Under the pieces are notes generated by a model. It did no database searches, was not told the origin of the DNA, and saw nothing but the letters and a program-made list of their open reading frames with translations. DNA of 64,000 nucleotides from Chrysemys picta bellii (lineage: Eukaryota): the NCBI RefSeq assembly GCF_011386835.1, contig NC_088792.1, positions 81,096,001 through 81,160,000 of the forward strand. Reading direction: 5' to 3'. Below, one piece after another: positions 1-64,000 of this stretch. The translations under genes and the position numbers were made by a program. Within the stretch, counting starts at the first letter, position 1; every line of letters begins with the position of its first letter.

Positions 1-794
1 GGAAAGACAGAGTTTCCAAATGACTCTCCCATAAACGTATGTTTAAACTATTTGGTGGTGACAGCAACTAGACCTAAACTGGTATAAGCTTAGCGGGTGA
101 TCTCATGCAGGTCCCCACATCTGTACCCTAAAGTTCAGATTGGGGGGTGCAACCTATGACAGCTCCTAGCTTGTGCAGTGGAAGCTAGAGTCTGTTAGGG
201 GAGGGAAAATTGTGGGAAGGAAAGGCCCAGCTTGAGTCTTCTCCAGCTAGAGATATCTAGTCACAAATCTCTAATCTGTGTTTGAGATTTCAAACCTCAA
301 CCACATTCCACTCAGAAAAGCAAGCCAAGATGAGATAAATGTTTGTGACAAATAATTATTAATCATGTTTCATTACCCTCAGATTTGCATTAATATTTCA
401 GCACTCACTGCAGAAGCATAAATAAACTCCCTTGTAAAAACAAAACAAAAACCTCCTATAGAAACCCTGCCAGCTCCTAGCACAGATCATGGCCATGAAT
501 ATATTTCTTCTTGGAACTTTAAAAAGCCTGTATACATGGATTTTATTTCACACTATGGGCTCATTTGATCTGATAAACTCAGAGGCTTCCTGTGCTTTGC
601 AGCTCTAATCCTTTGGGGGACCCTTAGCTTAAATTACAGAGGAGACTAATTCTAATATACTCTGCTTACATTGCCACCTTCAACAAAGGCAAAACAAATA
701 ATCTCCTGCTAGCACCAAATCAAACCACATTCTGGCATTGGAAGAATTCTTTGTGGTGCCTTGAAGTTTGCCACACTTCAAGGAATATTGCACA

Positions 795-1070
795 CATTAT
801 TATTATTCGTGGTAGTAATATTACAGTAACATCTAGATGTACCAACTGAGATTGGAGCCCTGTTGTGCTAGGCACAGTAGAAACATAAGGTAAGAGACAC
901 AACCTGTGCCCTGAGGAGTTTACAATTTATATAGACAAAGGGTGAGAGAGAAATAAAGTCACTTCTCCACTTCTTGTCATACTGAAGGTGACATGGCAGG
1001 TCAGTGCCAGAGCCAGGAACAGAACCAGATCTCCTGGGTCCTAGTGCAATACCTTATCCACTAGATCATG
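795..1070. mobile_element. Old SINE/L2-tail-like fragment (MIR-like)
   Basis: Degenerate motifs resembling amniote MIR/L2-tail repeats (gccctgttgtgctaggcac, gccaggaacagaaccagatctcctg); boundaries approximate. Confidence 0.4.
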
Positions 1071-1506
1071 GTGGAATTTCACCAGAGGTAGGGAAATAGT
1101 CCCAACCTTCTTTCCAGTTGCTAGAATTCTAAAATGGGCTTCCTAAGAGCTCCTTCCAGCCAATCACTGGAGCAGGGCCAACTTGCAATTATCCTAAACA
1201 GAGCTCAAGTAAGGGAAGGAGAACTCCTATGTGAAAAAACACAGGTTTCCTCAACCATGGGTCAAATTTAAAACACCGTAAAGTGCATATTGCTTATTCC
1301 CCTCTGTATTTAGACTAAAATTCATCCCCTTCTGGTTTTGCTTAGCATATGATTATGGCAATATTAGGGACCAGTTCTTCCTGATATGATCCTGAGCTTC
1401 ACTGGGGAGGGAGAAGTGGTGACTTGCTTGAGTGGTGTTATCAAGATGCACCAAGCCTTTGAAATACAAAAGTCTACCAGGCACGGGGGAGGGGCATACC
1501 ATAGCA

Positions 1507-2514
1507 TACATAGCAGAGGGGCATTGCTGGCACATGATGGCATATATCACATTGGTAGATGAGCAGGTGAATGAGCCCTTGATGGTGTGGCTGATGTGGT
1601 TGGGTCCTATGATGGTGTCCCTTGAATAGATATGCGGACAGAGTTGGCAACGGGGTTTGTTACATGGGTTGGTTCCTGGGTTAGTGTTTCTGTGGTGTAT
1701 AGTTGTTAGTGAGTATTTGCTTCAGGTTGGGGGGGGGGGGCTGTCTGTAAGCGAGGACTGGCCTAACTCCCAAGGTCTGTGAGAGTGAGGGATCATCCAT
1801 CAGTATAGGTTGTAGATCCTTGATGATGCGCTGGAGAGGTTTTAGTTAGGGGCTGTAGATGATGGCTAGTGGCGTCCTGTTACTTTCTTTCTTGGACCTG
1901 TCCTGTAGTAGGTGACTTCTGGGTCCTTTCTGGCTAGCAATGCCCCCCTGCCATGTACATTGGCCAAACTGGACAGTCTCTACACAAAAGAATAAATGGA
2001 CATAAATCAGACCTCAAGAATTGTAACATTCAAAACAAGTAGGAGAGCACTTCAGTCTCCCTGGACACTCAATAACAGACTTAAAAGTTGCCATTCTTCA
2101 ACAAAAATAACTTCAAAAACAGACTTCAATGAGAAACTGCAGAACTGGAATTAATTTGCAAACTTGACACCATCAAATTAGGCCTGAATAAAGACTGGGA
2201 GTGGCTGGGTCACTACAAAAAATAATTTCCCCTCTGTTGATATTCACCCTTCTTGTCAACTGCTGGGAATGGGCCACATCCACCCTAATTGAATTGGTCT
2301 TGTTAGCACTGACCTCCACTTGGTAAGGCAATTCCCATCTTTTCATGTGCTGTATATTTATACCTGCTTACTGTATTTTTCACTCCATGCATCTGATGAA
2401 GTGGGTTATATACCATGAAAGCTTATGCCCAGATAAATTTGGTAGTCTCTAAGGTGCCATAAGGACTTCACATTGTTTTTACTGATACAGACTAACACGG
2501 CTACTCCTCTGAAA
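1507..2514 (+). mobile_element. Penelope-like element 3' part (GIY-YIG endonuclease region) with inverted 5' segment
   Basis: 1936-2220 (+) encodes degenerate QCPxAMYIGQTGQSL..RINGHKSD..ELELICKLDTIKLGLNKDWEWLGHY. 1507-1924 encodes the immediately upstream linker on the minus strand (RSHLLQDR..IYAIMCQQCPSAMY). The 3' end carries a hammerhead motif at 2389-2428. Confidence 0.85.
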
Positions 2515-2929
2515 TCTGTCACAATTTACTAAGACTCAATTCTATTTAAACCATGTTTCATTGACACCTTTATCCTGGCGTGTACTGTGTAAGAAGAGCT
2601 CTTCACTGTGTGAGATCAAACCTCCTTAAACAGTTGTTTTGAGGTTTGGTTTGTTCCTGATGTTCCTAGAGTGTTTTCTGTGGTCAAGTTTTTGCATTAT
2701 TTAGTGCGATGTGATCTTCAAGTGGCTTGTGAGGAGGCATCCACTGGTCACGTCTCCCTGGCTGAGGGGGAAAGAAAAGCAGAATTCTTCAGTTGCTAAG
2801 TCCCAGGGGGAGCCAGGGTAGGCTAGGGAAAGAGCACCGCGCTGGCTCCTGTTACATAAATTTAGATGGAACATATGGGCCCCAAAGAGTCAAAGATGTT
2901 AACGTAACCCTGCAACTGTCCAACATTAA

Positions 2930-4110
2930 AATGTGTTAAACAAGGTTACAGAGACTTTGGTCTCCTTTGTACCCTGGAAAATACATCATTAAACAACCTT
3001 TTAAACCTTTTATTAAAGACACAGAAAGGAAGGAAGAACAGTTAAAACATTTGGAATGTAAAATATTAAGTAAGGCTTTCCTTTTAACAACCTCTCTTGT
3101 TTCCTTTAGCTGCAGAGAGTCTTTAGAAGGAAAAACCCCTCATCGATGGTATTACAGATGGTGATAACTGTCCTTTTGGGGAAAAGAGAAGTTAGTTGAG
3201 TTGGGCAGGAGCTGTCATTGCTGTTGTTGTTAAACTCTGATCCCGTTTCCTAGAAGACAAAACAAAACAAAACAAACACACAAATGGTGAAAGAAAAGAA
3301 GAAAAAGACAGAAGATGTAGCTTCTGTTTCTGGCGTTGACTTTCGCTTGCAACCTTACTGCTGGAAAAACACAGGCCCGGCACACAGTCTCATCAGCCAC
3401 TGCGAGACCTGGCAAAATTGTATTGGCATCGGGCTGTTTAGGGCACTGCATTTAACTGCCTCCCTGCCCACAAGCGTACAGCAGTGTTGTAAAATATGTG
3501 GTCTTGGGCAGCTAAGCCAGACTCTTTTTAAACAGCAGGAAAAAGGAGAGGGATAGGAAAAAGGAAATAAGACAGGGAAGGAAAAGGATGCATGAGGGGA
3601 GAGAGACAAAGTCTTACATCCCAAATGGTGCTTTGGATTTAACTGGTGGAGGTGGTGGTGTTATCTGGATTTCTCTCTCTGGTCCAGTCTGCTCAGGACA
3701 TCTCTCAGGATTAGGATGAAGAAGGCACAATGGTGTGATGGTGGATCCCGGGGTCCCAGGAGATGGTGCAGGTGGCAGTTATGATGGTTAAGTTTGCTCC
3801 GTCCCCTTCTTTCACTCAGCCAGCATAGCTGTAGCCAGATTTCCCCCAAAAAGTGTCTCCTTTTTTTAAAACAACAAGGAGTCTGGTGGCACCTTAAAGA
3901 CTAACAGATTTATTTGGGCATAAGCTTTCATGGGTTAAAAACCTCACTTCTTTGGATGCATCCTTTTTAAAGGATCCCAAAAGGGAGAGAGGGACACCAG
4001 TTTTGGTTCATTGGTTTCCAGTCTCAAACTGTTCTTGTTTACTCGGCATGCTCTTAACACAGTGTTTGAATTATATTGATAGGCCTGTTTGTTTGGACTA
4101 ATTCAGTCTT
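2930..4110. repeat. Interspersed repeat, probably LTR-element derived
   Basis: Resembles a common turtle repeat from memory; no coding motif or termini established; interrupted by a short PLE fragment at about 3868-3960. Confidence 0.3.
3868..3960 (-). mobile_element. Short Penelope-like terminal fragment with degenerate hammerhead motif
   Basis: gtggcaccttaaagactaac..cataagctttcatggg..cacttctttggatgca; flanked by imperfect tcc(t)n-aaa duplication. Confidence 0.7.
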
Positions 4111-5432
4111 TCTGTCTTTTTTTTTTTTTTTTTTTTTTTTGCACTGTTTCCCATGAACATTTGTTGTTATAGATTACTGTGACTTTTTTTTTGGAACTTT
4201 CACTTTTTCATTTGAGGTCATGATTGGGATAAATTTGTAGGCCCAGTTATTACAACACTTCCTACAGTCCTCCTACTGCTGCAGCTACTCCTCGCCCATG
4301 CCTGCCCTAGCCCCTACCCCCAATCCTAGCCATACTGAGCTCTTTCCTCTTCCCTCCATTTATGTTGCACTCAATAGAGAAAGCCGCACTTCTTGAAGGT
4401 GAGGAATCAGCTTCACAGTCTCCTGTAGTACCACTGGTAAGTAGAGAAAGGGAGAATAGAAAGCTTAACACCCTTTAACTGTATCCAAAACAAACCCCTC
4501 AGCCAGCAGCCAGATCCCCACCAATAGCTCCAAAACCTGCCCCCCACTCCATCCAGAACCAGTAACAACATGACCCATACACTTAGCACTCTCCACTATT
4601 CTTTGCTTCCCTTTTACAGCACCATTTATACCCCACAAGCAGCACCAGCAGCATCCAAAAGTCATGCATAGTTTCTTGCCAAGACCTCAATCCCACAATC
4701 CTTTATAGCCACAAAGGATTATGGGATTTGGCAAGAAGCTGCAGGTAGTTTTGGAGTTCTAGGTGGGGAAAAAGTTGAGAGCCTCTCTTCTAAATGAAGC
4801 AGAAGGCACATATAATTGTGACGGGATCGGTCACAGAGATCCCCTTCGGACTGTTACCTGATGTGCTGAAATTACCTCTGAGCCTGTTTTCCCTGCCAGC
4901 CTTGGACTCCAGAACCCTGCCTTGTTGAGCCAGACACTTTAGCCTGGTGCAACACAGACCGAGGGTCTTGGCCATGTCCCAAAGCTGCAGATTTTAACTA
5001 AAAACATCTTGGCAGGTTACCTGTCTCCAGCAACCAGACACCCAGCTCCCAATGGGATCCAAAACCCGAATAAATCCGATTTACTCTGTATAAAGCTTAT
5101 ACAGGGTAAATTCATAAATTGTTCGCCCTCTATATCACTCATAGATGTGCACAGCTGCTTGCTACCGTAAGTATTAATCACTTACTCTGGGTTTATTAAT
5201 AAACAAAAGTGATTTTATTAAGTGTAAAAAGTAGGGTTTACGTGGTTTCAAGTAATAACAGACAGAACAAAGTAAGTCACCAAGCAAAATAAAGCAAAAA
5301 CGCACAAGTCTAAGTCTAATACATTAAGAAACTGATTACTGGTAATATCTCACCCTCAGAGATGTTCCAATAAGCTTCTTTCACAGACTAGAATCCTTCC
5401 TAGTCTGGGCCCAATCCTTTCCTCTGGAACAG

Positions 5433-5911
5433 TGTGGGGTCCCAGGCGGAGCGGATAAAGCACACGACCAATGTGGTTGCAAGCTGAATCCGAATCCTGT
5501 TTATTGCAAGCTTTCTTTTATAGTTTTTCTCTACATTACATAACACAATTAGGCTATAATCACACATCTACGGATTGGACAAGAAGGAGAATCATGTGTT
5601 TATCACATGTATAGCCCCACACCGATTGGTTCAACAGTTCCTTACATAAGGCCATGATTTATTACCTTGTTTACCTCATCTTATATAATTCCTAGACCAC
5701 CAGGGGGCCTTACATAAGGCCATGATCATCTTATATAATCCTAGACCACCAGGGGGTCTTACATAAGGCCATGATCATCTTATATAATCCTAGACCACCA
5801 GGGGGCCTTACATAAGGCCATGATTTGTTTACCTGGCAAGTGTCCCATCGTGACCCTTACCTCCTCATGGAACTTTCCATTAGGTTGGTGTAGGGATGAT
5901 ACATCCCCACA
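5433..5911 (-). repeat. 3' LTR of provirus
   Basis: Preceded on the minus strand by PPT; TATAAAA 5516-5522, AATAAA 5500-5505, CCAAT 5574-5578 and 5625-5629; 49-bp U3 repeats starting 5709, 5758, 5807 plus a longer variant at 5641. Confidence 0.95.
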
Positions 5912-5928
5912 CCTCCCCCCTTTTTCTT
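5912..5928 (-). promoter_or_regulatory. Polypurine tract
   Basis: Minus strand AAGAAAAAGGGGGGAGG directly abutting the TGT start of the 3' LTR. Confidence 0.9.
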
Positions 5929-5937
5929 AAATAAGGC

Positions 5938-6342
5938 CTATAGGAGGGTCCAACTAACATTAGGACAATTACTAGCCACCTGACTACTTTTTTTGAACCT
6001 ATAAAACTGACGACAGGTGACATTTAACAACTGGGAAATATATGGAGAACTATTAAAAAACATAATATTACATAAATACCCACGAAAACCATTGGGGATC
6101 CGATGGGGTGGCCATGAACAAGCAAAAAGGGCTTTTTGGCCAGTTTGGTTTGCCCAGGTGACCCAAACATTTTGTTGTGGGTTAACAAAAGGTACAGAGT
6201 TTGGACATACAAAGACCCCTGCTCCTATAATAAGGAGTCCGAACAAACAGAAGCACAGCATTATCAGGTGTCTAGGTTGTAGCAAACAACAAGTGCAAGT
6301 CCGGTGCCGCGGGGTCGTCATTTGGCTTCTGCATGGTGGCAT
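5938..6342 (-). pseudogene. env: Degenerate, internally deleted env (signal peptide, SU N-terminus, probable TM anchor)
   Basis: Hydrophobic LIMLCFCLFGLLIIGAG, then PQQNVWVTWANQTGQKA and, after a frameshift, FCLFMATPSDP, resembling ALV gp85 [21 protein letters not shown] (from memory). Hydrophobic VFVGIYVILCFLIVLHIFPSC in another frame lies just before the PPT. Confidence 0.75.
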
Positions 6343-6567
6343 GGTGTTCGGGTAGCATGTGCCGGAGGGATCTTATCCGGTGGTTTTTTCCTATATGTCC
6401 TTTTAAAGTTAGATAAGCCTGGCTCCGCCATTCTTTTTAACCTATTCTGCAACTGCTCACCCTGCCCCGGGAACTCCGCCCGGAACTCTGGGGTACAAAC
6501 ATCATTGGTGACAGGAAAGCCGGGCTGGTTCAGGGCTCGCAATGTGTGGGACTGCGGGGGATGGCTC

Positions 6568-6759
6568 TTACCGGCCAAATGGGACAACTGATTCAGCATG
6601 TCCTGTAGCTGAAGGCCCTGTTTGTACATTCCCGCGTTTCTGCCCCCATTTCAACAAACGGGACAACGCGTCAGAGGGAAGCTTCTCTCCCCGCTTTTTA
6701 GCGATGCGTAATAAAAAATCATGCACCGTCTCCTCCTCTGCAGACAAAGCAGAGCCCAT
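6568..6759 (-). pseudogene. gag: Truncated gag, betaretrovirus-like matrix N-terminus (63 codons)
   Basis: MGSALSAEEETVHDFLLRIAKKRGEKLPSDALSRLLKW: myristoylation motif MGxxxS and basic helix typical of betaretroviral MA; good Kozak context; 22 nt downstream of the splice donor. Confidence 0.8.
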
Positions 6760-6775
6760 TTTATTAAATGCAGCC

Positions 6776-6784
6776 GCTCACCTG
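6776..6784 (-). promoter_or_regulatory. Probable major splice donor of provirus
   Basis: Minus strand CAG|GTGAGC with GT at 6781-6780, between leader repeats and gag ATG. Confidence 0.7.
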
Positions 6785-7205
6785 TGAGCTCACGAACGTC
6801 TCTCTCGGACGACCAGGAGCCGGTATCCTCCGGTACCTCCTGCCGCGGCTGCCACCTCCGCCTTTTCTCACCGAACGCTTCAGTCGGCTGTGAGCTCACG
6901 AACGTCTCTCTTGGACGACCAGGAGCCGGAATCCTCCGGTACCTCCTGCCTCGGCTGCCACCTCCGCCTTTTCTCACCGAACGCTTCAGTCGGCTGTGAG
7001 CTCATGAACGTCTCTCTCGGACGACCAGGAGCCGGTATCCTCCGGTACCTCCTGCCTCGGCTGCCACCTCCGCCTTTTCTCACCGAACGCTTCAGTCGGC
7101 TGTGAGCTCACGAACGTCTCTCTCGGACGGCCAGGAGCCGGTATCCTCCGGTACCTCCTGCCGGGGCTGCCACCTCCGCCTTTTCTCACCGAACGCTTCA
7201 GTCGG
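6782..7205 (-). repeat. Four tandem 106-bp copies of proviral leader
   Basis: Units start at 6782, 6888, 6994, 7100; only a few substitutions between copies; GTGAGCTCAC palindrome in three copies, GTGAGCTCAT in the third. Confidence 0.95.
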
Positions 7206-7226
7206 CTGCCTCGATGTCCAAGCCGA

Positions 7227-7244
7227 ATCACGTCGGGGTCACCA
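7227..7244 (-). promoter_or_regulatory. Primer binding site, tRNA-Trp(CCA)
   Basis: Minus strand TGGTGACCCCGACGTGAT, 2 nt from the LTR; complementary to the 3' 18 nt of vertebrate tRNA-Trp. Confidence 0.95.
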
Positions 7245-7246
7245 TT

Positions 7247-7725
7247 TGTGGGGTTCCATATGGAGCAGATAAAGCACACGACCAATGTGGTTGCAAGCTG
7301 AATCCGAATCCTGTTTATTGCAAGCTTTCTTTTATAGTTTTTCTCTACATTACATAACACAATTAGGCTATAATCACACATCTACGGATTGGACAAGAAG
7401 GAGAATCATGTGTTTATCACATGTATAGCCCCACACCAATTGGTTCAACCGTTCCTTACATAAGGCCATGATTTATTACCTTGTTTACCTCATCTTATAT
7501 AATTCCTAGACCACCAGGGGGCCTTACATAAGGCCATAATCATCTTATATAATCCTAGACCACCAGGGGGTCTTACATAAGGCCATGATCATCTTATATA
7601 ATCCTAGACCACCAGGGGGCCTTACATAAGGCCATGATTTGTTTACCTGGCAAGTGTCCCATCGTGACCCTTACCTCCTCATGGAACTTTCCATTAGGTT
7701 GGTGTAGGGATGATACATCCCCACA
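7247..7725 (-). repeat. 5' LTR of provirus
   Basis: 479 bp; TATA 7330-7336, AATAAA 7314-7319; followed on the minus strand by the PBS. Confidence 0.95.
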
Positions 7726-8789
7726 GAACAGTCCTTGTTAGTTCCAGCAGACATCTCAGGTGGTGATCAGGGGCTTTCCCATGACTGGCAGCCCTCTTTG
7801 TCCTGCTCCACCCTCTTTTATAGCTTTGGCACAGGGTGGGAATCATTTGTTTGTGCTTGTCCCCACCCCCGCCTCATCACTGGAAAAGTACAAGGATTAA
7901 GATGGATTCCAGTATCAAGTGACATGGTCATATGTCACTGTAAGACTCCTAGTCTCCATTCTTCCTGGGTTGCCCCCCACCCACACACACAGAAAAGCAT
8001 GCAGGTAAATAAACCATTTACAACCAATTGTCCTAGTCAATGGGAGCCATCAAGATTCTAAACCACCATTAATGGCCCACCCTTTGCATAGTTACAATAG
8101 GACCTCAAAGTTATACTTCATATTTCTAGCTTCAGATACAAGAATGATACATGCATACAAATAGGAAGAACATATTCAGTAAGTTATAACCTTTGTTATG
8201 ATACCTTACAAGAGATCTTTTGCATAAAGCATATTCCAGTTACATCATATTCACACTCATAAGCATATTTCCATAAAACATACAGAGTGCAACATCACAA
8301 TAATATTTAGCAAGAACTCAGGAGTAGAATGGTGTGAATAAATATTTTTTTTTGGCTAGATGGCAGTTCCAAAAAATTTAAAAAAATAATTTTGGGTCAA
8401 ACAAAATGTTTTGTTTGATCTGAAATGAGAAGTTTGGTTTTGACTTAAAACTGGTTTTAAGATTTTTAATTGCATTTTTTATAAATAATATCAAAGGAAA
8501 TCAAATCAAATCAAAGTTGTTTCAAATCAAAACATTTCATTTAAAAACGTTGAAACAAAATGTTTCATTTTAGGGGGGATTTTTTTGTTTTGGTTTGTTT
8601 TTTGTCCGAAACAATTTAAATTTGACATGAATTTGCAAAATGTTTCAGTCAAACTAAATCTGCATTTCCTCTCTTACCCCGCAAAAAAAGTTCTGATAGA
8701 AAAATTTCACCCCATTCATGTCAGGAGACAAGAATGTCAGGAGGGAAGGCCCAGCACTTTGATTAGCTGCATGAGCACTACATTACAGT

Positions 8790-9010
8790 TATGTTGGTAC
8801 AACATACATCTCTCAGGGGTGTGATTAAACCATCCCTGAGCAACATAAGTTGCACCAATCTAAGCACCGGTGTGGACATCGCTATGTCGTCAGGAGAGCT
8901 TCTCCCGCTGACATAGCTACTGCCTCTTGCGGAGGTGCTCTTACTATGCTGATGGGAAAGCTCTCTCGCATCGGCATAGAGTGTCTTCACCAGATGCTTC
9001 TAGTGTAGAT
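8790..9010. mobile_element. Degenerate PIF/Harbinger-type MITE fragment
   Basis: Ends in tagtgtaga like the TIR of the intact MITE at 15802; internal imperfect palindromes. Confidence 0.45.
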
Positions 9011-9164
9011 TAGCCCTGAGTCTGCTCAGGCATCTAAAACAGCAAATTCACAGTGTGTGCATGCTCAGCATGTATTAGCATAGAATAACATGATACCTAC
9101 AGGATGCTTACAGAGCATATTCCATCTAATGTACTATAGCATCTGTGACATTGTCTAATTAAAA

Positions 9165-10245
9165 TAAGAACATAAGACTGGGCATGCTGGGTCAGACCAA
9201 AGGTCCATCCAGCCCAGTATCCTGTCTACCGACAGTGACCAATGCCAGGTGTCTCAGAGGTAGTGAACCTAAAAAGTAATGATCAAGTGATCTCTCTCCT
9301 GCCATCCATCTCCACCCTCTGACAAACAGAGGCGAGGGACACCATTCCTTACCCATCCTGGCTAATAGCCATTAATGGAATTAACCTCCATGAATTTATC
9401 TAGTTCTCTTTTAAACCCTGTTAAATTCCTAGCCTTACAACCTCAGGCAAGGAGTTCCATAGCTTAACTGTACGTTGTATGAAGAAGAACTTCCTTTTAT
9501 TTGTTTTAAACCTGCTGCCCATTAATTTCTTTTGGTGGCCCCTAGTTCTTATATTATGGGAACAAGTAAATAACTTTTCCTTATTCACTTTCTCTACACC
9601 ACTCATGATTTTATATACCTCTCTCAAATCCCCCCTTAGTCTCCTCTTTTCCAAGCTGAAAAGTCCTAGCCTCTTTAATCTCTTCTCATATGGGACCCAT
9701 TCCAAACCCCAAATCATTTTAGTTGCCCTTCTCTGAACCTTTTCTAATGCCAGTATATCTTTTTTGAGATGAGGAGACCACATCTGTATGCAGCATTCAA
9801 GATGTGGGCGTACCATGGATTTATATAAGGGCAATAAGATATTCTCCGTCTTATTCTCCATCCCTTTTTTAATGATTCCTAACATTGTTTGCTTTTTTGA
9901 CTGCTGCTGCACACTGCGTGGACGTCTTCAAAGAACTATCCACAATGACTCCAAGATCTCTTTCCTGATTAGTTGTAATTAAATTAGACCCCATCATATT
10001 GTATGTATAGTTGGGGTTATTTTTTCCAATGTGCATTGCTATACGTTTTTTCCAATGTGCATTGCTATACACATTAAATTTCATTTGCCATTTTGTTGCA
10101 CAATCTCTTAGTTTTGTGAGATCTTTTTGAAGTTCTTCACAGTCTGCTTTGGTCTTAACTATCTTGAGCAGTTTAGTATAATCTACAAACTTTGCCACCT
10201 CACTGTTTACCCCTTTCTCCAAGTCATTTATGAATAAGTTGAAAT
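9165..10245 (-). mobile_element. CR1 LINE, 5'-truncated
   Basis: ORF2 C-terminus LPLYKSMVRPHLE..WSPHLKKDILALEKVQRRATKMI and LQKDLTKL..KWQMKFNV; CR1 3' tail near 9165. Confidence 0.95.
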
Positions 10246-10249
10246 ATAC

Positions 10250-11170
10250 CCATGCAAATCATTATTTCTACCACTGTTGTATAATTGCAACAAATGCAAC
10301 ACATGGCCAGAAAGGGTTGAACAGTTTGCAGGCCAACTAACTCAAAGCCAACCGTTAGAGGCATGTTAGAAAGTATGCGGATGGTAATTAGGGCCATTCG
10401 ATGTTAGATTGGCTAGAACTTTGAAATGCAAACATGTATTTGTTAGAGAATTAGAAGTGATACTAATTGCATGTATCTTAGGTGCTAGCCATGTAAACAG
10501 ACAGTTTCTATCTGTCGCTATAACTATTAATTCAGAGATCAAAAGGGAATATTAACATTTAGATGACTCTTGGGTGAAATAATGGCATTGTCTATATGTC
10601 AGTTTGTGATAGACTGCCTAATTGATAAATTGCCCTATGTTAATTTGTGTAACTAATTACTGGTGGGGTTTAGGAAACAGAAGGTTACATCAAAAGCCTA
10701 TTGTTTACCCAGGACTGCATGGTCAAGTGAATGCTAGAAAACTGCATAAAAGACCGTTGGGTCCCAATCCTTTTTATCCCAGATCTGCTTAAGCTTCATC
10801 AGGGGAAGTTTGAGTCACAAAATTGAGATCCCAGTTCTGACTGGACCATCCTGAAATATAAACATTGGACTATAACCTATGGACTATTTCTGAAAGAACT
10901 GTTTGCAACTACAAAGCTCACCATCTCTGCTATGAATCTGATCTCAGAAACTGTACTCATGTCTGTATGTATATTGATCTTTTAACCATATTCTCTCTCT
11001 TTTGATTTTAAATAATTTTTAATTTAGTTAATCAGAATTGGCTGTAAGCATGTATTTTGGTAAGATCTGGAATATTCATTAACCTGGGAGATAATGTGTC
11101 TGATCCTTTGGGATTGGTAGAACATTTTTTTATATGATGAAATAAGATTTTCATTAATCCTCATCATATC
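10250..11170. repeat. Probable LTR-derived repeat fragment
   Basis: Resembles an abundant turtle LTR-type repeat from memory; termini and TSD not established. Confidence 0.3.
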
Positions 11171-11890
11171 TGTGAGTGACCCAGGATTGTATGAAGATCC
11201 TGACAGAAAAAGCCTGGAAGAATTGTGCTCACAGAGGGGGCTGTCTTTTAAGAAAAAAGCCCCAGAGAAAGAACTGAAAAATCTGTTAATGACTAGTGGT
11301 CAGGAAGGGTAACTAACCATCAGGAACAAAGAGCAGTCCCCCACTCTGAATTGCCTATAATTTAATGCTAGTCTATTTGAGATCCTAAACATACGCACAT
11401 TTTCAGCACTGTTGGTACAGTCCAGAACAATGTGTGACTGTAGTGCAAGGCTCTTCTAAAGGAGATAGATTAAGGCTCTGATTTTGGATCCCCAAGTCTG
11501 AGCATGAGCAGATGAGTTTGTCAAAAAAATGAAGTACTCATTTTAGGGCCACATTACTGACCTTATCCAGAGCGGCTGTGGATCAAGGGCAGTGTATAAA
11601 CCTTACGGTGCCGCATTCTGAGATGGGGGAAGGAGACTGTGTAACAAGATGTGGTTACATATTTATACATCAGTGGAGTTCAAACTCAGTATCTTCAGAA
11701 CCAGAACATAAATCCTTACTATTTAGACTTTAACAGTAACTGTTAGCTGTTAGTAAACAGCAGCCTTTTATTTTCCTTGAGGTCTGCTATGGAAGACACA
11801 ATTTTCTGTGTAGTTTTCAGTCTGAGTGGTTGGCAAATACATTCAGGAGGAGATTCAGAATTTTGTTTTCTCTTTTCTTTTCTTTCCCAG

Positions 11891-12448
11891 GCAATAAGAA
11901 TACGAAAGCCGACATTATTTTGCTGGTCGACAGCTCTGAGAGTATCCGCCCTGTTGATTTTCAGAAGATGAAGGATTTCATGCAGCTGATTGTGAACAGG
12001 TCTGATATTGGGGCTGATAAAGTTCAGATTGGGTTGTTGCAGTTCAGTTCAGAGCCCCAAGAGGAGTTCCAGCTCAACCGATACGGCAGCAAGGCTGACC
12101 TAAGGAGAGCCATTTCGGGGATCAGGCAGATTAAATCCGGAACGATGACCGGGAAAGCCCTAACTTTTGCCTCCTCTTACTTTGATGGACCCAAAGGAGG
12201 GCGACCCAGAGTAAAACAGTATCTCATAGTGATCACAGATGGGGAGGCCCAAGGTATTGTGAGAGAGCCTGCTGAGACCATTAGGAACAAAGGTATCACC
12301 ATCTATGCAATTGGTGTTCTCTATGCAAACAACTCCCAACTTGTGGACATTGCCGGCAGTCAAGACAAAGTGTTCTTCGAGGATAACTTTGATTCCCTTA
12401 CCTTTCTGGAAAAGGAGATTCTCTTTGAAATTTGCAATCCGGGGGATT
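11891..12448 (+). CDS. COL6A4: Collagen VI alpha-4-like exon, VWA domain (phase 1-1, 558 nt)
   Basis: ag/gt borders; ADIILLVDSSESI (intact MIDAS) ..QIGLLQFSSEPQEEFQLN..GGRPRVKQYLIVITDG. Confidence 0.9.
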
Positions 12449-12903
12449 GTAAGTGATAGTAGTAACCTGTTGGGTCTTTCTAATTCTTCTTTATTTTGTT
12501 GTGTTTACTATTAATCCTTTATAAGGTTTGATTCCTCCCCACCCACATATTTCTAGTAGAGATCTTCAGCTTTTCTTCCATTGTGATATTAAGGAACGAT
12601 AGTAAAGTGAAATGCAATAGCAGAAAATAAGATCACTCTCTTTACAGACCAGAATCTCATGCTTTTCCTCAGGAGCCGTATTTTATTTCCTTTCAGGCAG
12701 GTGTATATTTTTCTTTTGGACAAAAAGAAATGCCCACAGCCCTCCTTTTTTGTTTTTCTTTGTATCTTGCTTTTCGGAATGTCCCTGCACTTTCTGGTTT
12801 CAGTTAGCAGTTGGATCGAAAGAACTACTCTGGGAGGGAGCAAGGAGGAGAGAGACCTGATCATAACATTACAGCTTTGTTTCCTTTGTTTTGTTAACAA
12901 CAG

Positions 12904-13481
12904 CATGCAAAAGGACTGAAGTTGCAGACATCATATTTGTGGTGCATGGATCAAGAAGCATCACAGACTTGCAGTTCCAGGGCATTCAGAGGATCCTGGA
13001 GGCTGTGGTGAATGACTCAGTGGTTGGAAAAGACAATGTTCAGTTTGGGGCTGTGGTCTATAGCACTAATCCTCAGGATCATTTCTCACTGAATATGTAC
13101 TCGGCTAAATCGCAGGTCAGAGAAGCAATCTCTAACTTGACAACTATGCCAGGGCTAACCTTCACAGCAAGGGCTTTGAACTTTGCCAGGGAGAGATTTG
13201 GTATGGCTTATGGTGGTCGTACATCATCTCTTAGTGTCACCCGGATTCTTGTGCTTATTACTGATCAGCCAACTTCACCCTCGGATAGACCCAACCTTCC
13301 AGCAGCAGCAAAATCTTTGAAGCAAGATGGTATCAATGTCTTTGCTGTTGGAGTGGATGAAGCCAGTAGAACAGAGCTTGAAGAAATTGTGGGAGAGTGA
13401 GAGAGATTGTGCAGAGCTATAATGAACTGCAAAGCTTACACGAAAACCTCACTCATACAGTATGTGATGAGGCAAAGCCAG
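12904..13481 (+). pseudogene. COL6A4: Disrupted VWA exon of COL6A4-like gene (578 nt; TGA at 13398-13400 plus frameshift)
   Basis: cag/gtaag borders; CKRTEVADIIFVVHGS..ELEEIVGE* and the domain end VQSYNELQSLHENLTHTVCDEAKP resumes in a shifted frame from 13409. Confidence 0.85.
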
Positions 13482-14834
13482 GTAAGTGAGACCTTTAAAT
13501 TTAGTTGTTGTTTTTTTTCTTATATGTTTTCTGCCATTTATCCAGATTATCTAGGTTGTCACAGGCAATGTCAGTCACAGGCAATATCCATTTTTAAAAT
13601 GTTCTATTGAGACAAGGTTAAGGGGTGGTTGGAAATAGCGTAGAGACAATTTCCAGTATGGACAGCAGCACATGTCAAAATGAGATCCCCTCACCATCAT
13701 TTTCTTATGCACTTTTCCAGCAAAGCACGTTCTTTACTTTAAGCACATGATTAATCCCTTGATGTTTATGGGAACATTCATGTGCTTCAAGTGTTTTTGC
13801 TGGATCAGGGCTTTTGTTTCCCTTTTGTCTCATACCAGCGTCCCCCCTTTCCTCCTCCTTCTCCTCCTGCCAGCAGTTCTGTGTGCTCTCCATCCCCCTT
13901 CTCTCTATACCAGCACCCCCCATGTCCCTCTCCCCATGCCAGGGATTCTGTGTATCCCTGTATTCTCCCTTCACCCCATGCCAGGGCCCCCCTTTCTCCC
14001 TCCCCATGCCAGGCGTCCTATGTGCACCCCCATGCCCTCTCCCTGCATTATTTCTTATTTATTTGTCACAGACAGACAGAGGTATGCCATGAAAGTGAGG
14101 TAAAGGGCCTCATTTCACTCAGCCAATAAAAATGTATAAAGCATAAAAACCCTTGTACTTGCAGAGATAAGGTAAGCACCAATTGCCTGGGTTAGCTTAA
14201 ACTTCCCTTATAGGCACCTTACTCCATAATTGTCCTATATAAGGCTTCCTTGAAATGAACGATCTGGTCCCAATTGTTCTTAGTTACCCTTGGTCTGAAC
14301 CATTGAGAGGAAGATTGTCACTGAAATCTGTGAATTGGAAGATCGTCCTAGCCAGGTAAGTCATAGAAATCTTTTATTGTGTATATCTATCTACAGATTC
14401 ACTGTGTCCCACACTCGGGTGCAGACTAACTCATAAGAAACACAAAGCTCCTATTTTCATGCAAGAGTTGGAAATTTTGTTCCATGGGAAATTCTTTTTT
14501 TTTTTTTTAAATCATTCAGTTTTGGAATGAAAAGTAAAAGTTTTAGAAACTTCCTGTGGAAGGGAAAATCTGAAACAAAAATTCTTTAGGAATGATTGAA
14601 ACGTTTCGTTTAGAAAACTTTTGAAATGAAATAGAGCCCATGCTCTCACGCTCACAACTCAGCCATGGCTTTCAGAGCTTCTAGACTCCCAGCTCCTTGT
14701 CAGGCCTAGAAGACTGACACAGAATCAGGCACCTTGCTCTGAGCACCACAGCTGATTTGGGAGACTTGCAGCTTGGAGGCTGGGTCAGTGGGGCATGACC
14801 AGTGCATCCACAACTATGCAGACAGTGGCTAAAG

Positions 14835-15557
14835 CAGGGGTGTGCAAACTACGGCCCGCTGGCCAGAACCGGCCCATCAGGGCTTTGGATCCGGCCAACA
14901 AGATTGCCAGCCCCGTGGCGCCATGGCTAAGGCAGGGTCCCTGCCTGACCTGGCTCCACGCCGCTCCCAGAAGCGGCCAGCATCACGTCCCTGCGGCCCC
15001 TGGGGCGGGAGGAGGCAGAGGGCTCCATGCGCTGTCATCGTCTGCAGGCACCGCCCCCCGCAGCTCCCATTGGCTGGGAACGGGGAACCACAGCCAATGA
15101 GAGCTTCAGGGGAGGTACCCACAGGTGAGGGCAGCACGCGAAGCCCTGCCCCTTTCCTCCAGGGACGTGGTGCCAGACGCTTCTGGGAGTGGTGCTTCCA
15201 GGAGCAGCGCATCCGGGACGCTGCCTTAACACCGCTGTGCGCCACTGCCACCCCAGAGCCACTCAAGGTAAGTGGCGTTGGACCGGAGCCTGCACCCCGA
15301 ACCCCTCCTGCACCCTGAACCCCAACCCCCTGCCTTGTACCCCTCCTGCACCCAAACCCCCTGCCCTGAACCCCCTCTTGCACCCTGCACCCCTCCTGCA
15401 CCCCAACCCCCTGCCCTGAGCCCCCTCCCACACCTCCTCCCACACACCACACTCCCTCCCACACCCGAACCCCCTGCCCCAGTCCTATATTCATGCCCCT
15501 GCATGCAATTTCCCCACCCAGATGTGGCCCTCGGGCCAAAAATTTTGCCCACCCCTG
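14835..15557. mobile_element. Non-autonomous hAT transposon (MITE, 723 bp)
   Basis: TIRs caggggtgtgcaaa / tttgcccacccctg; perfect 8-bp TSD GGCTAAAG at 14827-14834 and 15558-15565. Confidence 0.9.
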
Positions 15558-15801
15558 GGCTAAAGCCTTGCATGATGTGGGGTGCGCAAGGACAATACCT
15601 AGATGCTTAACAGATCGGTGCTGAAATAAAAGCTGCCCCCACCAGAGTCTAATATTACTGCTGTGGAAATGGAGCATGTTCACATCAGGGAGATAATGTC
15701 TAATGCAGCAGCACCTCCTGGTGTTCCTTCACCAGAGAGCAGTGAGCTTCACCAGCAGAGAGCCACATAGTAAATACATTATAAAAATGCAAACTCTCTT
15801 A

Positions 15802-16087
15802 GGGCAGGTCTACACTAACCCCCCAATTCGAACTAAGGTACGCAACTTCAGCTACGTGAATAACGTAGCTGAAGTTCGAAGTACCTTAGTTCGAACTTAC
15901 CTCGGTCCAGACGCGGCAGGCAGGCTCCCCCGTCGACTTCGCGGTACTCCTCTCGCCGAGCTGGAGTACCGCAGTCGACGGCGAGCACTTCCGGGTTCGA
16001 CTTATCTCGTCCAGACAAGACGCGATAAGTCGAACCCAGAAATTCGATTTGCTTGCCGCCGAACTACCGGGTAGTGTAGACCTACCC
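15802..16087. mobile_element. PIF/Harbinger MITE (286 bp, CpG-rich)
   Basis: TIRs gggcaggtctacacta / tagtgtagacctaccc; 3-bp TSD TTA; nested internal hairpins. Confidence 0.9.
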
Positions 16088-16809
16088 TTAGAGGCGAGAG
16101 AGAAGAAAATATTTGATCTCACTGTTTTGTGACAACAGCAACAACAAAAAACCAACCCAAACACACCAACCAAACAACCACCCCAAAACAATTTGAGATA
16201 TTTGTGTCATATAGCAGCTACCTGTTTCTATTTGATAAGCTAATTTTATCTTGACCTCTGTCATCTTCTATTTTCCCTGATCTTTTTTCCTTTAAATCTT
16301 TTTTGCTGACATAAATCTATTTTTTTCTCCACACTCAGACTGACCAAAACCTTGCATTTCTACTCTTTTGCAATATTTTTTTGTATATAAACATACTGAG
16401 GGCACTCATGCTACGGTGATAGGGGGTCAAGATAGAAATCTGGATGCATGAACAGATAGGTTAAAAAAACTATTTCACAAAGCATTTTTACATGCAAATG
16501 AATACCTCTACATGTGCTGCAGATTCACATATGCATTTTGCAGCACAATATGGATAATGATTTTTGAAAATGTACATAATGCAGTGCTAAATTAACCTTT
16601 GGTATAGAGAATTCAGTTACACCAGGTATAGTTAATTCAGTTACACCAGGGATGAATCTAGCCCACAGTTACAGCTATAAAATGTGTGTGTTCTGTGAGT
16701 GTATGTGAGATATAGACACACATGTATAAAATTATTCTACAGACACATTAATATCTATGTATATATTTAATTGAACTGGGAAAAGGTGACACAGGTAGCA
16801 ACACTTCTA

Positions 16810-17270
16810 ACAATTTTGCCCTTAATCTTTCTGTGCCTCCGTTCTCCGTGTGTAAAACGGAGGTAATAGTATCACCTCCCACCTCAAGGGTGTTGTAAAG
16901 ATAATTTCATTAATGTTTGTAAAGCACTAAGATACTATCATAAGTGCATTATAGAAATGCCCATGAGGAAATTAATAATGCTCCGTGCAGTGCAGGGTTT
17001 GGATGGAGTGCAGTAAATAAGACCTGGGGGCACACAATTAAATGATGAGGATAAAAAGAAATATTCAATAACTTCCCACCTAGTGAGTACCATCCGTTGT
17101 GTGTACTGAATGAGGCATGGGTCCTGTGGAAAAAATAGCATGTGATCATGTAATTATCATGCATCATAATGCATATGCACAAGAGGGCTGAATTAAGGTT
17201 GCACAGGCAACCTTTGTTCTGGCATTTCCACACTTTTGAGTGCTTCACTTGCACTCGAGTGAACCTTATC
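16810..17270 (+). mobile_element. CORE-type SINE fragment
   Basis: tctgtgcctccgttctccgtgtgtaaaacggagg..gttgtaaagataatt..tttgtaaagcac resembles the MIR core; boundaries approximate. Confidence 0.55.
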
Positions 17271-17584
17271 GTAAGTTTCTTCTGATGTAATATATACTAT
17301 ATTTGAATGTGTGTTTGTGTCTTTTTCTTCTTTTCTCATATATATTTGAATATATATGAAAAATAAGAAAAGAAAATGGATATATTCTCTGTCTGTCTGA
17401 GTTAACCATAAATATATGTAAACAAAACAATGCAACGTAATACTTATGTTCTCAATTATTGGTACAGCAAATAGAGGAAAGGCACAGGTTACCAGATTTC
17501 CTTTCTCGATACTATGGTTCTATTTCTCTATACTGCTCTGACAGCAGAATAGTGTTAAGAGGAGCTGAGCACCATGGAGGCAGC

Positions 17585-18115
17585 CTTGTCTATACACAAC
17601 AGTTATGTTGCTTTAACTATTCTGGTATTGTTTAAAGTGGTATAACCCTCCTGGTGTGGATGCAGTTATACTGCTGGCCTTGTCTACAATAGAAAGAGTT
17701 TGCTGATTTAGCTATACTGGCATAGCTGTACCCATAAACCCTCCTAATGTAGATTCAGCTTACACTGACAAAAGACTTATTTTGCCAGTATAATTTATAC
17801 CAGTTCCTAGAATGAAATAAGTTATTCCGGCAAAAGGCCTTTTTTGCCAGTATAACTGTGTCTATAGATGGACACAGCTATGCGGGTATAAGTTTTAAAT
17901 GTAGACCAGGCCATATAAAGGTGCTTATTCTGGTATAGCTTATTCCCACGTGAGAAGGGGGATAAGGAGGATAAGCTATAGCTGTTTAAGGCACCTTTAT
18001 ACTGGTATAGTTGTGCCCACATTAGGAGTTTGACTGGCATAGCTAGTTCGGTAAAAAAATCCAACCCTTGACCCTCTTCATTATGCTGATAAAAAATTGT
18101 GTGTAGGCCAGGCCT
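17585..18115. mobile_element. Nested degenerate Harbinger-type MITEs
   Basis: Repeated ccttgtcta(c/t)a and tgtag(a/g)ccagg terminal motifs with internal gtata/tatac palindromes. Confidence 0.45.
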
Positions 18116-20160
18116 TAGGAACCTCATCAGGAAGGAAGGGGTAGCTAAAATACTCCACTGTGCTTCACATTGTCACTTACTGTTAGTGGGCACTTTGGGA
18201 GCTACTTTTCACTTCAGTCATGAAAATTCAGTCTTCATGTCTTCATTGAATGAATTCAGTCAAGCCACTTTACCTCTCCGTACTGTTTCCCTACCAGTAA
18301 AATACTTGTCAACCTCTCATGAGTCTGGTGAAGATTAACTGATGTCTGTAACATGCCTTGCCATCCTTGGACCCAAGTACAAAGATGCCCTCAGATACAT
18401 GTGCTCAGTTTCCGTGGACTTCCCATTGACATCAACAAGCGCTGCCTGGGCATGGTGTAAATTGTTATTGAAATACATTGGGCTATGCTAGTTTACACCA
18501 ACTGAGGATCTGCCCCCTGAATTCTTTTCAAGTAGTGTGGTCCAAGTTCAGGTCAGGCCTCAGAAAAAAGCTCCTGATGAAAACATGCATCCTGTATTCT
18601 AGGAAGGACCACATACTAGAATCAGACACGTGACCTGTTCATGGAAACATTTGATCAGAAACATTTTATGGAAGTACAAAATCACAGTTCTATGGCCTTG
18701 TGCTGATCTCTGGCACACAAGTGTACTGTAAATCTAGCGTTCTTCATTGATATTGGGACTGTAATTCCAGAATCTGAGTTAGTGTGTGTGTATTTAGCTG
18801 TTTTGGAGAAAGTTGTTTTTTCATTGCCAGAAAAACAAATGCAGCAGTAAATTATGTCACAGAGAAAGAGTTTTACAGGCTTGAGTGCTGGTGCTATTTC
18901 CTAGCTTTTAAAACTCTGTGATTCAGCATGTGTAGCCAAAAGATTGTAATTCAGCTTAGTAACAAATAGTTTCCTCCAGAGGGCATTTTGTACTGTAAAA
19001 GGAAGTACTGAACTTTAACAGTTAAAAGGATGATAGCCAAGTGGCGTGAAATCACCAGAAGCCTGCAATCTATTTTGTTAACTATAGGCTATGTGCACCT
19101 CAGTATTATGAGAGTGAGGAAGTTAGTATCAATGACGAGGCAACAGTTTGCTGGAGCATCTATGCCAGTATAATTGACTTACTTTTTAAAGTGACAAGTG
19201 ACACAGCACAAACTCAACTTTCTGGTGCCTGGCTTTCTGTATCGGTGATGAGTAAAGACTAGCTGAATGCCTCAACCCAAACATTCTTAATTTCTATTCT
19301 ATTCTCTGTACTCTGACATCCCCAACCACCTCATTATCCCATCTCCGCAGTTTCTTTCACAAATGAGTGAAAGTGTAGGAGAAAAGGGAACGTGAAGGAG
19401 CAGAGAAAGGATTAAATGGAACAATTATAGTTAATGACTTTAGCCATCAGGATGCATTCATAGCAAACTAGGCAACTGCATTGTCCTCTAAAAACATTTC
19501 AGAGAGTCACAATTGGAGAGGAAACAAAAGAAATAGGGTGTTTTGTTTTAAAGATATAATTGCATCAGGCAGAAATTGTTGACAAGTGGGCTACAGTGGA
19601 AACTTAACTACAGGTGGATAGTGTGGTCAGGAGAGACAGAACAAACTTCAATATAGGGATCAAGGGATTAACAAGATACAAAGAACAATACGTCAGGTGG
19701 TATGGCTGGGAAAAAGTAGCCAGATCACAAAATATTGGCCATTTTTTATCACACTTTGTAGGAACTCTTCCATAACCAGTATATGCCATACTTTACAGTA
19801 CTAATCACTCACCTTCGAGATGTATTTCCCATGTCCTCCCTTCCCTCTTCCTCTCCCACCTTCTGAGTGTTTCTCTTACTCACTGTTTGATGTCTAATGT
19901 ATAATTCGATTCTGTGAATAATTACTGCCAACCACATTGCATTGGAGCCAATTGCACTACTCACAGCAGGAAGCCCAACGCTCAGTGGTAAGTGTTTGCA
20001 GGATCAGGCCCTTAAATTCTAATCTTTTGGGAGCTGAGACAATCTCTATCATTTGTTCTGTTAAGTGCCCCTCATGTTTAGGGTACTAAATACTTAATAG
20101 TGATGATCAATCCATTTTTTTAGCTATGCTTTTGGTGACGCAAAAGTTACATCCAGTTAG

Positions 20161-20162
<2 letters not shown>

Positions 20163-20207
<45 letters not shown>

Positions 20208-20232
20208 ATAGTTTCTCTCTCTCTCTCTCTCT
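20163..20232. repeat. (GT)n followed by (CT)n microsatellite
   Basis: Direct inspection. Confidence 0.95.
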
Positions 20233-20449
20233 ATGTGCAGTAATATAAGCCAGCTCCTCAGCTGGGATAAATTGACATAGCCCCGTGCAAGTCAATGGAG
20301 TGACACCAATTTACACCAGTTGAAGATCTGGCTCTCTAATTCTTCTAATTTTAAATTGAGCATGTTTTGTCACTGGTGCAGATAGAAAACAAGATCATAA
20401 AATAGTGCTTGGATTTGATGACTGATTTTCTTCCTTGCCCCCTTCTCAG

Positions 20450-20799
20450 ATTGCAACATAGATGTTTCTGTAGGAATTGATATTTCGAGGCGCATGAAGT
20501 TTATATCTGCACTGAACGAGAAGCAGAAACTGCAAAAGTACCTGCCCAAACTTCTGCACCGAATGGAGTCCTTGACTAAAATCAGTTGTACTGTTGAGTC
20601 TCAAATCAACACCAGGTTCAAGTACCAAGTGTTTACACAGAACGGCCAGTCCTTGTTTGACTCCGATTTTGAAGCCTATGACGAAGAGATCCTCCAGAAA
20701 TTCTTAGTTGTTCAGACCATTGTAGACACCTATCTGAATGCAGACTTCTTACAGTCATTTTGGGAGAAATCCCTCAGACTGGCCTCTGCTAAAGTGAAG
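20450..20799 (+). CDS. COL6A4: COL6A4-like exon, last N-terminal VWA domain part 1
   Basis: CNIDVSVGIDIS..FDSDFEAYDEEILQKFLV..ADFLQSF..SAKVK; from memory closest to mouse alpha-4(VI); phase 1-0. Confidence 0.9.
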
Positions 20800-23242
20800 G
20801 TAAATAAAACGGAATAAATTATATTGTTTCAAAGTATATTAAGTCTAGTGCTGGTGAACATTGCATGGGAAATAAAGACTTCATGAATGTTCTTGTAGAT
20901 AAATCCTTGGATTCATTTTGACAGCATTCATGGCCCCTTGCTGCAAACAATTGTGTAAGTGAATTTTTGTTCCTGGAATTCAAATACTTGGGCAAATCCA
21001 TATGCTCACAAGTATTTACATGGGAAATTTTCACATGTCCATCTTGGAAGCAGTTAGTAGGTTAAGGAGCAGAACAGTATTCTGTAATAGATGGCTAATC
21101 ACACAACCCGAGTAGTAATGACTCAAAGCAAACATCATCGCAAATGTTTCATGGCAGAAACATATTCACAGAAATCACTCATTAAATAATTTCAAATAAC
21201 AAATGAGTAAAGTCGAGGTCTGTCCGTGGATAATTTACGAACAGAGAAAAGTGGCTATATTTGTAGACTAACATGTCCACTGCAAATAGTTCATCCAGGT
21301 TGAAATGAGACCAAGAGAAAGCAAAGATCTAAAGGGCTGATCCAATCCCTATTGAAGTCAAAGGGAACCTTTCCATTGACTTGAATAGAAATTAGACACC
21401 TCTTAGGATTTCAGATTCAGTGCCTTTTATGTTTTTTTCTGATAAAAAACCAGTTCTGGAAAGACTTTTTACATACTAAGGCACTGATTCAGAAAAACAT
21501 CCCTCTAAGATATAAACTGTATCTTCCAGAGAGAGCTTATTTTAATTCTTACAAAGTATTGGTAGTTTAGAATGGTCTTAATTTAGAGTGCTCACTGAAA
21601 AGTGTATTCTCACTTCCATTCTGAGGAGCAGACACAAATCCCCTTGCTGGCAGGTAAGAATATAAACTCCATATTCAGCATTTGTAGAATTCTTTCTTCT
21701 CAACATAGGTACATGGAGTGGTGCATATCTAATGTTTTTTTTTCTTTTCTTTTTCTGTTAAAATCTGTAAAGTGCAGGTCTTCTCTGAATGATGACTATA
21801 AAATGGCATCATGAGGGCCCACTTGTAATGCATCTCAATGATTTCTGAACAAATTTGCTCAGTTTACATATAAAAATGTTATTTTTCTAACTGCCAACTC
21901 TACTAATGCAATGTGGAATCTGAGAGTTGAGATGAGTTCTTCCCTCCTAATGCATCATCACTAGTAACAAAGATTCTGCAGATCTAATGCTGCTCTTAGC
22001 TACATCTGTACAATTCCACTGCCATCACCATTCTAGGAATTGGAAGGTAGCTCAAACTTCATACCCATTTAATTCTTGGCCACACTGCTGAGATAGCCTG
22101 TTATTACCCTTTGTTCTGGCACTTGTGTGCGTGATGTAAACATCTGACTAGTTACTTAGAACAGGACTGAGATCATGAATTCATTTTTCATAGGTCACTG
22201 AACAGCAACACATTTTTGCTCATCAGTTGGATGAGACACAAAGATTCTGGTTCTTTGTGGTTTGCCGTTCATCTGTTGTTGGTTGTTATGTTTGAGTATG
22301 GAATGCTGAACCCAATCTTGAAGCCATTAACTGAACAAGACTCGGATTTATTCCAATCAAAAACTGATCCCACCATGCTTAGAGTGGGAACAGAAAGGTA
22401 CTTTCCAACACTTCGTGATCGATTATTTGCACAGCAGAGGCTCAATTTGCCACTGCATCTGAGCTCCACTAGGGCAGATGGGGGGACCTAATCTAACTTA
22501 TGCCACTGGAGACTTTATACCACTGGAGGATGGGGTAGTGAAGCTTTGCTTCACCATACCCCCTGTCTTGGTGTCAACATGCCCCCTCTCTCCTCCTACC
22601 CTGGGGCTGTGGAGTGGCTGGCACAGGAGCTGACTTAGCCGCATATGCCAGCCTTACACCAGTGGAGAGTTCCCGTGTGCTAGGGGAATTCTCTGCTGTC
22701 CACCTATGGCTGAATCAAGCATCAAGTGGGCAGAATGGACCAGGGAACCCAGCCCAGCATTGTTATGTTGTTAGTCTGACAGTTCCAGTCCTGGACTGCC
22801 ATCATCCAAAGGAAAAACACTGCTTGCTCTAAATTCTCTCAGTTACACCAGGGTCAATCTGGAGAACTCCACTGACTTCAGTGAAAGTCCTTCAACTTGT
22901 AAACAAGAATAGAATTGGCCCCTAGCCCAGCACACCTGGGTACTTAGCTGAACTGGTTGTACTAATAAAAGTTGCAGTCTACAAGGTAAATCCTTCCAAA
23001 TGGAGCCACTGTCAAACTAGAGATATTTTGGGGCTTAATTACCACGACTCTGTCCTTTTAAAGCTACATTGTCACCAATTTTCAATACTAAATTGTAATT
23101 TTTAAGTTAACCTGGAATATAAACTCATCAAGGATTGCACAGCACTTTGAGAACTACCAGGGAAAGCGGTGGGTGGTATTATTATGGTTGTTTTTTCATA
23201 TTTTCTGCAGACCACCTTGGTAATTCAGTGTTTTGTTCATAG

Positions 23243-23321
23243 GTTCTCTTAGTGTTTACAGATGGGCTGGATGATACTATAGAAATGCTCAGAACAACAG
23301 CAGACTCCCTTCGCATTAAAG
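23243..23321 (+). CDS. COL6A4: COL6A4-like exon (79 nt)
   Basis: VLLVFTDGLDDTIEMLRTTADSLRIK; ag/gt. Confidence 0.9.
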
Positions 23322-23839
23322 GTATGGCCTGTTATGACAGTCCAGCATTGCATTGCACCAGGAGATAAAACTACAATGCGAAAAGAGCCTCACAAGCATT
23401 GAGTCTCAGAGCCTGGGTCAACTGACTCAGGCCCACATAATGGGGCCAAAAATAGCAGTGTAGACGTTCTCGCTTAGGCTCTGAGACCCACACCTTTTGC
23501 TGGGTTTCAGAGGCTGAGCTCCAGCCCAAAAGGAAATGTTTACATTGCTATTTTTACCTCTGCAAGCTTGAGTAAGTCAACCTGGACTCTGAGATTTGCT
23601 GCCGTGGGTTTTTTGGTTTATTTTGCAATGTAGACATACCCAAAGAGTGCTACATTCCTCTCCCACTGCAGACCTTCCACATACTCATGCTGATCTGCCC
23701 GAGAATTCTTGGTAAGCATCCTCCCTTCTCTGGGTGAGCCAGGGCTCTCAATTCCCTGAATGATTCATAGACTTTACCTCTCCCAGTATGATCATGAGGG
23801 TTTCCGCCACCAGCTCCATTTTCACTCTAGGATAATAAT

Positions 23840-24673
23840 TGTTAGAGAGCTTATTCCTTCACTCTCCCACTTCCCTGGTCCTTCTCGCATGAACAGAGAG
23901 CAACAATACCCGAAGTCTGAAGGTGCAAACAATTCAATGTTTATTGGGATGAACTTCCAGCAAGCTTAAGTCCAAGTCCCTTTTTCCTTATTTTCGAATC
24001 CCAACTTACTTCCGGTTTGCCCCTAATTTATATAGTAATATTCACAGCTATACCTTAACCAATCATTCTACTGAAATTTACCTAACCAATCCTAACATAT
24101 TGTAACACGATTAGCTAACCAATTATATCCCACCACCTTAATTAGTTTACACCCAGCAAAATTAATTATACAGCAGACAGAAACAATCACAGAACCAGAC
24201 AGAGACCGTGCAAATAAACATAGCAAAGTGGGAACTATAATGCCAAAACAATACAGAAGTGAGGATTTTACAACTACATCTATACAGACATAAGGGTTTC
24301 CCAGCTGTGTCTATTGATAAGTGAGTTCTTACCAGACAGAAAACTATGAAACTAAATTTCCTTTTACATCTTCTAGGCTTTTCCCTTTCTCTGGAGGTGA
24401 TAGATCAGATCACCTTCCTAACAGCCCCAGATTGCCTTATTTCAATATGGCTAGTTTGGAATGTGAGAATGTGACCGCACGCTTCCCAGTTTATGGCTGC
24501 CTCTTAGCCAAAGGTATTGGCCTAAGAACAGGGCCTCAGACTGTCACAGTGAGAGAAGGCCCTTACACAGATTCTTTCTTTCATACCTCTATAAGTAGCT
24601 AAATGATAAACATAGACCTAAATTCTTAAAGTATAGGCCTTTACAGACAGGCTTGAATATCTATATCCTAACA
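23840..24673 (-). mobile_element. Solo LTR (834 bp)
   Basis: TGTTAG..CTAACA termini; 5-bp TSD ATAAT; minus-strand TATATAAA 24027-24034 and AATAAA 23940-23945. Confidence 0.85.
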
Positions 24674-25355
24674 ATAATCCTTTTATTAAACCAAGAGGGC
24701 TGACTGTTTTTGTTTCTGCCACTTTTAGTGTGATTTAAATGTCCAGATTCCTCTATTTTCCTTTCTAAGTCTAAGAGCAGAGACTGTATGATGATCTCCC
24801 ACCTTGCTGTAATAGCAAGGAGTAGATGTAAGCACAGAGTAAATAGATGGCTGCCTAAGACACTGCATTTCAGGAGGCAACATAACTTTGGAAGGAATTT
24901 TACTCCAGAAAGTAGCTGTCTGATCTCAAAAATATTCACCAACTGAAAAGTTGACATTTTTCATTGCAGGTCAGATGAAACCTTTTGAAAAGTTTCATTT
25001 TGGTTTCGACCTTCTTTCTTTTTTAATCTTCAGTTAGCTCAAATTTTGGAACAAAAAGTCATTATGAACAGGAAAAGCAGCATTTTTCATTTTGAAAATA
25101 TCAAAATGAAACTGACATTTTCAAAATCCTTTCCTCGACATGTTTTTGAGTCGGTAAATTTGTCGAACCCAACCCTGTTCTGCAAATGGTTTCGGTTTTG
25201 ACGAATCCACATTTTTTTGACAAAACAGATTAATTGAAAAATTCCTGACCAGCTCTATTTATGGGTCACTTCAAAAACCAAATCATTTACGGTCATTATT
25301 CTAATTATTAAAGCAGATCAGATAAACAACAGTTTTAACATATTTCTTTTTAAAG

Positions 25356-25501
25356 GCCTTGATGCGCTTTTAATGGTTGGCCTGGAAAATATGCAGGATT
25401 TGAACGAACTTCAGGAAATAGGGTTTGGCAGAGGATTTGGATACAAGCAACCTCTGAGCATTGGATTTCCAGAACTTCCAAACATCTTACGGAAAGAACT
25501 T
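25356..25501 (+). CDS. COL6A4: COL6A4-like exon (146 nt)
   Basis: GLDALLMVGLE..LQEIGFGRGFGYKQPLSIG..LRKEL; ag/gt. Confidence 0.9.
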
Positions 25502-25591
25502 GTAAGTCCCTTTGTGACATGAACAAAGACAAAACCCATCACATTTTGACAATCTGATAGATAAGCTAGTATATCACGAATTATTTTGCAG

Positions 25592-25684
25592 GACATGGTT
25601 GCTGAAAGAAAATGCTGCAATGTTCTTGCTAAGTGTGTTGGCGAACATGGTTTTCGTGGTGTAACTGGACCTCCTGGGAGGAAG
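25592..25684 (+). CDS. COL6A4: COL6A4-like exon, start of triple helix (93 nt)
   Basis: DMVAERKCCNVLAKCVGEHGFRGVTGPPGRK. Confidence 0.92.
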
Positions 25685-27399
25685 GTAAGTGTACAAAAGT
25701 GTCTACTGGTTAGTTATTTTGTTTTGCCAGTCTTTTTTTAAAGTAGTTCAGTGCTACACACATAAAACACCTGCAAATCTTGCCAGTACAACAGGAAACA
25801 AAAGCTTGATCATTTCTCTAGTGTAAATTTTATTCTAGTATAAGTTTTTCTTATACAAATATAGACCAGTAAAACACACAGAAAAACAGGTGGCCTTGGT
25901 GACTTTTGACACTAATGACCATTGGACACATTCCTTGGGCCAATTCAGTAATCGGAAATAACCCTGTCCCTTCCTCACTTGACCATGACAATTATGGCTA
26001 ATTGCCTTTGGTAGCTTACTGCTGCTGTATTAGCAATTTGAACGCTAGCTGCCTTCCCACCAGCCACCAACATCACCCCTCTCTTGTGCTTTCTCGTTCT
26101 TCTTTCTCATCCCACCTCTGCATCCATGTGCAGGAATTGCCACACCTGGCATCGTACTGTCCTTCCAAAACTCCCTGTTTAAAAAAATCTTGTTACTCAC
26201 GTTGCTTTCTCGGATATTTTCCTGAAATCCATCAGATCGGGTTATGGGGGGCTCTATTGGTTGAAGTTTTCCCACTTGGAATGGTGCTATAACATGGAGC
26301 ATGCCAGCTACCCCACACAGATACTGGTTTATAGAACAAACTGTAGCCATTTTTCTTGTATAATATTTAATAATAATACTTTGAGTTGCTATAGTGCCAT
26401 TTATTTGAGACTTGTTATTAATTAAATAAATAAATTAAGCTTTGCTTTGTAACACCCCTATATTGTTGTTCTAACCATTTTACATATGAGTAAACTGAGG
26501 CCCAGAGAATAAGTTCCAGATATTTCAGCTCTGGCCTCCTTTCTTTTTCTTGTCACAGAGCATGGCAGGATCTGGCCCTCTCCATTCTATCTGCTTCTTT
26601 AATAAAACGCAGAGTGAAAAATATGTCTCACTTAGAAGAGAGACAAAAAATTGATTATAATATACTATTGCTGAATGAATATGGACTGGAGAGGAGGGAG
26701 GGGGAAGTATTTGCAAACATTGATTCAAACAAGGACCATGAATTATCTTTGACATTCACAACCCTTTTCTTTCATTCTAGGCTAACATTCATAGCATCAT
26801 TCTTTTAGTTACAAGTATATTCTTAGAAACCAAAGACTTTTGTGCAAATCTGTGCACTGGTCAAGCGGTTTGATCTGGATTTGTTTTCCCTTTTGCTGTT
26901 TATAAAAAATTGTCATCCACTCAGCAAGGCGAAACTTTATCATGTGATTAGAGTGAATTGTCTGACATCACAAATAATGAATAGTTGAAGCAAATAATTT
27001 GTAAATAACCCATATGTTGGAACATGCTCCTGTATAATGGTCAAACAATTTCCAGTAGCAGACAAAATTAGCCTGTTCGTGGATAATTTGCCATCCAAAG
27101 AGGCTTAATTAACTATTTCCTATAAAGAAGTCATCATCTTGACAGTGTAGACTTTGTAGGAAGGAAAGGAAAGACAGGTGTAAAAACCACTCTTTTATGG
27201 CAAACAGACAGGGTTTCTGAAAGACAGTTTCTCGGGTTATTTTTAATAGTCACAGAAAATTTAAACACCCTCTTCAGATATCTGTTCACTTATCATATCC
27301 CCTCTTAGTCCTCACTTAGGCAATATGTATATACGCAGTTCTTATTTTTCCTCATAAATCACTCCTGTCAGCTCCTTGCTTATTTTTGCTGCTCTTCTA

Positions 27400-27930
27400 T
27401 GAATCCCTCCATTTTGTCAATTTCTTTCTAGCAATATGGTGCCCAAATGATAAAAGCAATATGCAAGACACAGTTTCAGCAGGCCTGTGTAGACATTCCT
27501 TGTCCTGTGACATGTAGCCTTTGAAACTGCAGCCGACAATCATTCAAGCAAACTTTGGTGCTGTATTATATTGAGAATTCATGACTAATTGCCTGTCCAC
27601 TGCCATTCCTAGTTCTTTTTCAACATTTTGGTTTTCCAGGCTTCTCCTGCACACTGAATGTTGGCATTTTGGGTTATTTTTCCCAAGAGACGATGAGTTT
27701 TTCATCATTCCAAATCAAATATAAATTGAGTCTTTGCATATATCTTTAATATCTCTAGGTCTCTTTGTAATATATTATTTCTCTGTTCTCAATAGTATTT
27801 AACTCCTTACAATATAGTACCCTCTGTGAACTTTGTTAGCATGCTTATTATTTCCTATTCCAGATGATTAATGAAGATATTGAATAAAATGAAACCTACC
27901 ATTGACCTCTCTGGTGACAACCAGAAAACA
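27400..27930 (-). mobile_element. Ancient CR1 fragment
   Basis: Degenerate minus-strand CR1 ORF2-like sequence (tggtgcccaaa.., ctttgttagcatg, gattaatgaagatattgaataa); boundaries approximate. Confidence 0.45.
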
Positions 27931-28191
27931 CACCAAAGGCTTATCCTGAAACTGTATACTGAACACTGTTCTAATTATTATTTCTCAAGTTTAAATGACT
28001 TTTAGTAGTGGAAATGTCCAAGATGCAGCTTTTTTTCTCCCCTTTATAATTGACTCTGGTTTGAAAGGTATGTTTTCTATCTGCACATGCAGAGTTCTGC
28101 AGCCACCCTCCTGTAATCAAATGTGAAGGAGCACTCTGTTGAGGAAAAGGAAATCTGAGACAGTTTTATCTTATTCATTTGTTTCTTTCAG

Positions 28192-28245
28192 GGAGGTGTA
28201 GGCTTCAGGGGATCTCCTGGCCACCCTGGTGAGGAAGGTGGAATT
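28192..28245 (+). CDS. COL6A4: Triple-helix exon (54 nt)
   Basis: GGVGFRGSPGHPGEEGGI; ag/gt. Confidence 0.92.
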
Positions 28246-29514
28246 GTAAGTAAACATTTTGCCTGCCTTCATTTTAAGGGGGATGTTGGGAACCCCCCAC
28301 AGACCTTGGAAAATGTACCACCACTGCTTGTACACAGAAAGGGGATTGCCTACGACTTCTACTGCACGTAGTTTTTGGTGAATGTAGCACCAAATGATTT
28401 GCCAACATCACAGAGTGGCTGTTGTGGAACTCGGAGTAGAACTCAGATCTCCTGATTTACAGTCATGTGCCTCTCACACAAGCCCTCTTGTCCCTCTCAG
28501 CATAAGCCAGCATATCATAAGAAAAGCCAATCATAAGTATAGCAGCATAAGATTATTATTTTTGGTGCATTTACTAATGGCTTTGCAATGAGTTATTTAT
28601 TACTGCTGTAGACTTCAGCATAACACACACAAGGCTGGAAATGTTCTCCCCCCCCCCAACCTTTTAAAATCATAAATTCTGTCGAGACATCACCCAGAGA
28701 AGGCCAACAAAAATTAATTTCTTTACCAGTATAAACACAGAACTAGTTTTATAATGTTGCAGCCCTGTCACTTGGACATAAAGACTTTTATTGATGGCAG
28801 GAAGGCTGCACACCAAAAACCCATTCTGAGATAACTATATAGAAGCATGCAAGCCCCATTGGAGTAATTTCTGCTCTCGGCGTGTGCTTGGCTAGCTTGA
28901 TCTTGCCACTGGAGATGCTGTCTGGGGCTGGCCAGAAGACAGCCCGGGTGGAGCCGGCAGTGAAAGAGAATGCCTCCGAACTGGGATTGTGGAGAAAGCA
29001 CTCTCTGTTGCTGTGCCCTCCAACCCCAGAGGCCATGACTCACGTTAAGCAGCAGATAGATGGAAGAAATCAACTTTCCCAAATTTCAGGTCACCTCCAT
29101 CCCTGCCCAGAAGGGGGAGAGAAAAAGGAGAACCATCGATTCCCCATTGTCTTGTGGATGCTATAACCTAAAAGCAACTCCCATGCCCCCACTTTCCCCT
29201 ATTAGCTGCTAAGCCCTCCAGCTTTTCCTGACTTCAATATAAAAATCTGCAGCACACTGAGAATTTGAGGAAGCCAAAACAATTGAATGTAATAAAATAA
29301 CGAACACAAGGTATACTGTGCTGATTATACTGTATTGGACTGAGGTGGGTGGTGCATTGAGGAAGGGAGAACTTGAAGGGCAGTACCACATAACTACAGG
29401 CTCCCTGCTTTATTATTCCATGATACCCAGCTCAAAATTTAGGTGTAATGTGTCAAATAGGACACGGGGCTATGCGTAAGGCCCAGAATGCAGCTGCATT
29501 ATTGCCCTTGCACT

Positions 29515-30006
29515 TGTTGTGGAAAATAGACCACACGGTTGATTTTGGATCAGACAGCCTGAGGCTCCTTTATTGATCAATTAAACATGCATGCATGGGG
29601 GAGTCAACTAAGGCAGCTGAACACCCGCCTGACAGATAAAATACGAGAGCTTATATAGGATAAAACCACAATTAGTAATACATACTTTCTTATCAACATT
29701 ATTGCCATATTTGAAATACAATATCCTTAAAAGGGAATATAGCATAATAAGCTTTCCTGTTATTCTTAGTTTGCCCTTTGTGGTTACATGCTTCCCTAAA
29801 AACTAACAGTGGGCAGTTATGAATCACCAGCCTTGTGATTACAGGTAGTTCCTCTTCTGTACTTTTCCTTCACCCTGCTTTCAAAAATCCCCTTTTCTTC
29901 AAAAACCCTCTTTCTTTCTGTTAACTTGACTAATGTTCAGGCCCAAGCCAAAATATAGGCCTACCTGATCCAATCTAAGTTTAGGCCCAGAAATCTTTCT
30001 ACAACA
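29515..30006 (-). mobile_element. Solo LTR, ERV1-like (492 bp)
   Basis: TGTTGT..ACAACA termini; 4-bp TSD CACT; minus-strand AATAAA 29569-29574 and TATA-like motif 29651-29657. Confidence 0.8.
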
Positions 30007-30414
30007 CACTTTTATATAGTGTTGTGCCACTATATCACTATTTTATACTTGGAACCAGATTCTGATCCCATTTGCACTAGTGTAAATCTGGAGTAATTAC
30101 ACTGGTAGAGAAGAGGGTCCAGGGATTGCACAAGAGGTACAAGGCTCCTTGTGCCTTCCTCCTCCCTTATATGTCTTTGCAACTGTCTCTCACAATCAGA
30201 CCCAAAATGATCTCTCTCTCTCTCACACCCTGAATTTGATTTTTTATTAATACAATATTCTAAAGAGTCTTGGTGGAAGATTTTGCTACTGTCTTTGGCG
30301 GCTGCTCCTGGCTGCTCCTGAAGTTGTCTCCATTTTTTTCAAAGATTGCGGATGTGATCTCTCAGACAAGATTGTTGCTAAAGATTCTTCCACCTTGTAT
30401 TTAGTTGTGACACT

Positions 30415-30565
30415 CTGAGTTTCTTTCCCAGACCTGAAGAAGAGCTCTGTGTAAGCTTAAAAGCTTGTCTCTTTCACCAACAGAAGTTGGTCCAATACAA
30501 GATATTATCTCACTCACCTAGTCTCTCTAATATCCTGGGCCCAACACGGCTACAACAACACTGCA
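30415..30565 (+). mobile_element. Short Penelope-like terminal fragment, second family, degenerate hammerhead
   Basis: gacCTGAAGAagagctctgtgtaagcttaaaagcttgtc; GAAA mutated to AAAA. Confidence 0.7.
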
Positions 30566-30981
30566 ATCAAAATATCTGTGTCTTTTCAGTCTACATGTCA
30601 TCCCTAAGAGACCCGTAGAATAATCCTTCCAGGATTAGATGTCCATATGAGAGGAAAGGGGTATTCAGTTCAGGACAAGTTATAAAAAGAATCAATCTTC
30701 CAATATCAAGATTTCAGAGTCAGGAAGTTTTTTCTGTGTGGTGGTGTGGGGACAAAACATAACATGACAGTAAATGCTTAGAACAGTGATACAGCCCAAA
30801 CTTTGCAGGGACTGACTCAAAGCCCTTTGGCTTCCCATTGACTTCAGTGGGCCCTAGTCAGGTCCCTAATGCAGTGGATGGTGATAGTTAAAGAACCCTG
30901 GCTTGCTTTAACTGTAGATTTTTAAATAACCAGTGACCAATTTTTAATGCATGAATTTTAACACTCTGCCTTGCTTTGTAG

Positions 30982-31053
30982 GGGGAGAGAGGTCGAATGG
31001 GCTTCAATGGAACTCAAGGAGAAGGAGGATGCCCAGGCATTAGAGGTCCTAAG
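30982..31053 (+). CDS. COL6A4: Triple-helix exon (72 nt) with conserved Cys50; GC donor
   Basis: GERGRMGFNGTQGEGGCPGIRGPK; donor AAG|gcaagt. Confidence 0.9.
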
Positions 31054-31560
31054 GCAAGTGTTAGAAGCATTATTTACCCCCCCCCTTTTATTTTTACTTT
31101 CCATATATCTATTTTGCACCTAGAAGAATTCCCTTCTGTGCATTCTTTAAGGACTTGTGGACGGCTATGCCCTGTTTTCAGAATACCAGAGTGACCCTCT
31201 AGCTTCTGGGTGTGCTGGGCTTGTATCTAGTCTTAGTGGCTCTGGCCAGGACAAGAGCATTGCAATGGTGGTTGGAGAGTCTGCTGATTCAGCAGTTCTC
31301 CAATGAATTTCCCACCTGCGGAGCTGCTACAGAGCCCTAGTGAGGAGTTAAAGTTGAACCAACCTGATTGCTAGGACAGGAACAGAAATGTCAATCTGCC
31401 CTGGGGCACCAAGGAGCTTTCATGGTGTAGATTCTGAAACTCGATCCCTCTTTGGCATCAATTCAGCAAGCTGCTTCTTGCTCCTGCACCAGCTCTAGAA
31501 AACACTTCTGCTGCTTTTTGGTATAGTTTAAATTTTAACACAACTTATTTTTAATTTCAG

Positions 31561-31587
31561 GGAGCAAGAGGCTATCGAGGAAGCCGG
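31561..31587 (+). CDS. COL6A4: Triple-helix exon (27 nt)
   Basis: GARGYRGSR; ag/gt. Confidence 0.88.
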
Positions 31588-31876
31588 GTATGTGTTCTTT
31601 CTCTAGTTTCTTCCAGCAAAACCGCTCTTGGTTATACACAGTCCTGTCATCTTTACTTCATGAGGTAGGATGAAAGTATGAAAGCTAGCTAAAGACCAAG
31701 GCAAAGGGTATCAAAAATTGAGTTTAAAAACATTGTGTGGATATATAATGTATGCTGGGTTGGGAACTGCTCCTAGACTATTAAGAGACAATGGACATGT
31801 GATTCATTTGAACTGAACGACTGCAGAAATTTGACCTAAATTGCTCACAGTGAAAAAGTCAGCACTAGTTACCAAT

Positions 31877-32091
31877 AAAAAGCAACAAAGAGTCCTGTGG
31901 CACCTTATAGACTAACAGAGGTATTGGAATATAAGCTTTCGTGGGTGAATACCCACTTCGTCAGACGCATGTGATGAAGTGGGTATTCACCCATGAAAGC
32001 TTAAGCTCCAGTACGTCTGTTAGTCCATAAGGTGCCACAGGACTCTTTGTTGCTTTTTACAGATCCAGACTAACATGGCTACCCCTCTGAT
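31877..32091. mobile_element. Penelope-like insertion made of two inverted terminal segments
   Basis: Inverted arms about 31877-31965 and 31972-32058; 13-bp TSD ACTAGTTACCAAT at 31864-31876 and 32092-32104. Confidence 0.9.
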
Positions 32092-32599
32092 ACTAGTTAC
32101 CAATGTAACACTATTGGGGGCACAAGAGAGGGTTGCCAGAACTTCCCCTAGCTCTGGTTAGCTGGTTCTAGGAGGTAATGCAAAGGTGCCAGGAGTGGGT
32201 AAGTCTGTTTCCTGAATTCCTTTACCTCTCTCTTTTTCTAAAGATCTAAAACCCATGACAGTAAAAGAAGAGTCAATTCAGCCTTGATGATTGATTTAAA
32301 AACCATTGCTCATTTTGGCTCAAATAAATTGAAATCTAAGGTGGGATTTTCAGAAGAGCCTAGTGGAGTTACGTATCCAAATCACACTGAAATTCAATGA
32401 TAGTAGAGTGCCTAATTGCCTTAGGAAAATGTCAGCCTTAATGTGTGCTCCGTAGACAAAGTGCAGTCTAAAAACTAGTGCAGTCCTTGAATCAAAGCCC
32501 ACCCTGTTGATATACAAAGACTACTTCACCTTTTTGGGCTACCATTACGCAACTTCATTTGGAGAGCATATATCTTTCATTGCTAACATTATCTTCTGG

Positions 32600-32695
32600 A
32601 AAAAGAAGAACAGGAGTACTTGTGGCACCTTAGAGACTAACAAATTTATTAGAGCATAAGCTTTCGTGGACTACAGCCCACTTCTTCGGATGCAT
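32600..32695 (-). mobile_element. Short Penelope-like terminal fragment with hammerhead-like motif
   Basis: Minus strand gcatCCGAAGAagtgggctgtagtccacGAAAgcttatgc. Confidence 0.8.
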
Positions 32696-34695
32696 ATAGA
32701 ATGGACTTTCATGAGGTTGATGGATTTCCATTCCATACGGCTAAATGCAGTGCCTTGCATAATGACAGGTTTCAGAGTATCTTCTGGGATGTGCATCTTC
32801 AACTCAGCCATAACACATGCTTCAGTCACTCTGCTCATTGTGTCCACTTAAGTTATTTAAAAATGAAACTCTCCACTCCAAAGAAAGGATTCAATACTGG
32901 TAACTCAGTAAGCTCAAGAGAATCAGAACTTTGGTCTCATGCAAGCCATTTAGAGACAGTTATTCAGAAACAGCTGTACTTAGTATATGATACTATAAAC
33001 TTGGGCTCAGATCTGTTAACACGGGAAAGAAAAATAAAAAAAATGCAAAAACAAAAGTGGTGATCTCTTAGGATGTGGTTGTGGAATATTTATACAGTAA
33101 ACACTGATTTGTGAACTAATAGATTTGGAACAGTCTACTTTTTTCTCCTTCACTAACTAATGCAATTTGCCTCATAAGCATGTAATATATAGTGTTAATT
33201 ACTGCCAAGACCAAGCTAACAACCATTTACGAAGATATTAAAGCTATCAGATTATGAGTCCCATTGACTTCAGTGGTCTTTAGAAGAGGCCCTTAAAGTC
33301 ACTTTCAAGGTATTTGTGTATTACCCATTTCAATTCTCAAGGTAACAAAACAATGTATGGTCCCTTTTCATCTCTTTCTTTATTCCAACTGAGCATCAGA
33401 GTAAATTCCTTCTTTTTGTAAAGGGTAAACAAAAGGAAAAGACGAGCACTCCAAGTACCATTTAGTTTTCAATTAAAAGAAAACTATTTGGGCAATTCTA
33501 AAACATTTCAGGAGTTCCCTCACTGAAGTAAATTTCTTGTAGATGTAAATCTTCAGGACAATTACATTCAAAAGTCACATTCTTCATCTGAACAGCAAAT
33601 TCACATTACAAGCTTCTGAGATTTGGGTTGCTATTTTATAAGACATTATCTTCCAGAAATGGCTGATATTTTTTCTGATTTTTTTAGTGATAAGATCTCA
33701 GCTGCAATACAAAAAGGTGACTGTAGATGGTGTAATGTATTAGTCCTACCACTTCTGTAAAAAAAAACCCAAAACAAAACCCAAAAACCTGGTTGAAGAA
33801 TTTCAGTTATGAAGGACTGAATGGACTACTTTCAGATCCCATTAACCCTTTTTCTAGATCAACCAGAGAAATCATTGGCTTTCCCCTGGAGCTGACTAGG
33901 TCACCCTCTCAGAGCTCTTAGCTCTTGCTACCTGGGAAAGGAGTAATCAAAAGCAGGTGTCTCAACACTAATTACGCACCCATCAGATTGGCTCTAAGAA
34001 TGTTTGGATAAATGACATCTTTAACACAACATGGAGGTATTCACAGTTTTGAGTGAAGCTGGTTTAGAGTCAAAGTATCAAAATCCACCCTGATGCCAAT
34101 AAGCACAATTCTATTAAAACAATCCATTAAAATAATGGTTCTGTGCCTTTATTTGTCCCAAAGTCTACAAAACTCTTACATAGTTACTTCTACTTCCAGT
34201 AAAGCGATGTTTTTCTAAGAGAGATGCTCTAGGAATTATTTTTGGGAAGTTTCCTAGTCTGTGTTATACAGGAGGTCAGCCTAGGTTCTTTCTGGCCTTT
34301 GAATCCATAAATCTATGAATTATTACCAGCTGTTAAGTATAACAACCACAATATAAAATGCCCTAAAAGAACCCAGTACACTGTAAATAAGTAAAATAAT
34401 TGAGCACCAAAAATACAAGAGAACCTAAATGCTAGATCAAATGCGAACTGATTATATCCTGGAAGCTGAGAGATTTTAAGGATGCTGCCGATGGTAAAGG
34501 AGATGTGAAAAAATGACTGATGGCAAAGTAAAGAGAGTTCTTATTCTTGAAGTTCATATTTTTAATAACTATTATTCTTACTTTTGAAAGTATTCAAAAG
34601 CATGTTAGGTGTTTTGCTGTACATATAGAAAGACAGATTCCTTGCCCCAAAATGCTCACTAGTGTGCTAATGTGGATTTTTATTTCTACCAACAG

Positions 34696-34740
34696 GGTGA
34701 AGACGGTGAAAATGGAATTGATGGGATTGATGGAGCAGAG
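34696..34740 (+). CDS. COL6A4: Triple-helix exon (45 nt)
   Basis: GEDGENGIDGIDGAE. Confidence 0.92.
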
Positions 34741-34827
34741 GTAACCTTTATTCACATGTACTGAATTAAATTAATGAGGTTCACCTGAAAGAAAGAATAT
34801 TATTTATTTGTATTTGTATTTTTCTAG

Positions 34828-34881
34828 GGAAAACAAGGATCTCCTGGATCTTCTGGAGAAAAAGGCAGCGCAGGAAGACGG
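34828..34881 (+). CDS. COL6A4: Triple-helix exon (54 nt)
   Basis: GKQGSPGSSGEKGSAGRR. Confidence 0.92.
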
Positions 34882-35168
34882 GTAAAGTGTATTTAGCCCT
34901 GATGGAAGCTTCTGTCACCTTTCCGACTTTACTGCCAAACTGCAACCTCTGTGACCTCTTAACAGCTGCACATTCTCGAATTATTTGATATAAACTGGGT
35001 AGATATATTTAAAGTGTAAAAGCCGGATTCTCAGCTGGTGTAAATCAGCATAGCTCCATTGACTTAATAGAGTTATGCAAATTTATGGCAGTGAGGATCT
35101 GGCCCTAAAGCTCTAACGATGACATTAATACAGTATTCTAATTGTATGTGCTTTCTTCATGACTTAAG

Positions 35169-35231
35169 GGTAGAAAAGGACCTAGAGGAGAACTGGGTGA
35201 GCGTGGAGAGCCTGGTCTAAGAGGAAACCAT
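35169..35231 (+). CDS. COL6A4: Triple-helix exon (63 nt)
   Basis: GRKGPRGELGERGEPGLRGNH. Confidence 0.92.
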
Positions 35232-37207
35232 GTAAGTAAAGTCTATGGTATCTTTTAACTTTTGACAGACTGAAAAGACTTTCAGTGAAGTGAATAGCAA
35301 TAGAGCTTTTAATCTTCATCTTTGAGTCCAGATTTGTCATATAATGTCCAGATTTTGTGATGAAGTTGCCTCAAATGTCAATTTTGTTGTAATGTTTGAG
35401 GGCATCCTAATAATCCTGGACCATGCACTACCCTGCCGAGGAAATCGGGAATAGAACTGGTCAGGAATTTTTATGATTAAATGGCTTCTGGTTGGAAAAT
35501 GCCAGTTTGATAAAACTGAACCATTTTGTGGAAATGTATCAGTTTCTCAGGTCTAGAGTGGAATTTCTGGTCAAAGAGAGAAATCCCCATGCCAGAATTT
35601 CCAACAGACCTGTGGTTAGGGAACTCAGTTGGGATGCGGAAGACGCAGGTTTAGTTCCTTGCTATAACTCAGACAGAGCAGGGACTTCTGGCTATTCCAG
35701 GGAGGGAGGGAGGGTCTCTCTTTCTCTCTCCGATGGGATTTTTACTGGATGGGAAAACTATTTCCTGCCTGTCTCTGAAAGGGAATTTTGAGTCTCTCAT
35801 TAATGGCTGGAGGTTTGGCACCTGAAATCTATGGATGTCCCAAGATACATACCCATCTTAATAATACCAGAGAGGGGCAGCAGCACAGGCCTCACTGCTT
35901 CCTTATCCATGGTAACACAGCCCCTTCTGGAACCATTCTGGCATGCAGTCCCTACTGCTGGCTGAACTGAACCCCATCCTCTAAAAAGATTTGCAGCCAT
36001 CTGGAGGAGTTACTGCTGATTCCATTAGAAGAAACTTGGGGGCTGATGTCTGGTTGGAAATGGACAACGATGGAGAGAGCAGCTGCTTTTTGACTCCACC
36101 CCTCCTTGTGATGAACTGCAGAGCCCTAATCTTATGGCGGGGCTTCAGCAGCGTCTGAGGACTAGAAGTTAGAATGCAGAGGAGGCTCTGCTCTCTCCAC
36201 ACCATTGGTTAAGGACCTTTTCAGGTGCATTTTGCAGCCCTTTTCTCCAAATAGCAAAGGGTATCATGTGGCTCCTGCTAGTTTCTAATGCTCAGTTAAC
36301 ACTGTCAGGTGTCCTAGTAACAATCAGGTGTCCTGGCCCCATTGAAGCAAATAAGAATTTAGCCATTGTCATGAGTTCAGTGGGTCAGGATTTCATCCCT
36401 GAGTCCAACTGCATTGTATTCAAAGAGGACAATATCCATGTATAATTCAATTAATTTCAGGATAAAATCTTGCTGAAGATCACTGATTATGTTCTTACCA
36501 GCACATGTAAACCCCTGCTTTTGCATGGGTTTAGCTGTTGGGCCAGTTAATCCACCATCTGAGCAGTCTCCCATATGGTAACCAATGAAACTGTTGCATC
36601 CAAATTAGCTGTAGGGAAATGGTAAGATTGGTTGAGTTACCTCTTATATCACAATGGTCTGGAACTCTTGGCATGTCATAGACACTGAGCTACTGTAGCT
36701 ATACACTGCACAGGTGTTGTTTGTAAAGGCACAATGGCTGAAAACTTACCACACAATTTGTAACAGACCATAAATCCCAGTGATGAATGAACATGGTGAT
36801 ATTCTTAACAAAAAAGAGCTCTCAGCCATGCACGTAGCTATTTCCATCACTTCCCACTGACTCAATAGGCATTTTAGGCTTCAGAGTGAGACACAGAGTG
36901 ACAATCCTGGAATCTTATTATATAAACCCTGGGTAATTATACCTAAACAGACAAATCAACCATTTAATTACAAGCTTGAATTCATTGCCCATCCAGATAC
37001 TTTCTTTTCATCTCTTTGGGCAAAGAGCTCTTAGTTTCTGATTGTGGAACTGCATCTGCAGAGGCCTCTTGCCACCATCATCTTCTGAATTCATCCTTTT
37101 TATTATTATTATTATTACTCTGCTCCTATTTCCATATCCTGCCTTTGCAGCTACACTAGCAAAGAAGAAATTACCAAAAATGGTTAACGTCGTCTTGACT
37201 TTTTCAG

Positions 37208-37273
37208 GGGGATCCTGGAATTAACAATAATGTCTCTGGTCCAGAGGGTGAAAAAGGAAAGCCAGGGCAGCAG
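37208..37273 (+). CDS. COL6A4: Triple-helix exon (66 nt) with helix interruption
   Basis: GDPGINNNVSGPEGEKGKPGQQ. Confidence 0.92.
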
Positions 37274-38610
37274 GTAAACACAGCTGTGCACTGTTAAGGG
37301 CTAACAGGGCTATGTGGGGAGGAAAATGGTGTGTTTCTTAGAGGGTTGAGTTCTATCAGTTTTTGGGGGTGAGCTGCTATTTAATTTTATATTTTGCTTT
37401 ATAACCTGCGTCTGCAGCACGTAAGGCTTTGGAGAGGTGTGCCCCTTTTTTCTTATTGTATCAATCCATAGAAATGCCATGCTGTGCCTACAGCTGGTAA
37501 TATTTTTGTGCTTGCCGATGGATGTCGAATGCAGTTTGACCAGAAGGAAGATCATTTGTAATTTGTTACCTGGATTTAGCATGAATATATTTCTACAGAA
37601 GACTTCTCAGGGTGGATTGAGACCACCAACTTCATTTCTCATAGGCCTCTAATCAGTGAAATACCACATTGCTTAGAAAAAAAATAAATCCAGCATTCTG
37701 AATACCAAAAACATCCTTGTCAGCTTGCAAAAAATTATTTATTCCTTAAGAGTAGACTGAACTCCTTTCTGACCTGTCTCTTCAGATTTGGATACATGCT
37801 TACAAAATGTCTTCTGAATCCTTTCTGGTTAAATTAGATTTGCTGTAAGTGGATGGGGCAGGAACTTGAAACTTAGTATATGTGTGTACAGTGGAGCTGA
37901 TCCTGGTCGGCAGTGATGCAGTACAAATAAAATAACCAAAGGAGCTCTGCCCATATTTCCTCGTTTCTTGATTTCCAAGTTGTAAGGAAGGGTTTATCTA
38001 CATTCTACTCAAATACCAAAGTTAGAGTACAGTGGGTATAGGCATATCCATATGAAATCTGGTCACATCTCAAAAACTCCTTTGTCTACAGGAAGCTGAT
38101 TGACTGACTGTGTAAAAATATATCTAGGTTCTAATCCAAATACCATTAAAGTCAATGGAAATCCCCCTGTTAACTTCAGTGGGTTTTGGATCAGGCCCCA
38201 GACCTTAAGAAGTTGCCCTTTTTGCATAATTGCTTTTCAGAGAAAAGCTGGACTTTAATGAATTTCTGGCAACAAAAGTCACTGCTTTCTGATTAATCTT
38301 TCCTCAGAATCCCCACCATCTGCTTTCTTTGGAAGACAGAGACAGAAAAAAGATCCCACAAAAGCCTTTATCTAATCTCAGATGGTTATGGTTGAAGGGT
38401 TGGAACCCAAAAGCAGACCAGTTCCTTCTGGCTAGATACTTTTAATTAAACACACTTCTCACAGAACTAGGTCTAACACATGCTGTGGTTCGAATGATTA
38501 CAATGCAATTAGAAGAAAACATTTTCCAGGAAAAATATCAAAGAAGGGCTATAAAAAGAAACACGTGTACTTGATATCTTTTAAAAAAAGGCTGACTTTT
38601 CGTTTTGCAG

Positions 38611-38664
38611 GGAGAACCGGGAACAGATGGAGTGCCAGGAGAGTCGGGTGCAGAGGGCACTGAT
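38611..38664 (+). CDS. COL6A4: Triple-helix exon (54 nt)
   Basis: GEPGTDGVPGESGAEGTD. Confidence 0.92.
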
Positions 38665-39631
38665 GTAAGAGCAGTTATCCTTATGGAAGTAGCTGATCTA
38701 TAGCTGAGGATGCAATGATGTTCCCATTTATAAGTCCAATTTTGCTCCCCACTTTTTTATCCCCACAAAAAATCTACACCAAAGGTATATTGGCCTCAAG
38801 TTTGGAAGGGTCGGTCTGTGATGGAGATAACTGTTTTCTACCAAATTTTAAATATATCATACAAGGAATTTCTGATTTATGACCACCCTTGAGCCTTGTG
38901 CTCAGTGGGGACCTTGGACCCTCCATGAGCCTTAGAAACTTGGGAAAGTCACCAAAGACAAGCCTAATCCCTCCTTGCCAACCCATAAGCCTTAGTAAGC
39001 TTCTTACTCCCCCCACAAGCCTATATAAGCTCACTGGGTGCTGACTAGCCTATTTTGACTCATTGGAGTCAGAGGAGCCTATTAAGGCTGAGGGGATATT
39101 TGCTGAACCTCCTTCGTCTCCAAGGAAATGAAGGCAATGGCCCTGCTAATGCTCAGGAATGGGCTGCTTACTGGTCCCTCCTATCCTGGACTTGGGTTAG
39201 CTCCCAAAAGGCCTCCATGATGTTTAACAGTGTCACTATGGTCATGAAGGAAGCTAGGGAGAGCAGAGTACTTAGGGGAGTAACACAGTCCCCACTGCCT
39301 AACATGCATGGAACCAGGACTCTCCTTCTGCTGACCTTAGCAGTGGGGATGGGGAATGGGAAAGTCATCCTGGAGAAGGCAGTTTAGATACCTTCCTTCT
39401 GAATTTCCTACCATTCTAATGACTGTATTTTGATAAATGTAATACTCTTGTAAAGTTTCTACTCTTAATTTACTGATACGAACACTCAACCTCAATTTCA
39501 CCTTGACCAAGGTATTTTGTCTGGGAATAGCCATTTCCTCCCCATTAATGTACCATGTTTGGCTCCAGGGCCATTATTTTTCATTTACTGGTCATAGTTC
39601 TGGATAAATTGCACTTGTCTTTCCCTCTTAG

Positions 39632-39667
39632 GGTGCAGGAGGTCGGCAAGGCCCCCAGGGATTAAAG
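39632..39667 (+). CDS. COL6A4: Triple-helix exon (36 nt)
   Basis: GAGGRQGPQGLK. Confidence 0.9.
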
Positions 39668-40655
39668 GTCAGTGATGATTACTAGTATATGCTGTGTGTA
39701 CATAGCTCTCTCTCAAGTCTGAGCTTTTGCCTGTCTTAGAGGGGATATTTTCAGTGTGATCACAGAAACTGAACACAAGTATTTAAGAATCAGGAAGTCC
39801 ATTGCAAGCCTACTCAGCCTTTAGGTCCCAGGAAACACCCGACCAGAGGTCTTTTTGATTTGGAGGGGCCAAAAATGTAAAGGAGAATCTTAGCTTTCCC
39901 TGAAATAAAAGTCTGTTTCTAGCTCATTTTTTTGCGACGGTAGCCTTGTCAAACTGACATCAGCTGAGGTAAGTCAATCACTTAGGTTATAAGGAATGAG
40001 CAGCTGGGCTCATTCCTGCAACACAAGGCTGAGGGACCTGATGATTTTCTCTCCAGTCCTTACCTGGGAAAACACAGACTTCTACGTAAAATGACCTCAT
40101 TAAATGTGGGGTATGTCCAAAGAATCCTTACGCCAGCCCTGTGTATAGCGATGTGATAACAGAGAACTGGGATTGGTCATGTTTGGTGTAAAGCAACAAA
40201 ATGCCATCTTGCAGGCTTGCTTAACAAAGGTTTCAGAATCAAACCAGAAGGTAGATGTCCAAATTTCCCACTGGGATATGCAAGTGGAACTTCCATTTGA
40301 ACTGATGAAATTTGCATATGGATAGCCAAAGTCAGAATTTTGCCTCTGGTGCTAAGCCAAGGGACTCGTGCCATTGCTATCAGATAATGGGGCTATAATC
40401 ACTGCTAGATAAGAATGTGAGAATTGTCTAGCCTCTAAGGCTTACACATATTTTTCAACCATTTAAAAATTAAAAAGTTAGTGAAGGGCAAGAGCTGACC
40501 ACTGAGAAGAAGGGAGGCAGGCTGGTGCAGATCCACTATATTAAGCCTCCTTAAAACCAACACAAAACTCGGCTGAAGGTTTGTAAATATCTGCACTACA
40601 GTTGACAAGGCAAGACAGAGGTCAATGATTCCTTCAAGCCTTCTACGTCTGCCAG

Positions 40656-40710
<55 letters not shown>

Positions 40711-40728
40711 CGTACACACACACACACA
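40656..40728. repeat. (TG)n-(CA)n alternating purine-pyrimidine tract
   Basis: Direct inspection. Confidence 0.95.
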
Positions 40729-41067
40729 ACCAGAGCTCCCTCTTCTTCCACTACAGGGATACCAACAATGAGACCTGATTGGAAATTTTCCAAATTTTGT
40801 TGCAAAATGGCAATGAGTCAAACCTGAGAAGTTTTGTGACAACACTTTAGGTTAAATGAAGTTTCATTGAGTCACAAGCACAGTTCCAACAGAACCCTGT
40901 TATTTCCTTGCCAGCTCACCTAGTGGGCTGTTGGGGACAGTCTGCCCCGGGCCAGGGACCCCAAGGCTTCCCAGCTCCCAGTATCAGAATGTGGAGCCTG
41001 GAAACCCTGGGAGCCTTGGTTCTGACTATGGCTTGTCTTCTAGCTCTGTGGCCTGGAAGTCCTGAAA

Positions 41068-41496
41068 ATAGACTCATAGACTTTAAGGTCAGAAGGGACC
41101 ATTATGATCATCTAGTCTGACCTCCCGCATGATGCAGGCCACAAAAGCTGACCCACCCCCTTTCCCTTGACTCAGCTGTTGAAGTCCCCAAATCCTGTGA
41201 TTTAAAGACTTCAAGTCACAGAGAATCCTCCAGCTAGCGACCCCCGCCCCATGCTGCGGAGGAAGGCGAAAAACCTCCAGGGCCTCTGCCAATCTACCCT
41301 GGAGGAAAATTCCTTCCCGACCCCAAATATGGCGATCAGTAGAACCCCGAGCATGCAGCAAGATTCTCCAGCCAGACCCTCATTGACCATTGATACTATT
41401 TACCAGCGATGGCACGCTGTTGATTAATTGACTAAAATCACGTTATCCCATCAAACCATTCCCTCCATAAACTTATCTAGCTTACTCTTAAAGCCA
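41068..41496 (-). mobile_element. CR1 3' end
   Basis: atagactcatagactttaaggtcagaagggaccattatgatcatctagtctgacc; CR1 3' UTR and tail in reverse. Confidence 0.8.
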
Positions 41497-42169
41497 GAGA
41501 GGTCTCAGATCTCAGGACATCCAGACTCTCTCCTGCTGAGCTGGGAGCCTGAAAGCCCTGCGAGCCCTGGCTCCGAGCTTAGTGTGGGTTCCAGGTTCCT
41601 GCCACTGGAACCAGGAGTGTAGCAGCCCAGGGAGCCTTGTGAGCCCCAGCTCAAGCCCTGGCTCTCAGGGTCTAGGTGCCTGGCATTGCATCAGGGAGCC
41701 TGGAAGCAGTAAGAGGCCTGACTCGAGTTGTGGCTCTCAGGGTTCCAGACTCCCAGCCACAGAGCAAGACACCTGGGCCAGCTGGTTCCCCAGGCTGCCT
41801 GACTCTCGGGTCAGCTTGCTGCCCAAGCTGCGGAAGTTGGGCAGACAGCTGGCCTGGGAGTTTGGAATCCTGCTGGGCCCTGTGGTCTGCCCTGGAGCTG
41901 GGGGACAGTGGAATCTGGGGAGCATATTTGATTTTGGAAAGACTCTGTTTCCAAAATGGAGAAGTTTGGACTCTCCAGTTTGCAGGAAATTTTGAAATGG
42001 CAGAATTTCCCCATGAACTGGGAATTCCAAATTTCATCCAGCTCTAGCACCAGCAACACATGAACTGCTTCTGGTGCTCACAAAAATAACACACAGGATT
42101 GTAGTCGGCCCAGGAAGAGAAATTCCAAGTGCTGGAACGATGATGGTCTTGATTAGGGTTAGTAGATAT

Positions 42170-42412
42170 GCATCTGAGACACAGAAATATAGGATGGGAA
42201 TGGACCACCTGGGTCACTGAGTCCAGTCCACTGCTATCACAGGTGACCCATCATACAATCCCATTTGTAAATTTATCAAGCTTCATCTTAAAGCTAGGTA
42301 GGTTGGTTGACCCCACTACTTCTATTGGAAGATTGTTCCAGAACCTCATTCCTCTGATGGTTAGAAACCTTTTTCTGATTTCCAGCCTAAATTGATTCAG
42401 GGCAAGTTTATA
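42170..42412 (-). mobile_element. CR1 3' fragment
   Basis: gttccagaacctcattcctctgatggttagaaacctttttctgatttccagcctaaatt is the reverse of the ORF2 end. Confidence 0.8.
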
Positions 42413-43034
42413 ATAATTTATTCTTCAAACTGGTTGTTAGTTTTTAAGGCAGCTTCATTTAAAACTAACAAACAAACAAAAGAATCCCCTGACCCCAAAA
42501 CCAACAGCTATGTTCTGATTGCAAACAGACCTAGCAAATCAGCTCCAAGATATTAAAATATAGAATTCTGTGAATTACAACAGAAAGAGAATTCCAGAAC
42601 TAGTGGAATTGATGGGAAAAATTAACTTCCAAACTATTGGGCCCAGACATGTTACAGGAATAGATTGAACACAATTGTACCACAGTAATTACTACTGATT
42701 GGAGGTGCCGGGAAAGAACCGCACTGTTTAACCCCTGCAATGCAACAAAGAAGAGAAACACTGTAGAGAGGTTTAACTGATGAAGATGTTTCTGTCTCCA
42801 TTTTATCGCTGGTTAAGTTTTAGGTAGTGTACCGGAAAAAGAATTGTTTGTCTCAGGAGTCACTTCAACAATGCAGTTACCAAAGAAAATCTAAAAGCAG
42901 ATGGATCCAATAATGAGCTGGCAAAAGTAAGATAACATTGAAGAAATTCAAGACGGTTCTGTGATTTTTAAAAGCAGGGAAACAAATCCTCTCCCTTGTA
43001 CCTTAAGAAAATATGGCGGGCCTGTGATGATGTT

Positions 43035-43225
43035 TATAAACCAGGACTTTGCTTATTCTGCTTGCGTGTTATATCCCTTTACCCTACCCGTCTTCTGTCT
43101 TGTCTGCTTAGGTTTTATGTTCTTAAGGGCAGACATCATATTACTCTGTAGAGCACCTAGCACAGTAAGGTCCCGTTCTTGGTTGACCTCTAGGTGCTCC
43201 GTCAGTACAAATAATGATGTTGGTG
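43035..43225 (+). mobile_element. L2/MIR-like 3' tail
   Basis: gtcttgtctgcttag..agggcag..gtagagcacctagcacagt..caaataatg. Confidence 0.5.
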
Positions 43226-44705
43226 ATGTATGATCACTTGGAAAAATATAGTGTCTCAATAAGCATGTCTTGATGTTTCTGATTCTTCATATGTTTTGGA
43301 TAATAATTTTTCTGATTTTTCATTTCTCCTTTTACTAGTCTGCATCTTTCTCTAGATCTCATCAAGCAATTTCCCAGAGCTGTTCACTTGTTTGTCTTAA
43401 CAAAAATTAAATGTAGAGAAGCTTTGCGCTTTTGCCTCTGGCTCTATGGTACTATCTTCAGGCTAAGATTGTGCCTTTAGGGCCCTGCCCTACACTGCGG
43501 GAGAGAGCAGAGCTCCACCACCTTATTGAATACATGATGCTATACATGGCTGTATCTCTTACAAAATGGTAAGAGCCAGGTTCTTTCCTGATTTACTCTC
43601 TGGGCAATCCCCTTCATTCCAATTCATGCAGCTGTGGTTCCAGTGATTGGGAACTGCCTGGGGGTGGGTTTGGTATGCGGGGGCAGTTAGCACACTTCCA
43701 GCCGCTGGGCTCAAATAGCAATTGTGGTACAGCTGTTCCACAGCACTGTAGCTTTTCTTCAGGTTGTGTGTGAGTGTGTGTGTGGAGTTAGCCCCTCAAA
43801 AATCCATTGCAGTTCACCTGGAAATAGCTGCTGAGTTGTACATGAGTTTGTCACATTTTCCCCCATGTGCACATGATATGCACTGAAATGCTTACTTGCT
43901 TCTTATTCTGGCAGCAATTCCATTAGGGAGCATGATAAAGGACTAACGGCTGCAGGGTTTCTCCAACACAAGGAAAAGAATGCTATGAATAAATGTAAAT
44001 GGACTGCCAAGCACAAAGAGAAACTTAATAAACAACAATAGCATCCAAAATTGAATAAAACATTAATTTACGCAAACAAAATGTAGGCTACAGAAGAGTC
44101 TCTTCAATGGCATATCACTTTCTTCAGCCAACCAGTCTTTGAATAGATATACAGTCCTATTGAGTTTTTGTCCTTCTGCACTTCCCAGTAGCTTATGGGG
44201 TCTCTTTGTTGGTGGAGATGGATCTCACGCTCTGCATTGATCTTTGGCTTGCTATGACCTATTGGGAGGCATCACGAGTTTGTGACATCCGGGGCTGTCT
44301 GATTCAAATTCAGTATCCAATGGAAAATGACAGCTACAGTCTGGTCTCCAGTGAAGCCCTCAGATAGTGCCTTTGTCACATTCACAACATGCATTGTGAG
44401 TTTATATCTAAATACGAAACCTCTGCCTCATTGGCTCCCTGGCCAGGGACCTCAGAGCTGGAATCCGTTATAAGCATTTTGACCTTTTATGCTGTGTGGC
44501 AATGGTCCCCAAGAGACTGTATGCCAACTGAGGGTAGCCAGAGTGCAGCATCCCTCACCCTCAGCCTGTACCCCCTACAGGGTAGGTTGGAGGGAGTGGC
44601 ACAGGAACGGATTATGGGAGCTGATGTATGCCAGGGATCCAATTCCAGATCCAGCCACTGTCCAGCCCTTTTTCACTACCAGGGCTGAATCTGATCCTAT
44701 GTGTT

Positions 44706-45400
44706 TGTGACAGTTCTTGGGGCACCCAGAACGGTGAGACACCTTGATAGCCCTCGCCTCTGGCATGAGGGAGTCTTTCTTGTGCCTGGCTGGATGTCAG
44801 CTCTGTAACACCACCAGCCCTTCAGCCACTTGAGAGCTATCCTCTGGGCTATGACAGCTCTGTCTGCACTTTGTAGGTTAAAAGTAAGTGCACCCCAGTC
44901 CCTAAGTCCCTTTGAATCGTTCCCCTGGATATCCAGCCTCTGACACTAGCTACTCACAGAAATCCCAGATCTTCTGCTCCCAAAGGCAGTGTCCCCAGTT
45001 TACCAGTGTTACCTTAAATTACAGCTCCTGTAAACTACACAGTACTTTTGAGCACTTATAATGAAACAAAAATAGGTCTATTTAAGAAAGGTAAAGACTT
45101 AACTAGAAATGAGAGACAGTGATGGAAATGGCTACAATACAAAACAAAATCATAAAATGCAAACCTGACTCTTCCCTTATTAATTGTTACCTTTCCTATC
45201 CCCTGCCCCGTCTCCCAAAGTTCAATCTGTTGCAGAGCGGGCTGGTTCCACAAAAAGCAGGCCCCAAACATTCACGAAAACATCCCAGCTCCACATGGGT
45301 GAATGGATAAAGACTGCTTCTCCCTCCCGTGTTACACTGAAAACAGCCTTTTGATTCTATTCACAGACAGGGCAAAGCCATGTCTTGTTATAATATATTT
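44706..45400. mobile_element. Degenerate LTR (Gypsy/ERV-type)
   Basis: Begins TGTGACA..gggcacccag, like common turtle LTRs from memory; other end and TSD not found. Confidence 0.4.
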
Positions 45401-45686
45401 TTTTTTACCGTTAAGTGGTTTTGATGCTTAGCCTCTGATGATTTCACATTGCAAGTCTTAGTGTTGCGAAAGGCTAAACAATAGAGCTTTGCATTACATC
45501 ACCAGCTAAACAGGATGGGATGACAGTCCCAATGGGGCCATCACTCAGCCACATTATCCCCTGGTGACCAACTTTTGCTCCAAGTCTCTAAAGCATATTT
45601 TCAATATAAATACAGTATTCCTTAAATATTACCCGTACACACATCTTGCAATGATTATAAATCTTGAAAAGTTACAAACCATCTGT

Positions 45687-45797
45687 ATCAGAGGGGTAGC
45701 CGTGTTAGTCTGGATCTGTAAAAAGCACCATATAGACTTGACTTAGACATATTGGAGCATAAGCTTTCATGGGTGAATACCCACTTCGTCAGACACG
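45687..45797 (-). mobile_element. Short Penelope-like terminal fragment with intact hammerhead core
   Basis: Minus strand CTGACGA (45792-45786) agtgggtattcacccat GAAA (45768-45765) gcttatgc. Confidence 0.8.
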
Positions 45798-48700
45798 TGT
45801 AGTGAAAGCCTTCTGTAGATACCTTACATGTTATGCTTTATGGATAAATATCCTGTAAGATGTGCTTGGTGTAGTGAGTTTGTCAGCTCTGAGGTGAGAG
45901 TTGTTTGCTAAGAACAGGGGACTCTTTGCCAAGGGGTCTTTGTGCCACAGTATTCCCTTTTTTTCATTTTCAGGGTCAATTTTTTGCTCTACATTACTCT
46001 TTTTTTTTCTCCTGGATTCTGGGGTCCCCTATCTTTTCCGGCTTCTAAGCCCTTTTCCCTTGTTGTGTTTAAGGCTCCTCTCTCTCTGTCTTTCATGACC
46101 TTTCCACTGTACCTACTGATATGGTCACTTACCTACCTACAATGCATCCTGAGGCTGCTCACTTAATCAGTTCTACCTTTCATTGCTGTCACTGGTCTTT
46201 GCTACTGCTCCTGCCACCACCCCTCATCTGAGTTCGTTCATTTGCATTTTCTATTTCCATCCATCTTGTCTGCCTACCCGCTTAGACTACGTCTACACTG
46301 ATTGCCACATGGGCAGATATACCTGAGCTAGCTTTGATCTGAATAAGATGGGCAGCAGTACAGGCTGTACAAACCCACTCAGGATCCTGGGATGTACTTG
46401 AGTGGCTAGCCCATGCCACTGCGGCTTCACTGCTATTGTTCAAGCTAGGGCAGGTATGTCTACTTGTAGGGTGGGGGTGGTGTCACTGCAGAAATCTAAG
46501 TGATTTAGGACTGCATCTTGCTCTAGGGCTTCAGCCAAAAAGTAGTAATTGATGATCTGTGAGATTAACAGGACAGTTTTAAGACCATTACACATCACAG
46601 CTCTGGAGAATGTTGGGGCGGGGAGTCAGGGGAGTTGTCATTTGTCTGGCTGTACTATGTGGTATGTGGTGCTAGTAAGCAATGGAGTTCTGAGGTGGTT
46701 GTCAGAGAAAATGTTGACCTTCCTTCATAAAATCATTGGGTGCAGAAACGGACAAGTCCTTTTAGGGCAGTGGTCATCTCTTCAGAAAGTCAGGGGGCAA
46801 AGCTGGGCTCACAACTGAAAACTTTCCACACAAATTACAATGGCATAAATTCCTCTTAATTATTTACATCCCAGCTTTTCAAAATAGAATAGCCATCTGT
46901 GTGAATTAATGGGCATTCAGGGCTAAGGCCTCTGCCCGGACTCAGCTTCCAGCAACAGTGGAGATGCTCCTTGCTCGCCATTGCAACTGTAGGGTAGCAG
47001 CAGCCCTCTGACTGCTGCTCTCCTCCGCAGCAGGTTTGGTGCTGGTTCTATGTAGTCATAGATCCACTGGCCTCGTCTCACCCCAGACACCATCTATGTG
47101 CCGGGATGCAGAGCACACAGCTCCACCGCACACTAGTGCTGGGGGCCCACATGCTGTCCTCCCTACACAGCAAGCAGAACTGCCTGGCCTCCTCTGCATC
47201 TAGTGTCTTCAGCAGCCCTTCTTTAGACCACAGGATCTGGCTCCTACTAGATCAGGCAGCCTGGAGGATTTTGTGTTTAAAACAAACAAAAAACCAATGC
47301 CGTTCAAATGAAGACAGATATTAGTGTTTTGTGATCAGGGCTGACAAAGAACTTCTGATGTCTTTTAATTGCACAGAGAGGGCCAAAACTCACTAATGTC
47401 CATGCAGTTTTACTATTTTTAATGGCTTATAGAAGGTGCTAACCTGACAACACTAGAGTTAAAGTGGTACAAAAAAAATAAAGTACTTTGCCATGCAGCA
47501 GCAACATGGCACTTTTTTTTTTCTATTTTCTGAAAAGGAAAATGTTTTGGAGTTTCACCTCCAATCAGCTTCTGTGTTCCATGAAAACAAAAAAGGCAGA
47601 CTTTAAATACTCTGTGACAATGACTTTTTGATTACAAGAAGTACAAAAGGCAGCCATTCTGAGACAGGGGTAACCACTGGGCAGAAAGACTGCTAGAGCC
47701 TAGGAGAAGTGTGTATTGTACACATGAACAACACTACTAGTTTTAGGTAGGGTTGCAAAGGAAAAGAGAAAGTGGTAAGGAAGAAAAGAGAAATAAAGAA
47801 AAAAGGGAAACACATAAGAAAAAGAGAGAATTATCTCTGGGCCTGATCCAAAGCCCATTGAAGTCAGAGAAAGCCTCCCATTGATTTCAATGGGTTTTGG
47901 GTCCAACTCCAATGTGCCTTTTCTCATACAAGGCAGCCTTGTATGAGAAAATCACATATACTGCAAAATATAGAGGGACATACATTTTTCTACAGCTGGC
48001 ATTGTAACAGATGTCCAATGTTGCAGTATCTTAACTTTGGCTACCACTAGGTTTGTTCAAATCCATGTGTGTTTTTTCTTTTTCTTTTCATTTGATTTCT
48101 GTCCCAGTTCAATCATAGTACGAAGAGGGTAGAATTCTTCAGAACTGCGGAATATAGTGTTTTAAATCCAATTTTCCCCATGGCTTTGTTTTTTGGAATT
48201 GCCTGAGTTCCAAAGAATCCTTGGACATATGTTTATAATTTCCCCAATGAAAGAACATCCCCAGTGTTCCCCAGAACTGCTTAGAGCTAATTCATACATT
48301 TGACTCAGTCCAACAGAGACAATATGAAGAGATCTTTCTCACGGATGTCAGTTGAACTGACTCATGTGCAGATGACAGCTTTGTGTGAGTGATACTCCGC
48401 TGCTGATCTTAAAAACTAACAACTTAATTTTTCCACAAAGATTTGGGGTGCAGTTTTCTGAGCAGCTGGAATTAAAATGGGAGGCATATATCGGTGTCCA
48501 CCTCTGGGAAAACTCTCAGTGCTGGGCTAGATTATGAGCAGTCTGATATAGGTGTGCATGTGGAGAGGGAAGAAGGCTCAAGAAACTCTCCACTCCCACC
48601 ACCCTTGTCGCCTCTATACTGTGGCTAGTTATAATTCTTGCACTGACTGAGTGGGCTGCACTAGATTAGTGCTGACATTGACACTGTTGAAATGAATTCA

Positions 48701-48911
48701 TCACCATGTGAAGCAAATACAACTAGCCTTTCCCACTCCCTTTCCTCCATCCATCTCAGACCCCCAAACAGCTGATGTTTCTTCAGTGGTGGTTGATGCT
48801 TGCAAATCACTGTAGCCTTCTGAAAACGTCAGTAATATTGCTTGATCAGTTTATTTGTAGATGTAAACGTGTCATGAAGTAAAGTGATTTTTTTTCCTCA
48901 CTTTCTGGCAG

Positions 48912-48974
48912 GGTGGGCAAGGAGATCGTGGTGAACCCGGTTATCCAGGAGATCCTGGCCTACAAGGATCACAG
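48912..48974 (+). CDS. COL6A4: Triple-helix exon (63 nt)
   Basis: GGQGDRGEPGYPGDPGLQGSQ. Confidence 0.92.
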
Positions 48975-49158
48975 GTAGCAGAAAGAAAGGCTGAGTTATT
49001 TTACATGACATGTATGGAGAAAGCATGCCGTTAGGTTCAATTTTCTATTTTCCTTTTGGAATATTTTGTTCACACCAATTTCAAATATCCTGGGTGAAAT
49101 TCTGCCCTGGCACATTAACAACATTATACATTTTTTTAAAATGTCCTTTATCTACCAG

Positions 49159-49221
49159 GGTCTAAGAGGACCACAAGGGGTCAGAGGCCCTCCAGGACCA
49201 CAAGGAATACCAGGCCCTCAG
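49159..49221 (+). CDS. COL6A4: Triple-helix exon (63 nt)
   Basis: GLRGPQGVRGPPGPQGIPGPQ. Confidence 0.92.
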
Positions 49222-50127
49222 GTTAGTTTTAAAGAATATATCCTTATTTTGCACCTTTTGCTTGTCAACTTCTCGACAGTGTGGTTTTTCAAAATTATAT
49301 TTGGACCTTTGTAAATAAGGTCTATGTAAGTGGAGGATTTTTTTGCTATAACACCTAGTAATGAACATTCAAATGAGAGCGTTACACTAGTCATTTTAGA
49401 CCATGGTGCCAAAATAATGGACTTGAAAAGCAAATGTTGGTTTGTAAATCAGGAGAGAAGAGAAACTTTGTGTTACTGAGCTCTTTCATGGTTACAGTGA
49501 AAACACTTACGTCCAGATTCTGCTCTCCATTATACTGGTGTATACTGGAGTAACTCCATTGCTTGCTCTGGGCATACACCAGTGTAACTAAAGGCAGAAT
49601 CTGACCCTTAGTTAGTAAGAGTTTTCATTTGGGAGTGGCTATAGGGACTTGCCCATGAGATTCAAGCCTGAAATCTGGTGAAAGACTAGGGGCTATTAGA
49701 TGCCGTGGGCTGAATTCTGTTCTCGCTTACACTGGTGTAACACCGTTGACTTCAACAGTGTTACTGTGGAGTTACACCAGTGAAACTCAGTCAGGATCTG
49801 GAGCAATATATCAAGATTTAGGCATAAACTTCAATTGTGTGATGAGACTCGTGCTTTCAGTTCCAGTTACTTTGTGGATGTATAGCCTCTATGATGCTTT
49901 AACAAATAATATCTTAGGAGTATTGGAAATCTCAAAGTGTTTACATGGAAAAGAGAAAAGAATTTGCATGGTTGTCTTTTGCACATCACTATTACTGTGG
50001 TTCCTGAAAGCTTTGAAAAATGCCACTAGATGGGCCAAATGTAATGAATACTTCTAGAGCCATTCCAAGCTCTGGTGAACATTAGCTTTTCTCTAATGCA
50101 CCCTTTAATTTGTGTTTCTGATTGTAG

Positions 50128-50190
50128 GTTAATCCAGGAGCACCAGGTGCAGCAGGCTCTCCTGGGAATCCAGGGCCTAGAGGACCAAAG
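50128..50190 (+). CDS. COL6A4: Triple-helix exon (63 nt), first Gly replaced by Val
   Basis: VNPGAPGAAGSPGNPGPRGPK. Confidence 0.9.
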
Positions 50191-51405
50191 GTAAGCATTT
50201 TAAGAAATACATTGCACTTCTGCAGCACCTTTCATTCAGTGATCTCATTGAACTTACAAACACAAAACCCCTCTGATAAAGGTAAGTATTATTATAGTTT
50301 ACATATGGATAAATATGGGCAGCGAAGCTTAGGCCTAGTGTATTTAGGCACTTAACTTTCTGATTTCAATGGGAGTTAGGTACCTAAATGTCTTTGAGGA
50401 TCAGGGCCTAAGTGACTTATTCTAGGTTCCCCAATCAGTGGCAGAGCCACAGTAGGATGATACATGTGGAACCTGACTTCCCATTTCTTGTTCTAATTAC
50501 TAGATACCTTGGTTCCCATCCTGGCCTGGGTCACTCACAAAAAGCTCCTGCGTGCTGGGGTGCAGGTGTAACCCATAGATGAGTGTGTTACAGTTCCCCC
50601 TCTGTGCCCAATCAAGCAAGACAGTGGCCATCACATTGGAATCCACCAAGCATGCGTACTGTGGGGATGATTAGGTCAAGCGGATATTAGACCAAATGGG
50701 TTGAAATCCACATTTTTGATCTGATATCACATTAGGAGGTTTTGATTTATGATTTGTTTCTTTGTAAGACTTTTTAGTTCCTCCTTTTCTTTCATTGAAT
50801 TACCTGTGGTAGTATCTTTGATATGTAGTCTAAATCTATTAAAGAAAAGCAACTGTATCATTTATACATGGTGTTTCATCCAAGGATTTCAAAGTGCTTT
50901 ACCAGTATTACTTAACTCAGCCTCTCAACTTCTCTGAAGTAGGTACTGTTAAACTCAATGTGTACAGAGGTAGACTAAGGTAAAGATAGTGGAAGTGAGA
51001 AGACCAAAGCTGGGAATAAAACCTAGAAATTTTAACTCCCTGTCTCCAGCCTGTAGCCACCAGATAATGCTGCTTCCTACTGGAATAAGTCACCATCTAA
51101 GAAGTGCTGTGCCACACTCAGTCTCCTCAGTTTGGTAACAATGGGAATTTTGCCAGAGTAAGGCCTGTGGGATTTGGCTGCACGTGTGCACACAGCATTG
51201 CCTTCCAGTTACTATGAGACGAAGCCCCTGTAAAAGCTTTGAGTCTGGTCTGCAATTGAACTTTTATGACTTGCATCTTTTAATCTGCAGAAAATGCAAG
51301 CACAACTCTTACCTCAGTGACCGAACCCCTTGTACTAAAAACAAAATGCTCCCTGGTAAGCCAAATATAAAAAGTGTAATATCTTTTGTATTTAAATTAT
51401 AATAG

Positions 51406-51468
51406 GGTGAACCTGGAGATCCTGGTGAGACGGGTCTGCTGGGACCCACTGGCCCAAGAGGCACGCCT
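51406..51468 (+). CDS. COL6A4: Triple-helix exon (63 nt)
   Basis: GEPGDPGETGLLGPTGPRGTP. Confidence 0.92.
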
Positions 51469-52201
51469 GTAAGTTTTGCTCTTCCGATTCGGGTTCTCTG
51501 TGTTAACTGCTGGGAGTTGTGAGGCCTTGCAGTTCATCTCATTTTCTTTTTCATTCTATTTTTGTCCATTTGGGATATTTTCAAATCTTTTTGCTCAGTT
51601 TTCAGTCTTCACACTAACATCACCGCCCTCTTGGCTGTGTTATGCTGGAGGTCGGACTAGATGATCATCAGTGGTGTGTTCTGGTCTTAGTGTCTATATA
51701 TCTTTAGTTTGTTGCAAGGAAGACACTTGTGCTTTTTCAGCCACCCATCAGACAGAAGAGCAGAACAACTTATTCTCACCTTCAAGTCACTATCTTACAA
51801 TCATATTTATTTGTTATGGAGTCCAGGCAAATGAATATACCAGTCAGGATGCCGTCTCCATACAGGACCCATCCTCTTCTCCTTTCAAGAGCTCCAGGGG
51901 AAATTTCTTTCGTCATGGATTGGAGAGAAGAATTTTGCCCTCGGACCCCTGGAGGAAGAGAGAAAATATAAGTGAGGTGCCCTGTAGATTGGAGAAGAGG
52001 ATATTGGCTTTAGGCTGTATCCTCTCTTGATGGCTTTTGCCATAGCTGCTAGACTGTGTCTGTGACACCCTCCGCTACATAATCAGCCATAGCTGCTAAG
52101 GGGCCAAAATCATGAGCGCTCCTTTAGGCCAGTGGAGTATTGAATGTACAGCTAATTCTACATTTGAAACTAACTGACAGTATCTTTTCCAACCCATGCA
52201 G

Positions 52202-52252
52202 GGCCCAGATGGCAATGATGGCTATGGTCCTGCAGGACGCAAAGGAGCAAAG
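52202..52252 (+). CDS. COL6A4: Triple-helix exon (51 nt) with second interruption
   Basis: GPDGNDGYGPAGRKGAK. Confidence 0.92.
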
Positions 52253-53117
52253 GTGAGATCAAGCAGAGGTCTCAGTCATGGAATGTCACGCCTAATAAGA
52301 TACCAGTCAGATTTGTTTGTCGTGACCAAGGAAATTTCAGACACTGTCAGAGTCCCTCCCCAGAATGTGAGAGGCTAATCCCATCCCTGGTTGTGTGTAC
52401 CTGTGTATCAGGCTTTCTGAATTTGGAGCTGCAGTAGTGGTAGTGACCTCCAGTTCTGGCTCAGTGGCTCCTGGGACATTGCCCGGGTGCAGACACCATT
52501 CACAGACTCCAGCAGTCAGTAAGGGTTGGAAGGAGAGCTGTCTCTCAGCCCCAAGTAAGTGGTGGCATGTATCTGTGTCCCTGCAGGAGGAGTCCTGGGA
52601 GGGAACTGTTGCTCAAAGAGGTACCATTCCTTCCTTGTTGTGGAGGTAAAGTGGGGGATTCAGTTTATTGTACTGACTTTGGGGATACAGCTTATTTCCC
52701 CTCCCCCGAGTGCACCCAACCAGCTACTCTAGCTGATATGTGGAGGGCAGAGCCAAAGGTCTTCCCATTTCCTGCCCCATCCAACCGATTTGTTCATTGA
52801 GGGAAGTACTGGTCAAGCTGCTTCCCTGTCTGTGGTGGCTGGAGAGCAGTAGCTATCTGAGGAGCCATTACTTGGTTGAGCAAGGGTATCCGAGCAGAGA
52901 GGGAGTGGGAACTTGCATCCCCATGCGCTTATGCTCAGCAAGGAAGAGTAGGGACCATCTAGCCCTAAGTTAATATTTATTTACAAAAATAATTAAATAA
53001 TCTCTTCTAAAAATATAGAAACCAGTTACAATAAAAGATCCAAAGTAAAGGCCAGGTCCAAAGTTGGTATAATTCTGTGCAGCTCCATTGGAATCAATGG
53101 ATAACTCCTCTGCGCTA

Positions 53118-53267
53118 AGAACAGGAGTACTTGTGGCACCTTACAAACTAACAAATGAATTAGAGCATAAGCTTACGTGGACTACAGCCCATTTCTTTGG
53201 ATGCATATATGCCACAAGTACTCCTGTTCTTTTTGCGGATACAGACTAACACGGCTGCTACTCTGAA
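53118..53267. mobile_element. Short Penelope-like insertion with inverted segment
   Basis: Degenerate hammerhead on the minus strand; TSD tcctctgc(g/a)cta at 53106-53117 and 53268-53279; interrupts a short hairpin repeat. Confidence 0.8.
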
Positions 53268-54385
53268 TCCTCTGCACTAGTTGAGGATCTGGCCCTCTAA
53301 TCTGTGAACTTTTCCCCAGATATTTGTATTTAGTTGTTGTTTTTTTGTTTTGTTTTGGGTATGGACACAGGAAGGGGGAAATTTGAGCAAAAACAGCTTG
53401 TGATGCTCTCGCTCAATTCCCTTTCCTGAGTAAACAGAGATAGCATTGATTTGCTAACAAAAAATGTGTAACACATTGCAAGGAACCACTTGAAAAATAA
53501 TCCAACCATAAAATTTTACAACAATAATAATTCAAAAATCCCATAATATTCATCCCAATCATTTTGAATATTTATCACTCGGAATAAAGAGAAAACCCTG
53601 CATACAACAAATGATCATAAAAGATTTCTGGACACCATCCACTGAAAACTGGATTTAAGAAATAAGAGAGTCTATCAACAGACAATACTATAAAAATCTT
53701 TTCCAAAAATAAATCTGAGGGGAATAGATGAGTGTCAATCTCAGAACTTGCTCCACTGCATCTGCTGTCTTCTGTGTAAAAATTTTCTCTAGTTAATCCC
53801 CAACAACTGTTCTATTTAAAGGTCATAAGCAAAAAAGAGACAAAAGGAAGGACAAATGGAAGGAAGTTTTTCAAAAATATAGAAAGAACCTGCAAGCATA
53901 CCCACGTTAGCTGTTAATATTGATATTTACCTGTTTTTACCAGACTGCTGCAGTTAGCCTGAGCTCTCTTAAGGGTGATAATGGCAGCTTCAATAGAAAT
54001 TGCTCCCTGGATGTTCTGAATACATTTCTATTGGTTAAATCACTTAACCCCTTGATAGCTACCTTGGGCCTTGTCTATATGAGAATCTCTCTTATTGAAC
54101 TTAAATCTGTTTTAGAAAGATTTAAACTGGTTCAAAACCTTATGTGGACATGCTTATTGCAATTTAGCTTCAGTCAGTAATATAGCAACCTGCTTGGAGG
54201 GAGGAGCACAGTTTGCAGGAGGGAAAGTTTGGAGGAGGCACTGGAAGTCAGTTGCTGTGCTCATGGCTAGAATTCTAGCTGCAGTTGCAATATCACTGTA
54301 AACAGTTCTCTTAATAAAGAGCCAGTGTAGTTTTTACAAGCATGGAATCCTTTCATGTTATGACCCAGCATGCTGTACATGAAAC

Positions 54386-54930
54386 AAGGAATAGAGGAAT
54401 TGCCAGACTGGATCAGACCCAAGGTCCATCTAGTCCAATGTCCTATCCCTGACTGTGACCAGCACCAAATGCTCCATAGGAAAGTTTTTCCAAATTTTCT
54501 CAAACTGGGGGTCAGGACCCCTCAGGGGGTCACGAGGGTATTAAATGGGGGGCTCGCAACCTGTCAGCATCTACTCCAAACCCCGCTTTGCCTCCAGCAT
54601 TTATAATGGTGTTAAATATATAAAAATGTAATTTATAGGGGGGGGTCACACTCAGAGGTTTGCTATGTGAAATGGGTCACCAGTAAAAAAGTTTGAGAAC
54701 CACTGGTTTAAGCCCTGCAGTAGGCAGAAGTGAGGTAATCTGCCCATACATCATATCCTTTTCTCTAAGCACTAGAGATTAGTTCTGAAGCATGAGGTTT
54801 AATATCCCTTGCAAAAATGTTATTAAATATGTTAACTCCGGATATTCTTGTTGCCAGTGTAAATATCCAGTCCCTTTTTGAACAGTTCTTGCCCTCAACA
54901 ACTTCCTGTGGCCATGAGTTCCACAGCAGA
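54386..54930 (-). mobile_element. CR1 3' fragment interrupted by a hAT MITE (about 54490-54705)
   Basis: ccagactggatcagacccaaggtccatctagtcc and acaacttcctgtggccatgagttccacag are CR1-like; the MITE ends gtttgagaaccactg. Confidence 0.7.
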
Positions 54931-56000
54931 AGGGGGAGCCAGGGCTCCATCCACTCCCTACCCTTTCCCACCCTTTGGGAGAGTGAATGGATAGCAATCT
55001 GCCTAATTGCTAGGTGAGCTTGGCCACTTCTAAGCCTTATGTGAGCCATACAAGGTTCCTTATTTCCCTTCTCCCTCACAATGTGCCTGGCCAAAGCTGA
55101 GGCAGAATCTAATCCAAAAAAGGTTGGGATCCTCCTAACAACAAAGGGAACAACCTTAAATATAGTCATCTACAAAAGGTTAGTATAAATTGTATAGGTT
55201 CACTAGCTAACTTACACTTCATTAAATGCAATGTCCTAGGAAAACAAGCCTACCATGCAAATGGAAATAAATCATTATGGTAGAATCATGTTTGAAAGAT
55301 CTCTTGTTCTCACACAATCTCATTTTGATGGTTGTGTGAGAACAATCACTATGTTCAGATTCAGAAGAGTGAGCTTCCTAAATCAGACACATGCATGGGA
55401 CAATCTTACAAAGACACAGAGCGAATTCTGCTAGTTTCTTTGTCGGGAAAGGATGTACTTTAGCTCTGACTGGTACCCATGGAAGCTCTTAACATTTCTT
55501 ACCTGCAGCCAAATAGCACACAAAAGATTGTGAAATAATTTCCTTCCTTTGAAAAAACATAAACACGACAACAACACAACCCTACTTCCGATCTAACACT
55601 TGAACCTGAATGCCCCATTGATTGAGATAAGGGAGGGGCCAACACATCGGTACCATTAGGAAACAACTCCTGGAAAGTGAGCTTTGAACCATATACTATG
55701 GTCACATGATCACTAAAATAGAATTCCACTTTATTTCACTAAAAAGGAAACAAATTTAATAAAATAGTAATTAGAAGAAAAATAACAACTGTTGGAAATA
55801 TTTAAATTGCTGTAGCTTTAAATGGGCAGAATGGAATGGTGCCATTTGAGGCTGAGAAATGGCTGCTGTAACTTAAATTGACTGTAACTAAGAAATCCTT
55901 ACATTTTTTCTGATTAAAAACAAAATATCTTTTTCGAATAAGGAGCAGTGAAAAGATTAATAAAATTTTAAGGTCTATTTCTCTTTTTCCCCAATACCAG

Positions 56001-56036
56001 GGAGAATCTGGATTACCAGCATACCCTGGTCCACAG
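56001..56036 (+). CDS. COL6A4: Triple-helix exon (36 nt), internal Gly replaced by Ala
   Basis: GESGLPAYPGPQ. Confidence 0.9.
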
Positions 56037-56152
56037 GTACAATAAAATGGATATTTTCTGCTTTTGGTATATATTGCTTTGCACTGTGTGTGTCTATATT
56101 TTTTGTGTGCGTGTCCTTCACTACAGAGATTCTGGTTTTGATTAACTTGTAG

Positions 56153-56215
56153 GGAGAAGATGGTGATCCAGGTAGTCAAGGAGATAGAGGGTCCAAAGGA
56201 ATTAGAGGACAAAGG
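56153..56215 (+). CDS. COL6A4: Triple-helix exon (63 nt)
   Basis: GEDGDPGSQGDRGSKGIRGQR. Confidence 0.92.
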
Positions 56216-56592
56216 GTAAGAATAATAAACACTCTTACTCTTTCTGATAAGTACATGTGAAGGGGGCCTTGAATAAAGTTTCTAGAGTTTAGTCCCTAGT
56301 CAGAAAGGGAATGAAAATCAGTCTCATTACTTTATTGCTTCAAGGTCTAAGAGGTATGATGATCTCAGTCATTAATGTTCTTCAATGATTTCTATGACTT
56401 ATGAGGGCTGTTCTATATTGTATATTACTCTATCTTTATTTAAATTGCAGTAGCCAGCTCCTCAACTGGAGTTCAATGAAGCTATGGAGATTTTCATCAG
56501 TGATGGATCTGCTTCCATGTCTGTCCTTATAAACACTGAATCAAAAAACTGAAAATTTAACTTGGTAACTATTCTTGAGTTTCTATTTTTAG

Positions 56593-56655
56593 GGCAATGC
56601 TGGCTTTCCAGGTTCAAAGGGAAATCCAGGGGACCGAGGGCCACCAGGACCACAG
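56593..56655 (+). CDS. COL6A4: Triple-helix exon (63 nt)
   Basis: GNAGFPGSKGNPGDRGPPGPQ. Confidence 0.92.
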
Positions 56656-57329
56656 GTACCACATTTAAAAACTGAATATTAATCTTGGGATTTGGGATTA
56701 ATCATGCATTTGACAATGCTGCTTACAATAAAATGTAGTTCACTAATCAGGCATGCATAGACAGATGTATCCTGCCCTCAGCTATGCCAAAGAAAACCTG
56801 GAATGGCATGGGTTTAACTGAGGAGAGAATTGTACCTTCCCCATTCTTTTCTCTCCCAGGGAAGATAAAAATTGATTTAAAAAATTTCAAAATTGTATTT
56901 TTATTTAATTTAAATACATTTTTCTTTTTAAAAACAAACCTGTTTAAAATTAAACTTGAAATTATGACAACTTGTGTTAAGGCCAAAATTTACTATAGTC
57001 TATTGAAATTGTTTAAATAAATACATACAATGTGGCATCAATGAGGCCACCTCAAATATTAGAGTGCTGCTTTTTAAATTATCTACACAATTGGGGGGAA
57101 TATCATTTATTTCAATGGGAGTTAGGTACTTAATTAGCTCTTTACCGTCTGTAATATTTTATGAATATTATAATCTGCTTAGATGTCTAGTGGGATTTTC
57201 AAAAGTGACTGCATCTTTAAGCACCTAAATACCTTTGAAAATCTGGTCTGTGATAACCCAAAACAATCTGTGAATTTACTGACTAAATTAATACGACCTT
57301 TGTGTAATAACTCTATTAGTTTACATGTA

Positions 57330-58109
57330 AAATATTTTAATAAGTATAAAAAGTAGGATTTGAGTGGTTTAAAGTAATAACAGACAGAACAAAGTAAGTT
57401 ACCAAGCAAAATAAAAGAAAACATGCAAGTTTAAGTCTAATACATTAAAGAAACTGAATACAGGTAAATCTCACCCTCAGAGATGTTCCAATAAGCGTCT
57501 TTCACAGACTAGACTCCTTCTTAGTCTGGGCCAAATCCTTTTCCCTGGTACAGTTCTTATTAGTTCCAGCTCAGGTAGTACCTAGTGGATTTCTCATGAC
57601 TGACAGCCCCCTTTGTTCTGTTCCTCCCCCTTTTATAGCTTTGGCACACGGCAGGAATCTTTTGTCTCTCTGGGTCCCCACCCCTCCTTCTAAATGGAAA
57701 AGCACCAGGTTTAAGATGGATTCCAGTACCAGGTGACATGGTCACATGTCCTGTGAGACCTTAAGCCTCCATTCTTTCCAGCCTGGCTTACAGGGACACA
57801 GGAAGGCTTACAAGTAAACAGAGCCATTTACAACCAATTGTTCTAGTTAATGGGAGCCATCAAGATCCTAAGCCACCATTAATGGCCCACACGTTGCATA
57901 ATTACAATAGGACCTCAGAGTAATATTTCATATTTTTTGTTTTAGATACAAGAATGATACATTCATACAAAGAGGATGAACACATTCAGTAGATTATAAG
58001 CTTTGTAATGATACCTTACAAGAGGCCTTTTGCATAAAGCATATTCCAGTTACATCCTATTCATACTCATAAGCATATTTCCATAAAACATATGAAGTGC
58101 AACATCACA
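57330..58109. mobile_element. Partial solo LTR, same family as 4817-8299
   Basis: Long colinear similarity (aagtaataacagacagaacaaagtaag.., gtgcaacatcaca end). Confidence 0.85.
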
Positions 58110-58743
58110 GAGGGGACTGAGACCTGGAGGTCACCCAGCAAGAAGAGTTTCTGAGCTAGGAATAGAAAAAGGTTTCTTGAGTCCTAGTCTAGTGCTCTCG
58201 TCACTACCCCACACTGCCTCCCTAAAGAAAGAATTAACTTACTTTAGGAACTAAGAATTCTATCATTCACCATTTTAAAAAATAATGAGAAATGCAAAAA
58301 TTAAAGATCTGAATAAATGTATGTTAATCAGTATAATTGCTTAAAAATGTGTGTAGCGATTGTGTATCCTCCTGGTGAGCAAATGGAAGTACCAAATGTA
58401 GTGTAAAGGCTATCCTGAGTTGCAAAGCAACATGTTGTAATGGTTACCAACCAACTAAATGAACCTTTCTTTAAATACAGTTGCAAATCCAGTTTGCTTT
58501 AAATCAGTTATTTAAGTTAAGGTTTCCTCCAATATGATTTCAGATGATTAAAATTGGTGACTTAAATCACTTTCATTTCAATCAGTCCTCCCTGCTTTGT
58601 CCTTAAGGGAGTCTGCTGCCTCACACTGGAGCAGGATCCTTGTGGGGACCCAGGACAGGGGGGTCCCTCTATGAAGGAAGGGAGCTGCCTGAAATATTTT
58701 CTGAATATTATATGTTCCATCTGCTAGTTTTATAGTTCCTATG

Positions 58744-59076
58744 CAGTGTTTCTCAAACTGCAGTCACCGCTCGTGTAGGGAAAGTCCCTGGTGGGCCAGG
58801 CCAGTTTGTTTACCTGCTGCATCTGCAGGTCCGGCCGATCTCAGCTCCCACTGGCCGCAGTTCGCCGCTGTAGGCCAATGGGAGCTGCTGGAAGCAGCAG
58901 CCAATATGTCCCTCGGCCTGCGCCGCTTCCAGCAGCCCCCATTGGCCTGGAGCAGCGAACCACGGCCAGTGGGAGCTGCCATCGGCCGGACCTGCCGACA
59001 CAGCAGGTAAACAAACCGGCCCGGCCCACCAGGGGCTTTTCCTACACAAGCGGCGACCCCAGTTTGAGAAACACTG
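58744..59076. mobile_element. hAT-type MITE (333 bp), near-palindromic
   Basis: 17-bp TIR cagtgtttctcaaactg / cagtttgagaaacactg; flanking duplication TCCTATG (7 bp visible). Confidence 0.88.
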
Positions 59077-59319
59077 TCCTATGGTGTTTGCTATATAATT
59101 ACTTATGGGTAAATTGAGGCATGGGTTAGTTTGCATGTAGACAGGAAAGTGGGCAAACATTGCTGATAGCTACACATTCGCTGATACCTAGAGACAATAC
59201 AGGTGTTGATCCCTTTAAAGATTATTTCTGACATGCTGGGTTCAACACTCTTGGCTTGACACAGAGGAGGGGGAATTCCATTCAGATGTTGAAACAAAGA
59301 ACTTCAGAATGGAGAAAAA

Positions 59320-59778
59320 CATGAGCCCCTGAAAATGAGGAGAAAGAGAGGCAGAGACTGCAGGGGTACAGACTGTCCACCCAGTCCCAGAGATAGGAAT
59401 GTTTGGATATGTAGGCCTGCCTACACTTTAGGTAAGACAGAAGCATGCAGACTGTTCTGTTAAATCCTTTTTCTTATTATGCTGCGTTCCTACAGATAAG
59501 ATTAAACAATGCTTTGTTTTGAAAAGGCTGTTTGGGTCCCTATTTCACACACTAGTCAGAGTTCCCTAAGGGGAGTCTTGCAGGGCAGCAAAATACAGTT
59601 GGGCCTGCTGAACAATCAGGATTGGTACACAAGGTGCTGTACCCTGGCACCCGGTCTGAGAAGGGGAGAATCATGGGATTCCACCCCAGAGAGGCGAAGG
59701 CAAGAGGTCTGTCACCTGGCGGGGTTGCACTCGGATACCAAGAGGGGTCGAATGTGCAGATATATCTAAACTGTGACA
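59320..59778. mobile_element. Degenerate LTR fragment
   Basis: Ends ctgtgaca; resembles turtle LTR repeats from memory; 5' end not defined. Confidence 0.35.
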
Positions 59779-60131
59779 CCCTCTTCTAGCAAGAACTTTG
59801 GAAATTAATATAATCCTGAGTGATGCCACTTCACAGCAGCAGCAAATGCTGAATTTAGGTAACATGCAGGAAAAACTCTTTGGAGAAAGTACGTCAAAGT
59901 GTCAGTCTTCATCTCAACTATGCAACAGTCTACAGACATCCATTTCGGGAAATAGTCTGGACAATCACATTGGAAAGTCATCAATAGTTGTCAAGAAAAC
60001 AACACGTGTGCACTAACGCAGAAATGCCTGATTTTTTTTCTATGGCTTTTGTCATCATTAAATATATATTAAATATGTTCCTGCTCTTAACATGACGGTG
60101 ATTTTCTAACTCGCTGTTAAATTTGTTCCAG

Positions 60132-60167
60132 GGCACCAAAGGACCAACGGGCACCATAGCCATGGTG
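60132..60167 (+). CDS. COL6A4: Last triple-helix exon (36 nt)
   Basis: GTKGPTGTIAMV; brings the helix to 336 residues. Confidence 0.9.
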
Positions 60168-61399
60168 GTATGTAATCATCTCATTTCTAAAACTAAGTGC
60201 ATGCTACATGTCGTTAACAGTTTCAGTTTTTTCCATTTAAGAAGCATTGACTGTACAGAGTTTTCTAATAGCCATAGAAGGAAAGCTTCCTTCATGTATT
60301 TGTTGCAGTAGAACAATTACATAACAAAGGACTTAGAAACATTTTTTAAAAACCAGGCAAAAGTTTTGCAAACAATTTAAACATTAAAACTCTTTTCTCA
60401 GTTATGTGATTTGGACTATTTACAGAACCTCAAAAGGGACTTAGGGCTAGACCCTGCCCTCTTATATGGGTGTGCTAGAGTGAGGAAAGAGGGTAAAAGG
60501 AGCCTTGACCCAAACACCCACTTTTCCAGGGTAAACAGCAAAGTAACTTGGGAGGAGAGAAATGCAAATTCTCCCCTCCCTTTGCATTTCCTTCCTCCCA
60601 AGTACTGGCTAGAAAATTGACCTCACACATATTATTCCCCCAAAGCCCTTTGACATTCCTAATACTTTCCAGAGATTGCACTAGTCAGTCTCCTGGAGCA
60701 GTTACATACAATTTCACAACAACACATACACAATTACCTTTTTAATACAATGGACCCTCAAATTATTAAACTTAAATCAATAATGTTTATCTTAACCTGG
60801 ACAAAGCTTATGGAATTATTGTAGGTCTGTCACAAGTCTGTGACACATTCACATGCCCAACTCAGGCAAGGTCACTCAGCAGTCAATAGCATGACCTAAC
60901 TAGAGGCATCTGCTGCTCCTTTTCCAAGGTGCAGAAATATGCCCCTCACAGAATAGTGCTCTCCTCATCTTGTAGAATCCTGCCGAGACTATCAGGTTTC
61001 CCCCTTGGCACCCTCTCCATTCCTCCAGCAGCACTGGCCAGGCCAATGACTGTCCCATGATCTTATAGATCTTACTGCACAGATACATTATACAAAATGA
61101 ACAGTTCAGAATGTATCTATTTCAGACATTTGAGAAAGGTTAAGTGTCCAATGAAACATAGGCAACTTCTACTATAGTGTTAGGGTAAGATCCTGCTGTC
61201 AAGTACACCAGTGTACATCCTGAGTAACTGCACGGACTATAAGATTGTTACTTTGGATTTATGCAGGATTAAGTTAGCTCAGGACTTGGGACCTGATCCA
61301 GTTCCCACGGGAGTCAATGGAAAGAGTCCCATGGATTTTCCAGTGGGAGCTGGCTCTGGCTCTTGGCCCTTAACCATCTTTTCATTTTTCCCTCCGCAG

Positions 61400-61436
61400 C
61401 CTTGTAGACTTGTTAATTTCACACGAGAAAACTGCC
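61400..61436 (+). CDS. COL6A4: COL6A4-like exon, start of C-terminal region (37 nt)
   Basis: PCRLVNFTRENC; ccgcag / gtaagt. Confidence 0.88.
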
Positions 61437-61516
61437 GTAAGTACTGGGTTTATTTCTTTTCCCCGTTGGAATTTGCGTAGCCATATTTTTTAAATGGAAA
61501 CATACTGGGCAACTCA

Positions 61517-61875
61517 ATGGCTCTAGGTGGCTGGTATCAGTCTGGCACAAGCTGGTAGTGACTGAAAGTTGTTACCTCTGGTGGCTATTCAGCAACGTCT
61601 GAGAAACAAATTTGTACTCCCTGTTTATTTTTTCCGTGTCTGAATCATTAACCACGGTCACAGTCCTCGTTAAGGAGCAACCTTGTTGGTAACCTCAGCA
61701 CAGAGGCCATGGACTGAATACTCTGTGGAAACTGAGCTACCATCTCCCCCAGAGAGTTGACCCTCCCAGGTACAGGCTGGGTCGCCTTGATGGACAGTTC
61801 AGGGAATCTTGCACTGCCACTGCCTGTGCTGTACCCATTCCATGGATAAATACAATGTGTTAGTCTCCAGAGCTA
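61517..61875 (+). mobile_element. LF-SINE copy
   Basis: ctctagg..ggtagtgactgaaagttgttacc..ccttgttgg..ctcagcacagaggcca..cttgcactgccactgcctgtgctgtacc..ggataaata..agtctccag follows the LF-SINE consensus as remembered. Confidence 0.75.
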
Positions 61876-62089
61876 CCTTGCACTTGCATGTACTATACTC
61901 ATTTTAAAAATATAAATGAGATACACACAGCGTCAATATAGATTTCAGCCCAACCGTTTTACATTTGATAACACTGTCAAACTCATCAGGGAAAAAGTAA
62001 AGCTATAGAAATGTATCATTTCAACTATGCCTTTGAAAAAATATATACTTTTGAAACTGGGAATTGGCAACATGGGATAGTTCTCTGTT

Positions 62090-62188
62090 CATTCCCCCTG
62101 GGGCACCTGGCCTTGGCCACTGTTGGAAGACAGGATACTGGGCTAGATAGACCTTTGGTCTGACCCAGTATGGCTGTTCTTATGTTCA
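62090..62188 (+). mobile_element. CR1 3' end fragment
   Basis: gacaggatactgggctagatagacctttggtctgacccagtatggctgttcttatgttc. Confidence 0.75.
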
Positions 62189-62793
62189 ATTTTACCTGCA
62201 AGCCCAACATTCATTTCCTTTGTATAAAAACCAAACCCCCACTCTCACTAGCGGTCACCGCTACGCTTATGTTAGTGGTAGTGGCAGGTGATCACCCCTC
62301 TACAGTGGCTGAACTTTTGACTTTGCAAGCTGGACTGGCTTGAAAGCACAAGCTGTCCCTTAACTGGCTCTCATTAATATTTCCTTCCTCTTTGTGTGTC
62401 TATCATTTGGGCTAACCTGCTCTCCAAAGCACCTTGCCCAAGTAACTCAACTGGGTACTGAGAAACTCTGTGCTGGAGAGGGGAAAGTACCTTCCTATCA
62501 CCTGCCCCTCAGCCATGGAGCCCCCACCCTCCTGTGCAATAGAACACACACAACCTCCACACCTCTGGGCTCCGGGCCACGTAGGAGGTAAATACCCTAA
62601 GCATGGCCTCCTTAAATTCTACTCAGCAGAACTGCACCCGTTTGACTGCTGTAGGGTCCTCTGCACCAGTGGACAGGAGAAGAACAGGTACAATTTCCCC
62701 CTTGATGACAGAAGCAAATAATATAGATTCTGGGACTCATCCAAAGGTTCAAGCAGCTTTGAATCAGGCGCTTTATTCAAAGCAAGAGTAGCA

Positions 62794-63904
62794 CATAGAA
62801 TCATAGAAATATAGGGCTGGAAGGGACCTCAAGAAGTCATCCAGTCCAGTCTGCTGTGCTGCAGCAGGACCAAGTAAACCTAGAGCATCCCTGACCAGCT
62901 TGTCCAGTTTGTTTTTAAAAGCTTCCAATGATGGAAGGAAATATTAATGAGAGCCCGTTAAGGGACAGCTTGTGCTTTCAAGCCAGTACAGCTATGATCT
63001 ATGACCTCACTTGGAAGCTATTCCAGAGCTTAACTACTCTTATAGGTTGAAAGTTTTTCCTAATATCTAACCTAAATCTCCCTTGCTGCAGATTGAGCCC
63101 GTTACTTGTCCTACCTTCACTGGCCATGGATAACAATTGATCACTGTCCTCTTTGTAACAGCCCTTACCATATTGGAAGGCTGTTCTCAGGTCCCCCCTC
63201 AGTCTTCTTTTCTCAAGACTAAACATGCCCAGTTTTTTAAACTTTTCCTCATAGGGCAGGTTTTCTAAGCTTTTTATCATTTTTGTTGCTCTTCTCTGGA
63301 CTCTTTCCAATTTGTCCACATCTTTCTAAGATAAATTGTGGCACCCAGAATTGGACACAGTACTCCAGCTGGGGCCTCAGCAGTGCCAAATAGAGCGGGA
63401 CAATTACCTCCTGTGTCTTACATACAACACTCCTGTTAATACACTCCAGAATCATATGAGTCTTTTTTTGCAGCTGTATCACATTGACGACACATTCAGT
63501 CTGTAGTCCACTATAACCCCCAGGTTCCTCTTCAGCAGTACTACCACCTAGATAATTATTCCCCATTTTGTAGTTGTGCATTTGATTTTTCCCCCTAACT
63601 GTAGTACTTTGCACTTGTCTTTATTGAATTTCATCTTGTTGATTTCATATCAATTCTCCAATTTGTCAAGGTCATTTTGAATTTTAAAGCTGCCCTCCAA
63701 AGTGCTTGCAACCCCTCCCAGCCTGGTATCATATACAAATTTTATAAGCATACACTCTACTCCATTATCCAAGTCATTAATGAAAATATTAAATAGCTCT
63801 GGACTGACCCTTGCAGGATGCCTAGATATGTCCTCCCAATGTGACAGCAAATCATTGATAACTATTCTTCAACCAGTTGTGCACCCACCTTATAGTAATT
63901 TCAT
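62794..63904 (-). mobile_element. CR1 LINE, 5'-truncated
   Basis: LFNIFINDLD..LIKFVYDTRLGG, LYLALLRPQLEYCVQFW, LERVQRRATKMI; tail (catagaat)n at 62794. Confidence 0.95.
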
Positions 63905-63993
63905 GCCACTGTATGAATGGATACAATTGAATCAAGGTAATTGTAAAATAAAATAATTCTCTTTTTTTTCCCTCTCCCATCGCTCCCTTCTAG

Positions 63994-64000
63994 CTTGCTC
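63994..64000 (+). CDS. COL6A4: Start of next COL6A4-like exon (truncated by window end)
   Basis: Polypyrimidine tract plus tag; C|CT TGC TC gives P-C-S in phase with the previous exon. Confidence 0.7.

Follow-up and report, generated by a model that had tools for sequence, protein, structure and literature searches.

Endogenous retroviruses (ERVs) of birds form a continuum that runs from betaretroviruses to alpharetroviruses (PMC3482500). The classification given there describes Avibeta1e as having a K or W primer binding site (PBS), a -1/-1 frameshift layout, a dUTPase and envelopes that include the alpha type, and Alphabeta as having a W or K PBS and lacking a dUTPase. A W PBS is not exclusive to alpharetroviruses, since Avibeta1e has it too (PMC3482500, Table S1). 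In turtles, beta-related ERVs are reported from Testudines (PMC6001957), and an alpha-like env is reported from several genera including Gopherus and Mauremys (PMC13568524). An A/B group has been defined, and bird-to-turtle transfers are described for groups 14 and 25 (PMC12287698). Alpharetrovirus polymerases were recovered only from birds (PMC13568524). Avibeta1e and Alphabeta are the closest described kinds to the provirus analysed here, a 2,293-bp element on the minus strand at 5433-7725 of a 64,000-nt stretch of DNA; that whole stretch, hereafter the window, holds one copy of the element.

The provirus is bounded by a pair of LTRs with TG...CA ends and 8 mismatches between them, enclosing an interior of 1,335 bp (see the table below). 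Half of an older repeat lies on each side of it; because an uninterrupted copy of that repeat at 57334-58109 has the target site once, the 6-bp direct repeat is a true target site duplication (TSD) and the insertion is real. A TSD of 6 bp is the length listed for ERV2 (class II) elements (PMC4299795, Table 1), to which the provirus conforms. The PBS sits 2 nt inside of the 5' LTR end, is present once in the window (about 2e-6 copies expected by chance), and is the same 18-mer that is given as the tRNA-Trp PBS of ALV and EAV-HP (PMC4635179, Table 2; PMC5029493, figure legend). Priming by tRNA-Trp is an alpharetroviral character, and the tRNA-Lys PBS of mammalian betaretroviruses is not the one found. 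In the 5' LTR, AATAAA (7319) comes 10 nt after TATAAAA (7336). The TSD, the ALV/RSV-type PBS, this short TATA-to-AATAAA spacing and a gag start reading MGSALS (which begins at 6759, minus strand) had all been pointed out in a first-pass annotation, and all were recovered. The same annotation called the LTR ALV-type, a label that finds no support: in a by-eye comparison, the ends TGTGGGG...CCCCACA fit the published betaretroviral HML att consensus, and a short R is common to MMTV (11 bp) and RSV (21 bp) (PMC3601003).

Features of the provirus and its target site, with positions in the window
Feature	Position	Strand	Description
TSD left copy	5427-5432		6 bp, same as 7726-7731; present once, near 57550, in the uninterrupted copy of the repeat
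3' LTR	5433-5911	-	479 bp; three 49-bp U3 repeats at 5676-5824; TATA at 5522; AATAAA at 5505
Polypurine tract (PPT)	5912-5928	-	adjoins the 3' LTR
Stretch between env fragment and PPT	5929-6068	-	unassigned; hydrophobic in one frame
env remnant	6069-6270	-	hydrophobic signal peptide and SU start, avian gamma-type (alpha-like); frameshifted near 6130, truncated
Probable pol end	6272-6319	-	integrase tail codons and stop; 7/12 identities to the P0004 C-terminus
gag remnant 2	6339-6629	-	stretch from between MA and CA; matches P0006 residues 174-237, with an insert of 31 residues; tblastn E 2e-19
gag remnant 1	6631-6759	-	first 43 matrix codons, MGxxxS motif; stops at a deletion
Leader	6782-7208	-	four tandem 106-bp units, 96% alike, CpG-rich
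PBS, tRNA-Trp	7228-7245	-	18 nt, same as ALV/EAV-HP
5' LTR	7247-7725	-	479 bp; U3 repeats at 7490-7638; TATA at 7336; AATAAA at 7319; HML-like ends
TSD right copy	7726-7731		6 bp, same as 5427-5432

The interior consists of remnants. The translated leader resembles the stretch upstream of Gag in the Gopherus protein P0004, and its 106-bp unit shows no unusual folding (z about 0.55). The first gag remnant is 74-79% identical to the Gags of the Gopherus ERVs P0004-P0006, and a deletion together with a change of frame separates it from the second. The piece at 6272-6319 is probably the last codons and stop of pol; its match is weak (31 of 2,000 shuffles score as well) and its position is as expected. 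In env, the motif NVWVTWANQTGQKA stands in frame at 6171-6130, and because the FCL that comes next stands in another frame, the gene is frameshifted near 6130; both halves of the env N-terminus announced earlier are thus present, but not as one continuous reading. The hydrophobic stretch next to the PPT was tried as a retained TM membrane anchor, a reading that is not supported: its similarity to TM tails is not significant (for each of five env-bearing proteins, between 37 and 330 of 500 shuffles equal its score).

CA, NC, PR, RT, RNase H, nearly all of IN and most of Env have been lost. The provirus is without the capacity to encode CA, PR, RT, IN or Env, and no functional product of it was detected. 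Pfam searches with the gag and env pieces, PDB sequence searches with window fragments and an ESM Atlas search with the matrix piece (best 0.79) returned nothing relevant, a homologue search with the 144-aa env frame yielded none among 27 candidates, and Rfam and ARAGORN gave 0 matches each on the window. A cytochrome c555 trimer matched in the PDB search is a repeat artefact.

A collagen VI alpha-chain gene runs on the other strand, with its first visible exon at 11.9 kb. The provirus lies upstream of this exon and is probably intronic if earlier VWA exons precede the window. The window also carries CR1-like, Penelope-like and MITE repeats, which we take to be of turtle types.

The two LTRs stand at a distance of 1.7% (K2P). 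Five of the eight differences are packed into the final 21 bp of U5 (p about 5e-6, the stretch having been chosen post hoc), and outside this cluster only 3 of 458 bases differ. Since the LTRs are near-identical outside one cluster, the insertion is young: the provirus is recently integrated and records recent germ-line activity.

We consider it likely that the element is a young non-autonomous class II ERV of a turtle lineage belonging to the avian-type alpha/beta-related group, whose parent combined a beta-type gag-pro-pol layout with a tRNA-Trp primer and an avian gamma-type (alpha-like) env, and that it is, on this same reading, not a true alpharetrovirus. Its cis signals (LTRs, att ends, PBS, leader and PPT) are intact. 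Because these signals were kept while the enzymes were lost, and because the LTRs are near-identical, the likeliest history would be template switching followed by the help of another provirus. Template switches of the reverse transcriptase would have produced the deletions and the leader repeats, after which a complete family member would have supplied the proteins that packaged the shortened RNA, copied it into DNA and integrated it; the window contains a single copy of the element. The provirus would in this way work like a defective helper-dependent retrovirus. Deletion after integration, which would make it an eroded full provirus and not part of a non-autonomous family, appears unlikely to us and would leave the classification the same; the single copy in the window suits it, as do the clustered LTR differences, which show some recombination or conversion at the locus, but with LTRs so alike and the TSD still intact, there was little time for at least three separate deletions and a fourfold leader amplification.

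Placement of the element within class II was sought through its relatives. Among 1.84 billion representatives searched, three matched at E<=0.001, one of them credibly, and a matrix profile made from this match and the window piece retrieved, among 497 candidates, eight proteins, all eight from Gopherus or Mauremys; P0001 had no relevant Pfam match. These eight proteins are the chief, if indirect, pointer to a turtle host; the Atlas assigned a LINE-like fragment no more narrowly than to Chordata. As a stand-in for the parent we used Gopherus evgoodei XP_030414231.1 (P0004), which resembles the window in leader, matrix (74% identity) and post-matrix piece, and probably also in the pol tail, and which contains RVT_thumb, Gag_p24 and IN_DBD_C domains. 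All Pol evidence is drawn from this relative; the locus itself contributes none, and the histories of the two could differ through recombination. The class II set of Gag_p24, RVT_thumb and two zinc knuckles is likewise found only in the relatives P0004 and P0005, these domains having been lost at this locus.

A search with the RT of P0004 retrieved 178 proteins. Among the 120 listed (82 named bird ERVs, 20 other named vertebrate ERVs from mammals or lizards, 17 unnamed and the query), none is named ALV, EAV or LPDV; a plasmid collection gave no match for an ALV-type Pol. In a maximum likelihood tree of RT, midpoint-rooted and drawn without any alpharetrovirus from hand-picked gene models (44 of 103 named rows), the Gopherus sequence groups with bird beta-like ERVs of Manacus and Falco with support of 99/97. 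This tree leaves out the 17 unnamed matches and 59 of the 103 named rows, most of the latter being additional copies from Hirundo and Scotinomys. The Manacus protein, the sister in this tree, carries a dUTPase; none was found in P0004-P0006, the P0004 model appearing to skip that region.

Integrases were scored in bits against solved structures of MMTV and RSV, giving 213 and 161 for the tortoise P0004, 230 and 169 for Vidua, and 252 and 165 for Passer. We take 3jca and 7usf to be MMTV structures and 7jn3, 5ejk and 4fw2 to be RSV structures; the tool labels only 1c0m as RSV. As a statement of similarity and not of phylogeny, the tortoise integrase leans towards MMTV and is no closer to RSV than those of the two songbird ERVs, so that the greater closeness to RSV than to betaretroviruses that marks an alpharetrovirus is not seen on P0004. 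The Gopherus agassizii Gag (P0005) ends after two zinc knuckles without an RVP (protease) domain; on this one gene model, protease is not in frame with Gag as it is in the 0, -1 strategy of alpharetroviruses (PMC3482500, Table S1). Three alpharetroviral features that were tested thus failed, namely integrase and protease frame (both on a relative) and a non-myristoylated Gag, and the alpharetrovirus-like backbone that had been proposed for this provirus is not borne out. Capsid scores are nearly even in bits (HERV-K 64.9, RSV 60.8, M-PMV 55.1), and so are those for the capsid fold (Z 19.3 for HERV-K against 18.1 for RSV).

The matrix gives a different signal. The motif MGxxxS at 6759 is a predicted Gly2 myristoylation motif, at variance, as far as a motif goes, with the non-myristoylated Gag of alpharetroviruses. 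The first-pass annotation had read it as a betaretroviral mark and the matrix as beta-type, but most retroviral Gags are myristoylated, not only those of betaretroviruses, RSV Gag being one that is not (PMC4010771). An AlphaFold2 model of P0006 (matrix pLDDT about 90) matches RSV MA with Z 12.6 (1.8 Å over 91 residues), against 8.2 for M-PMV and 7.9 for MMTV, in a small helical domain; for helical bundles, according to a caution given by the fold tool, Z values below about 13 may reflect only a common arrangement. The matrix of a sparrow ERV, which replaced the planned beta-matrix control P0134 because the latter has no matrix, ties (RSV 9.8 and 8.8, MMTV 9.1), as a single control differing in alignment and length. 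The Gag_p10 profile (PF02337), found in Suricata and Podarcis proteins, had no match at E<=1 in the window fragment or in P0004-P0007, and a Foldseek search with the whole Gag model gave only capsids among the matches listed. Because the modelled fold leans towards RSV and Gag_p10 is not matched, the matrix would not be beta-type beyond its Gly2 motif; the earlier description would hold for that motif only.

The env remnant was compared with a profile of four bird-ERV env starts. The window env frame ranks first among 2,821 ORF pieces (E 0.0026) and, when read with X at the break, scores 18.2 bits, a value attained by 0 of 993 scored shuffles; the match is partly circular, as the profile members were picked with a pattern modelled on the query. 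The N-terminus thus matches gp85-positive envs of bird ERVs, over a short fragment from which TM is absent, and songbird beta-like polyproteins carry gp85-positive envs that start with the same N-terminal motif. The Pfam family Avian_gp85 does not match the fragment, which says little because in four bird envs the family covers only profile positions 181-242.

These mixed affinities bear on whether the parent was sister or basal to alpharetroviruses and Alphabeta (EAV), that is, a non-avian branch on the ALV stem that kept a myristoylated Gag and beta-type frameshifts, a position we regard as rather improbable. The exact ALV/EAV Trp PBS would be expected there, but Avibeta1e has a W PBS as well (PMC3482500, Table S1), and phylogeny is poorly predicted by the type of PBS (PMC8922424). 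The alpha-like env start and the near-even capsid scores fit the stem, and so does the RSV-like matrix fold, towards which the control did not lean, although its Z falls under the value given above for helical bundles and the two models differ in alignment and length. LTR ends, being HML-like, do not fit it. Neither does the integrase, no nearer RSV than those of two songbird ERVs, although a long ALV branch, if there is one, may mask part of its similarity to RSV. The RT sister has a dUTPase, which Alphabeta and Alpha lack (PMC3482500, Table S1). It is correspondingly doubtful that with this turtle family a gag-pol lineage from outside birds is found for the first time on the alpharetrovirus stem, as a recently active virus combining an RSV-type matrix fold, Trp priming and an alpha-type Env with a still myristoylated Gag and protease in a separate frame; if true, it would fix the order in which ALV gained its traits and extend the stem beyond birds.

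Very improbable is a recombinant with no single tree position, in which gag (RSV-like matrix, Trp PBS) came from an alpha-leaning virus and pol from an avibeta virus: matrix and integrase disagree in direction, and the best named bird relatives are only about 31% identical in capsid but 50-54% in integrase. Against this, Gag normally diverges faster than Pol, and outside turtles it is the Manacus RT sister that best matches the turtle matrix profile (E 3.8e-10), which suggests a joint history of gag and pol. Recombinants between clades are frequent among the ERVs of birds (PMC3482500).

We therefore keep to a young class II lineage of turtles related to the avian alpha/beta group, which may have reached turtles from birds or from a reptile/bird pool common to both. 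The family is probably undescribed; no description was found in the open-access literature, which is weak evidence of absence. Its combination of traits, which had been presented as novel, is less so, since in Avibeta1e and Alphabeta a W PBS already occurs together with beta-type frameshifts and an alpha env (PMC3482500, Table S1) and a turtle alpha-like env has been published (PMC13568524). A young turtle family with a Trp PBS, an alpha-like env and a class II backbone is a data point on the exchange of alpha/beta-related viruses between birds and reptiles. Even on this ordinary reading, an RSV-like matrix fold with a myristoylation motif would be a useful intermediate for timing the loss of myristate in ALV.

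The Gopherus gene models XP_030414231.1, XP_030437834.1 and A0A452GGM3 share with the provirus the matrix-start identity of 74-79%, a related leader and post-matrix region and probably the pol tail; they differ in keeping CA (and, in XP_030414231.1, also RT and IN) and are automatic annotations, not a described family. The reptile elements with alpha-like env include turtle members from Gopherus and Mauremys, but the relatives whose RT was examined in that work pair this env with a gammaretroviral pol (PMC13568524), whereas the provirus here has a class II backbone; its env fragment is not long enough to be assigned a position among them. With alpharetroviruses (ALV/RSV) the provirus has in common the PBS, the short TATA-to-AATAAA spacing, the 6-bp TSD, the env N-terminal motif and possibly, going by the model of a relative, the matrix fold. 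It departs from them in its Gly2 motif and HML-like LTR ends, and its relatives do so in a Gag without protease and an integrase nearer MMTV. With mammalian betaretroviruses it shares the HML-like att ends.

Among the avian groups, a W or K PBS, two zinc fingers and a permitted alpha-type env characterize both Avibeta1e and Alphabeta, and all three are found in the turtle lineage, the zinc fingers in its relatives. Alphabeta (EAV-0/EAV-51) is recorded only from chicken and turkey in Table S1 of PMC3482500, and the tortoise integrase is not more RSV-like than those of songbird ERVs; the clade is alike in a W PBS identical to the EAV primer and an alpha env and probably in a -1/-1 layout, and no dUTPase was seen in the turtle lineage, in a P0004 model that appears to skip that region. 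Avibeta1e is known from zebra finch, chicken and turkey, not from turtles (PMC3482500, Table S1). Its likeness to the turtle lineage, by table description and over traits other than the exact frameshifts and dUTPase of that lineage, lies in a PBS that may be W, two zinc fingers, a protease outside the Gag frame and envs that include the alpha type (PMC3482500, Table S1), and the dUTPase of Avibeta1e is carried also by the nearest RT neighbour of the turtle lineage.

Five of the eight mismatches between the LTRs of the provirus are clustered at the U5 end (window 5441-5453 versus 7255-7267), which suggests gene conversion or strand transfer involving two variants of the provirus family. Simple LTR dating would yield too high an age for this provirus. 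The older repeat that it splits has a second, uninterrupted copy (window 57334-58109; 82-89% identity); the repeat is putatively LTR-like.

Within the provirus, the CpG observed/expected ratio reaches 1.06 in the leader repeats versus 0.23 in the window. Folding of these repeats revealed nothing unusual. The Gag insert is a weak repeat of the helix preceding it (second match, residues 183-233 of P0005, a Gopherus ERV Gag; E 0.001) and may be an old internal duplication.

Features located in the window
Feature	Position	Strand	Basis
Older repeat split by provirus (halves)	4818-5432, 7732-8299		
31-residue insert, provirus Gag remnant	6372-6488		
106-bp leader unit, amplified fourfold	6782-7208		
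LINE/Penelope-like fragments	9421-10258, 63249-63620, 1353-1721	-	resemblance
Collagen VI alpha-chain gene exons	11905-13397, 20450-20800, 25640-56650	+	
Self-inverted repeats, several	14928-15228, 15827-15895, 31876-32059, 58744-59076		

The LINE/Penelope-like fragments resemble CR1 LINE ORF2 (two places) and a Penelope-type endonuclease region; a Pfam scan of two of these pieces gave the names no support. The self-inverted repeats are probably MITE or DNA-transposon remnants. In the collagen gene, two exons are of the VWA type and many others of the Gly-X-Y type; the gene was assigned to the collagen VI alpha-chain level, its best PDB match being COL6A3.

Five Mauremys mutica gene models (P0007-P0011) are annotated as "golgin subfamily A member 3-like". 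All five start N-terminally with the matrix of the provirus family (~80 residues), and P0007 also contains an integrase-like scrap. These models are either annotation chimeras or host sequence captured inside ERVs.
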